Shown: positions 1-64,000 of the stretch, piece by piece
Numbering within the stretch: the stretch's first letter is position 1
Layout: every line of letters begins with the position of its first letter
From: Kondoa subrosea
Lineage: Eukaryota
DNA length: 64,000 bases
Assembly (NCBI GenBank): GCA_039545335.1
Contig: BCIN01000006.1
Coordinates: forward strand, 682,001-746,000
Direction of reading: 5' to 3'
Made by a program: the position numbers and the translations under genes
The notes under the pieces: model-generated
The model's database searches: none
Seen by the model: only the letters and a program-made list of their open reading frames with translations
What the model was told of the DNA's origin: nothing

Positions 1-1282
1 ATGAAAGCTTACCGACCTATGAGACGCCCTTGGAAGACTGTCCCTGATGCTTTTAACCCTGCTGTACCGTCTGCTGTCGAAGATGCGCAAGAGTTAGCTC
101 GAGGAGATGGTCAAGGTAGTCACTCAAGATTCAGACCAAATCAATCCGGTAATACAGCTGGAAGTGGTTCGAGCATAGAAGATGGCACATTGACAGAAGA
201 TTCTGGGCTATCAAATCATGGCGAAAATCGAGCTCAACCTCAGACCGGTAGCGGCAGTCAGGTCGAACAAGGTCAAGCTGGGCAAGGTCACAGTCAAGGT
301 AGCTTAAGCGGCGGTGGTGTTGGAGGTCTACTCCCAGATGCTGAAAGCGACCAATTGGTGCCAGGTGGTTCATTGACTTTCGGGGCTGCCGATTCTAGGT
401 AAGAGCAAAAGCTCCGTCAATTGAGGTTTATGAAATTCGGAGTATAGCACATATCAAGGCGACATCGTCTACCAGGTATATTTTACGTATTGCTATCCTG
501 CTATGTCTTAATGCTTCAACTAGAACCTTGCGCAAGCGAAATATTGGATGATTTCGCAGCAGGGGCTCACTAATAATGGACAAGCAATTGCTGGCACTCA
601 ATCGCTAGCTATCATGGACACCGGCACAACACTCGTTTATCTCCCCAACAGCGTAGTCAGAAGTCTCATGAGCGCGATTGGCGGAACTTCTGCACAAGTA
701 TCCGAAGGCTCAACATATTACTCAATGCCTTGCAATGACATTCCCAAGACCAAACTTGGTTTCTCTTTTGGCGGCCAAACATTCGATTGGGATGCAGAGG
801 ATCTAAGTCTCGGGCAAGCTGCTGCTGGTTCGACGGAGTGTATGCTAGGTATAGTAGGTGATGACACTGTGAGCAGACTATTGTCAGTACAGGTCCGTCG
901 GGCTTATCTCTCTGCAGATTGTCACTACAAGCGGGCAAAGCTTCGGCATCTATGGAGATGTCATGATGAAGGTGTGCGACTTTCACTGCTACCCATGCTT
1001 CTTGCTGATGGCAGATGCTAGAGCGTTGTTAGCATCTTCGACTATGACAAGGAGCGAATTGGAATGGCAGCAGTCAAAGGCTCTACTAGCTCTGTCTCTT
1101 CTTCTGGGGGTTCAGCTTCGACTAGATTGCCTAACGGAACAGGCGTGAAAACGCTAGCAGCTTCTGAACAGACTGCTCGAAATCGCCCAAAAGACGCTGT
1201 GGACCTTAAGGGATCGGCTTCAAGGGTTGTTTCTGGTTTAGGTTGTTTGACGGTTGTGTTAGTGTATGTTTTGGTCTTGTAA
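1..1282 (+). CDS. Pepsin-like (A1) aspartic protease, C-terminal part, probably GPI-anchored; 5' end lies outside the window
   Basis: PGGSLTFG, second catalytic motif AIMDTGTT, spliced GIYGDVMMK..VSIFDYDKERIGMA, then a Ser/Gly-rich stalk and hydrophobic C-terminal tail; several GT-AG introns. Confidence 0.9.
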
Positions 1283-1345
1283 AATAGCGATGCAGAGAAA
1301 TACGAATGTGATATATACAAGATCAGACTTTAATTTTCCGATCAC

Positions 1346-4148
1346 CTAATGTATCGCATTGGCGGCAAAGACTGCGGATTGGCCAACATTTTTCTGCGTT
1401 GAATCAGATGAGGCTTGTTATCGAGCAGAGGATAAGCGCTTACGCCATCGGCACTTTCCAGTCGAGCACGAATCTAGCAATCAGGTTAACACCCATTGTC
1501 ACAAGCTCAGCAGTATGCTCACCTCTAAACCAGAAAAGCAAACTGCGACTCGGAATTCCAGGTGCCAGAATGTACTGCCACCGTCATGGACTTTCTTCCA
1601 AGGTATTTGTTTGGGATCGCAGGTAATTGTGCCGAGTGAGATGATATGATCTAAATCTGTACCATCTGCGTTCACATGAATCAGTTGGCATTCGCACAAG
1701 TAGAAGATTAAGTTTACTCTCGTCTGAAGTCCAGCCAGGCACGGTATGACTAGTCGAGCAGAGCAACTCAATCGTCACATCTTCTAGTTCCTGCTTGCTA
1801 GTATATTGTCTCAGATATGGGAAACCAATATACTGATCTCCGGTTGATACAGTGTCCTGCTCAAGTTGGCCTATGTCCTATGGATTGACAGGACACGAGG
1901 CGAACCTTGGTGATCAAAGGCGAGAAGCCACCACTGAAGAATATTGTTGTAAGTCAAAGCCAGAATAAGGTCAACACAGAATGACATACTCGATGCGGAA
2001 CGTGCCATCAGGCCAGACGGTCGCTTTGTGTGCTCTTGCCCGATGACCAGGTAAACCTTTGTTATAGACCACGGAGATATTCTGCGAGGATTTAATACAT
2101 CCACAATGTGCAAGCTCGATACTTACTATGCCGTAATGGAATAAAGCTCCGCGCCCTCGCACTGCGTCTTAATGAAGGAAGAACCAGCACCCCTGTTCCC
2201 AAAGAGGCCGCAATTTTAGGCACAATAACGTTGAAGTAGCAAAGCTTAAGCCTTACACCTGCGCTGACGGCTTTCACACCTGGTTTCGATGGACTGACAA
2301 TAGGGAAGCCCTTGAAGGTTGCTTCGAGCTTCTTCTTCAGGTAAGGACCTATCGAGCAGAATTCTTCAGCCTTTGCTTTGAACAGGATATAAAGAAACCA
2401 ACTGTCACCAAATCCTCCGACCAGTACACAAGCAGACGACAGTTGACCTTTGGCTGAAGTTTTACGTTTGATTCGTTCGACAATGTCATTACCACAGAAG
2501 TTAAAAGCAGCCTTGACATCGGTTCTTGGTAAATCGATGAGCATATGAATATTAAATCATCGTGCAAGCAAATCAAGCACACCCAGGGACGTAAAGTCTA
2601 CCTTGAAGCACGAGCGGTTTCTCAATGTCGCGAGGATATCTGTTATTGCAGAAGAGTTCAGCACTTTTCGATGATCAAGTCGGTCTACCGACCCAAATTT
2701 CAGAGCACATTTGCCATCTTCTTCACCAGAATAGCGGGTTTTCAAGTTCGTATCAAAGAAGCGTATGCATTCATCAACATTGGCCGGGTCATCAAACTTC
2801 TGAGTTGTGGCTAGCAGCTCGGCTACTTTCGTCTTCAAATACCTCGACACGTAAAGACCTGTGATGATAACGAATACATTGAACCTGGTCTATCTTTCAG
2901 AACATACGTTGACTTACCGCCCTTTTGTAGACAATCGGCTGCGCCGACCTCTTCGAATATCATGTTGGCTGCGCTGATGCAGCGGTACAGGGTACTGTCA
3001 AACAGTGAGCCAACGTTATTACTTTCAAGATACGACGAACGTGTCAACGGTACTCCCTCCAGCATCGCAGACCGTCAACAGAGCATTATCCTGTAGGATT
3101 ATATGGTTAATGTTGATCATAGCTTCTGCAGAATCGCAAACCTTCAATTGCAGAACATTACTCTCAAGATTGCAGAGGTAATGCAACGACGCCTCTGCTT
3201 CAGTAACAACAGTCACTTGCGAAGAATTCCTGCAGTATTCTGTTCTCGTCAAAGCTTCAACCAATGTCTTCTTCTCTCTGCTAGTCCAACCATTCGGACA
3301 TCCAATGACGAATTTGCAACTTGGAAGTAAACGATCCCACAAAGCTTGGCCATTAACGCGTGTACTGGTGAAGCGTGCTTTGGTATGTTGAATGAGGTAA
3401 GTAATGAAGTCGGAATAGATTTGCGTCAAGTTCAAGCCGGCTGGGATAACGGGCTTCTCGAAAGTTTTCTCGTTCAAGGTAGAAGAGCTTGGGCCAGACG
3501 GATGAGCTACAGCTTGCTGTTGCACTATTACGCTTCTTCAGCGAATTCCTCTGACGATAAGGAATGCTACCTACTGTGTTTAGGATGCAGAAGCAATCTA
3601 AAACAAGATGCTCAATTGGATATGAAAATGGCTGACGAGGCAACTTACTTGAAATTCTTTACTAATATTTGACCATCAGCCTCAAGAGCACCTTCGGTCT
3701 CCGCGGCAGCGCCAAAAGCGACAGGTTTTGGTCCTTCGTATAGTATTGAGGAAGGGCATTTGACATCGTTCTACAGAGTGTAGTCAGCAGCGTTGTAGAA
3801 AGGCAGGCAAGATTCTGCAAGCTTACGACATTCATCTGATAATGCTCGCTGTAGCAAGTATATACCTAAGATCGGGCCGCAAGCTTACCTCAGGCCAAGA
3901 AGCGACATTGTCTGTCCAGATTACGTAAGCCTATTGTTTCACAAATGTTGGTCAATCAAAGCCAAGTTACCAGGTTGCTCAGGGATGGAGCCATCCTGGA
4001 GATATTGCCATGCGACAGCGCTGAATGCAGCACCGACTGCGGCCCCAAGTAAGATGCTCACGTCCATTGCGCCGTACTCGAATAGCTCACCGTCGAGGCT
4101 GATCAGCAATACATCTGGCCCTTTGTAGATCTTCTGATTTGGCAGCAT
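1346..4148 (-). pseudogene. HSPA12-like (atypical Hsp70/actin-fold ATPase) gene with an in-frame TAA at 2169-2171
   Basis: Spliced motifs LLISLDVGAAFSAVAW, GCPNGW, VTEAEASLHY, LTVCDAGGSTVD, CVLVGGFGDS.YL, KAVSAG. Homology continues past the stop (GALFHYGI...DGTFRIDGGFSPLITKG). Confidence 0.75.
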
Positions 4149-4599
4149 GAGATCACCACTACAGGATCCGATTCACAGGACAATGACAATGCAGGACCGG
4201 AAAAAAACAAACAGAAACAGGTCACAAGAAACAGCAAAGGAGATATGCCAAGCGTACGTCCTGCACTATCTGAGAGATCCAAGAAGAGGATGACGAGGAA
4301 TTGATCGCCGTTAAGGGAAGAATACCCTGCATTATTTAAACAAAGCTCTTTGTGAAGCACGAACCTCTGAAAAGTCATGAAGGCGATCTTCGGCAAGGCT
4401 ATCAATGGTATCAGCTCCTCAATAAGTGATCGGTCCAAATTGAGCTATGCGTGAGCTTTGCTTTCAGAGTCGAAGATTCCTCAGAAACTCACATCTGTAA
4501 CAATACGCTTGCAGCTCTCATGCAAAACCAGCAGAGAGACCAGGGAAGAGGCGAAGAATCGATGAGCCCGAGGATACAGTAGTTGATCCTCCGCCTGAG

Positions 4600-6389
4600 A
4601 AGCAACCCGAATGGCATGGCATCGATGGCAGCTCAGACGACGAGTCTGTGAGCAACACTTCTAATGTTGCGGCTGTCTCTGCCGGAACTGCACATCAATC
4701 TAACGGCAAGAGAGGAGACAATACTTTCGTTATCAAAGGTACCTCAACAGGACAGGCGAAGGCTGAATCTGCGTATTCTGGACAACAAAGGTCGATTTCT
4801 CCTTGGAATAACCAGTGCGTATGAGTCTGACAATCTCGTCGCTTTACAGCGTCAAACAGCCTGTCAAAATTAGGTTTGATTCGAATGGAGACGCTCAAGC
4901 TGCAGAGAGTCTCGTCAACCTGCAGACGTCTAGCTCGAACGACAGTACAACGTTCACGTCTGCAGAGGAAGAGCTGAGGGCTCGCATTCGAACGTTGGAA
5001 AATCAGCTTAAAGACTCACAACGTCAAGTCAAGGACAAAACCACTACTATCAAAGATTTGCAGCGGCAAGTAAGCGCTACCAAGGAAGAATTACGGATCG
5101 AGAAGAAGCTGGTCCAAAGCACGAATGAAAGGCTGGCTAGCACTCGCACGCGAACCGATATGAACACTGCCAAAGTCGAAAAACTCAAAGCTGACAACTC
5201 CGAACTCAAATCCCACATTCAACAGCAAGATAAAGCTTATCAGCAGGCTGTAGACGCATATCATCACGTAGATCTAGAGAAGAACTCCTACAAGGAGTCC
5301 TATCATCTGCAAATGACCAAAGTAGCCCAAATGGAAGAACGCATTGGTACCCTGCAGATCAGCTCAACATTCGATTCAGTTGCTGGAACGGATTTGATCG
5401 ATGTTCCTGCAAAGTTTGATCAATTGTTGGAAGATTTCAATAACATGGCAGTTGAATGGCTATCCGATTTTGAGACGACCTCCGATCGAACAACTATGGC
5501 AAATCTATCCCTTCATGGTTACGAAGCAGCATTAGCCAAAGATGGTCGAAAAGGCTTGACGCAGCCGCTCTTGGCTTTCACACAAGCCGCTATTGCCACA
5601 GACGCACCTATCGATCTGTATCTACCGCAAGCCTTGGCGCATCTTCTGCTTGCTGATTGTATTGAAGAGATATGGAAACCCTTCAGCTGGAGTGAGTCAT
5701 AAGCATCTCGCTACAGACATGACGACTGATTGTCTCGACAGTCGCTTGCAAACGGATCATGACTGAGAAAAGCGATAAACAATTTGTATCCTTTGTTCAG
5801 GCGGAAAATACGAGCTACAGGCATATTCGTCGTAATTGTCAGTGTTAAGTGTCACTTCCATGAATCGATTGCTCATAGCCTTACAGTCAGTCGCGCTAAG
5901 AGTGCAAATTGGAGATCACTTACCTATGCATCCCTCTTCACCCGCTTTGCCATCAGCGAAGGTTGTCTTGAAGCAGAGTTACACGAAACCGCTGCTGAGC
6001 GCTATGCACAAAATTTTGCGCAGCAGGAACTTTCGCATTTCCTTGGCTGGCTATCTCACTCTATCCCAGGTAGCTGGGACAAGCTTGCAGCGGAAACGAT
6101 GGCTGCTGCAATTGCAAAGATCGCTTTAGCTATACTCGAACTGAAAACTGCAACTGCAACTCGAGTATTGGACTACGATTACGATGTTTACCTGCCTATC
6201 CCACCACCTTTTGCAGCTGAAGATGTTCCCATTATCCAAGCTTCAACTCCAATCTGTCTCTCCAAGGTAAAAGTCCATCGCTGGGAAGTCTCGAGCGAAG
6301 ATCCAGAAAGAAAAGTCAAGCGAAAGCCAGTGGATGAATCGCTCGCCGAGTATTTGACTGCCGGCGAGCTGGGTTTCCTAGAGATGTAA
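4600..6389 (+). CDS. Hypothetical coiled-coil protein (start uncertain)
   Basis: Long ORFs 4815-5702 (heptad-rich E/K/Q segment) and 5784-6389 can be joined by GT-AG introns; no family recognised. Confidence 0.55.
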
Positions 6390-6461
6390 ACCATTTTTTG
6401 TACCTTGTTTGTAAAATAGTTTCAACGCTGATGCAATTGACAATGCACAGTGTATACGTCC

Positions 6462-9073
6462 TCATAGTTGACCTAGCTTCCCAACCTTCACCGTCTCCCT
6501 CGCCTTCTTCTTCTTCTCCTTCATCACTTTGACTTGCTCTTTAGTATATGCCTTGTCCATCTTCTCAAGCCTCCCCTTGGCCCCATGTTTCAACAACGCA
6601 AGCACATGAGACGCTTGACCCATAGTAAGAGTCTCGATTGCGACCTTGGAGCCAATCCTACCCAAGAAGGACTCAACCTCATCTCCTAATCGTTTCTTGA
6701 TGTACTGCTTCTGCTTGTCGGTTGCCTGTGCTTGTCTCCACGAAGCATTACGCTGTAGCGTTCGATTCATCTTAGGGTTGATCTGATAGGCGAAGGTATC
6801 GCAAGTTCTGATAATTCGATTGAACTCTGGCACAGCTTCTGGTAAGATAGGTTGAGCTGCAGCGAAAGCGACTTTGGTTCTGCTTGTGCCTAGAGGCGGT
6901 ATTTGACGTGTAAAGGTAGCTCGATAGCCTGCACCTGGTTTCAGATCCAGTTCTTAGATCGGGATTTCAGGACACACCTGCCTCATCCTTTTTGACTCTA
7001 ATATATCCTGTGCTCAACAATTCGAGTACGTAGAAGTCTTTGCCGCAAGTAACCCATGCATTTGGGCTGACACGATGTAGAGGAAGATCTTTTGTGGCAG
7101 ATCCGCTTGCTAGCAATTCTTCGATAGTCAGGTCTTGATAGTCCAATTCCGAGCCGACTTGACCAGTGAAAGAGTCTTCTTGCGCTCCCATTGACTCTTT
7201 CATTGATTGTATATCGTCCGTACTAGCGCCTATCATGGACATTATCGGTCTGTTGCACATGGCTCGCAAGCTGACTCACCATCGAGATTTACATTCGGAG
7301 GCAACCCAAACAGAGACGGAGAGCAGACCAAGGTATGAGAAGACAAGCTACCAACTACGTCCAATATGAGACAGTCGACTTTGCCAGGACTCAATCGAAG
7401 ACCACGCCCAATCATCTGATCGCTGAATTTAGATAGCTTCCGCTCAAAGTCTCTTATCAACTCACTTGAGAGAACAGATTACGACTGAGAGTAGGACGAG
7501 CTAGTAATACGCAATCGATACCAGGAATATCTGCTCCTTCAGTCAAAATACTGCAATTGACCAAAACAGGGAACTCGAATATACATCAGCTTTATCCAAG
7601 CATCTGTAAGTATTGACTCACTTCTCCGTCTTTGAAATCCTGCAGAAGCTTCTCACGAATCTTTGCATGAGTTGTTCCAACCAAAACTCGAGCATCAACA
7701 GGTGGATCTAGCTGGCGAAAACTGGCTGCTAGAGCTTCTGTGTGAGCGACATTGACACCAAAGACTAGAGTGCTTTTGCGATTCGAGGCTTTCTCTTGCC
7801 AGGCTTTGGTTATAAGATTCGTCACGTCCGGGTGGTCAAGTGCTTGAGCAAGTGAAGAAGGGACGAATTCGCCAGTACTTGTGCTCTGGCTGATTTCAGC
7901 TCATATCTATCTAGCTGTCGAACTGTGAAAAACCCACGACTTTCACTTTAGCGAGATTGACGTCTGACTTGATTGTGGTGAATCTAACACTGTAATCCGA
8001 AGAAGGTCAGCACCTGAGCAGGAGTCGTCCAGCACAATACCGTACGGGCTAAGCCATTTCTCGTTGATCATGTCTATGAAGTCTCTGAATATCGCTTGGT
8101 TCAGCTAGCGGCGGACGGAATTTCATCATTGCAGACTGACTTATGAAATACAATTTCCTCAAAAGCTGCCTCTAATCCTAGCCCATCATGTCTAGAAAGA
8201 GTAGCCGAGAAACCCAGGATATTCATTGGCGAAAGATCATCTCCTTCCAGATCTTCTTCATTCTTTTCCGCCTTGATCACTTCTTCAGCTTGTCCATTTT
8301 CTTGAATATTGTCTACTTCGTCTGAAGTCGGATCGACAACCTTCTGAGGCAATGTAGGATCGAAATGCCTCAACACTTTCAACCAAGTAGAAGCAGCAGC
8401 ATGATGAGCTTCATCCACCACAACAGCTTTGAAGAGTTGCCTATCGAACTTCTCTAACCGTTTCCCACTGATCAATGTTTGCACAGTGGCGACCGTTACA
8501 TCGGCTGTTCCGCTTGCTATATTACTGCCTTGTTCGATTTCAACAGATAAGTGAGGGTTGGTGAGAGCTATTCGGGAAGCTGCTTGACGTGCTAATTCAA
8601 TCGAGCCTACCAGGATCAGAGTACGAGTAGCGTCAAGTCCACGAGAGGGTATAAGAGGGATGAGCTATCATTGAAGTCTCAGCTTTCGAGCCGTTGGCCT
8701 TTGATATAGAATGCCGGACCTTTGCAAAGATGGAAGTCTTCCCTGAGCCGCTATATGCCAAACAATGAGCTTGAGCTATGAGCGCAACTTGAGCAATTTG
8801 CATAACATACGTTGGCGAACTGATCCCTATTCTGTGAACCCCTCGATCTATCGCAGCCAAGCAGGCATCAAGGCATTCGACTTGATAAGGTCGTAATTCA
8901 TATGCAGGTACAGCATCCAGCGCAGACTCCAAACTCGGTACTTGTTGACGACTAGCAACGCTTTGACCAAATGAACGCGAATGCAGAGGATATCTCAGGC
9001 CACAAGGTATAGGTAGTCTAGTCCTGATCAGCACGTGTATACGACCAGTCAATGGTATCGCCCTCAGGTTCAT
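6462..9073 (-). CDS. IRC3: Mitochondrial superfamily-2 DNA helicase, IRC3-like
   Basis: Basic N-terminal presequence, LRPYQ Q-motif, spliced [41 protein letters not shown]-terminal [12 protein letters not shown]. Confidence 0.88.
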
Positions 9074-9266
9074 CCGACATCAGACTTGGAAGTGTGAGGG
9101 CAAGGGAGTGAAGGTGTCTTAGTAATATCTTTCCTTTTCTGCTCCAAGCCAAATGTAATATATCAAGATGAACGCCTAAGTACAAAAAGCGTGTAGTATG
9201 CCGGTGAAACGGAACAAAAATACAAGAAATGAATGCCAAAAGCCAACTCTGTCTTCCAAAAAGCGA

Positions 9267-10343
9267 TCAAAGGATCTGTAATTTCATCAGCTGATGAAGA
9301 GCAGACCATAATTAGTCAGACTCACTACACAATTGATCTTCTTCCTCTTCTTCTTGCTCTGCAAAGATTTCTCCACCGCGTTGCTGAACAATTCTTGTAC
9401 CCCAAATCGAGTTCTCGCTGAGCATTCCGCATACGCTGCTCCAATGACTGCACATATCCTGATTTAGGAACATTCCAGGCCTGAAGGAAGGTCGGACGAC
9501 TGACTCTTCGCTACCGCTGCACCTTGTTCATACGTTACTGGTCTTTTGCCTTGAGCTGCCAGCATTTGGATTTCTCTTTCGTTCTTTCGTAGATCTACTT
9601 TGGTACCGACGAGATAGTGAAGAGCGTCTGGACCGCGATGAGTCAGAGGCTCTCATAAGTAAACCTATGAATCTCACCAGGACAGAAATGACCAACTTCT
9701 GGCCACCACTGTCGGCAATCGTCAGACAAGCTTTTCCAATACGGAAGTGATATAAAGCACCTTGTCTTGTATGTTTTCTAAGCTGACTGGATAATTCACC
9801 GCAAAGCACATCAGAACTATATCCGCATTTTGATACGATAGAGGTCGAAGACGGTCCTGACGTTTCATCAGCTAACATTGAACGGACTTTGAAGTGAATG
9901 GTCGCACATAGTCTTCCTGTCCAGCAGTATCCCATAATGTCAATTCGATGAGTTTCCCAGCTCGTGGTATTCTAGGCAGATGATAAGCAGCTAACATATG
10001 GGTCTCTAGAGGAGGACATACAGGACAGCATAAGTCTCAAACACTGTAGGCGTGTAGCTCTGTGGAATACATTCAGTGCATGCTTCGAGGACAGCTTGAT
10101 TTCCAGAGAAGCTCACATCCGGGAAATCTTCTTCCTTATAAACGAAAAGCAGACAAGTCTTTCCACAACCTCCATCCCCGACCTTAGCATCTCATTCAGC
10201 CTTCTACTTTTGAATACGCCTTATAACGCGAAATGACTGACAATGACCAATTTCCGTAAATAATCCGGTTCTCTAGGTATAGCACCTTCTTCTGATCGCG
10301 AAAATGCAAGACCAGATGATCCAGAAGAGTGAGTGGACTGCAT
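9267..10343 (-). CDS. Rho-family small GTPase (Rho4/Rho1-like)
   Basis: Manual splicing gives [46 protein letters not shown], and a polybasic KKKRKK followed by CAAX box CVIL (split by an intron). Confidence 0.92.
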
Positions 10344-11360
10344 CTAGCTTTGCTGATTCGCTGTCAAGCAAAAAGTAAACAATAGTCGAGAAACGCGAAG
10401 AGGGGTTGAGAAACTTCAGGAGAAGCTGGCGGACTGCCTCCTAGCTGGTATGATGCGATGTGAAACGAGTGTGAGGCGTGCAAGTGGTGGTGAGAGCTTG
10501 AGAGAGCGATGTAAAAATTATGACAAGGTCAACCTGGAGCAATGACCTGGTAAGACTAGAACTACCTGACAGATGAAGAGGCATTCTCAATGCTTAATTG
10601 CCAACGCGTACCTAGCTTCCTTTACTCAATCCTTCTCATGCATCGCGCGAATCGATAGAAGCTCTCTTCTTATCCGTCCTTCTGCTATCTTTCTGTGCTC
10701 TGTGTTTGTACCGTTTTCGTCGTTGCAACATGTCCATATGCTCCTTTGGACCCCTCTTTCGCAAAATGTTGCAAAGGCATGGAGCTATCGTAGTCATCCG
10801 CCCGTTCTGTGCTTCCGTGTCTCTGTGTTTCTACATTTCATCGTTCATGTAAGCCCGGTAATACTGCTTTCATAGATGTACGGTAGCTCACAAGTGATCG
10901 CGCGATTAGGCTCATGTCCTGCATTCTTGGAAGTGGTGCAGACGTGCTTCGTTTCACCTTATCAGTCTTCTGCCTCACCTTGCTCGTCGCCACATATACC
11001 TCCAAGTGTAATAATGTGTCTCACTTCTTTGTGTTGGATTCCGCTTCGTCTGCTCAAGCAATATTCATGCGAAAGCTTGTTTTACAAAGCGTTTGACGAA
11101 GCATGAATTTCAATCGCTGAGAGGGTGTTTTACAATGCTCATCGCCCATACTACTTCTCTTGCTTCTTACAAGGCAAAAGGTGAAAATTATGGTATGACG
11201 CTCGATAGATCTATTTTCGGCTGAACGCTGAACCAAGCGGAAGATCGCTTTGCTGTAAGGGAAAGGATCTGCCATATGCTGTTAATAACGACAGTCATAA
11301 CTTTGACTGGATTGGATTGAGTGCAAAATCCTGTGTATCTTAATCTCGACAACCACTAAA

Positions 11361-12787
11361 ATGTCAACACAAGAAGTTTATACTGGCTCCTTGCGGTATG
11401 CTGACAGATCCTCATAGCTAACTATACTTATCTGTTGCCATAGACCCAAGCGAAAGGGCGAGCTTCAAGCTATTGCGTCAGTAATTTTCAATTCTATTGT
11501 TTTCGCGCTGGATCTCACGAACCTGCGACAGTAAAGCTTTGAATGTCGACATACAAGATGGTACCAAGGTATAATCCCCATGTATTAAGCATCAGCTCGT
11601 CTGACACAGCCAAAAGGTCGAATATGAAGCTGCTATTCGAAATGCTTTGAGGTCTAACGCTTCTATTCAATCCGATCCTCGTTTCTCTGGCTTATGGAAA
11701 AGTATCAAGGAAGGCGAGAATCGAAGGGTTTCTAGAAGTAACAAAGATAAGGATGAATCTGGATCAGAGGCTGAAGCTACTCCAAGGTTAGTTCAAGTCT
11801 TCCTTTCACAACTCATCCATAGAGACTAATGGCGTCTCTCAGCGGAAATGATGATACTCCTGCTCCTGAAGCTGCTTCCACTAGCGCTCAAGCCATCGTT
11901 ACTGATCAAGATGAAGAAACCCCTACTACTTCTAACGTCAACAAAGGCAAAAACGTTGCTCATCCTGATCGAATGAGCTCCTTCGAAAGAGCTCCTCCTA
12001 CTAGTGAACTCAACAACACTAAATGGGCGAAACCTGATTTCACTTTACCTACTCCTGGTAAGTTCTTGCTTGCGGCTGTTGATAATTATACTGAGAAGAA
12101 GACAGGTCTCGAGTTCTTATTTCATTTGGAGTGCGAGATGGAAGCATTCCATGAAGTCGGTGATGGTCCACATGGAAAGCGTGCTACGGTGATCTTCAAA
12201 GGTGAGTTTCATGAATCAGATTTGTCTCAGACAGCATTTGATGCTCATTCTGACAGGCGGTCGATTTGAGGTACGATGCGTCTTATATAAAAAGTAGTAT
12301 GCAGTCTTACTATATCTCTTTTCGTAGGGCCCACGTATGCGCGGTGAAAGTAAGTCCTGTGCAGATGACCCTCAACCTGCGTTTATGCCATTCCTTCTAT
12401 AGTTCTACCCGGTGGAGGTGATTGGTATGTTACCAATTGATCACGCTAGATTGCTTTTGCCTAACAACTCGATCCAGGGAGTTGGTCAAGAACACCAAAG
12501 ACAACGGCAAAGAGATCCAGACGGCTTACCTTGACACTCGATACAACTTGAAAACTCACGATGGCGCTATCATCTACTTACAAACTACTGGAGCACGAAC
12601 TGGCGACAAAGCAGTTATTGAAAGCTTGGGCGAAAAAGAAGTTGATCCTTCTACGTATCGAATGCGTCTTTCCCTCAACTTGGAGACTGGTGATCCTCGT
12701 TATTATTGGCTCAATCAAACTGTTGCTATCGCTTCAAGTGGAAGAGTTGGGCAATCAGTCATTTATGATGCGTATTTGGTGATTTGA
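11361..12787 (+). CDS. DUF3237/UPF0311 beta-barrel protein with an N-terminal HeH/SAP-like helical domain
   Basis: VGDGPHGKRATVIFKGGRFEGPRMRGEILPGGGDW (assembled from micro-exons), YLDTRYNLKTHDGAIIYLQTTG, LETGDPRYYWLNQTV. Confidence 0.85.
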
Positions 12788-13276
12788 ATGGGAAGACAAT
12801 GAAGAAGAAGAAAACACGAATGTAGACTGTATGCAATAGAAATAGAGCTTTACCGACACTGATCACTTGTACAAATTCAAGTCGGCTTACAAAAATGAGA
12901 TGGGAGACAAGTTATAAGGCAGAAAGTGGCTCGGACTGTAGATTACAGAGGATACAAGCAATCCTACGATCTAGTATTTTCGACGACGCAGACGGAGAAT
13001 TCCCTCAACAACTGACTTGCTGTATCCCAAGTGGTTGAGTATCTGGCATTTATCATCGATAACAAATCCATGACGCTTGACATGAACTGAGGAATATGTT
13101 AGCTTAGTATATATTGATGACTAAGTGCAAGGAACAAAGGAAAGACCAAAATAACTACAAGTGCTCAACATCTTACAATACGACGAACAGAAGATACCTT
13201 CGAATGTCAGCAAAAGACAGATTTCCTCTCTTGTCCTGATATCAAACTCTTAATCAAACCTTCTGTTCTAACAACA

Positions 13277-13833
13277 ATGAAGCTCGCGATTCTTCTATTG
13301 CCCGCTTTATTCGCCATAGCTAATGCGGATATCCGGTTCAAGATCTTTCACGATCGAGCGTGCCCAGGCGCTCCATCATCTGCTGGTACACAAGATGATT
13401 CCTACCAGACTTTCTCTACTTCGAATGGATTGACTGGGTGAGTTTGTGGAGCAGTTTGCGTTGACTTTACTCTAACAAAGGGAATTGGGATTGTTATAGA
13501 ATAAGCCCTGGTTCTGGAACGCAGACCATTCGATTGCTGGATGCTCATCTTCAAGCTAAATCAGTATGGGTCGAAGCGGATGAATGTAAGAAAAGAAGAA
13601 TTTCCTCTTCTATGACTGTTCGAAAGCTGACGCGAAAAGTGATTGTAGATGTGGATGGCGTGATCAAGGTTGCCTTGGGCAGCGCTTGCTTCAACAACAT
13701 CCAGGACCCCGATGAGATCTTGAACGGCAGGTGTCTCTGGCTTGACAAGTACGCCCTTCCTTCGAGCAGGCGCCATCTATACTGACTTCTTGTGGATAGC
13801 TGCGATATTGACCAGATCTACTACTGGAAATAG
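13277..13833 (+). CDS. Small secreted protein (~125 aa, 4 Cys)
   Basis: Signal peptide MKLAILLLPALFAIANA; three canonical introns give an open frame ending DQIYYWK*. Confidence 0.7.
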
Positions 13834-13879
13834 CGCATTGGGTTTGACAGAATTCGATTGTAGTTTAGCATTTATGGAG

Positions 13880-14697
13880 TTTCACAGCAGTATGCTTGCC
13901 AAAGTTTGCGAGTGTACACCGTAGACAGAGCAAAGCGAGTCCGACACAATGTCGGATAGCGCAGTAGAAAGTCGGACAAAGTAGTCTTCGATTAGAGGCG
14001 CCGCCATATCAAGTTCTTGTGATCGATACTTGATGGGTTTCCATAATTCGTGCTAAAACCTCATTGAGTGCATCGTCAGCACTTGGACGAAATGAACATA
14101 CTGCTCAATTCCAGAACAGCGTGTATCAATAACCTATGGATACAGAGGTATACGTGTGCATATTTCTTGTCCGCCTCAAGACCTCGATGAAACTTGTGAG
14201 AATTAATCGAAACGGAAAGTGGAAACACTCACATCTTTGGGACATAGTCGCCTTTACAACGCTCATAATACAAGGTCTGCGCTTCTATGTAACATGAATA
14301 AATCGGTGATCTTGCTTCTTTGGCTAGACTTCTTCTCCATTTCTCAATAGTTTGCAAATGGTTTCCTTGCTTTGGACTAATCTGTAGCAGGTACTCGAAT
14401 TCTTCCATAGTCTAACATTAACACATCAACGGGTACACAACCAGATGAAGACGCAGAGCAAACCTGCATAGCCTTGACGATTCGCATATCGCATGTAATC
14501 TCTACCTCTTCCACAGTCACACCTTCACCCAAACCATCGACATCCAAGGTATATAGCAGAACAGGAGTTGCAGATCCATCGTAAACAAAGTATGTCTTGA
14601 TCTTGCCAGTGGAAGAAATTGTGAAGGGCAAGCGAGATCTTGCTGAATCCGAGAATGATTGGATATCGGAAGAGCCGCTGAAGGCAGAAGAGTCCAT
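13880..14697 (-). CDS. Hypothetical protein
   Basis: ORF 14377-14697 plus downstream open segments bounded by splice-like sites; no family recognised. Confidence 0.35.
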
Positions 14698-14947
14698 CGC
14701 TGAATGAAGATGAAGGCCAGAAGAGCGGACAGAACAACAGAAATATATAGCAAGGGAGACGGAATCCTAGTCGAAACTGGCTGCTGCTACCCCATAAACA
14801 AGGCAGCACGATACACAGCTAGACCTTAGGGACTGCTGTTGCTGCTAAGCTGCCAAAGGTGCCCTGCTTTGATAGCAAATTGTCAGGTGATCGTTGTGTG
14901 GAAAGAAGAAACGGCCTCTTGTTTTCGAACGATATGCCACGAGCAGG

Positions 14948-17230
14948 ATGATCAGCGCTGCTGCAGCGGATGCTTTGGAGCAAGAGAATGCTGCTCTGAA
15001 GGCTCGAATCACTGAATTGGAGCTGGCCAACAAGAAATTGAAGCGAAAACAAACAAAGCTGAAAGAAGCTCAAGGCAAAAGGTAAGGGCTGGCTCGCAGG
15101 ATAGCAGGACAGCATTTCATTACCTGCATACAGCATCTCTGAAGCTTTGTCAAGTCCTCTGCGCAATGTCCTGTCGCCTTTATCTCCCAATCATCGCTCA
15201 CCGAGTCGATCTCAAGATTCTGTTCTGAAGCAGCAGTACGAAGCTGTTGTGCAAGAACTCAATGCATTGAAAGCGGAACAAGACGCTGAACGTGCTCAAT
15301 GGCGTAAATTCAAGCATTGGTGGAAGAACTACTGCAAGAAGCATGGTATCGTTATTCATACGACTCCTTCAACGGAGCAGCAGCAAGCACCTCCTGTTGT
15401 GAATCCTATACCTGCATCTTCTGCTACGATTTCTGAACCTGCTTCACCTGCTCGTCCGGTTCTGATCGGTGAACCTCTAGCCGATCCTTTAGCAGAGGAC
15501 GAAGAGGATTCTTCTCCGCCGCCAAACAGTGATCGCAAGTATCGGGCCATCTTTGATAGCTCTCATATAACTCCTCGTGCAGAAAATCCTCGAGAAGAGT
15601 CTCCTTCTCCGGGAAGAGTAAATCGCGAAATTCGAATTTTGGTTCCCGAAACTCAATTCTCCTTGATTGCTGCTGGTCCTGCACCACCTCCTATTCGAAA
15701 GCTATCAGTCAAGCAAGATGTCACATCTGTTGCCGCGGGGCATTTACTTGAAGCTGGATCTTCAAGTAAAGCTCTTCCCGCTCAACTCAGCTCAACTAGT
15801 TCAGTACCTGCAAGACTTGCTACTGTGACATCCCATTCACTAGTTGAACCTGTCGCATCCACCTCAGCTGCTTCTCCTGCCCCGTCAAACAGTAGCACTC
15901 CTTCCACAAGCAAGAAACCTTCTTCAATCAACAGATTATCTACGCGATTGACGCCTTCAGGTTGGATTCAAGCAGGCAAAACTTCTCAATCAATCTCAAT
16001 CAAGAAAGAAAGCGAAACCCCTCGTCCAGCTTCATCAATGCTTCGAAAAGCTCTAGGTGTAGACCGAAACAAAGAGAAACCGAGAGATAAAGAATCGGAC
16101 AACCCTTTCTCTGCTACTCCTTCTTCCATCACAAATAACAAGCTCAAATCTTCTTCTTCTGGTAAAAGTCGTATGATTGAACAGGATGATGCTGCTGTAC
16201 CTAGCAAGAAGCAGAAGCGCTCCTCCTCTTCACCTAAACATCCAACAACGTTGAAATCTCCTCCGAAAGCAATCATGTCCAAATACTTACCTTCTTTCCC
16301 TCAATTGGGTAAACCACCTTCACCACCTTTGAATTGGGCTCGGATTTATGCTGAAGTGGAAGAAGAAGAGGAACAACAAAGAAGTGCGAAGAAGTCCAAA
16401 GTCAACAAAGATGACAAGAACAAGACTAAGAAAAGGAAAAGATCTGGTCAAGAAGAAGATGATGAAGGAGGTAAAGGAAAAGGAAAGAAAGTCAAACGAG
16501 AAGAAGCAGACGATGAGTTTGGACTATTGGAAGACAAAGAAGAGAAACACCCACCTTCTGAAGAATATGAAGGACAGAACTTTTTGAGGGAAATCAAGAA
16601 GAAACGCAATGCTGAGATACAAGCTGATCCACTCAAGTACAAAGGTCGAGGCGCTTACGCTCGAGGTTTGCCTGTGTGAGTTGTTAATTTGCTATGAATG
16701 CATTCAAGCTTACACAGAATGATATAGCGAAGGAGAAGAAACGTTCAATTCCAGATTCGCTATTAACCCAGCTATGAACAATGGTCTCGATTTCCAATTT
16801 ACTGAAGTCGTACGGAAGAAGGATGAACGTAAACAGTTACATGCGGTCGACTGTGATTGCTGTCGTGGATTCTACGAAAAGTGCGCTGGAGGTAGCAATG
16901 AGAAAGCAATTGAACAGCACCGCAGCAAAGTTTCTAGACATCGCCATCATTGGGCACCACCTCCTTCGCCTCCGCGTTATTGGTAAGTCCTGTCTTCTAA
17001 ACCTTTCGTGTTCAGCGCTCAAGTATCATTTGATAGGGACATGAACTTCCCTAATACTCAAGCAGTGGCAGACATCAATTCCAAAGCTCGGGCTCAAGCT
17101 GCTGAAAAGCTTTCTCGTGCTGAAGAAGAGGCCAAGTAAGTTGCCTTGAGTGTCTTGAAAGCGGTAGCTGATCAATCACTTTACAAGGAACGGTGGAAGA
17201 TACATTGCAAAGGCCCCGCGAAAGAGTTAG
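14948..17230 (+). CDS. SAE2: Sae2/Ctp1/CtIP DNA end-resection factor
   Basis: N-terminal coiled coil, long disordered middle, C-terminal EVVRKKDERKQL..CDCCRGFY..SRHRHHW..PSPPRYWDMNFP (CxxC and RHR motifs). Confidence 0.9.
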
Positions 17231-17576
17231 ATCAATCCGCACGCTTTGATGAGTCGAACAGTGTCTAAAACTTTGTACCATGTGACGAAATCTAGCTATT
17301 ATGAGATAAGCAATCTCTAGACACACTCTCTGCTTGCAATCGCGTCTCTGTGACCGCTTCGCATACTGCACGCTTTGTTCTCGTAGACCAGCTACTCTTT
17401 CAGTATGCTGAACTGATTCGCTCCCGGCACCAGAGAAAGGTATGCGAACTACTTCCGGACGACACGATGAGTATTCCATGAAGCAAAGGAGGGAGACGTT
17501 CGAGACAGGGTACAGAGCATTGAATGGTAGATAGTCCAGCCTTATCATTTCGTTGCTCTACCTCAGCAAGGGTAAG

Positions 17577-18211
17577 TTACAAATGAGCAATCTTGTCGAT
17601 AGGACTGAAATCGCCCTTCTTGCCATCAATGTAGTTGACGGGCGCATTGATCAGCTCTTGATCCAGGTCGTCCAAGCTTGCGATGTTGAACGAGACAAAG
17701 TCGCCTAAGCCTGGTATCGCTCCATGAATATAGACAAAGATTCCACACTCGCCGCAGAAAGAACTCTTCAAAGTTCCGGTATTGGCGACTGGTAACAGAG
17801 GTCAGCGATCTTGAGGAAGGCTCAGAATAAGAGGTCTTCCGAAAACGCACAAACGTGACTTTTCAGTTTTTCGGAACCTTGAAGGATCTTGATGATAGAA
17901 GGATCAGCTGCGTGATAATTCCAAAACCTTCTTTTGCAGCAACTCTGTATTCAACTAGAGTCAGCCTGAGAAACTGGTTACGTAATAACACCGGCAAACA
18001 GTACAGTTACACTTGGTTGTGCCTTCGCGCAATAGTCAGTATAGGATAGCCTGCATTCGCGTGAAATCAAGGCTTACCGTGCTCGAGGTCTACTTTGCCC
18101 TCGAATTTTACTGGGTTTTCCTTACACAGGCAGCTTCCATGATAAGCTAGCCAGTATCTCAGCTTTACATCCTGACTAGCAGTAGCACGACTCACTCTTG
18201 ATATTTGGCAT
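17577..18211 (-). CDS. GFA/Mss4-like (CENP-V family) zinc-binding protein
   Basis: YHGSCLC at the N-terminus, SSFCGECG, SFNIASLDD...YIDGK. Confidence 0.82.
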
Positions 18212-18608
18212 GCTTGATCAAGAACAAGAGTCTTAAGGGCAACTTGATGACAGAGCTTGAAGCTCGATTACACTGTCTTCGTGAAGTGGCTTGAGTAGCA
18301 GGTCCTATCGCCCCTCTTTATGTGTCTCGCTGTAGACTGCTCTGCGTTTCTTTCCATCGTAGATGCTTGGACCTTCCTGTTGACGAACTTGCCGAGATGA
18401 CTCTATCAAATGTAATGTCTCTGCCTAGAAACCTCGCTTCCTTTCTGTGTGCGTCTCAAGCGGTACCAGTTCACTGAATACGGTGTTCAGTCAATCATGG
18501 TTTGGGCGGTGAATGTTTGGCGGTGAAATGGCTTTCGTGTCCTATATGTTTTGAGAGTCTCTCTTGTCTACATCTGTCATAGGAACTTACTCTTCAATTC
18601 GTCACACA

Positions 18609-20156
18609 ATGAACTTCTTCAAGCCTGACACAGAGTCGTCCGATATGACTCCAAAAGCTACGCCAAATTCGCTTGAACAGTCTCTAGGCTTGCCAAAGGA
18701 CGGCTTACGAATCAAGGGGTCCGTCTAGACTCTTCTTTGATAGCGCTTAAACTGATAGCTCGGTCGTCAGTATGGCTATAGGATTCTATCCTCCATATGG
18801 AACTGCTGGTGCTCGCGAAATCAATACTCATTTGCCCAGGCCTATTTCTATTGTCAGTCTATCATCTCAGCACATCTCAATACAGCTAATCAGTAGACAG
18901 ATTGGCGATTTCGTGCAAATCTCGCCAGAAGATATGAGCTTCCAGCAAATTATTGACCATCTTCCCGACCTCACTTCACAGCTCAACAAACCTGTTTACT
19001 GTCCCTCGGTCATGCCTGTTGGTGGATTAGAAGTCTTTGACGAAGCGGCCGCTGTCAGCGTTGCTCAGCAAATGAAAGCGCTCAATGACAAAGGGATCAC
19101 TGTTTGGTTAAAGTAGATCCAATACTATTGTCGTACTGTTGTCGATACTCATTCTTTGAATAGATTTGCTCATGTGATGAAGTCAATCTTTTAGAAAGCC
19201 TTGAATATATCTAATTCTGGGTACAGTTTGGACCTTTTCGAATACTGTCGCCAGGTCTGCTATTGATTGACTGTATGATAAATTGTTCTAATTCTCAGTA
19301 GCCCGAACTTTACATCACAAAATGGAGGCTGTTGGCGGCCACAATTCGGCAGCTTTGTGTCGGCACCGAAGCAAAGACTTATATGTGTGAGGCGTTCGCC
19401 AGAGCTAAGCTTAAGCTGCACTGATACCATATGAAAATCGTAGGCTGGTCTCCAAATGGTTCGTCTGTCTTTCTAGGCTTGAATGATCTTCTCAAACCCC
19501 CGCAAATCAGTTCACGATAAAGCAGATGGGCCTGAAGGATATAAGCCTTACTTTCCTGTGCGATGTTTAAGGCTGCAAATGCATATTTATGCTGACCTGT
19601 ATCTATAGGGTGCCGATTTCGTCGATAGTTAGCAGCCAGTCTGCTACTTTGCAGGCATGGCCAATACATTTCCTTAGTTGTCGGTCTATCTCTATTTCAG
19701 CGTCCTATAAAGAACATTGTCGCCAAGTCAACCCACTTCGCTGATACCTTTCGCGAGTTCTATTAACTCTATGCCGACAAACATGGTCTCGATATCGTAT
19801 TGACTGAAACGGGCGAACCTTACCTAATGGAAATCGGCTCGCATGTTCCCCTTCCTGGTGATGCGACGGAGATTGATATGAAGGTAGACCTAACCGAATT
19901 GCACTGTATCTTGCCCTGACTCGCTTCATAGCTGTCTTGGATCAAGCAGATTGTCGGATCTGCATCCCAATTTCCCAAGGTCAGAGGCTTGATATGGTTT
20001 GAATATGATAAAGAAGAGGATGGAGGATACAGAGACACTAGGTCAGGGCGATCGAAAGCTGGCAGAGCTATACTGAACAGATATCTTAGATTAATCCTCG
20101 GCAAAGAAGAAGTCAGAGACGCAGCCATCAATTATTTCAAGAGATATTGTGACTGA
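18609..20156 (+). pseudogene. Glycoside hydrolase family 26-like pseudogene
   Basis: VWL.FAHVMN (canonical RFAHEMN), YMCWSPN, VLTETG, LIWFEYDK; in-frame TAA at 19774-19776 and a frameshift near 19822. Confidence 0.75.
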
Positions 20157-20246
20157 ATGATAAAGAAGCATAGAATAATATTGCAAAAATGCAAACGAAT
20201 GACGAATTGTATCACGTAAATACTGAATTTATACCAATCTTCTTCT

Positions 20247-20270
20247 TCTGCCATGGTGCACCATGGCAGA
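20247..20270. repeat. Perfect 24-bp palindrome TCTGCCATGGTGCACCATGGCAGA
   Basis: Identical to its own reverse complement; sits at the edge of duplicated block A. Confidence 0.95.
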
Positions 20271-20283
20271 GTCCTCTATCCAA

Positions 20284-20807
20284 TCAATATACCACACAAC
20301 AGAAAAATATACAAGCCGCAACCAAAATGAACCAACATTGCTTCCTATACCATGCAGCAGAAGCCAGAGTCTTCTCCATCTCTTTCAACTCTTGAGAACC
20401 TTCGACAGAAGACGCGGAGAGTTGAGCTGCCAGACATCGACAGTCTATGATGGATTTGCTGTATAGAAGGAGGTTGAGTAGCAGACAATCAATGACGATC
20501 TGCTTGGAGAAAGTGGCTTCCTCTTTCGTTGCAAGATGGTTGAAAAGGAAGAGCTGAAAGACTTGTAGGAAAATAATGATATTATTCTGCAAAAAGTATT
20601 GTTGTTCAGGTGAATATTGCTCAATGACTAATGAACTTACCAGCTTGTTTTCTCTTTCTATTCCTCTTTGTAAGACATCTATCGCAGAGCTTTCCTCGGA
20701 TTCGATGTTGACCAAACTATCACCAAAATCAGAGACCATTTGCATGAACTGAGAATTAACACTTACGATTGCTTTTCACATTGATCTTTTCCCTCCATTG
20801 TACTCAT
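20284..20807 (-). CDS. Small orphan membrane protein, copy A (~140 aa)
   Basis: Two introns; MSTMEGKDQCEKQSLVNIES...IIIFLQVFQLFLF...WFILVAACIFFCCVVY; reading frame conserved in copy B. Confidence 0.7.
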
Positions 20808-21081
20808 ACTTTGAAGACAAGATATGTCTGGGCAGCAAGAGTTCAAGAGATTGCTGGCAGGAGAGCTTATCAGTGAAGATTGCAACGAGAATTGAGCCAA
20901 AGCAAGACACAAGGTAGTAGAGCTTATATACGTTGCATGAAACGATAGCTTTGTTTGGACTGCATTATTATTCTTTCTGTTTTGTTCAAGAATGTGATCC
21001 GCTCAGCTGGAATGGAAACTTGACCGACGATCGATCGCATGACGGATTGATTGTGACGCATAACATTGCTGGCAGCGTATG

Positions 21082-22731
21082 CTATTTGATACTTCTAGAT
21101 TCGTGATTCTGCGGAGAAGAGTGATTATGCATGGTTCCTTGTTGTTTCCGATGCTGAGCTCTTTGTTTCCCTCGATGTGCTCGGCTGCGCTCGTGTTCGC
21201 TTCGAAGTGATTCTTGGACCATGAAAGGACGAACAGCTGATTCACTACATATTGGACAAATGTATTTTTGCAGATCTTTCGCCTCGAATGTGCTAGCACG
21301 AAGTGTAAGCTTCAAAACCCAGATCAGACTTTATCAACTCACTCAGTCAGTAGAGTGGAAGCTGCTTCGCAAATCAAAAGCGGATCAGGCATGAGCTGCT
21401 TCCCTTTCCAGTCTATAACACACCAGTAACAGATCAATGCATGTCGCGCTTCGTTACAAATACTGACTGAGCGTGATCTGTTTCGCTCTTTCTTCTACTT
21501 CTTGTGCCCAGTCCTCTAATTTGCTTGCGTCCAGAACATAAAGGGAGACACTTTCATCTTTCCTTGCTTTGTCTGTGAACTTTGTGCGGAACCAAGCGAC
21601 CTGTCTTTTAGCATATTGCTTTGTATGTAGCTTCATGAGATCTGTCGCTGCTTTGTGCGATATATGGCCTTGCAAGTGCTCGACGAAAGGTTTGTAGCCG
21701 ATTGATTGCTTGATCCCACGCGAGAAGTCGATCTCGCCCTCTTGAATAGAGTAGAGTTGCTTGATCTCATCCAGAAGTCCTTCCTAAATTATTTCTTCAG
21801 CTTGCCTCTTGTACGAAATAAGCCAGCTCACCTCGAGCATCTTATCCACTCTGGCATCCAATCTCTTCTCCAAAGCTTCTCGCTCAGCATAAAGCCAATA
21901 GACCAATACTCTCCATCTGCAACCTTCTTCTTCTTCTTGCTCTTCAAGATCCTTTCCATGGGTTTGCAAATATATTTCCAAATGTCTTCTCACTTTTCGA
22001 ATATCTCGCCAATGCCATTTCGCAGCATCCATCTCGCTCAAAGTGTTGAAAATACTCCATAATCCCCATGCTAGACGTTCTGCATCTCTGTATTGCTCTG
22101 GAAGTAGGTCCACTGGGAAAAGAGGTGGAAATTGATTAGGTGAATTCACCGAAGGTAGAGTTGGAAGAAGATGAACAAGAGCTTGATCTACAGATGATAA
22201 AGTAGAGACTTGTTTCGAGACAGAGTCAGAGTACGTAATGGCTTCTGCTGAGTCAGACGAAGATGTAGAAGGAAACAGAAGATGCTGAGTATAATAGGCT
22301 GTGCCGCCTACGAGTATCGGCGTCTGGTTCATAGCATGTAGTTCATCTATCTAGTGATATTGAGAAGCCGAAACAGACAAGACAGATCGCAAGCTGACTT
22401 CTTTCATTGCATCTCGCTTGAAATCCAAGACCTGATACTCTTCGCTTGGATCTAAGAAAGACATCAATCGATGAGGAATCCCTTTCTTCTCCTCTTCAGT
22501 CACTTTGGCAGTCAAAATAGGCAAAGCCCTATAAACTTGCATAGAATCGGTGTTGATGACTTCAGATTTGGATGATCCGCCCAAAGCATGAGCCAGAGAG
22601 ATGGCCAGATTCGATTTCCCTACTCCTGTTGTACCTAGAATGACAATCACATCTTGCTTAGAAGCAGGTTCAGTAGACATGTTGGTCGAAAGGCAGCGTC
22701 GAAGGGGAATCAAAGTCTGGTATAATCGCAT
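21082..22731 (-). CDS. MOD5: tRNA dimethylallyltransferase (tRNA-IPT, MiaA/Mod5), copy A
   Basis: GTTGVGKS P-loop, INTDSMQVY, PILVGGTAYY, RLDARVDKM, QSIGYKPF, TKQYAKRQ, C-terminal Zn finger CPIC...HERSRAH; 4 canonical introns. Confidence 0.95.
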
Positions 22732-23022
22732 GCCATTGCGCTTAATCCACACTTGTGCTGGTATCTAGCAAGCCTTGGTATCTGTGGATCGAAGTAGCTA
22801 CTAGTAACTTCGCTGGTGAGGATTAAGCTGACGAATTATATGCATTAAGATGTGTCAAAGATGATTGGAAAGCAGAGAGCAGGTCAAGTCGATGAGGTGT
22901 GCGATTCTTGAATCCCGCCTAAGTTATCTTGTAGATAGCGGAGTCGATTTTTGCAATTTCATAAGTTCATAAGATGTGTTACGAAGTTTCAAAACACAAG
23001 CTATTACAAGCTACTCATAAGG

Positions 23023-23630
23023 CTATCCCGCCTGAGTACGATTCTCCTCGGATTTCTCTTCCTTCTCTTCGTCCGTTGCGTTCTTCTGCCGCCCAAACAA
23101 TCTTCCAATGCGCGACGCCATCGAGACATGTTCCTTCTCAATACCAACGTTCCCAGCTCCGATTTCAGCTTCCAGATTTCCCAACCCAGGTTCTCGAAAA
23201 CCATTTTGATCTTGAGTTGCATACCTTGGCAAAGCGCCAATACGAGGTTCAACATTTGCTGGTTCTACAGCCGCAACAGTCGCAATGACTTTTTGACGAC
23301 GGCCTGGACCAATAAAATAGTAGCCGACCATAAGAATGACGAATAAGGAAGTGCAAGCTAGCAAGACCCATGTTGAATTGTATTCAGCGTTCTTTGCCGC
23401 CTGGAGGGCTGCAGCTTGACTTGCATTTGCTAGTACAACTGAGGCTGAAAAACCTGCATAAAGCAACCGCGACAGAGTCAGAAGTTGATACCAAAATATC
23501 GGCAAAGGGATAACTAACTCGGTAAGAATGCGGTAGCACTCCCATCTGCAGCAGCTCTTGAATAAGAAGAGATCAGATCTTGTACTTGCGCAATGTCTGT
23601 AGGTTCGAAAGCGAGAGTATTTGCGGTCAT
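23023..23630 (-). CDS. Hypothetical single-pass membrane protein
   Basis: MTANTLAFEP..., one intron, transmembrane segment WVLLACTSLFVILMVGYYFIG, LPRY motif in the tail. Confidence 0.5.
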
Positions 23631-24087
23631 TGCGCTGCAGCTGAGTTTCCAGATGTGGGATGAAGAGAAGAAATAGAGCGAGAGCGAGAAGATAAGCACT
23701 GTTGTGCAGACCAGCAAGCCAAAACAAAATAACGAAATACATCCGTCGGTCGAGAACCACATTTCGAGTCTGATGAGCGTAAAGCGAGCGCACCAGTTCG
23801 AAACAGAACTAAGGACGAGATTACGCAATGATACAAGTGAAAGCCGAAGAGCCTTCGTTGGAGTTCACTATGAAAAGCATCGGAAGTAATGCAGAACTCG
23901 AAGACCATAGCAGACAACCGTTTCCAGGCCATGAGCATTGATTGGCAGTCTAGCTGCAGCACACGCTGCTGTAGCACGCTTTTAGAAACAGGCTGTGTCG
24001 CGGTTTCATAATAAGCAGGGCGTGTGTTGAAATTGGACAGCGATATCCTGGCTTGGGCTTCTGCTAGGCGTATACCCAAGGCTCTAG

Positions 24088-27000
24088 ATGGACTTCCTAC
24101 GCTACGCAGCATCGTACGCCTGATTCATGTCCAGCTCTTCATCAAATGCTCATCTCAATAGTAGAGCTGCTCAAGCTGCCTTGGCTACTGGCTCTGGTAT
24201 TCCTAACCTTCCCAACTTTGGCTTGGGCGACAGAGTTCAAGATTTCGATGGTCTTACCATCTGGAGTCTCTTCGAAGGAACAAAACGAGTGCGTTTGTGC
24301 TCGCAAGTTATCAATGAATCCAAAGGCTGACTGGACGCTTCATAGGATGACAACTCAGCTGTCTCTATCTTCGTCTGTAGGCTCTCCATGGGTAGCGCTT
24401 TGAGAGCTGTTCTGAGCGAATTATAGTCGACAGCAATGCGGCTTCTTCATCAAGAACAGATCGCAAGTCACTTCTACCTCTGGCTCGCAATGCTCTTCGA
24501 AAACTACGCGCTCTGAGGCATCCAGATATCCTCAAATACATCGACGGCACTGACACGGATTCAGCTGTCTATATCATTACCGAGAAAATAGTTCCTTTGA
24601 CTTCGAGGATCGGTCGAGAAGGAGATATCAAATCCAATTCTGCGTCAGCACAGGAAGCCGGGACAGGCGATGAATGGAGAGTCTGGGGTTTGAGCAAGAT
24701 CGTCAATGCTTTAGGCTTCATCAACGACAGCGGAACTTCGACGCATGGTAATCTTAGAGTCAGCAGTGTCTTTGTTACTCCTAGCGGAGAATGGCGGTTA
24801 GGTGGCTTCGATATACTTAGCTCTGCCAAAGATTCTTCTCCTGTTATCTATGTGAGCAGTCCATTCAAATATACAACTCTGCTGATGTTACAGATAGACA
24901 CACGCTGGCTTATTACCTGAGTCATCCAAGTATGCACCACCAGAAGTACGGAAAACAGGCTATGATGTACTCAAGAAGTAAGCTATTGTTCAAAAGATCT
25001 GCTTGATTCGATTACTTATCGTCTCTAGTCTCGAACCACATGCTATGGATTCCTATCTTCTCCTTCTCTTCCTTCACATCCTCTTCAATGGTCCAGTCAC
25101 TCCTTTGATATCATCTTCAGGCGAACCGCCCAATACTCGCGGATCCATACCAACCAGTATCTACCCATCAGCTAGACGTCTCTTTTCACACAACCCAAAC
25201 ACCCGTCTCAAGCCTTCTCTCTTCAATACAGTAGGCAACGAAGATGGCGGATTCTTCCGGACGAATAGATTGGTTGTTTTAGCGGAAGGATTGGCTAATT
25301 TCGCTCTGGCCGGAGAAGGTGATCGAGCTGCTTTGATCAAATCCATCAAAGATAGTGTCGAGGGAAAAAACAAGTTACCTGCTGAGTTTTTGAAGTGGAA
25401 AGTTTTACCTGAATTAGTGAAAGCTTTCGAATTCGGTCCGGGTTCGTTATGCTTTCTAAAAGTCTGGTTGCTATAGCTGAGTAAAGAACAGGAGGACCAC
25501 AACTACTTCCGCTCATTTTATCCCTCGGCGAATCAGGCGGTTTATCAAGTGAAGAATATGACAAGCATGTTTCTCAACCGGTTGTTAGAATGTTTGCTTC
25601 ACCTGATAGGGCAATGCGAATGGCTTTGCTGGATGGACTGCCGCTTATTATAACCAAGTTGGACAACAGAACAGTGTCTGAAAAGCTTTGGCCGCAATTG
25701 GTACGCAGGCAGGATTTTACCATGGGAATGAAGCTGATCTAAGATACAGCTTACCGGTTTTGGAGATATAGTACCTGTGATTAGAGAAGCGACGGTAAAG
25801 AGCGTCTTGATGCTTGCACCGAAGGTGAGCTCCTTCTTTGTGTACATCGATTCCAGCTTCTTGATCAATTTTGTGATAGCTCACGGACCGGATTCTCAAC
25901 AATGACCTGCTACGACATCTCGCAAAAACTCAAACAGATGTCGAGCCAGGCATTCGAACAAATACCTGTATCCTGCTCGGTCGCTTATCGAAACATCTCT
26001 CCGCAAACACCAATTCCAAAGTGCTTATCCCTGCTTTCAGTCGAGCATTGAGGGATCCTTTCGTACATGCAAGAATGGCAGGCTTAATGGCGCTCATGGC
26101 TACTGTCGAGCAATTCAACAAGGAGGATTTGGCTGGCAGGATTATCCCTTGCATGGCTCATACGCTTGTCGATAAAGAGAAAGTGGTTCGAGATCAAGCA
26201 TTCAAAGCAATAGATATGTTTGTCAAACGAGCAGAGAATATGGCTGCAAGCATGGTAAGTTGCTGACATACCCAATGAGGTTGAAGGAGATTAATGAAAT
26301 CCAACAGCCTGAAACTGTGCAGCCTCCTACTCCTGCTTCGAATGGTCTGTCTACCAATCTGTCGGCTCAAGGCGGTAAAAGCGCTGCAGCTGATTCTGCA
26401 CCCGGTCTGGCGACGAATGCAGCAGGTGCTGCTGGAGCGCTGGCAGGCTGGGCGTTTACTTCTTTTGCCAAGAGAGTAAGGTACACTTATCATTCGAATA
26501 TAGAATGGCTAATGTACGTTCATTTCAGCTCGCAGCTTCAGATTTGCAGACCGGTATTGGCGACACTCCTTCAGGCGGAGCAACCACTCCTCGTCGCGAC
26601 TCTGCACCTGTCCCATCTGCTCAATCTGTACCCACACCATCTCGAAGCAATTCTATAGCTCCTTCCGCATCTCTAGATCAGCTGAGCAATGCGGGCGATT
26701 GGGGAGGAGATTTGATGGACGTGAACGCGGCCGACGTGGATGACTGGGACTCTTTCGAGGTCGCCGCGCCTGCGAAAGAACCCGAACCAGCGCCTAAGCT
26801 GTCGACGATTTCTCCAAAATCGAAGAAAGTGGTTTCCGCCAAAGTACCTCCGCTCTCAAGTAGACCTCCAGCTTCAGTCAAGAAACCGATGCCTAGTATC
26901 ATGAACACAACGAATAATGCTTTGAAGCTCGGCAATTCTGGTAAGACCAAGGAAAATCCTGTTCTAGCAGCTTTAGGTATGGTCTACCTTGTCTATGCCA

Positions 27001-27517
27001 TCGCATCTGTTGACGAATCGCGATAGAAGCGGAAGCGAACGACGGAGCTGACGATGCATGGGATCTTGACGGAGACGAGATTCAGGTTAATGACCCACCT
27101 TCGGTTCCAACCAATTTCAGCTCTGGTCACTGGAACGATCCACCTGTCACTCACTTCCAATCAAACAAGCCAAAAACGGCTGTCAAGCCACGCACCGTCA
27201 GGCCGGTAATATCAGCGCAGGAAGAAGACTCGTGGGGTCTTTTTGACGAAGCTTCTGCAAAAGAGGAGCAGAGCTGGAGCGCTGAGCAGCCAACATGGAC
27301 AGCCCCGGTAGCTAAGAAAGGACCTCAATCCAAGATGGACCAGATGCGCGAGGAGAGGAAAGCCGTGAGTTTTTTCACGCTGCGTCTGGAGTTTATTCTG
27401 AAGTCTTGCTAGCGTGTTGCTGCCCTTAAGACCCAGAGGCAACCTGTATCGACGCCTCCGCCTGCGTCTTCGAGAGATAGTACCATTAACACAGCGCCTG
27501 CGGGAAGGAAATACTAG
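24088..27517 (+). CDS. CEX1: SCY1-family pseudokinase with HEAT repeats (Cex1/SCYL1-like)
   Basis: MDFLR start, LARNALRKLRALRHPDILKY, HGNLRVSSVFVTPSGEWRLGGFD, D.EPGIRTNTCILLG, FSRALRDPFVHAR, AGWAF. Confidence 0.9.
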
Positions 27518-27633
27518 GCAGCAACATATCGTTTGGAACCCCGTAATAATACATGCATTTGATACACAACAATTCGTATCACTTTATCACATCTTTGCCA
27601 ACAGCTGAACCCAGAAAAATTCTTCCCTTCAAT

Positions 27634-30570
27634 CTATACACGCAACCCTTCTTTATCAAGTTTGTCACCTTGATGCTCCTTGCGAATCATCTCTTCGACC
27701 GCAGCAGTCTCGACTGTTGCATCAATTCTGTTGATTAGACGCGCTTTGACTTTGCTGTTATCGAGGAAGAGCATGCTGTTTTATGAAAAGGTTCAGCTAT
27801 GCCATATTTTTGGAATGGCGACATACGCTACAAGACCGACGGCAGCTGCTGGAATGACAGTTATCCATGCCGCTCTGAAAGATGCAGCGTAAACTTGACG
27901 AGTAATAGGCTATCATCAAGGCATGAGATGAAAGTTGTGTGGTATACCGACGAAGTTTGACGCACAGTGATAAGAGCAATAATAGCAGGTGTGATTCCAG
28001 GAATTGCTCTGATAGCAACAGGGCTAGCTGAACGGAAAGCACCAATGAGAGCACCTGCTGAAGATGCCGGTAATCCATTTGCTATTGCAACAGGTGCGAT
28101 AGCAGGGCCTAGGTTTTTCGTCATGCGCTGAGACAGTTGACTTCCCACTAATTAAGTAGCCGAGTCAGTATACAGTAAAGCACGGAGACATGGGTCGTCA
28201 CTTACTGACAGCACTACCGAAAGCACCGCCGCAACCTGCAAGGAAAATCAAACAAAGCTCATTGGTATCTAGGTAAAGTTTACCTCTGATTGTCAAAGCC
28301 AAAGCACTTGCCGTTGCGATCAGATTTGCAGGTGCGGTCTGATAGAGGTGTTGGACAGGGAGAGACCCGCTTGGAAAAGGACTTACGCATTGAATTACAA
28401 TGTTCAAAGCCATGAGCTGTGGACACATGCCAATTGACTATTGACCAGCCGGATCAGTTTTGACCGGAATACTTCAATCAATGTAGACTTACTGCTAGGG
28501 CCAAATAACCTGAACGATCAAGGATCAGCTTATGCTTTGATTGTCGCTTTACGAGAATGACAAACCAAGCGATGCCATTCCATCTTCTACACCGCTAGTA
28601 GCAAAAAGACACATTGATACCAAGAAGGATGCGTAGGCGCAAGTCAAGAGCCACTGATTAAATTAAGAGCTTGCATGTAAGCTCTTTCTGCATGTTCATT
28701 GAGGGTACTCGCCTTGACGTCCTTGAATTTGGTGACGATATAGATTATTGGAATAATCAATACAGTGTTGTATGCTGAGAACAGGAACTTTCTGCAGCCG
28801 ATTTGGAAAGCTCTCAATTCCCAACCTAGATATCTGGTTTGTTGCGGGAAATAGACAGCAACTCCAGAGAAGTATACTGCTCAGTGAATGAGAACAACAC
28901 AAAACATCGATGTGATTAGACGTACACCAGCCTATTCAAGAGAAAATTAAGTACAGTGCTCCTTTTGCGCAACGGCAGAACATTACCTTCGCAGAAGAAC
29001 AGGAAAATGGCGATGCAGAAATTGCGCTTGGCAGTCTTGAATAGATCGTGATGGAACTGGTGCACAAAGTCAGCGATCAACGGCAAATTGGGTTATGGAA
29101 ACCGCTCACGATACCATCGTTTCTCATGAAACCTTCATACCAAATCGCGAGTCCTACAAGAACCACTGATGAAGATTTTGAATCAGTACAGAGTGCTTTA
29201 CAAAGGTTCGTTGCGTACTGCCTCCGACGAATGGACCATAGAAGTATGCGCTCGAAAAACCTCTCGAAGAACCGAAATTGAGCGAAACGATAATCATGGT
29301 ACTGATAGAGACAGAATGATCAGCGTGAGTCGTGTTGGTCATACTCAAGTGTGACTTACACTGCGCCAGTAAGGAGTCTTCAATAGCCAAAACATGATGA
29401 TCATGTGAGACGGATCGAAGAGATCGAAGAGAAGTACACGCACAAAGATCCGATAGGGTCACATTCGTGTATGATCTGCTTCCAAGATTTCAAACTTCCT
29501 GGTCTAGGTGCTGGATTATATAGAGTGAATGTGCTTATGTAATGATTAGATAGAGTCAGACACGCAGATTTCAGGCTCACCCGATAGACGAGAGGGCGAA
29601 GAGTCCAATCACAAGGTAGTAGAAGTATCTCCAACCTTCACTTCCAGCTGCGGAGACCCTAATTTCGCATATCAGCAAAGTCTGGGTTCCGCTTCGTAAA
29701 ATAGAAGACTGACATTGCGCCAGACCCTAATGCTGCCACTGCACCAGCGCAGCTACCCGCGACTTGAATTGTGGCTTGAGCAAATGCTCGCTTATTGGCC
29801 GGCAAAATTTCTGACGGGATAGCAACGTTGATTCCAACCGGGGCTACAGAAAGGTTCAATAAAGGGTTGAGCAAGAACACAATCATTCGTACCTGTCGCT
29901 AGACCTATAAGTGTTGCACCAGCAATCAAGGTGTTCCTGTGCAAAGCTTAGAAATGTACGAGAAGAGGACGACCGTACTAACATGCTCTGTGCTCTACTG
30001 CAAACAGCTGCACCGACGACTCCAAAGATTGGCATAATAGTCACAATCCACTTGCGTCCGACCTCATCAGAAAGGCGACCGAGGAAAGGCGCCAAGGCAG
30101 CTTGACTGATAACAGGAGCTTGCAAAACCCATCCCGAGAGATCGGGTCTACCGAGATCTTGGATAAGGTATGAAATGATATTTGCTGAAGAAGATATTAG
30201 CTATCAGTCTCAAAAAGAGATTTAGCAAAGAGACTGACCAGGTCCCGTGACGGCCACTAGTTGCGTAAGAACGGTGAAGAAACCAGCCTATCGTATCACA
30301 CAGCTCAGCACAATAGCTCTGTGCGCAATAATAGACGCTTACGAAGAAGCAAGCAGCATACGATCTCCAAGTTAGGTGTAACAAAGACCCATCAACGTTG
30401 GAAGCGGCGGACTGCACTTTGGAATCAGTTCGAATGCTACGCTACAATAGGAGTCTTACAGCAAGTTCAGCTTTGTGGGATTTCTCGCCGTATACAGCAG
30501 GCAGAGCATGTTCGCCATGCATAATTTCAGATTTCTCCAAAGCAGGACTTTCCATCCCAGCTTTCGACAT
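27634..30570 (-). CDS. MFS drug/H+ antiporter, fungal trichothecene efflux pump (TRI12/ARN)-like
   Basis: GRLSDEVGRKW MFS motif, SEILPANKRAFAQ, GWRYFYY, YNPAPR..DPIG, GGAFGSAV; many introns. Confidence 0.85.
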
Positions 30571-31521
30571 GATTTGATTCTTTGGTCTTGGTAGCAGATC
30601 AAGAGTATGAAAAGCACAAAGCTTAAGTGGTTCGTTCGGTCGTTGATTTAGTAACGAAATGCCAATGCCAAGCCGGAAAGGCGGGCTTATTGAATCTCCA
30701 GACAGAGGCCCCACACTTGGTGGGATGCTAGAGTCCAGACGGCACATATGCCTTGGCCTCACGACAGAGGAGATAATCAGCCCTAAGTTGAAAGTTGAGC
30801 CTTGAGAGAACGCGATGATAGCGCAAATGCAAAGAGTCACTACACATACTGCAAGACTGCAGCAACGCTGAATAAGACATTTCGAAACTGAGAGACCATG
30901 TATCTAGGACGTAGGTCCAGAGCAACGACAGCATTGATTCGCCAAGCGAGTGTACGCGGACCTTAGTTGGCAAGAGCAGAGCCATAAAAAGGACCAGGTG
31001 TAACAGTGGCTATGAGGAAATGCAAATGCTAGATAGATATGGCAGAGCCTTTCAGAGTCCAGGCGAATGCATATCATACACGAGCAGTGCTGGCATCGAG
31101 TCTTGAATCGCGTGATTTTGAAGTATCGTCACGTAAAATCTTCAGATGAGACTGTACTGAAGCCGCATATAGACAGCGGCTGATGGCAATTGAGAGAGGT
31201 CCGACTGTGGGAATCCAGAATCCAAATACACAGTATTTTCGATACAAAGGGGATTCCTCAAGCACAGCAGAAGTCGGGGAGCCATTCCTGTAGACTTTGC
31301 GTAGCATCGCAAGTTAAGACAGCATAGCACAAGCCAACAGAACATATCAATCATTGACACAACTTCTTCAACGAGCACCGACAGTGTATGGCCCTGCCAG
31401 CCAATACCCCTTGTCAAGGCTACCGCAGAGATCTGGATACCATTGCGGAGAGCACAGACTGAACAAGAAGTCTTCTCGGGGCAAGCGTTCATGACAACAT
31501 TCAGCACCTACAAGCTTCAAA

Positions 31522-34500
31522 ATGGCAGAGGAGGAAGCTGAGCATGCGCACTCTGTTCATTCACTACTACACAAGTTTGAAAGCCTAGCTTCTTCTGCCA
31601 ATGGCAAACCTTCTCGTAGCTATGCTTCTACGCCAAATAGTCCGAGGGTTTTGACACCTGTGGTTAATGCTACTCAGAATGGTCAAGGGAGCTTAGGAAG
31701 GAAGCGGAGCACCGAATATCTATCGCCATATGACAGGGAAGCATCAGAGAACCGACACAGATCTGTCTCCGTGCCCAACACGCCTGGCTTACTATCTACA
31801 AACGAGCGAAGACCAGTATTAAGGCCTACAGAAACCTCACCTGCAGTCGCTTCGCAATCTTCGCGGAGTAATTCGACTTCCAATGGTCTACTCAGCCCTG
31901 CCGTAATCTACGACCAAGGATCTTCAGCGGTTACGTTGGCAGTTCAAAGCCCTGCAGGAAAGAAGCAACCTCCTGCTCGTCCAAATAAGCCTTCAAGTGC
32001 GGCAAATTCACGTCCAGTCACGCCTGTAAACTCTGAAGCGGCTTCGATATCGACCTCTCCGGACCCAATATCTGTATCACCTGTATATCGCAAAGCCCCG
32101 CCACCTCCATCCCCTCGTAGTCCTGTTAAGACGAAGCCAATTCTGATACCTGGCGCATCATCCAGTGCAATATCAAGTGTGCTGCCAAATCCACAAATCA
32201 TTACAAGCCCTACTGCGCTCAGTGACGCCTCTGCGTCTTCTTCTCTACCCTTTTCTTCACTTCAAGAGTCTACTCCTCCTGCTCAAATCAACAAGCCACC
32301 TATTCCGCCGCGTTTGCCAGCATCAGTGCCAATCCCTAGCATGAGTCTTCCACCATTACCTATACGGAAACCAATTCAAGCATCTGTACCTGCTATTGAA
32401 GAGCCCAGGAGTGTTCCTAATACATCAGCAACTGACTCCTTTATCAATCGTCCACCTCCTTCCAGAACAGTTCTCGCTAACACTCGATTAGCTCCAGTTC
32501 GACCAATAGTCAGTCAAGCCGACGATTCAGAAGACGAATCAGAGGAAGAAGGAACTAATGCAGCCCGAATGGATGATATCCCTGATTCTACTTTTGCCAG
32601 TCGAAGACCGCCTGAAATTTCACCTAGAAGGGAAATGTATTCTTACACCAATTTCACTTGCGTTACTTCTAGAGGAGATTTGATCTGCGTCGGAAGTCAG
32701 CATCATCTCAAAGTGTTTTCCATCAGTGCTGGTCAAGGAGTTGTCGATATCCCTCTTTCTTCAGAACATTACAAGATTACCGCTGTCGATTTTCGATGTG
32801 ATGGACCATTGGCAGATAAGGAATCTAAATATATTTGGTGCGGAACGAAAGATGGACATTTGTTTGAGGTGGATTTGGAGAGTGCAACTATCCTGGACAC
32901 GAAAACTACAGCACATTCGTCAGCTGTGACTGGCATCTTTCGACTTCAAGCATCTATGGTCAGTATAGACGAACAAGGCAAAGTTCAAATCTGGCCTTCT
33001 ATTGATGGAGCACCACGATTATCTGCTGCACCTCAAACCCAAAGAATGTCCGACAAAACAAATTTCGCAATGGTCATGGGCAAAATGATCTGGACATCTT
33101 ATGGTCCCTCTTCCAAGCTGAATCTTCGTACACCTGTTGTTCGACTCTACAATCCTGTCAATCTAGAAAATTGGAATACTTCTTCTCGAGCGACAGCCAT
33201 GCCAGACGGTGGATCTGTCGTTACACCTTCAGCCATCACTAGTGCTGCCCGAATACCACTTCGAGGTGGTTTAGTCTACCTTGCTCACGAAAGCGGTCAT
33301 ATCAGCTGTTGGTCGGAAGACACTGCCACTCATCAAAGTACAATGCGAATCTCATCTGGTCCGATCACATCAATGCATGGTGTACTCAAACATCTGTGGG
33401 TTGGACAAAAGAGTGGTGAAATCAGTTAGTCCCCAATCCGGATAGCAACGAGACTCTATATTGAGATGTGATTAGACGTCTACGACGTGGACGAAATGCC
33501 TTGGCGAGTCATCAAGAGCTGGCCAGCTCATGATGGAGCAGTGACAAATTTATGTATCAACTATGGCACGTTGTGGACTGTAAGCGCTAATCTTGCTGCT
33601 GTACCTTTCGACTAAGATCTGCTCGCCCAGATCGGCAAGTTATATGTCATCAGCACTGGAAACGATTATGGCATTCGGGTTTGGGATGGTTTCCTTGCTG
33701 ACGATTGGATAGGTCAGTCCGCCATTGTCAGATGTACGGCCTGTCTGATAACGAGTGCCTTGCAGATCGAGAGCTTACCAACAGACAGTCTCAGTACTGC
33801 GATTACAGACCGCTGAATGTCTTAACTTGCTCCTGGAATACTGATGCTTGTAAGCCAAGTCAATTGCAGGACGATGTTCAGAATTCCAGCTTTCTTCCTA
33901 CTCTCCTCAAATCTATGGACAACCCGGATGTGATATCTTTTGCCTTTCAAGAATTGGTCGACCTACAGAGTAAAGCTTTGACAGCTAGTACGCTTCTATT
34001 CCTGATAGTCCCTGCTAGTGCTGCTCTGAGTATTCCTTGTAGAATCTCTGATACTCGGCCGCAGAAAAGGCGAGGGGAAGTGTCAAGATTCGTCCATTTC
34101 GAGCAATTATCAACATTGGCACGATAAACTCTGCCAAGCAGTTCGTCTCGCCATGCCTACAGATGAGCCATATACCGTCATACATACAGAATCTCTCATC
34201 GGAGTATGTTGCAGTTTTGATTTGCAAATAGAAGGCTGACATGCGCACTAGATCTATACCTGCATTTTCATCAAACAATCTCTCAAGCCTCAGCTTCGAG
34301 ATCTAGATATCACTACCGTTAAGACTGGTATGGGAAGGCGTTATGGAAACAAAGGAGCCATCGTCGCAAGATTCGTTATCGACGATTCCAGCGTGGTTTT
34401 CGTGAATTGCCATCTAGCTGCTGGTCAAAATGCCATTCGTCAGCGCAACAAGGATCTCATTGGAATACTCGAATCACATTCTTCTTTGAGAGCAGCAGCT

Positions 34501-35253
34501 GATCTCTCACCAAATGCATGTGAGTGTGATTGTCTCACCTTGATCTCCTTCTGAACCCGTGACATAGATGTTGGCGGCGGTGATGGATCAGTTGTCAACG
34601 ATCATGATAGTGAGTAGTATGCGTTCACGAGCATTGCGAAGCTTGACTGTCATATCGTAGTCTGCATTCTAAGTGGTGATTGTGAGCTACCCTGTATTGC
34701 GCTTGACTTGTGCGCTTACTTGCCTCAATTCATTGCAGTAAATTATCGGATCAACATGCGGCGTGACCTGGCTATCTCCTACATTCAGCAAAATAACCTT
34801 GAGCCTCTGAAAGAGCAGGATCAGCTACTGAGGCAAATGACCACAAGCGGCTTCCGTCTCCGAATGTTCAAAGAAGCACCGCTTCAATTCGCACCCACCT
34901 ACAAATATGACAGGTATGCTGCATTGACTTTGAAAGATTCGCGACTGATCTGTCTGCAAAGGAACTCACAAGACTTTGACTCGTCTGAGAAACAACGATC
35001 TCCGGCCTGGTGCGATCGGATTCTTTGGCGCACTCAGCCTCATAACGAAGATGTCGTGAAAGCTTTGCACTATCAGCGGTACGAGCCAACTATTTCAGAT
35101 CATCGACCAATATCAGCTGCTCTAGAGCTTCGGATCAAGAAGATCGATTACAGACGTCGCGAAATCATCATGCAAAGTATTCTCGCCGACTGGAAAGAGA
35201 AAGAAGCGAGTCTTTTGCTCAGGGCGCAGCAGTACTATGGAAGTTTAGAATAG
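31522..35253 (+). CDS. Inositol polyphosphate 5-phosphatase with Pro-rich and WD40-like N-terminal regions
   Basis: CSWN, AFQELVDL, GNKGAIVARF, NCHLAAGQ, NYRI, PTYKYD...SSEKQRSPAWCDRILW, SDHRPI. Confidence 0.93.
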
Positions 35254-35301
35254 CATTTTAGATCATGTATTTTTTCCTTGTATATGTGTAAATAGTTTAG
35301 A

Positions 35302-36689
35302 TTATGCTCTGCTGGTCATCATTGTAACATTATCTGGAGAACTTTCTGCCTCATCAAACTGAAACAACTTTGAAGAGACAAATATCAGCTGGATCTTCCG
35401 CCAGCGAAGAGGACGAACCGAAACATCAGACATTACTCCGAACTTGCACAAACGTTGCGGCTCAGTGACTTTCGGTATGAAGCCTTGTTTTAGTGCGAAT
35501 CTCATTCCTATTCAAATGAGAAAAGGCTGCACTGAAGCAGTCACCTGACGAACCTGCTGGATTGGCAGATATCACATCCGCTAAGATCGTCTTGATCTGT
35601 CGAGCTTTGGTCAGAGGGTGACTCCGCAACGCTCTGTAAGATGTCAGTGCGATAGAGCGTCCAACAAAGCCTTGATCAGCTTACCTAAGGAGCTGAGACC
35701 CGATACCAACTCCACAAAGCTGAGGTCGCAAGTACACCGATACATAAGCAGCGAATGGGAAGCACTGGGACGGATGTTCGTTGTAGGGCGATAAGGCAAT
35801 GAAACCAATGTTTTGACCATTCTGAGTGCAGATGAGACATGGATAACCTTGTCGAATCAGAGAATCTAGCCATTCTTTTCGAGCACTTTCTTCTCCGGCA
35901 AGGTAGTAGTTGAGCGAAAATCCGGTGAGTATAAAGTGGTTATAAATATCAGTCACTTTCGAGCCAACAATAAGGTAAGAATGGGGATTGTATAACGCGC
36001 AAGACATACAAAATATTACATCCTCCATAGTTGCATCGCGGAACAAAAGAGCGGTTGCAGTGTCCGATGGTCGAAATGCTTCCAGGCAGTTTTTGGGCAC
36101 GGTAAAATTGCGATTCTCTGTGTGAGGTACCGGTCCTATTGCTTGACTGTAGAAAATATGATCGTATGGAATCTTGCCTTTGATTGCTATACCGTTGAAT
36201 CTGGAACAATTTTTGGACAAGAAATTGAGTAAAGAGCATGGTTGCTTACCTGCCGTTATCCTCGAAACCGATTGCTTGAACAAAGGCCGTAGCTTCATCA
36301 TTGCAAGATAACAAGGCGATGAAAGCGTTATAAATTTCCCTCTTCTGAGTCCATTGATGTTCACATAGAGCTTTCCAGATCATTCGACCGATACCTTGCC
36401 TACGGTGAGATGCAGCCACAACACAATGGAAAGTGGTCGCAAAACTGTTGCAGCTGCCAGCTTCGAAATAGGCTGGTGAAAGTAGTCCGTAAGCGATGAC
36501 TTCTTCTTTTCCAGATATGGCGACAATGCAGGGAAACTTTCTAGCCAAGACTTCGCTTATAAGATGTTCGTGATGATCGAGAGATAGAGTATCGTTCCAT
36601 TCTTGCTTGCCTTCTGAAATGGCTTCATTATGTAGCCGATCGATTCCAGAAATATTTTCAAGACTGGTCTGGCGGAGAATTACTGACAT
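35302..36689 (-). CDS. Tandem double-GNAT acetyltransferase (phosphinothricin N-acetyltransferase/YncA-like domains)
   Basis: Two motif-A segments (VAASHRRQGIGRMI; VYLRPQLCGVGIGSQLL), DIYNHFI, FPCIVA/YPCLIC repeated. Confidence 0.8.
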
Positions 36690-37012
36690 GTCAAGATATG
36701 ACAAGGAAGAAGGCAGGATGAGATAACGGTCTCAGACACAAAAGCACAGCGAAACAATGGGCAGAGCGAAACAAAGACTCAAAGTCATGGAGCAATGTTT
36801 GTAGCACAGCTTAAAGCCAATAGCTTATTCAGCTATGATGCATAGCCCAAACGGTACGAAGCGAAACACCGGTTGCGAGGTGACTGATTCGGATCGAGAT
36901 TAACAAAGAACAGATGACAGCTGAGACGAGTTCAGCATGTCAGCATCATGCTACATTGTTGTCTATGGAAGACCTTGAGTGCTATCCATGTATTTGGGAA
37001 TAACTCACGTTC

Positions 37013-37865
37013 TCAGCTATTCCACAGATTGTGCTGCATCTCGACCCGCGAGTTATCAGCTAGCATCTTCCGTACCGTCGATATTATATCCTGCGAAACT
37101 TTATCCTGAGTCTGACCGGCATTGATCTCCACCCAAGGAAAAGAACAGCTTGACGCTACGTCTTTACCGAGCTGATTGAAAACTTCCCGTACTTTTGCTT
37201 GAAGTGCTTCTGTCTCGTATCTCTCTTCTCCAAACCCGCCTCGCTGTCGAGCTACTTCTGGCGTAAGACTGAGAAAGAGAACCAGGTCCGGCGAAAGAAG
37301 ATTCAAATCGGGTGATTTGCACCACTCGTAAGGAAGACCCTAAAATATAGTAGATGAGCCAAGATCTAGTTCTCAATACGAAGACTTACTTTTGCAGCCG
37401 AGAAAGCGACACCTGAGAACGCGTAGCGATCGGCTATTACGTGTATCCCATCTGCTAAACTTTTCTCGATCGCCTTTCTGACGCGTACGTTTGAGAGAAG
37501 TAGGCATATAAGAGTAGAATAAGCACATACGCGCATTCCCAGCGGTTTGCAGAGAATAAAAGATGAATAGCATGATCGTCCAATTCGGTTGATTGCTTCA
37601 AATAGGCATCAATCATTTGTCCAATAGCTGTAGTCCTATCTGTTCTTGCTATTTAGCTTGATTCGAGCCATTCAGTGCCAAATCTGACCGACCTGGAAAT
37701 CTCACTGCTTTCGCTTTTTGTCCATCTGCTTTCAGTGCTTGTACCAGTTTCGCGACTTGTGTCGACTTGCCTACTGGGTCTGAGTCCTGGATCCCTTGCA
37801 TGCGGCTCCATGAGCTTACCTGATCGATCCAAACCTTCCAAAACAATAAATGCTCCGCGTGTCAT
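37013..37865 (-). CDS. CDC8: Thymidylate kinase
   Basis: RGAFIVLEGLDRSGKSTQ, RFPDRTT, HLLFSANRWE, DRYAFSGVA, RGGFGEERYE. Confidence 0.95.
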
Positions 37866-38038
37866 TTCGTTCTCAAGATTAGCTGAAGAGGAGGAACGAG
37901 ATTCGCCAGGGTCAGTAAGAGGCTACTGCTGAGATGGAGTTGACCAAAGCAGGTCGAGTAAGGATGGTTGTATGGCTCATTGGACAACATGCCAAATGCT
38001 AAATGATCCTTTCTCTACATCCCCTCTATATTATGTGT

Positions 38039-39315
38039 CTAGACTACTCTATTATCTATCAAATCCGCTCTCCCGTGGAGAAAATCGTAACAATTCTGTA
38101 CAGCTCTAATGGTTGATTCTCTACTTCAACATTTCAGCAACAGCTTTCAGTCTAGAAGAAGAGATGCGCTGACCTAGTAATCTCTTCCGTCGTTGCTGCT
38201 ATGTGAGGTGTAACTACCACATTATCCAATTTGAATAGTTCAGGGTAAGTTCTTGTAGTCGCCGGTTCTGTAGAAAAGACATCCAAACATGCTCCTATCG
38301 CACAAAGCAATCCTAAAATCAGCATCATCACTGGCTACTAGATTTTACGCTCACCAGCTATCCTCCTCTCCTTCAATGCTTCTGTCAAAGCAAGTTCATC
38401 CACTAGCGGTCCTCTTCCCAAATTCAATAGCACAGCAGAAGGTTTCATCAATCTCAACGTTTGCTCAGACATGATGTTGAGAGTTTCAGGTAAGACTGGA
38501 CAGTTGAGGGAGACGATATCGCTCAAAGGAAGTAGTTCTTCTAATGTGTTTATTCGAGTGTGTGGTATGCTGCCTTCTGGATCTGAGTCGGTCCAGCGAT
38601 TTAAAGGAGAAGTGGGTGAATAGACCAGGATTTTGCAATTAAAAGCACCTCGAAATTTCAGTGCGACTGGATATACGCGATAAGCAGAAGAACATCTAAT
38701 GAGTGAGGTGGACTATCACCTTGTCTGGCTATCGCTCCCATTCCCACCAGACCAATAGTCTTGCCCAGCGTCGAATAAGCGATATAATCCACAGATCTTA
38801 ATGATTCCCCATCTCTCATTCTGCGATTTGTTTCCGCTACTCTTCTGGTCAAAGATAGACACATTGCTAGTGTATGTTCCGCTACTGCTTCCGCATTAAA
38901 TCCTGATAATCTCGCATAAGCTGACATACCAACTCAGCAGGTAGAAAGACAGGCTTACCAGGTAATGAAGTGACTGCTATTCCTAAAGATTGACACAAAG
39001 CCGTATCAATCATTTCATAGCCCGTGCCATTACGTGCGATGATCTTCAATTTCTTAGCCTATCATCTTACCAACTCTCAATCTCCATTGCTCTACGCTTG
39101 TGAAATGAGTCCCAGCTAACCTTGCGTAAATTACCTGTTATAGCACCTTGTCTCAATACTATCGCATCGGCATACTCTTCCCATTCAGCAGCTCGAGGAT
39201 CTTCAGGAAACAGTAAGTCAAAATTGCAATTGGTTGTAGCGTGTGTGTAGGCTGCTTTGTGCAATGGAGAAGGTATATAGAGCACTAATGACTGGGTATG
39301 ACCATTAGTCGTCAT
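38039..39315 (-). CDS. D-isomer-specific 2-hydroxyacid dehydrogenase
   Basis: [60 protein letters not shown]. Confidence 0.92.
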
Positions 39316-39432
39316 TTCAGGGTGTTCGAGGTGCTTGTTCGAGGAAGAGAGCAGAGATTCGTAATGACTCGCGTTGTGATTCTCGATGGAAATAGTTATT
39401 TTATGCTATACATACTTGGACTACAGGCTACA

Positions 39433-40443
39433 TTAGACCCCTTCTTGCTGATTGCAGGCGAGACCTGAAAAAAGCCTTTGACAGCGGGAACGAAGAATCG
39501 AAAAGATCCTGGGTTCAAAGCTTTCGAGACAATTCTTATATCGACCTGCAGTACCTGTCTAGAGACGCCTGTCAGTATATGAGCGCATCTACATCAGCAC
39601 AAAGCCGAATGAGAAGCGTATTACTGACTTTCTGAGCAGCGAGCAGATCTTGCAGATCGAAAGAAGAGCCATCGAGCCGTCTGCGCTCCGGACTACTGTC
39701 AGATTCCAAACAAAACCTAAATCAGTAATAGATTTTACGGTTAGTCTGGTCCCCGACCTTGACACTATAATTCGCTATGAAGCAATTTCTTTTCTATCGG
39801 AGGTTTCCAATCCCTGTTCTTTGCGCAATTGCCTTCTTCATCCATTGTGGTTCTATCAGTATTGTCATCAGTATTAATACTACGGAATGAAGAACCCTTT
39901 TACCCAGGTGTACATGTTGTCCCTATTTGATTTCAGTCTCTTGTAAAAACACTGAGAGGGCAGTGATGCTCACCGCACATCGCATGACCAACATCATCCA
40001 TCCCTGATATAAGAACGTCAGCTTCCAATCTCGGAGAAAGGGCGTAAACGTACAACATGCATTCATCAACCAAGTATCTGAAGAATAACCTTGTACTCCA
40101 TAAGGTGGCCAAATAGCGTCGCATTCTAAATGATCTTCCGTCTATTACACATCATAAGAACACAGAAAGAGAAAGACAAAGATGTAAGATGTAAGCTCAC
40201 TGAATCGTATTCTTCTGCACAACCGCAACGTGATCCTGAAGAGGAATGAATGACTATTGGAGGAGCGTGTTTCCCATCCCGAGAACACGTGAGATCCTAT
40301 CCCAGAGCATAAGAATGAAATGAATGGAACAAGGAAGATGGGATGAAATGCACAGAAGTAGATCCTGGACCGTGTAATACTGAACCAGCGGCACATAATA
40401 GAGCAGAATAGCAGAGATAGAGTAGAGCAGAAGAAGGCAACAT
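39433..40443 (-). CDS. Secreted cysteine-rich protein (3' end uncertain)
   Basis: Signal peptide MLPSSALLYLCYSALLCAAG; small exons encoding CSRDG, RCGCAEE, ECDA, AMC, TCTP, NCAK. Confidence 0.5.
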
Positions 40444-40831
40444 CACCGTTTTGGATTGACCGCTCTTCTCATTGCAAGCTTGCACAAGAACGCCGACGTG
40501 TTTCCTGTATATCTCGAAACTCCAGTTAGGAGGCCTAGACACGAGCAATGGGTCTACCACTATGGGCTCCCGTGCTTTACATTGGATTCCTCTTTGGTCC
40601 TCTGTACATCTTTTCGAAATATTACATGGGCAAGAAACAGCGTTCGTGCCGTCTTCTTGCTTTCTGCATAGTGTACATGCTGAAAGTGTAACGTGATGGC
40701 GAACAGTCAGATCGTCTGAAGATATCGCCTTCTTTCCACAGAATCATTCAAGAGATCTCTACATTTCTTTACTTTCGCATTCCCCTACACCGACAGATAC
40801 AGTTCTTATAGCAGCCTTGATCAATCGAGCC

Positions 40832-41500
40832 ATGGAAGCTATCTCTCGATTGTTGTCTATAAAGGCCAACAAGAACTCGTTGCAAGTGTTAATGGGCAAA
40901 GGTTTAGTAGGGGATGAGTTTTGGTTGATGTTCTTGGAAGCGGAGAAAGAACTGGAAGCGGAGATTAGAGAAGTAGTGGAAGAAGCGAATTCTTACAAAC
41001 AAGGTTGGGGTCAATTCATATTGGCTCATGCGAACGATATGGTTCAGCATGAGAAACACAAGAAAGTGTTTGAAGGGATAGATGCTGCTAAAGCTGATTA
41101 CTGTTCGTCCTATTTCTTCTCTTCTCTTCTTTCTTCCTGCTGATCCTAGAGGATTACAGACGCCAAACATCCTCATATCGCCAAACCTGATGAAGCAATA
41201 CTTCAACCTTCACCTCCTGCTCAAACTCATCTCAGATCATCTCCTCAAGTGCAAAGGAGTATTTCTTCCTCTACTACCAACGCTCCAGGGTCACCTGCAT
41301 CGAAAAGTGCAGTGTCCACGCCTGCCGGTTCGGATGATGAAAAGGAGAATGAAGTTAGTCCGAGTAAAAGTGTGAAGGCCAAAGTGAGTGCCCACAATAC
41401 ACCGACGGGCAACAATTACTCACGTTTGTTTACCTGCAGTCGAAGAAGGCGAAGAAGCGGAAGTGAAAGGGGATCGGTGTGAATATCAGAGTATGCTAGA
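40832..41500 (+). CDS. Hypothetical protein
   Basis: Helical ORF 40817-41143 followed by a Ser/Pro-rich exon; splicing not fully resolved. Confidence 0.3.
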
Positions 41501-41865
41501 AGTCGTCAAAGTAATTAGCAGAAGAGAGATCGCTGAGCGATGTTTTACTTTATCATTGAGGCACGTCCGGTGCGTGTCATTGCTTGCAGGAGAACATTGT
41601 CTTCCCGCATGACAATAAACAAGGCCTTTTGCTCTCGGACAGTCAAGATCTGAGCTTTGTGTGATACCAGCTGTGTCGTTCAAGTGTATACAGCTACATT
41701 GAGCCATGTCAAGTACAACATAAGCAAAAACACCTCTACATCTCGACCAGGCAAAGTGGACAAAGACAGACATCCGATATCACTGGCCATAGCAAGCTTA
41801 GAGTCAGCAGAGAAGTATATCTGCATCGATTGCTATCGATAGACTCTGCAAAGCGGTTCCTTTGA

Positions 41866-43251
41866 ATGAAACATCCGGATCTGAAGCCAGAGCTGGAATT
41901 GCAAGAACAAGAGTTAGTCAACCCGTCCCCTCAGTGGGATGAATCTGATACAATAGCTAGTCCTGGTCCTCCTTCTAACCCGCTTCTGCTTTCTCTCTTC
42001 GACTGGCATGTCTTGTCTCTACTAGCAGCGGGAGCGATCTTTGGTTGTCTGGTTCGCTTAGGTCTCACAGCGCTCTTCAGTGCACCTGCACAATCCGAAC
42101 AAGTCTTTCCAGTCCTTTGGACTCAAGGCACAGGGTCAGTCCTTTAGTCCTTTGCGAAATGCCATGATTGTCTTGCTGATTTTTACTGTTCAAGGTGTTT
42201 CTTCTATGGTTTAACCGTTCGCAAGCAGAAACAGATTGAAGCTTTTTGGCCAGCTCTATATATTGCTCTCCGGGTTGGCTTTTCAGGCGGAATAGCGACT
42301 TTTGCTACTTGGCAATTGCAAAGCTTTCAAGCTTTCAGCGACTTTGCTGGACACCCACAGCCCGGGTTGAATTATGTGAGCGGAATCCTTACTAGCTATG
42401 TAATTAGCTAGACAAGCCTGAGCGTGCTCATAGGCTACTGCCGGTCCGCGAATTTTCTCTGTAGTGGCCTAATTAATGCTGACAATCGGATAATAGGTAT
42501 GAGTCAACTCTTCACTACCATCTGTGCTGTATTTTTCTCGCTACATTTTGGTCGCCATATTGGAGATCATTTGGGTGATTACCGAGATCGAATAAAACCC
42601 ATCAAACCTCTTTATGCTCATATCCTATCCGTTATGGCACTCAGCTGCTGGTTGGCTGCACTGTTGATTTTCCTGCTCACATCGGAAACGGGCAAATTCA
42701 GAGATGGTCGTAGGGTTGCTTTCTCCATCACTTTAGCACCTCCTGCAACATATATTCGATGGTGAAGCACCTTTAAAACCGAGACATGATCGAAGTAGTA
42801 CTCAAGCTGTTTTTGCTACAGGGTTCTCGGTTTCAAACTCAACCCTCGATCACCTTCATGGATCAAGATGGGTACTTGGACAGCCAACGTTGTTTCAACT
42901 ACTATAGCCTCGACCGCTTTCCTCTTACAAAACATCTCTCCTCTCAATGCTACTATCTCTCTCTTTCATTGTCAAACGCTTCAAGCGATCCAAGATGGTT
43001 TTTGCGGTGGGTTATCTACCATACCATCAGTTTTGGAACAGGCAGAAAAGATGCACAAAACACACAAAAAGTGGTGGATGTGTTGGGTTTACATTGTTTT
43101 CGTACAATTCGGGTTCTGTCAATTACTGGTAGTTCTCATTGTGCGTTCCATTTTTCATCTCGGTATTTGTATTCTTGTAGCTAATGGTTATGTACGCCAG
43201 GTTGGAGTACCTTGGTGGACTTTAGGCAAAGGTGATAGATGTGACTACTAG
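41866..43251 (+). CDS. FEX1: Fluoride export channel (fused double Fluc/CrcB)
   Basis: AIFGCLVRLGL, GFSGGIATFATW, LAPPATYIRW, GTWTANV, IQDGFCGGLST. Confidence 0.88.
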
Positions 43252-43793
43252 GATCTCGAAGGTTCTTATGTGAGTGCCTCTCTTCCTTGGTTTTGTTATT
43301 GATTGCTGAAAGCATTCCCGTAAATGACTAGTTATTGTGCAACTCTTCTTATAAGTATACAACGTCATTAGCTGTAGCATCTGTGCCGCATGTAAAGTAG
43401 TGTAAACAAGGTTGCGCGGCGCGATTGGCTGAGACTGGGTTATTGAGCAATTCAAGCCGGTTGCCGATGTTCGAGTGTCACTCTTATACTCGGCTCCTGT
43501 CATGTAGACAGAAATCTGAGTCTCTGACGTCGACTTGCCTCCAGCTTGTGGAACACTTGATATTACGTAATATTATAGGTTGGACTCTGTTAGCCATTCC
43601 TTAAAGTCGTGACAGCATTGACTGGTCGCTCTCCTTCCCATATATCTGCACCTCGAGTGCTGCAGCTGCTTGAAGTCTGTGCTCCTGACACCTTCCCGCC
43701 CAGCTTCTGAAGAGAATAACCGAAACCTGGCTGCGCATTGAAGGTTGGCTAGTCAGGCTCAACTGGTGTGGGATCAATTTGCATTCCTCTAGT

Positions 43794-46325
43794 ATGGGTA
43801 AAGATGAGCATCGCAAGCGAAAAGCAGTGAAGCAGTCACCAGCGACGATCTATGCCAACATCGTAGACTTCGCTCAATACTTTCCTTTGCTTGGTGCTAT
43901 CTTTGCTCCTTTGGCTACTATATTCGATATATGTGGTCTCACGGAAGCCTGGTTCCTCTTTGACAATGTTCAGGTTCGATAATCGCAAGGCAATGTTGAA
44001 AGATCTTTACCGACTGATGATATGGCTTGGCTGTTTATAGCTGAAAGATCCAAACAAGAGCGTCATTCTCAGTTCTTTATGTTTGGCTTTTGATATAATA
44101 GCTAACGGAATGCTCATCGCACGTTTCACGTTCGTTTATTAGCTTTGCTGAATCTTGGCCAAAACATGTTGATATTCTGCAGAACAGTATCAAACCTGCA
44201 CATTGGCGATTCGTAACTATCGCTTCGATTGTCTGCTGGACCATAAAGCTTGGTTTATCACTTAGCAATCTCTTTGTATACGGTGCTTTCAATGAGAGGA
44301 ACGTATGTCTCGTTCTATCTCATATTCCAACTTCTTCTGCAACCGACTTATGTCTACCAAGCAGTCCATCATCTTTACCTATGGAGAAGGCTTCTGGGCT
44401 TCAGTAATGAGTTTGATTTTGTCCGGACTTATTGCGCTCGCCTTAATTGCTGGATACTTCCTGCGACGGAAAGAGAAGACTGAAGAATCAGCAGAAGTTA
44501 GGGTTGCAGGTTCACGTTTCGTGAGCTCCACTGTGGCTGAGATTGGAAACAGCTCAAAGAGAAGGCGTAAAAGATGTTCTCCGTCATGGCTTTTATAGGC
44601 GTTATTGCTCTGCAAGGCTGTATCTTTTCGCAAGTCGAGGAATGGACTTTTACAAACGGCTTCTACTTTGGCCTGTGTACGGCTCTAACAGTGGCTTTCG
44701 GTGGTGAGTAGAACAGTACCCTTTGGAAGGATTTGAGAGCCAATTCCGTTGTTCAGATTTCTATCCTACCAGGACATCGACTCGGTATGCCGACGTATTG
44801 CATACTCGTACTCGAGCTGACAATTACATTCACAGTGTGCTGGACTTTTTTTTCATTGTCATCACCATTTCCCTGCTGTAAGCTTCAGAACGAAAAGCTA
44901 GAGCTACATGAGCTAATCATACGGCAACTCAGTGCTGTCATGATTGGTCAAATTGTATCTTTCTTCTTCGAGCGCGCAACGAAAAGCAAAGCCGACTCGA
45001 GGAAACAACTAGAAAAGGAGTTTCACGAGAAAAGAGCTGAAGCCGATGATAAATCTAAAAGATCTTTAGTCATGGAGATAGCGGAACTGCAAGCTATGTA
45101 AGCTTTTTTATTGCTTTCAGGGCTATTTCGTGCTTAATGGGAACAGGGAGGAGAAAGGTGGAAAATATGAAGGAACACGACAGCTCACAGTCTCTATTGT
45201 CGTCTTCATTTCTTTCATGCTACTCGGAGCCGGAATTTTCTCAACCGTCGAGTCCTGGACGTTTGGCGAAAGTTGTATGTCCTGGTGTAACCTTACGATT
45301 GGAATTGGTCAATGCTGATAGCGTGGCATAGTCTATTTCATATATGTTGCAATTCTTGCAATAGGCTACGGAGACTTCAGACCTATAACACCGGTATATC
45401 GCTAGTCAGGATTTGTAACAGCTAATAATAATATTGGCTGCTGTCAGGCCGGAAGAGTCATTTTCATTCTGTATGGCTTCCTGGCCGTGCCCATCGGTAT
45501 GTTGTATCTGCCAATCAATCATCTCCTGTACTGATGTTGTGATATTTAGTTACCAGTTTCCTGTAACTTCTCTAACTCGCAGATCTCACATTGTGTCTTA
45601 CTATGGCCGTACAGTCTCGAAACAGTGGTTGGACTGTTCAACGCTCTAGCCGAAGGCTGGGCGACCAAGCAAAAAGACAAGCGGGCCCCGACAAAGTCAG
45701 AGATGACTATGATTCATTCACACGCCTGTAAGCGATAAGTTTTTCATATTAGATACTGTACTCAGACCGTGTTCGACCAGATATGGTCAACCACCGCTTA
45801 AACAAACTGAAAGAACTTGAATTACAGAAAGACACTCAGCAACTGACAAGATTGGTCATGCATATGGCTGTTCGACTCGAAGACCTATCTCGAACAATGA
45901 TCATCGATAACATTGAGCAAGATTCCAAAGCTTCGATCCTTCTTCGAGCAGATCGCTCATTGCAAGAAAGATCAATCAGAGAACTCAAGAAATCTTGCTT
46001 TCAGTTCACTCGAGACAAGGAAGCAGCAGCAAAGTTCATTCAGGATGTACACGATGCAACGGAACATCGGGATGAAGAGCAGCAAAGTAATGAAGACGAT
46101 ACCCACACCGCTGAAGATCCTGAAGATCAAGCCAATCCTGGTGAAGAGAAGGAAGAAGATGGCGAAGACAAGAAACCCGACCTGTCTGGCTCCAAGCGAG
46201 ATAAGCTAGAACAGGTACAAGAATATAGAGAGACTTTTGCTGCTTTATTGGCGGTCGGGTCAAGGCTAATGAAGCTGGATGGAGATGAGAGGTATCTGTG
46301 GGAGCGACAACGGGTGAATGACTAG
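43794..46325 (+). CDS. TOK1: Fungal two-pore-domain (TOK-type) cation channel
   Basis: N-terminal PLLGAIFAPLA..DI TM block, YGEGFW, P1 WTFTNGFYF..TVAFGDFYP, P2 ESWTFGES.YF..AIGYGDFRPITPAGR. Confidence 0.88.
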
Positions 46326-46600
46326 TAGGTTGTTTTGTCTTAATGTTGCCCAAAATTGACGCGTGCTATCCAGTGAGCTCGATCAAGGTGGCTTTTTGCT
46401 CGGCAAAGCTAGAATAGGACCAGCTGAGGAAGCTATGGACGTTGATGTGTAATTTGGTAGAGAGAGGTTGTGTTTGCACATCGTTGCATCTCATTGTGGC
46501 ACTGAGCATCGTAAAGTTATGTGTATACTGTATTTCATTGAATAATTTATTCGCTCTATCATTGGATTGCAACAAGGTGGAATCTCTAAGTACTAGACTG

Positions 46601-48052
46601 CTACAGTTCCGACCGGCCATTGTATATCACTGGCTGCTGTCTAGCAGCCGCCTCCTTGAGTCTCGCCTCGACATCCCTATTCCTGATGTTCAGCACTGAG
46701 ATTGTTGATTGCAAGAGATTGCTCACCGCCAATCAGGGAAATGCCTTTCTAAGATTTCAGGTTGTAGCTTCGGGAAGTTTTCCGAAATAGCTTCAAGCAC
46801 TTTCTCAGTCACGACCTGGAATAAATGGCGGTCAGATTCTCTGTATGGTACGCAAGAGCATCTGAGCTACCTTGTATCCTTCACCAGTGAGATGCAAGCC
46901 ATCGCTTAGATATTTCCTCAGCCCCTCGGCTCGATGACCCTCAACAAGCTTTTCCAGAGCGCTATGCACATCGACAAAAGCTATAGGTCTTTTGGTCTGT
47001 TTTCGTGCTTCTTGAACTACTTCTCCGACTGTTTGAGCGAATTCAGCAGTTCGCTCGATCGTTCGGTCAAGCACAAGCTCTTCTCCAGGGAACCGTCGAT
47101 CTCTACAAAGTGACATGAGCTTATACCTAGTAGCATAATTGCATGAACGTACACATCTTCTCGCCTCATGACTGGCTCGAAAGGTGGAGGGGAAAGCATA
47201 AGGACCGGAATATAATCTGGGATGAAAGATAGTATGGTATGCAGATTGATTCTGAACCGCTCGAGTCCGACATGTTGAGCTCGACTAGAGAGTGTAGCGT
47301 CGTTCGCCTGTCTGCAATTGAGCTCGATGGTCTCATATGAACAGTGCAAACGTACGCCGAACCAGATGGTCACTAGTTTCAGGTTATTCGTGTTGGCGAA
47401 GATCTGCGGAGCCCATTGTAATGCCCATTCAGCTACATCATTATTAGCAATGAATTGCAGTAAGAAGCAACTCGACTGACTGTTGTATCCGCTCAGTCCT
47501 CGGTTCATGACATCTCTAGTTTGCGTTCAGAACACGAAGAAGCGAGAAAGAAGGAAAAAGCTAACAGCTTTCTCTGATAGACATCCGCCAAAGCAGCGCC
47601 TGTACCATTAACCATCCAAGATTGCTGGGTGACTTGTTCGCATGAACTTCTGTCTTTGAAATCTCAAGCTAGATTTCAATGCGCTCACTTGAATCACCAA
47701 ACATGACCAATTGACCATAAGAATACTCTTCGCTCATTCTGAAGACCTGATTCGCAAATCTATCCACTGTTCGCTGGACCAAAGGGATTTCGTATTTATA
47801 AGCAGCTCTCGTCAAGAGACCAAGGACGATCAGGAATTGGAAGAAGAGCTTGATAGGGTTGAAAGAGATTACACCTTCTCGATCACGAACTGGCTGTGCC
47901 TCACGCGGTGCTGAAGGAGTCGAAGATTCGGGCGAGTCTGAGTTTACAGCTTCTGTTTGACGTTGTGCTGCTTGGGCTGCTACTGTACGACGATCTGGTA
48001 AGACCCAAGGATGTCCAGAACGCTGTGAAGGTTTATTCCGCGGTTTGAACAT
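46601..48052 (-). CDS. IAH1: SGNH/GDSL esterase, isoamyl acetate hydrolase-like, with an N-terminal TM anchor
   Basis: VMFGDS, NRGLSGYN, TIWFGANDA, LSDGLHL. Confidence 0.9.
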
Positions 48053-48244
48053 AGAGTCGAGAGAAGAATGAGAATAAAGCTTCGAAGGTCACAACATCAA
48101 ACATATACAATGCCACTTATACAATGCCACTTCTGCTTCTTCTCTAATGATGCTCAAAGAAGTACATATACACGAATGCTAATAAAGTCCCTTGAAATGC
48201 GAGCGAAGAACGATTACGGTACAGATACAAAACATCCCTTCAAT

Positions 48245-49172
48245 CTATTGCGAGAAGACAATATTGTCCAAACAGCCAGCATCTGACGACACAGTGAGTA
48301 CATAGAAGAATAGATGCAAGGAGAGCCATACTATGAGATGAGTCTGATGCTGATTTGACGACTGTTTTCAATGTACTGTGAAGACGGAAATCAGATTGTG
48401 TCTACTCGGTCAAGACAAATCGCTCACATCGTATCCGCCAAAGCCAAGTTGGAGAAGGTGTTCTTCGTCGCTTGCTCTCCACAGTCCAAGACTTGGCTGA
48501 AGACCTCCTACTCGAAAGGTTCAGCTTAATCCAGCAGAAGTGTTGAAGATAATCATACCTTTCCCTTCAGAGTTCCAGTCAACGTTGTTGTCTGCGCATC
48601 ATTACCCAACAGATTCCCGCAGTAAACCGTATTGATCCTAAACGGTTTCCCATCGGTAGCAGTAATGACTGGATGTAGATTCGCTGGAGTGTCGTAATAC
48701 AGACAAGCAGGAGGTGATTCCATCAAGTCGGAATAACCAGAACCTACAGAAGATGAAGTAGTAATCACATATCCGGACTCACCCCAATCGTAGCCTTTGT
48801 AACCTGCTGGAATAGGTCCGAAACCATCTTCAGGTTTAAGATCATCGCTGTATAAACACATCAGCCTGGTTGTACACATGCTGATGGATGACGTACAAGT
48901 TGATAGTTGCTGAAGATAGACCTCCATCCATTGCTGGTGATTGTCTTCGTTGCAGCGCTGAATCCGACCGAGCTAAAGGAAAATGTCATCCGTCAGGCAT
49001 GTTCGTTTGAGCTTCTCAAGTAGCTCTACTTACAAGCCATACCACGATGTAAGAGACGTGCAGGAACTTTGAGAGGAGGTAAGCCATTTCTAAAGCGATC
49101 TCCATTCGTTAAAGGTTTGTAGGCATTTGCCATTGCAGCCAGAGCGAAGATGAGTGCTAGTGTGCTTTTCAT
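48245..49172 (-). CDS. Secreted protein with basidiomycete-type N-terminal TNxxRxxxGLPPL motif
   Basis: Signal peptide MKSTLALIFALAAMANA, then KPLTNGDRFRNGLPPLK; DDL...IPAGYKGYDW; ends CLDNIVFSQ*. Confidence 0.7.
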
Positions 49173-49977
49173 GTTTGTTTTAGATCAAAGTACAGGTTTG
49201 ATTGTGTGGGAAGAAGAGAGGAAGAGGGAGAAACGGAAAAGAGTTGGGAGTTGGATGTTCAAGAAAACCGTTGCGTGCTAAGAAAAAAGCAAAGCGCGTC
49301 ATGACCTCATCTACGATAGTACCAGTATGGATTAGGCAGCAGTCATCCAGTGCCACACAGCACAGGAGGAAAGACGCGAAGGAGAGTGCTGTAAAAGTTG
49401 CAAGTGCCGGACGCTCGAAATCGCGCAAGCTGATCGCTTGATGTCATATACGTAGCTCAACAGATAGAGAGACAAGACAGAAGGAGCGCCTCGCTTGGGC
49501 GAGCCATGATCGCTACTCCAGAGCGTGACACAAATTGGAGAAGAAATGACATGATTGCACATTGAATGGCTCATTAACAGAACAATGAGCGCTGGTTCAC
49601 ACGCGAACAGGCCATTCAGAAAAGAACAGAGCAAGCAGACAGCATAGAGTTACCCCAACCTGTCGAAATTGGAACAAAATTCAGAAGTCCTTTTCTGCAA
49701 ACCGTAGCCTTCTGCTGCCAGGACTGGATGGTTCTGCTCTGCTGTCTCGACTGATCTTCTGTTTTCTCATCTATCGTTCCACTTCGCTGCTGCTGTTTGA
49801 GGGAGAACAGCCTTGCTTCCATTCTTTCATCCAACATGCGAAAGTCCTGGGCTGCTTTTCTTCTTTCTCTTGTACTTGCACTACAACATTCAAATGATTC
49901 ATAGCCGACTGTCGCAAGAAGAAGCAGGACAAATTGAACCGTGAGGGTGATGCCTTCAGTCCACTTTACAATGTTGA

Positions 49978-50600
49978 ATGATCTATACCAGTGTTGCACC
50001 TTTTCCTCATCGCTGGCTTCTTCTCAAGGTATCAAATGTCTCTCTTTGCTTTGTGCAAGATGTGATAGACATCTTCTGCTACCTGCAGATCATTGGCGCT
50101 TTCATAACACAAGCCCTTCTCCTAGCTTTCGAGCTCAATTACCCTCTTCCATCCGATATACACTACAGTCTTTACATTATGACCTTCTTCTTACCTTTCT
50201 TGAACCTTTCCGCTCTAATTCTGTTGCTTTATTTCGTCCATCTTTCTAAATCGAGACTAGAAGACGAAGAATGGATCAACTTCTTAGCTACTTTGCTGAA
50301 ATTTAGTATGGCTGCTATTGGTATTGGCTATGGGTTATTCGTCCTCACTCTTTCTGGATGGAATTTGAAGGGTGTCGGTGCATTTGTAGTCTTTGCTTCC
50401 GCTGTAGCTGTGATAGGGTGGAAGTGGAGGTTCGAGATCAAGGAAAAGCTGGCGGGATCCAGCAGCGTCTGTAATTTGATCACTCCAGTGCTCGGACTTG
50501 AAAGCATGAACAGGAAGCTGGAAGTGAAAGAATGGTTTGGGAGTGATTGCAACAAAAAGCGAACGTATGCATTGTATGAATACCAACACCTGTGGTCTTT
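49978..50600 (+). CDS. Hypothetical multi-pass membrane protein (frame stays open into bL27m)
   Basis: About four hydrophobic segments in ORF 49978-51051, upstream of the L27 presequence. Confidence 0.45.
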
Positions 50601-50751
50601 CCTTGCCCTTCAGAGCGAGATTACCTCATGCATTATTTTCGACCATTCTTTGTTAACTTGCAGCGATACCAAAATCTTTGACTATCAGTCAACCGCGCCA
50701 GCTACACCCTACACAGCTCCTGAGGAAACACACACACTCTCTGAGCCAACC

Positions 50752-51464
50752 ATGTCCTTCTCACTGCTCGCTTCGACTTCCAAACGCTGTCCTCAACTTT
50801 CGCATCAAATCATAGCAACCTCTTTCCTTTCGCCAGTAGTCGTACAGCAGCGAACAGCAACAAAACGAGGAGCAGGATCGACGAGGAACAATAAAGATTC
50901 AGCTGGTAGACGTTTAGGGCTTAAGAAATCAGGAGGACAAGCTGTGGTAGCTGGAAATATTATACTGAGACAAAGAGGTTTCGAATGGCATCCAGGTCAA
51001 CATGTGCGTCTCTATCTGAGTTGTACTCCTTTTGTGGGAGTATATAACTGAGTCGGATGCACAGGTTGGAGCTGGTAAAGATCATACTCTTTTCGCTTTG
51101 GAACCAGGTTATGTGCAATTCTACAAAACGCACAAGAAACCAGGATCGACTTCTACATCTCCTAACGCTGTACGAAAATACTGTAAGTCTTCGCTGCTGC
51201 TGTACAGCCTTTTGTCAGATCTCATCAAGCTCAAATATGATCTAATCAGGTGGGATAACGCTTACGAGAGATGAAAAGCTACCGAGGGATGAAGAGGCAT
51301 TAGGTAGATCGAGGAGATTTGATTTGGTCAATCTTACTGCGGTGGAAGAAACGTTGGAGCAATTACGGAACGATCATTTGAACACGAAAAGTCGGCCGAA
51401 GCAGCAACAGGAGAATGGGCAGAGTATAGAAGAATCGCAGGTGCATGAGCAAGCAAGTGTATAA
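50752..51464 (+). CDS. MRP7: Mitochondrial ribosomal protein bL27m
   Basis: Presequence, then [58 protein letters not shown]; 2 introns. Confidence 0.95.
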
Positions 51465-51747
51465 AGCTGTCTATTGATTCATTGGATTTCATGCTATTGC
51501 CAAGTTTCGCTTCACCTCTACTCCTCTCGTCGACACCGGTTGCTAGCGGACAACAATGCGAAATACACTCTAGGGACTTGTTCTCTTGTTCTTGAATTGA
51601 GGCTTCTTCTCGAAATCATGCCCAACTACCTTCCAAATTGACCTTATCCCACTCTTGACCCAAAACGTCGGACTGAAAAGAGCCAAGTCAGCTGAACAAT
51701 ACCAGTGACTGTTAGATATCATCACAAGTGATAAGCCCTCCAATGGC

Positions 51748-53406
51748 ATGCGATTATACCAGACTTTGATTCCCCTTCGACGCTGCCTTTCGACCAAAAT
51801 GTCTATTAAACATGCTTGTAAGCAAGATGTGATTGTCATTCTGGGTACAACAGGAGTAGGGAAATCGAACCTGGCCATCTCTCTGGCTTATGCTTTGGGC
51901 GGATCATCCAAATCTGAAGTCATCAATACCGATTCTATGCAAGTTTATAGGGCTTTGCCTATTTTGACTGCCAAAGTGACTGAAGAGGAGAAGAAAGGGA
52001 TCCCGCATCGATTGATGTCTTTCATAGACCCAGGCGAAGAGTACCAGGTCTTGGATTTCAAGCGAGATGCAACGAGAGAAGTCAGCTTACTATCTGTCTT
52101 ATCTGCTTTGGCATCTCAATATCACTAGATAGATGAATTGCATTCTGTGAACAAGACGCCGATTCTGGTAGGCGGAACAGCCTATTATACTCAGCATCTT
52201 CTGTTTCCTTCTACATCTTCCTCCGACTCAACAGAAGCCATCACATACTCTGACTCTGTCTTGAAACAAGTCTCTAACTTGTCTTTGGTAGATCAAGCTC
52301 TTGTTCATCTTCTTCCAACTTTACCTTCCTTGAATTCACCTAATCAATTTCCACCTCTTTTCCCAGTGGACCTACTTCCGGAGCAATACAGAGATCCAGA
52401 ACGTCTAGCATGGGGATTATGGAGCATCTTCAACACTTTGGGCGAGAAGGATGCTGCGAAATGGCATTGGCGAGATATTCGAAAAGTGAGAAGACATTTG
52501 GAAATCTATTTGCAAACCCATGGAAAGGATCTTCAAGAGCAAGAAGAAGAAGAAAAAGGTTGTAGATGGAGAGTACTGGTTTATTGGCTTTATGCTGAGC
52601 GAGAAGCTTTGGAGAAGAGATTGGATGCTAGAGTGGATAAGATGCTTGAGGTGAGCTGGTTTACTTTGTATAAGCTGCAAGCTGAAGAAATAATGTAGGA
52701 AGGAATTCTGGATGAGATCAAGCAACTCTACTCTATTCAAGAGGGCGAGATCGACTTCTCACGTGGAATCAACCAATCAATCGGCTACAAACCTTTCGTC
52801 GAGCACTTGCAAGGCCATATATCGCACAAAGCAGCGACAGATCTCATGAAGCTACATACAGAGCAATATGCTAAAAGACAGGTCGCTTGGTTCCGCACAA
52901 AGTTCACAGACAAAGCACGGAAAGACGAAAGTGTCTCTCTTTATGTTCTGGACGCAAGCCACTTAGAGGACTGGTCACAAGAAGTAGAAGAAAGGGCGAA
53001 AGAGATCACGCTCAGTCAGTATCATCTTTGTGACGAAGCGCGATATGCATTAATGTGTCAATTGATTTGTTATAGACTGGAAAGGAAAGCAGCACATGCC
53101 TGATCCACTCTTGGTGTGCGAAGCAGCTTCTACTCTTCTTACTGAGTGAGTTCACAAAGTCTGACCTGGATTCTCGAGCTTACACTTCATGCTAGCACAT
53201 TCGAAGCCAAAGATCTGCAAAAATACATCTGTCCAATATGTAGTGAATCAGCTGATCGTCCTTTTATGGTCCAAGAATCTCTTCGAAGTGAACACGAGCG
53301 CAGCCGAGCACATCGAGGTAAACAAAGAGCTCAGAATCGCAAACAACAAGGAACGATGCATAATCACTCTGCTCAGCAGGATCACGCATTCAGAAGAATC
53401 AAATAG
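51748..53406 (+). CDS. MOD5: tRNA dimethylallyltransferase (tRNA-IPT, MiaA/Mod5), copy B
   Basis: Same motifs and same four intron positions as copy A; frame is intact after splicing. Confidence 0.95.
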
Positions 53407-53682
53407 CATACGTTGCCAGCAATTTTATGCGTCACAAACAATTCGTCATGCGCTCGATCGTCGGTCAAGTTTCCATTCCATCTGAGCGGATCACATTCTT
53501 GAGAAAAACAGCAAAGAACAACAATGCAGTCCAAACAAAGCTATCCTTTCATGCAACGTATATAAGCTTTACTACCTTGTGTCTTGCTTCTGGCTCAATT
53601 CTCGTTGCAACCTTCGCCGATAAGCTCTGCTACCAGCAATCTCTCAAACTCTTGCTGCCCAGACATATCTTATCTTCACAGC

Positions 53683-54204
53683 ATGAGTTCAATGAAGGAT
53701 AATGAACAAGGTGAAAAGCAATCGTGAGTAATATTCCCAGTACAGGTAAACCGTGTCTGATTTCGGTGATAGTTTGGTCACCATCGAATACGAGGAAAGC
53801 TCTGCGATAGATGTTTTACAGAGAGGAACAGAAAGAGAGAATAAGCTGGTAAGCTCTGCGGCGATTGTGCCAACATCCGATTCGCTGATGAACAATTACA
53901 GAATAGTATTATCATCTTTCTACAAGTCTTTCAGCTCTTTCTTTTCAACCATCTGACAACGAAAGAAGAAGCCACCTTCTCCAAGCAGATCGTCATCGAT
54001 TGTCTGCTACTCAACCTCCTTCTATACAGCAAGTCTATCATAGATTGTCGGTGCTTGGCAGCTCAACTCTCGGCGTCTTCTGTCGAAGATGCTCAAGAGT
54101 TGGACGAGATGGAGAAGATTCTGGCTTCTGTTGCATGGCACAGAAAGCAATGCTGGTTCATCATGGTCGTAGCCTGTACATTTTTCTTTTGTGCCGTGTA
54201 TTGA
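53683..54204 (+). CDS. Small orphan membrane protein, copy B
   Basis: MSSMKDNEQGEKQSLVTIEY...IIIFLQVFQLFLF...WFIMVVACTFFFCAVY; same intron positions as copy A. Confidence 0.7.
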
Positions 54205-54337
54205 CTGGATGAGGGATTGTAGAGTGCACTATAGATGGTTTGTGCTTTTCCTGTAAATATTTCTTTAGCTTCAAGCTTGCATTGCATTTTCGGTTCTGCT
54301 TACTAATATCTCTTGATCGGTTTCGACGAAGCACATC

Positions 54338-54870
54338 ATGATAGAATCAGCCCAGGCCCTGCAAGAAGCCTTATCATCCTCCAGCAGTGGTACTGAGCCT
54401 ACCTTTGTCTATTTCTACGCAGATGTAAGCTACAACAAATTTGCGCAAGTTGAAAGCTCAATTAGTTGTTGACAGTGGTGCGGCGATTGTCAAAACTCAG
54501 CGCCTATCATCGACAGTACTTTCGGATCCAGTCAGCAGCTGTTGCAAGTCATGGTAGGCGTGAAATCAAAGTCAGTTGTAAGGCACTTTCATGCATCAGC
54601 GAGCTAATGCCTGGGAAGCAGATGGAAGACGGAGTCAAATGAGGTGAGCTACGATTATGGTTGCTTCTCAGGTAGCTCATGGCGAAAGACAGTTCCGTCA
54701 CTCGCCTTACAACATCTCAAACATACCTACCTTGCTCAGAATGCAAGATGTACGTTCCGTGTATGTGCTAACGCACTTGTTTGACTTGAATTCAACAGGG
54801 CAAAGAGACTGCTCGATTAGTAGAACACGAATTGCTAGACAACGAACGAATGAAACATTTACTGCAGTGA
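54338..54870 (+). CDS. Thioredoxin-like protein TXNDC17/TRP14 (DUF953); not recovered as a gene by the ORF track
   Basis: Manual splicing of 5 exons gives FVYFYADWCGDCQNSAPII...VMVGVKSKWK..NEFRHSPYNISNIPTLLR..RLVEHE. Confidence 0.85.
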
Positions 54871-55066
54871 ATCCATCTGTTCTTGCTGCTACATCCTTTG
54901 CATTGCTTATCTAGCGGTCCACTGTGGCTAATATGGCCTCGAGTCCCCTCCCTCTAGCGTTTGAGATCGGACATGAACGGCACGTGCTCTGCGCTTGATT
55001 GCATTTGTCTTTATGTCAGGGGTTTTCTTGATCTCTTCAAACTCACAACTTTGACGTCAAGTCTAA

Positions 55067-56113
55067 TATGACGAAGCCGTTTAAACCTTTCGAAGCGGAA
55101 TATGGTCCAGGAGATATTGTTCTAATATCGAAAGGCGGGGCTCATATCGTAGCACACAAGAAGTATTTGTACGTATGACTCTGTTATTATTGTTCAAGCT
55201 GATGACTGTACAGATCTGCTTCATCTGATGTCTTTCGCGATATGTTTGGCCGAGGGTCTTCAATCATTTATCCACACGGAGTTCCAATGGCAGTAAACTC
55301 GACAGACCTGCAGCTTCTCTTACCCTATTGCTATCCTCAACAGCGACGCTTGACTGTATTGGTCGCGAAGACGATAAATGAGCTGCAATTGCTTTACGAG
55401 GTGGCAGAAAAGTTGGATTTAGTCAGAGCCATGGAGAACATTTGCCTTGCTATGATGGTAGAGTAAGTCCTTTGCCCCAGAGCGCGTAGGTCCTGTATAA
55501 TCGCCATGTCTTCTGAGATCAGATCACACCTGAGTTCTGATCCAATTGCAAGTTATGCATTTGCTTGCAAACATAAGCTTGCTCCTCTACTCGCAGCTCT
55601 GCCGCCGTTGGTCGATTGCGCCACTGTTGTGAAACGTCTCTCTCGTCACGAAAAGATATTTGGCTACGCGGGTACATTGGATCTAGTATGGACTTTGCTC
55701 ATTCCATGCTTGATCTCATCCTGCGCAACAGATTGAATACTGGCTCAAGACTGGCCAGCTCGTCCGTCCTGAACAATTGCAACCGAGTTTTGAGCGATAC
55801 CAAACTCATGCATCACTATCGAATCTCGATGCCTTCAAGGAGAAGCTGAGATATGGGAAGTAAGGATAGTCAGGAAGAGCAGAATGCATGTTGATTTCAT
55901 GGCAAAACTAGTAATGTGGATAGTCCGAATCTTCTCCGCTACCATATTTCTCCGAATCATAATCTTCTGGAAAGTAGTCGTAAGGGTTTTTGTAGTCGTC
56001 TGAATCATATTTGGGTCCAGGATGTCGCGGGCAAGACCCTTCTCTGCGCCGACAACACTTTTTACACTCGCGAAAGACACAGGCGAGAGCAGGAAGTCTG
56101 GTATGGGAGATAA
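55067..56113 (+). CDS. BTB/POZ-domain protein
   Basis: PGDIVLISKGGAHIVAHKKYLSASSDVFRDMF, LQLLLPYCYP, LYEVAEKLD, DPIASYAFAC. Confidence 0.8.
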
Positions 56114-56143
56114 GCACATTAACAGCGTAATAAGGAGAGCGAC

Positions 56144-57341
56144 TCACGATCCACATCCTTCACATTTCCAGTTCGCATGCGATTGCTTCGGATCCTCAAC
56201 TTCCTTCACAAAAGCTTCCGTAGATTGCAATCCCCAGGCTATGTATTCTTTCCACGGAAACAACCAATCGGGTTCTATATGATCTAGACCGTAAGGATCC
56301 AGGAGCCAATCCAATGCTTCTGTGCACTTTGCCTCCAGATGCATTTTGTCCTGTTGTCTCAGTTCCTTCTTCACAAGTTTGGGGATGTTTGTGATTACTT
56401 CTTCTATGTCAACGAAGCGATCGATATCTCTGAGTTGAAGCGGATCCGTAGAAAGAAAGAGTTTATCGAAAGCTTCGTTCAATAGCAAGTTTGGGTTATC
56501 TACCCAGTCGTGTCTGTCCGAGCGATCTATCACCTTCTGTTCGGCTAAGGTCATATTTGCTAGAGCCTGCTCCTGTTCTTCCTCATCATATTGCATTAGG
56601 AGATCGGCCAGCTCATCCAATTTCTTGTCCATCTTCTTCTCGATAAGCTCATCTAAGTCCCTTCCTACAAGCCACTGCTGATATCGGCTATCTGTTTGCA
56701 TGAGATGCCCGACCTCTTGCGTACTGATAACCGTTTCGAAGTCCCGCTTTCCGCACTCGATCACGATGCAGCCCCATTCCTCTGATACCTTGGTTCTGTT
56801 CCGATTGATACATCGTCTACACCAAGCACAGCCGGCTGGTTCTAGCGGCATGTCGGGTATATTTGTGCTTTGTAGTGGGCGAATGAACAAACATTCTCGA
56901 CAAATAGTCTTGTAGTACTGTAAGAAAGCGGAAAACCAAGGTTTGGAAGAAGTCGACTGGGTAACAATGCCACCTCTTGCCCTAACACGTAATCTCCAGG
57001 CCGTTTCATCATAAACAGATACAGCCCAATCTCGGGAAACAAGAGCCAACTGAGACAAGGTAACGATCTGACTGTCCAGCAGTTGATCGACGATGAGCTG
57101 TCTGATTTCTGGTGCGAAGTAGTATGCCTGAGTAAGCGATGAGGAAGAAAGGGTTGAAGTGACGGAATCGTCGTCAGAGTCTGATTCTTGTGCTCGTTCA
57201 GCAAGTATATCTCTCAACCTCCTGGTGACTACGTAGCCGACTGATCAGAGTCGCTCAGCATCATTCCACTGTCTTCAGTAAATACGTACGATAGGCTGTA
57301 TTTCGCTCTTTGTCTCTCCACTTTCTACAGCTTCTGCCCAT
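56144..57341 (-). CDS. F-box-like protein with CxxC motifs
   Basis: FAPEIRQLIVDQL..TLSQLALVSRDW..DETAW resembles an F-box; CRECL and CAWCRRC; probable first exon MGRSCRKW. Confidence 0.65.
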
Positions 57342-57887
57342 TCTCTGTGAATACTACCCGTACCCAAGGTTCAATATGTGGAAACGTAAAGCTGAAATTT
57401 GCACTAATGCCCAAGGCAAACTTCTTGAAATTGCTCAAAGCAAGAATAAGTAGGCGCAGCGCTTAGGCTCTAAATATGAGGATATCCTCCGACTGGGTAT
57501 ATACACAGCCAATCGAGGTATAAAGATGGGCGCAAGGGAAGAAGAGAGCTAAATTCGAAAGAGGGTCGAGTCGAAACGGCTTATGTCAGCAACCCACCTG
57601 GTCTCGAAGGCACTCTAGGTGTTGACATGAAAGCTTGAAGGTAATGGCCAGGGTATCAAATATAATTCAAGGATTACAAAGATGAAAGGGCAATTGAAAA
57701 TATGATGGGATTGGCCACAATGTCATAGCTCTGTCCCGAAAAATATCCCACGAGAGGAGACCGGACAATATGTAAAGAGCAAGGAAGCAGACGGATTCTT
57801 GCAGTTCCGGCAGAGGCAGAGTACCAAGCAGATTCACAAAGCGTGCTTTCCATTGCACCAATACCACGAGTATACATATTGTTCAAC

Positions 57888-59762
57888 CTAACCAATAGTT
57901 TCTTGGACATTGATGGGCACTTAAGAAAACTTTAGTACAGCCCATAAGAGTGAAGACGAGTAGAACATACTTTCATCGATCTGAGTCGAGTAATACTGTT
58001 CGCTGTATGTCCAATAGGATGTAAGCTGAGGTCCAGCAAGTCGCATGTAAGACGTACATATCACGCAAGATCCTCACTATTGCAGATCATCAACTCAGAT
58101 CAAACGCAAAAGTTGCAAGACATACCATCCTCATTGGTAACAAAGTTGATAGCTACACCTTTTCGTCCGAATCGACCTGATCGACCAATACGGTGAATGT
58201 AGTTTTCACGATTGGCGGGCAAATCGTAGCTTTCGTTTGTCTTGTCAGAACCCAAACTCTAAAACTCGATCAGACACTCACTTGATGACCAACGAAACTT
58301 GTTGTACATCCAATCCGCGAGCCCACACATCTGTTCACGAAATTCAGCGGAGAGCACATAGTGCAAAGGCCGAGAAGGGCTAACCGGTAGTAATTAGTAC
58401 ACGAGAAGAACCTTGTCTGAATTCGCTCATGATAGCATCTCGTTCCTTTTGAGGCATTTCTCCGTGCATGGAAGAAGTAGTGAAATTGGCTTCGCGCATC
58501 TTTTCAGTCAACCAATCAACCTGTCCGCAAGGATCCGAAATCATCAGCCAAATCTGAAGTACGTCTATGATCCCATAACGGACCTTCCTGCGAGTGTTAC
58601 AGAAGATGACAGCTTGAGTGATGGTGAGCGTATCGTATAAATCGCAAAGAGTATCGAATTTCCAATCTTCCTTTTCAACAGCGACGAAGAATTGCTTGAT
58701 CCCTGTCAGACAGCAGCTCTTCTTAGAAATGGCAGCAATGCCATTGTAAACTACTACTGACCTTCCAATGTAAGTTCATCACGCTTGACCAAGATACGAA
58801 TAGGGCTGGAATAGTGAAGATCAGCAAGGCTAATTGCCAACAATCATCGACAGCCCTTACTCAGTCATAAACTTGGTGGTCATTTCCAAAACATCGTAAG
58901 GCAAAGTAGCGGAAAGCAAGACGACTTGAGTCTGAGGAGGAAGATAACGATAAACATCGTAAATTTGATCTTTGAAACCTCTGTTGAGCAATTCATCGGC
59001 TTCATCCAAAACCAACATCTTGATGTTTCTCGTTCTCAAATTACGACGACGAATCATATCGTATACTCGACCAGGGGTACCGGAAACGACATGTTGACCA
59101 TGATCGAGTTTCTTCATATCTTCACCCAATGAAGTGCCACCAATACAAGCATGGCATTGGACGTTCATGTAATCTCCTAAAGCCAACACAACGGATTGAA
59201 TTTGGGTTGCCAATTCACGAGTAGGCGAAAGGACTAAAGCTTGAGTTTCACGAACATTGATGTCGATGGATTGTAAGACTGAAATGGAGAAAGTAGCTGT
59301 TTTACCGGTACCAGACTGAGCTTGAGCGATCACATCTCGACCTTTGACGATGGGCAGGATAGCTCTTTGCTGAATAGCGGAAGGCTTCTCGAAGTCTGTA
59401 CGTTCAAGGAAAGCCTTTGGCAGCTGTTAAGACGGCACAAAGAATCCAGACGCACTGTAGGCATAGATTCCACGCAGGAGATCTTCTTTTAAGCCTATTG
59501 AAAGCCAAATCAGCATTTTGACAATAACATGGCATAGCGAAGACTAACCGAGAGCATCGAATGTGGGAGCGACGGTGACTGATTCCGAAGTCTCGAAAGT
59601 GAGTTTTGCTGAGCATCCAGTCAAAAACAAGCGTTAGTTTTCGAACATACAAAGGCGAGCAAGAGAAAAAAGAGCTTACCGTCGTTCGATGGGTCAAGCT
59701 GTGAACCAAATAAATGATTCATGCAGCCTGCAGATACTATAACGAAGGTCCCTTACGGCCAT
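57888..59762 (-). CDS. FAL1: DEAD-box RNA helicase eIF4AIII (exon junction complex core)
   Basis: [68 protein letters not shown]; ends QIDEMPIN. Confidence 0.96.
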
Positions 59763-59970
59763 GATTAAGGAATATGTAGTAAGATGGTTTGAGGTCAAAA
59801 GGTGAGTCGGGCACTCTTCCGAGTCAAGCACGATGAGAGAGACAAGGTGTCAATTGGCAAAGGTGGAAGAAAGGGTAATAATGCTACAACCCGCTACTAT
59901 CCCATTATGCTACATGCAAGGAAATTGTAAATGGAAATATACTAATGCTGTCTATGGAATCAAATGACTT

Positions 59971-62900
59971 TTATAGGACTGTATCTTTCGCATGCTTCAG
60001 CGCATCCAACAACCACTTTTGAGCTACGCCGAGCTCAACGTTCGGTTCAACATCTGGAAGAAAAGTTTAGTCTTGCTTCCCCTTGGCGATCGAAGGATGC
60101 ATACCTGGTCGATGTTTGCTTGAAGCCATCTTCAGAGGATGATAGACGAACATGTTCGAATTCAGGTGTTGAGCTAATGAAAGCGGCACTTTCAGTGTTC
60201 GGTACTTCGGTATCTCCTGCTGATCGACTCACCGAAGTTCAGTCGATCATCAAACCAAGTCCATGCTATGCCACTTTGCGGCAGGCTGTTATCCACTCGT
60301 TCGGCGGGCATAGCATTGACGATCGTAGCCATAGCGACTTCTAGCCAAACTCCGTTCTGACCGAAGATGTCCAGTAAGCCAAAGAATTCTTCGGCAAATC
60401 GACCTGGAACTTGGAAGAAATCCCCTTGGTTTACCCAAAGTTCGTTCGTCATTCGTCCTGGTTGCTGCGCGTTGATCTGATCGATTGCTTCGATGGCCTG
60501 CTTGGAGGCAGCCCAGCTATAAGACATCATTAGATCTTGTAATCTCACGTAAAGACACTTCAGCTCACGTATGCCACCACGGCCATCTGTTGACAGTAAG
60601 CTTAGTATAGCCTCAATGAAAGGCAGACGCTAACATACATGGCAGAAAGCGCACCAAAATCTGTTTCAGGCGTATATGTAACATGATTCAGGTTTTCTTG
60701 CCATTTCGGGTGCCAAATCTTATCTTTATCGAGCTTTTGCATTGCGAATGGATCAAAGACGACGTCCTAATGATATTATAAGTCTTGTTTTCGCTGGACG
60801 AGAACAGTTCAGGCAGCTCACGTCGTTTGTGAATAAATAAGAAGCATAGCCTGGGTGCTCCTTGTATGCCATTACAGCAGCTCTGTAGCTTGTTCCGCCT
60901 CCAGCTCCAGATGCCCAGTTGTCGAAAGCTGTGACTTTGATATCGCCAACCTCATATGCTTCCGGACCATAGAAGACAATCTATAGAGCGCAATATGAAA
61001 ACACAAATGCGGAAGATTAATACTGAACTCACATTTGGGTAAAAGCGAGAATACAGATTTAGGAAAGGTTGAATAGCTCCATAGTGGGCGAAATTGAATT
61101 GTACAATCAATAGAGTATCGGTGAAATATGGGAAAGCTGTATCCGAAGCAGCTTCTTGCCATTCTTGACCTATTCGATGATAATCAGGCGCTTTCAGTTC
61201 TGCTGCTGCTGCAGCTGCGTCTAAGTCGAAGATTTGTAGTTCGGGCCATTGATAATTGAGTTTCCGTAGATCACTGATCCAAGCTTCCATAAGATCGAGA
61301 TCACTTTGTCCAATGAATTCAGCGGCGACCATAGATCTGCCCAGATCGATAATGCGATAGTCGAGACGAGTTGCGGTGCTGGTCCATGTCTGCAAGAAAG
61401 TCACGAACTTGCCGACGTGGATATAGAGTTCCAATTCGCTTTCCATATCCGAGATGTAATCGTGTGCGTTTCTGACTTGATCGACAGTCTTTCTCGAGAG
61501 GTCAGAACATTCATTATTAGCGAAGGGAGTCAATCTCACTGGAGGTCCGAATGCCAGAGTCGCCCCAATGTCCCAAAGCAACCGCTGAGACCAATATCCT
61601 ATTGGCAGAAAAAGAATTCAGACTGATTACTTCATGCCAGTAGTGGACATTACCTCTCATGATATCAGTAGCTCGGAAGGTAACGCTAAAGTGATAGTCA
61701 GCGAATCAAAACTTGAAGGTGAAGAAGGCAATTGTACCTAATTGGAAGAAGCAGACCCCAAAACGCATCCTTATGCCATAATGTGTTTTGACTGTTGAAC
61801 GGTGAAGCAATACCGCGAGCGACTACATCAGAAAGATGATCAGTAATGATCCAAACCGTGCAAAGAGGTAAAAGATTGACGTTTGATTGGACCAGCAGTC
61901 TTATCGAAATGTACCGTAGCAATGTCTTCAGGATTCGTCAAACGGAACTGCGAATATAGTTAGTACAGTCTCCGGGTAACAAATCGATCAAGTTCACGAT
62001 GGCATCAACATCTGGATCTAGGTCTGCCAAACCTTGCAGGACGAGAGCCCGTCCTTGTAATTCTGTTGGCATCATATTCGTCGCGGCTATCGAGTAATTC
62101 TTGTTGGAGTTGATCTGCTCAAGTGGATAACCTCTTGGCCAGATATCAGAGCGTCCGAAATGCTTGTAAGGATTGATAGCAGTATCTTCGCGCATGTGAG
62201 GGTTGAAGACAGTCTGGTAAAGGGGATCATCTGGGTCGAGAACACGAATTCCTGTCTTGACATCATTGATATCGTTGTCATCGTCCGTATCGAAGATAGT
62301 TTCAGCACCCAGAGCAATAGCATACAGGTAACCGAGATTCTTGCGAGTGTAAGCTTTGTAAGGAATGTGACGCGGAGAGTTGAAAGGTAGGCGATATTGA
62401 TCTTCGACTGACAAGAAGTAGCATGCTCCATCGTGCCAAGTCGTAGGTGTTTTAGTATCGGCTACAACTACAACATTCTGATAAAAGACGGTCAGAGAAT
62501 GTTGTGCTTGCCTGAATCCAACTTACCCAATCTTCGAGAGCACAATAGTGGTCCATCACATCGGTAGGCAAAGCAATTGATGTGACAATAACCCATTGCT
62601 TGTTGCCTCTTGTGTCAATTGTGGAGAAATCTAAAGTCGGCTTTGGACCAAAAGCAATGGAAACAAGGAGAAGGAAAGCGTAAAGGGCACCAGATAGCCA
62701 AAGACTTCGATTAGAGGCTGGCTGCTTCTCTGCTTCTTGTCGGAAGAAAGGATTGGCCCGTTCGTTTGGAGGTGACAGAAGGAAAGATTCAGCCTCAAGG
62801 GATTTGCGTTCGTCGTCATAATTGAAGGTCTTGGGTTCTGCAAAACGGGTAGCAACTTCAGGTGTTCCGAAAGGTAGTGTGGCTTCGGCTCTTTCTTCGC

Positions 62901-63807
62901 GAATCGAGGCGAAAGGAACAACGAAAGAAATGAGGGCCACTGCTACTAATTGAAGACTGTCATTGGCCAATCTTGTGGAACCTGCAGCCTTCATCTGGTC
63001 CTGCATGAGAGCAAAGAGACTGCACGAATTCAATACGGGAAAACACCACATGAAGAAGTCTTTTACCTGATCAATGCCAGATTGACGTTCCAGCCAACAA
63101 ATGCAGACACTCTGTGTGAGCCGAAGACAGTAGCTATACCGATAATGATGATAATAAAGCACTGCAGCAGGAATCAGCAAGAGGACCTAAATTTGCATAT
63201 TTCAACTGACCTGTAAAACCCAACTTGATTGCTGCCAAAGTATGATGTCTGGAAAGATTGGGACTAGACCAATTGGAAGAGGGATAGCTGGATTGCTGAA
63301 GACGCGCAGGGGCAAAAGAGTGACGAATAGAATGCCTGAGAGATTAGCAATAGCTGTTGACGATGTTGCGAGGGTATTCTTCAGTGATGGTGTTGCGCTT
63401 GCTCGTGCGTTGTCTAGAGCTGAGAGTTGAGCTACAGCAAGTGCTGCCAGAGGTAGATGTGTGAGAAAGATGCTTGCTGTGAGCAGATTCTTCACATCTG
63501 TTTGATAAGCCAAAAGTAGCGCCAGCGCCATTTCCAGTATGCGTAGTGGTGTGATATGAGCGAGCGCCAGCGCTCTTTTGCCAGAATACTTGCGCACCAG
63601 CAGTCCTAGAGTTGTAAGGAAAACCAGTAGAGATGGATCAATCCAGACGAGATATCTCATTGCCAATTGCAGGACAACAAGAGAGGCAAAAGGATAGACA
63701 GCCAAACCAGCGGAGGAGAGCTGAAATGACGGACGCATTCCACAGCACGCGCCTAAACATCCTGCAGCTATGAGCGATCCAGCAAGTGCAGCAAGTGAAC
63801 TGTCCAT
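59971..63807 (-). CDS. STELLO/DUF288 glycosyltransferase-like protein with an N-terminal polytopic membrane module
   Basis: WVIVTSI..PT, VVVADTKTP, YTRKNLGYLYAI..GA..IFDTDDDN, IWPRGYPL, QGLADLDPDVDAI, PFNSQNTLW..AFWGLLLP, TDIMRGYWSQRLLWDIG, QVRNAHDY; second domain YLFTNDDV...HPLK. Confidence 0.88.
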
Positions 63808-64000
63808 AGTAGGCTGTAAGAATACGTAATAGAGCAAGGAAGAAAACGAGCGAACGCTAAGAAGTCGCGACGAAAGGCAGAGACACCGAACTGATTGTTG
63901 CTTAAATGTCTTGAACGCGTCGGTAACCGCTTGAAACATTAATTCCGAATTAGACCTGATAACGGTTATGCGGCAAGCGTGAGTTAGACAAGGCAATTCA

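Follow-up and report, generated by a model that had tools for sequence, protein, structure and literature searches.

A STELLO-type glycosyltransferase with two catalytic domains joined to a multi-pass membrane module in Kondoa subrosea

The window, i.e. the whole stretch of 64,000 nucleotides of Kondoa subrosea DNA analysed here, carries on its minus strand a gene of the STELLO family, which is single-copy, no second STELLO match having been found in its own genome (Table 1). A single frame running from the start ATG at 63807 to the stop at 59971 spans all parts of the 1034-aa protein, and all 14 introns are GT-AG, with lengths of 47-59 nt. The protein of a relative (P0121, 1034 aa) can be aligned with the window protein from end to end, with 811/1036 identical positions; its coding frame is unbroken on a contig of 3187 nt and stays in frame through all 14 intron positions of the window gene. 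None of the neighbours to which Pfam gave a name (89 long window ORFs scanned; upstream stretch inspected by eye only) is a glycan gene.

Table 1. Coordinates of the STELLO gene and of the parts of its protein; positions are those of the window.
Feature	Position	Strand	Description	Basis
Whole gene	59971..63807	minus	1034 aa, 15 exons, 14 introns	open spliced frame
Exons	63807-63211, 63161-63067, 63019-62527, 62477-61998, 61947-61881, 61822-61738, 61685-61654, 61598-61540, 61488-61033, 60980-60822, 60766-60639, 60586-60569, 60516-60233, 60173-60105, 60053-59971	minus		
Intron 1	63162..63210	minus	49 nt, phase 0	GT..CAG, CTGAT branch candidate; absent from P0121
Intron 2	63020..63066	minus	47 nt	P0121 fit and sequence
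N-terminal membrane module, aa 1-272	62896..63807	minus	9-10 hydrophobic segments	Kyte-Doolittle
Charged linker, aa 273-336	62704..62895	minus	hydrophilic; predicted cytosolic	
Type II membrane anchor, aa 337-355	62647..62703	minus		hydropathy
GT75-like domain (GT1), ~aa 370-716	61249..62604	minus		MtdL sequence and fold matches
Second GT-A domain (GT2), ~aa 755-1034	59974..61134	minus	GT31-like fold	fold matches and conservation

The first-pass annotation had taken ATG 63807 as the start of a hydrophobic N-terminal region interrupted by two introns, at 63162-63210 and 63067-63110. The start is borne out by the 1034-aa spliced frame, and so is the first intron, which is absent from the P0121 frame; in a further protein, P0136, the reading enters an intron at this very point. 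The second intron had to be replaced by 63066-63020, because P0121 matches this model better (global score 4322 vs 4284; module identity 172/272 vs 166/272); the 63110-63067 intron keeps the frame, but would cut out exon sequence matched by P0121. A third option, 63066-63001, is out of frame. Retention of intron 2 brings in a TAA at 63065-63063, which ends translation after 231 aa; two separate genes, namely a 231-aa membrane protein ending at TAA 63063 and a STELLO gene starting from a downstream ATG, would agree with the weak branch site of this intron and with the close gene packing here (the next ATG lies 209 nt past the stop), but the junction is crossed by one unbroken frame in P0121, the protein of Mixia is annotated as a single 1148-aa chain and the gap between both genes would be ~60 nt at most, so that this reading is hardly tenable and already largely refuted. 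The claim of one gene, with the membrane region in frame with linker, single TM and catalytic domains, is thus upheld by both the spliced frame and the unbroken P0121, and, as far as sequence can tell, the fusion of a multi-pass membrane module to STELLO is real.

Downstream of the module, the linker carries 7 K/R within its first and last 20 residues (its equivalent in Mixia is Ser-rich) and leads to an anchor that lies where plant STL1 has its only one (PMC4906169); being preceded by 9-10 more segments, this anchor breaks the single-anchor rule of STELLO. Since the last TM is type II, we infer from the anchor, the basic linker and plant STL1 that both catalytic domains are luminal, as in the plant protein. 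The motifs previously quoted as a complete DUF288 domain (DTDDDN, PRGYP, QGLADLDPDVD and FNSQNT) are all present, within the GT75-related region; the DUF288 label does not suit them, since PF03385, which scores above its gathering cut-off of 27.8 (54 bits in one exon, 73.4 bits in P0121), covers only P0121 608-720. Two GT-A domains are indeed found, as the fold matches of GT1 and GT2 indicate, and the second DD domain is where it had been reported; it is not an extra feature, being standard in STELLO proteins of Mortierellales, nematodes and plants. In particular, the GT1+GT2 layout is common, by alignment, to the Mortierellales and nematode members, and plant STELLO has DD591-592 in its second domain (PMC4906169). 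The Arabidopsis proteins STELLO1/2 (At2g41770, At3g57420), which affect cellulose synthase assembly (PMC4906169), share with the window protein the type II anchor, the GT75-related region with DDD and DVD, the second DD domain and PF03385, but are single-pass and devoid of the N-terminal multi-pass module.

The join of a multi-pass module with STELLO is a real and rare one, in line with the earlier claim of rarity: at least three upstream TMs occur in 5/134 STELLO proteins examined, and the module is absent from 25 Mortierellales proteins and from one Gonapodya protein. The Mixia osmundae protein (P0004; L969DRAFT_87927, XP_014567297.1), a database entry without a functional name, has the same layout as the window protein (multi-TM N-terminus, linker, anchor, GT1, GT2), but is longer (1148 aa). 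On the GT1 tree the window protein, P0121, P0002 and Mixia form a clade (support 0.993), with Mixia as sister, within a fungal group of single-anchor members. The pairwise similarity between the module and the Mixia N-terminus is not significant (24/500 local shuffles; global z of 2.3-2.9 with full shuffles and 0.5-1.1 with block shuffles), and their common origin therefore rests on position and tree. P0136 and P0002 both come from 55,810-nt contigs and are presumed adjacent on account of this equal length; two metagenome scans recovered neither the P0121 nor the P0002 contig. Another protein, P0130, combines a TPT-like domain (TPT E 0.0056, below cut-off) with the same GT1+GT2; it is regarded as an independent fusion, because it is distant from the window protein on the GT1 tree. 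The literature searched (main texts, few subscription papers) contained no account of a fungal STELLO with several membrane passes. The broad architecture cannot be called undescribed, as the first-pass annotation had it, because a fusion of transporter and glycosyltransferase is already published, i.e. the GT92 protein ostta19g00600 of Ostreococcus tauri with its triose-phosphate-transporter domain (PMC5082852). Both ostta19g00600 and P0130 place a multi-pass domain ahead of a Golgi-type glycosyltransferase, as the window protein does; their transporter domain is recognisable, whereas the module of the window protein gave no transporter signal.

Nucleotide-sugar transporters of the SLC35/DMT type have ~10 TM helices in ~300 aa, with both termini cytosolic. 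The module was compared with them by Pfam (TPT, UAA, Nuc_sug_transp, EamA), remote profiles and DMT fold; its helix count and parity are ambiguous, 10 hydropathy segments standing against 9 long helices in a model of pLDDT 37. Its transporter-like character, proposed beforehand, holds for hydropathy; a DMT or nucleotide-sugar transporter identity received no Pfam, profile or fold signal in these low-power tests. At E values of 10 or less, Pfam matched no family to exon 1, P0121, the P0121 module alone or the Mixia N-terminus; a HMMER search of 1.84 billion representatives with the module retrieved one match only, P0136 (96/202 identical to window exon 1), and 8000 longer candidates contained no module homologues; the ESM Atlas yielded nothing usable for Mixia 1-350 and only scores <=0.77 for exon 1; in the PDB, sequence queries made from the module profile, P0135, a TPT exon of the own genome and a 30-aa piece of an exon brought up no transporter or other relevant chain. 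Two matches were set aside: one in the own genome (E 0.03), antisense to an unrelated gene, is due to chance, and one to an Xre/MbcA antitoxin (E 0.011) was taken as such. Home-made SLC35 profiles scored the module no higher than shuffles and missed the probable transporter control P0130 as well; an SLC35F-like control reached 22-37 bits in 3/4 of the SLC35 profiles. The AlphaFold model of the module, built from 4 sequences, gave no Foldseek match with E <1.4 and only generic helical bundles as VIA rows; because of its pLDDT of 37, both fold searches are uninformative.

Identity to P0121 amounts to 94% in the GT75-like domain, 67% in the linker and 63% in the module, and in a third species the module is 48% identical vs 78% for GT1. 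With module and linker diverging at the same pace, the module fits the picture of an eroded anchor or scaffold better than that of a working carrier; a transporter origin is proposed by analogy with P0130, with the GT92 fusion (PMC5082852) and with the NST-GT complexes that have been described (PMC9368800). Alternatively, the module may be an orphan multi-pass domain (a sensor, an acceptor-lipid binder or an oligomerisation unit) not descended from DMT proteins; every direct DMT test is blank, an internal 5+5 repeat is absent (as it is from the P0130 control), the AlphaFold model consists of 9 long helices and a Pro-rich coil, and nothing equivalent to the invariant VPIFPD..WQQ patch occurs in the transporters compared. 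These tests have, however, low power on this domain, and in other glycosyltransferase fusions the multi-pass partner is a transporter domain; we thus consider an orphan domain possible, though rather doubtful.

GT1 matches the GDP-fucose pyranose mutase MtdL in sequence (phmmer E 8e-17, profile E 4e-37; Foldseek E 4.5e-15), and shares its fold with the CAZy GT75 proteins MtdL (PDB 7XPU/7YUA; PMC9937993) and plant UAM/RGP (PDB 8CID), the VIA values being Z 31.2, rmsd 2.4 and 298 aligned residues for MtdL and Z 20.8 for rice UAM2; these proteins have neither membrane module nor second GT domain, whereas the window protein is membrane-anchored and GT2-fused. Of the MtdL site residues compared, 11/14 are kept, the nucleophile Arg among them. 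Equivalents of MtdL T13, D40, DDD109-111, N112, R159, D195, S228, Q229, R257, D260, R289 and H292 are present, the residues kept in GT1 being T377, D402, DDDN460-463, R510, D551, S588, Q589, R610, D613, R642 and H645 (R510, D551, D613, Q589 and R610 correspond to Arg159, Asp195, Asp260, Gln229 and Arg257). Four positions are changed: D87 to Tyr (Y438; Tyr in 54/56 sequences), the Mn-binding H287 to Gln (Q640; Gln in 55/56), and both R90 and N42 to Lys. DDD460-462 and DPDVD are invariant in 56/56 sequences, and in STL1 the DD and DVD aspartates of the GT75-related region are required (PMC4906169); the R159, D195 and DDD equivalents are likewise invariant (56/56), and a mutase would need them too. 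The base pocket is of the GDP type, the T13 equivalent being Thr in 43/43 sequences with a residue there; position 86 is a small residue, not Asp. Position 87 is Asp in MtdL, Ser in active RGPs and Tyr in the inactive AtRGP5, in which His287 is not conserved either, and the S91Y variant of AtRGP2 gives no furanose product (PMC9937993). Because of this AtRGP5-type Tyr and the missing metal His, GT1 is probably a GDP-sugar transferase and not a mutase.

As to the donor, the best NCBIfam match is to gmd or fcl in 18/80 bacterial STELLO loci (a raw count without background control); of 70 filtered ORFs from these neighbourhoods, none matches rmlB above cut-off or glf. For likeness to fcl-type genes, 21 of the ORFs had been picked. 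A Prymnesium protein has STELLO fused to a domain of the GDP-mannose-dehydratase family, and GMD- and GER-like genes are present in the own genome. The bacterial neighbours point to GDP-fucose as donor; in the literature surveyed, neither donor, product nor enzyme activity is given for any STELLO.

Whatever the module is, GT1 might instead act as a luminal pyranose-to-furanose mutase providing GDP-fucofuranose to GT2, which would then be a furanosyltransferase. MtdL is indeed the best fold match and most of its site is conserved, in bacteria, 23/80 loci encode GT1 and GT2 by separate genes, most of them adjacent, and 0 have them fused, and the furanosyltransferase GfsA is found among the GT2 fold matches (on a par with pyranosyltransferases at Z 10.6). 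The pattern of Tyr87 and Gln287 is, however, that of the inactive RGP5, the S91Y exchange removes the furanose product, STL1 R271A still complements in plants (PMC4906169), and no GT2 homologue lies nearby in 57/80 bacterial loci; a mutase is accordingly judged unlikely.

For GT2 (model residues 357-638) the best VIA rows are of the GT31/Fringe type, with rmsd 3.7-4.6 and Z 10.6-14.6: CHSY3-CHPF 14.6, B3GalT5 12.7, C1GalT1 12.6, Manic Fringe 11.3 and Aspergillus GfsA 10.6. With these GT-A enzymes GT2 shares the fold and apparently also an acidic metal motif and a C-terminal His, but identity is 8-13%, NDD stands for DxD, and a hydrophobic residue apparently occupies the place of the xED base Asp. 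The candidate site residues are NDD840-842, D922, E949, H996 and K999; the two Asp of the metal motif are found in 46/56 and 50/56 sequences, its first position being Asn/Ala, and the C-terminal His is kept in 46/56. In GT31 the (E/D)DV / xED motif carries the base Asp (PMC11538602, PMC7948508); in GT2 the Glu is present in 49/56 sequences and the next residue is mostly hydrophobic (an assignment from the order of motifs and not from superposition), so that the base Asp appears to be missing. In plant STL1 the DD of the second domain is dispensable (PMC4906169).

The joint reading that we propose, tentatively and at somewhat less than even probability, is that of one STELLO-family glycosyltransferase of the Golgi/ER membrane, whose GT75-like domain would bind a GDP-sugar and transfer it instead of ring-contracting it (GDP-L-fucose or a related GDP-6-deoxyhexose being the likeliest donor), while the GT31-like domain would add a second sugar or extend the chain, the product being a wall or secreted glycan containing fucose. 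The module would have been gained once, in the ancestor of Kondoa subrosea and Mixia, with a transporter gene of the SLC35/TPT type as its most likely source, and would have eroded since; it would now serve mainly as Golgi anchor or docking scaffold for working transporters, not as import route, the working transporters being encoded separately in the genome. Of the wall or capsule glycan role suggested at first, Golgi glycan synthesis is the part that stands, as likely. The fungal gene, the GT75/GT31 fold matches and the bacterial GDP-fucose neighbourhood together provide the STELLO family with a donor hypothesis that is concrete and can be tested, and an eroded module would show the decay of such fusions into anchors.

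The model put forward originally, in which the module, as a functional but highly divergent antiporter of nucleotide sugars, imports the donor and feeds it to the tethered GT domains, seems to us quite unlikely; slightly less likely still is its extended form, whereby such a transporter imports GDP-fucose for the GT75-type domain (with possible furanose conversion in the Golgi) and then the GT31-type transferase, making an undescribed fucose/fucofuranose glycan in a small basidiomycete lineage. If a unit of transporter and two glycosyltransferases were real, STELLO and nucleotide-sugar transporters would have fused independently at least twice, and a working module would be a natural test of direct transporter-to-enzyme hand-over. 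An antiporter would agree with the ~10 hydrophobic segments in ~270 aa, which is SLC35 size, with the retention of the whole module in three or four species (in three of which exon 1 has 75 invariant positions), and with P0130, both as an independent transporter-like fusion and as a recognisable control that the profiles missed likewise. GDP-sugar transporters are expected to have a Lys in helix 9; this position is Asn in the module (by-eye alignment). Also against an antiporter are the sequence and fold searches without signal, a module divergence equal to that of the linker, and the presence in the same genome of stand-alone TPT, SLC35A and UAA genes, of which the SLC35A/UAA genes carry no fused GT in the reading frames examined.

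Once 14 GT-AG introns (47–59 nt each) are removed, the STELLO-fusion gene is open from its ATG to its stop, a span of 1034 codons; its single chain carries, in this order, a multi-pass membrane module (aa 1–272), a linker, a type II anchor, a GT75-like domain (GT1) and a GT31-like GT-A domain (GT2). That module and STELLO domains lie in one frame, as the first-pass annotation had proposed, is confirmed by P0121, a 1034-aa protein of a relative belonging to the cluster of P0001, which was matched in a homologue search with exon 4; P0121 spans the full length of the model, has the same residue in 811 of 1036 alignment columns and reads in frame through all 14 intron positions. Since a 3105-nt frame in a contig of 3187 nt leaves no space for introns, we infer that the relative's gene is intronless or that the P0121 sequence derives from a processed transcript, one frame being present in both cases. 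The splicing of the window gene is predicted from this relative; of two in-frame options for intron 2, the alignment picks 63066–63020, and the first-pass placement, 63110–63067, was wrong, though it kept the frame.

Positions of the gene, its introns, its surroundings and related loci, with two further fusions
Feature	Position	Strand	Remark
STELLO-fusion gene	window 63807–59971	−	
Intron 2, picked by P0121 alignment	window 63066–63020	−	
Intron 2, first-pass placement	window 63110–63067	−	ruled out
Introns 4–8	window 61997–61489	−	
eIF4A-type DEAD-box helicase	window 59762 downward	−	begins 209 nt past STELLO stop
ORMDL-like gene	L013:951–2307	−	upstream; identified by eye
Inverted duplication, first copy	window 20273–22738	−	
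Inverted duplication, second copy	window 51741–54214	+	
TPT-family gene	L008:1477–1944	−	presumably GDP-fucose-transporter-like, by motif
TPT-family gene, similar	L009:1183–2022	+	presumably GDP-fucose-transporter-like, by motif
Separate GT1/GT2 genes (example)	L124:5920–8754		
Separate GT1/GT2 genes (example)	L128:4836–7873		
Separate GT1/GT2 genes (example)	L135:4880–6927		
P0040			STELLO + GT31 galactosyltransferase domain
P0078 (Owenia)			STELLO + patched/SSD membrane domain; may be gene-model artefact

Hydropathy places 10 segments within aa 5–270 and one at 337–355, and the positive-inside pattern fits 9 or 10 crossings of the module; identity to P0121 is 63% in the module, 67% in the linker, 62% in anchor and stem, 94% in GT1 and 77% in GT2. 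For the catalytic part of P0001, AlphaFold run on an alignment of 56 sequences gave a two-domain model (pLDDT 88). In fold searches, residues 1–316 resemble two GT75 enzymes, the GDP-fucose pyranose mutase MtdL (Z 31.2, rmsd 2.4, 298 aligned) and rice UAM2 (Z 20.8), and residues 357–638 resemble GT31/Fringe-type GT-A enzymes (CHSY3-CHPF, Z 14.6; B3GalT5, 12.7; C1GalT1, 12.6; Fringe, 11.3; GfsA, 10.6). Both glycosyltransferase domains announced by the first-pass annotation are therefore present, but the second DD domain is no extra: judged by sequence, the GT1 + GT2 layout is ordinary for STELLO, occurring also in Mortierellales and nematode members, and a second DD is described in Arabidopsis STL1 (PMC4906169). 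The multi-pass module is the only unusual part; the protein belongs to the STELLO family and departs from it in a single defining feature.

GT1 keeps the MtdL residues DDD109-111, N112, R159, D195, S228, Q229, R257, D260, R289 and H292; D87 is replaced by Tyr in 54 of 56 sequences, H287 by Gln in 55 of 56, and R90 by Lys. The invariant self-glycosylation Arg would suit a pyranose/furanose mutase, but such an activity is unlikely given the Tyr and Gln: mutase-dead AtRGP5 has Tyr at the D87 position and does not conserve His287, and AtRGP2 S91Y loses the furanose product (PMC9937993). In STL1, moreover, that Arg is dispensable, DD and DVD being required (PMC4906169); thus GT1 probably binds a nucleotide sugar in GT75 fashion and is not a classical mutase, and since it lacks two defining residues, the protein is not filed as a GT75 mutase. 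Its base pocket, with Thr at 13 (43/43 covering sequences) and a small residue at 86, reads as GDP-type. GMD- and GER-like genes are present in the genome, fucose synthesis is predicted in basidiomycetes except smuts (PMC8092308, PMC10481521), and Prymnesium P0133 is a STELLO protein fused with a GT61 and a GDP-mannose-dehydratase-family domain. GT2 retains NDD, one conserved Asp, Glu949 and the C-terminal His; the base Asp of the xED motif described for GT31 (PMC11538602, PMC7948508) appears to be missing, judged by motif order.

Among the best 80 of 349 confirmed prokaryote loci (L124–L203), GT1 occurs in all and is fused to GT2 in none; a separate GT2 homologue lies near it, mostly adjacent, in 23. 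Genes nearby encode, among others, Wzm/Wzt exporters, GT2-family enzymes and GT10/GT11 fucosyltransferases. Of 834 neighbour ORFs, 70 were chosen because they carried a motif or resembled two fcl-type genes; on this set, 18 of the 80 loci had gmd or fcl as best match, a count that the choice tilts towards fcl and that has no background control; neither rmlB above cut-off nor glf was found among these 70. Polysaccharide clusters carrying Wzm/Wzt and gmd/fcl account for many of the prokaryote loci, and in Babeliales up to three GT2-homologue copies lie near GT1.

The distribution of the fusion is narrow. In a survey of 134 proteins with a DDDN-type motif, at least three predicted upstream TMs were found in five (P0121, the Mixia osmundae homologue P0004, P0130, P0134 and an Owenia patched-domain fusion), and in none of the 25 Mortierellales proteins (several partial) or the Gonapodya protein among the matches listed; the window gene is the sole STELLO match in its genome. 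HMMER with a module profile over 1.84 billion representatives gave one match, P0136, an exon-1 orthologue which enters an intron at the matching place (intron 1); as its contig and that of the GT1 fragment P0002 are both 55,810 nt, they probably represent the same gene in a third species. In a midpoint-rooted FastTree phylogeny of GT1 from 51 selected sequences (303 columns), the window protein forms a clade with P0121, P0002 and Mixia (support 0.993), nested in a mostly fungal group (0.947) and far from P0130. The simplest reading is that the module was gained once, in the lineage of Mixia and Kondoa subrosea, and that P0130 is a separate fusion event; since module and Mixia N-terminus have no significant pairwise similarity, their common origin is argued from position and tree. 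P0002 crosses the positions of introns 4–8 in frame and enters an intron at that of intron 9; five introns were apparently lost or gained as a block between P0002 and the window gene.

The first-pass annotation suggested that the module may be a degenerate nucleotide-sugar transporter, an idea in keeping with its size, segment count and precedents, namely P0130, the O. tauri GT92 with a TPT domain, ostta19g00600 (PMC5082852), and Golgi NST-GT complexes (PMC9368800). These indirectly suggest transporter ancestry, which we consider somewhat the likelier origin. Against it, the module found no match in Pfam or ESM Atlas, no transporter in PDB sequences, and none with profiles from the organism's own TPT, SLC35A and UAA genes; global alignments gave no signal, and the structural comparison was blank. 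These tests are weak, because the query model reached a pLDDT of only 37 (4 sequences) and the control, the N-terminus of P0130, was missed by the TPT profile and the PDB search; an SLC35F-like control was recovered by profile. Some segments line up by eye with what we take to be TPT helix motifs, with no supporting score. That the module is still a working transporter is quite improbable: it diverges as fast as the linker (in the third species, 48% identity against 78% for GT1), and stand-alone transporters are encoded in the same genome. Having no transporter family match, the protein is not filed under SLC35. A PDB search did not support a GDP-fucose-transporter identity for the two TPT-family genes.

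On the preferred reading, the glycosyltransferase domains would be luminal, GT1 would transfer from a donor of GDP-fucose type, a second transfer by GT2 would follow, and the product may be a wall or secreted glycan; the module would be an eroded transporter serving as anchor or scaffold. No multi-pass fungal STELLO was described in the literature searched, and passages from a 2026 review (PMC13610622) and an expression screen (PMC5466300) add no STELLO activity. A better test case for channelling is offered by P0130 and P0134 (contigs 4.2–4.3 kb), 1052-aa proteins with an anchor, both STELLO domains and a TPT-like N-terminus, which in P0130 scores weakly, and under cut-off, against TPT in Pfam (E 0.0056).

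The named neighbours of the window gene are housekeeping genes, and the flanking genes (the upstream stretch read by eye) contain no glycan cluster. The inverted duplication (~2.47 kb, its copies sharing 90% identity and separated by 29 kb) has an IPP-transferase gene (PF01715, tRNA dimethylallyltransferase-type) in both copies.
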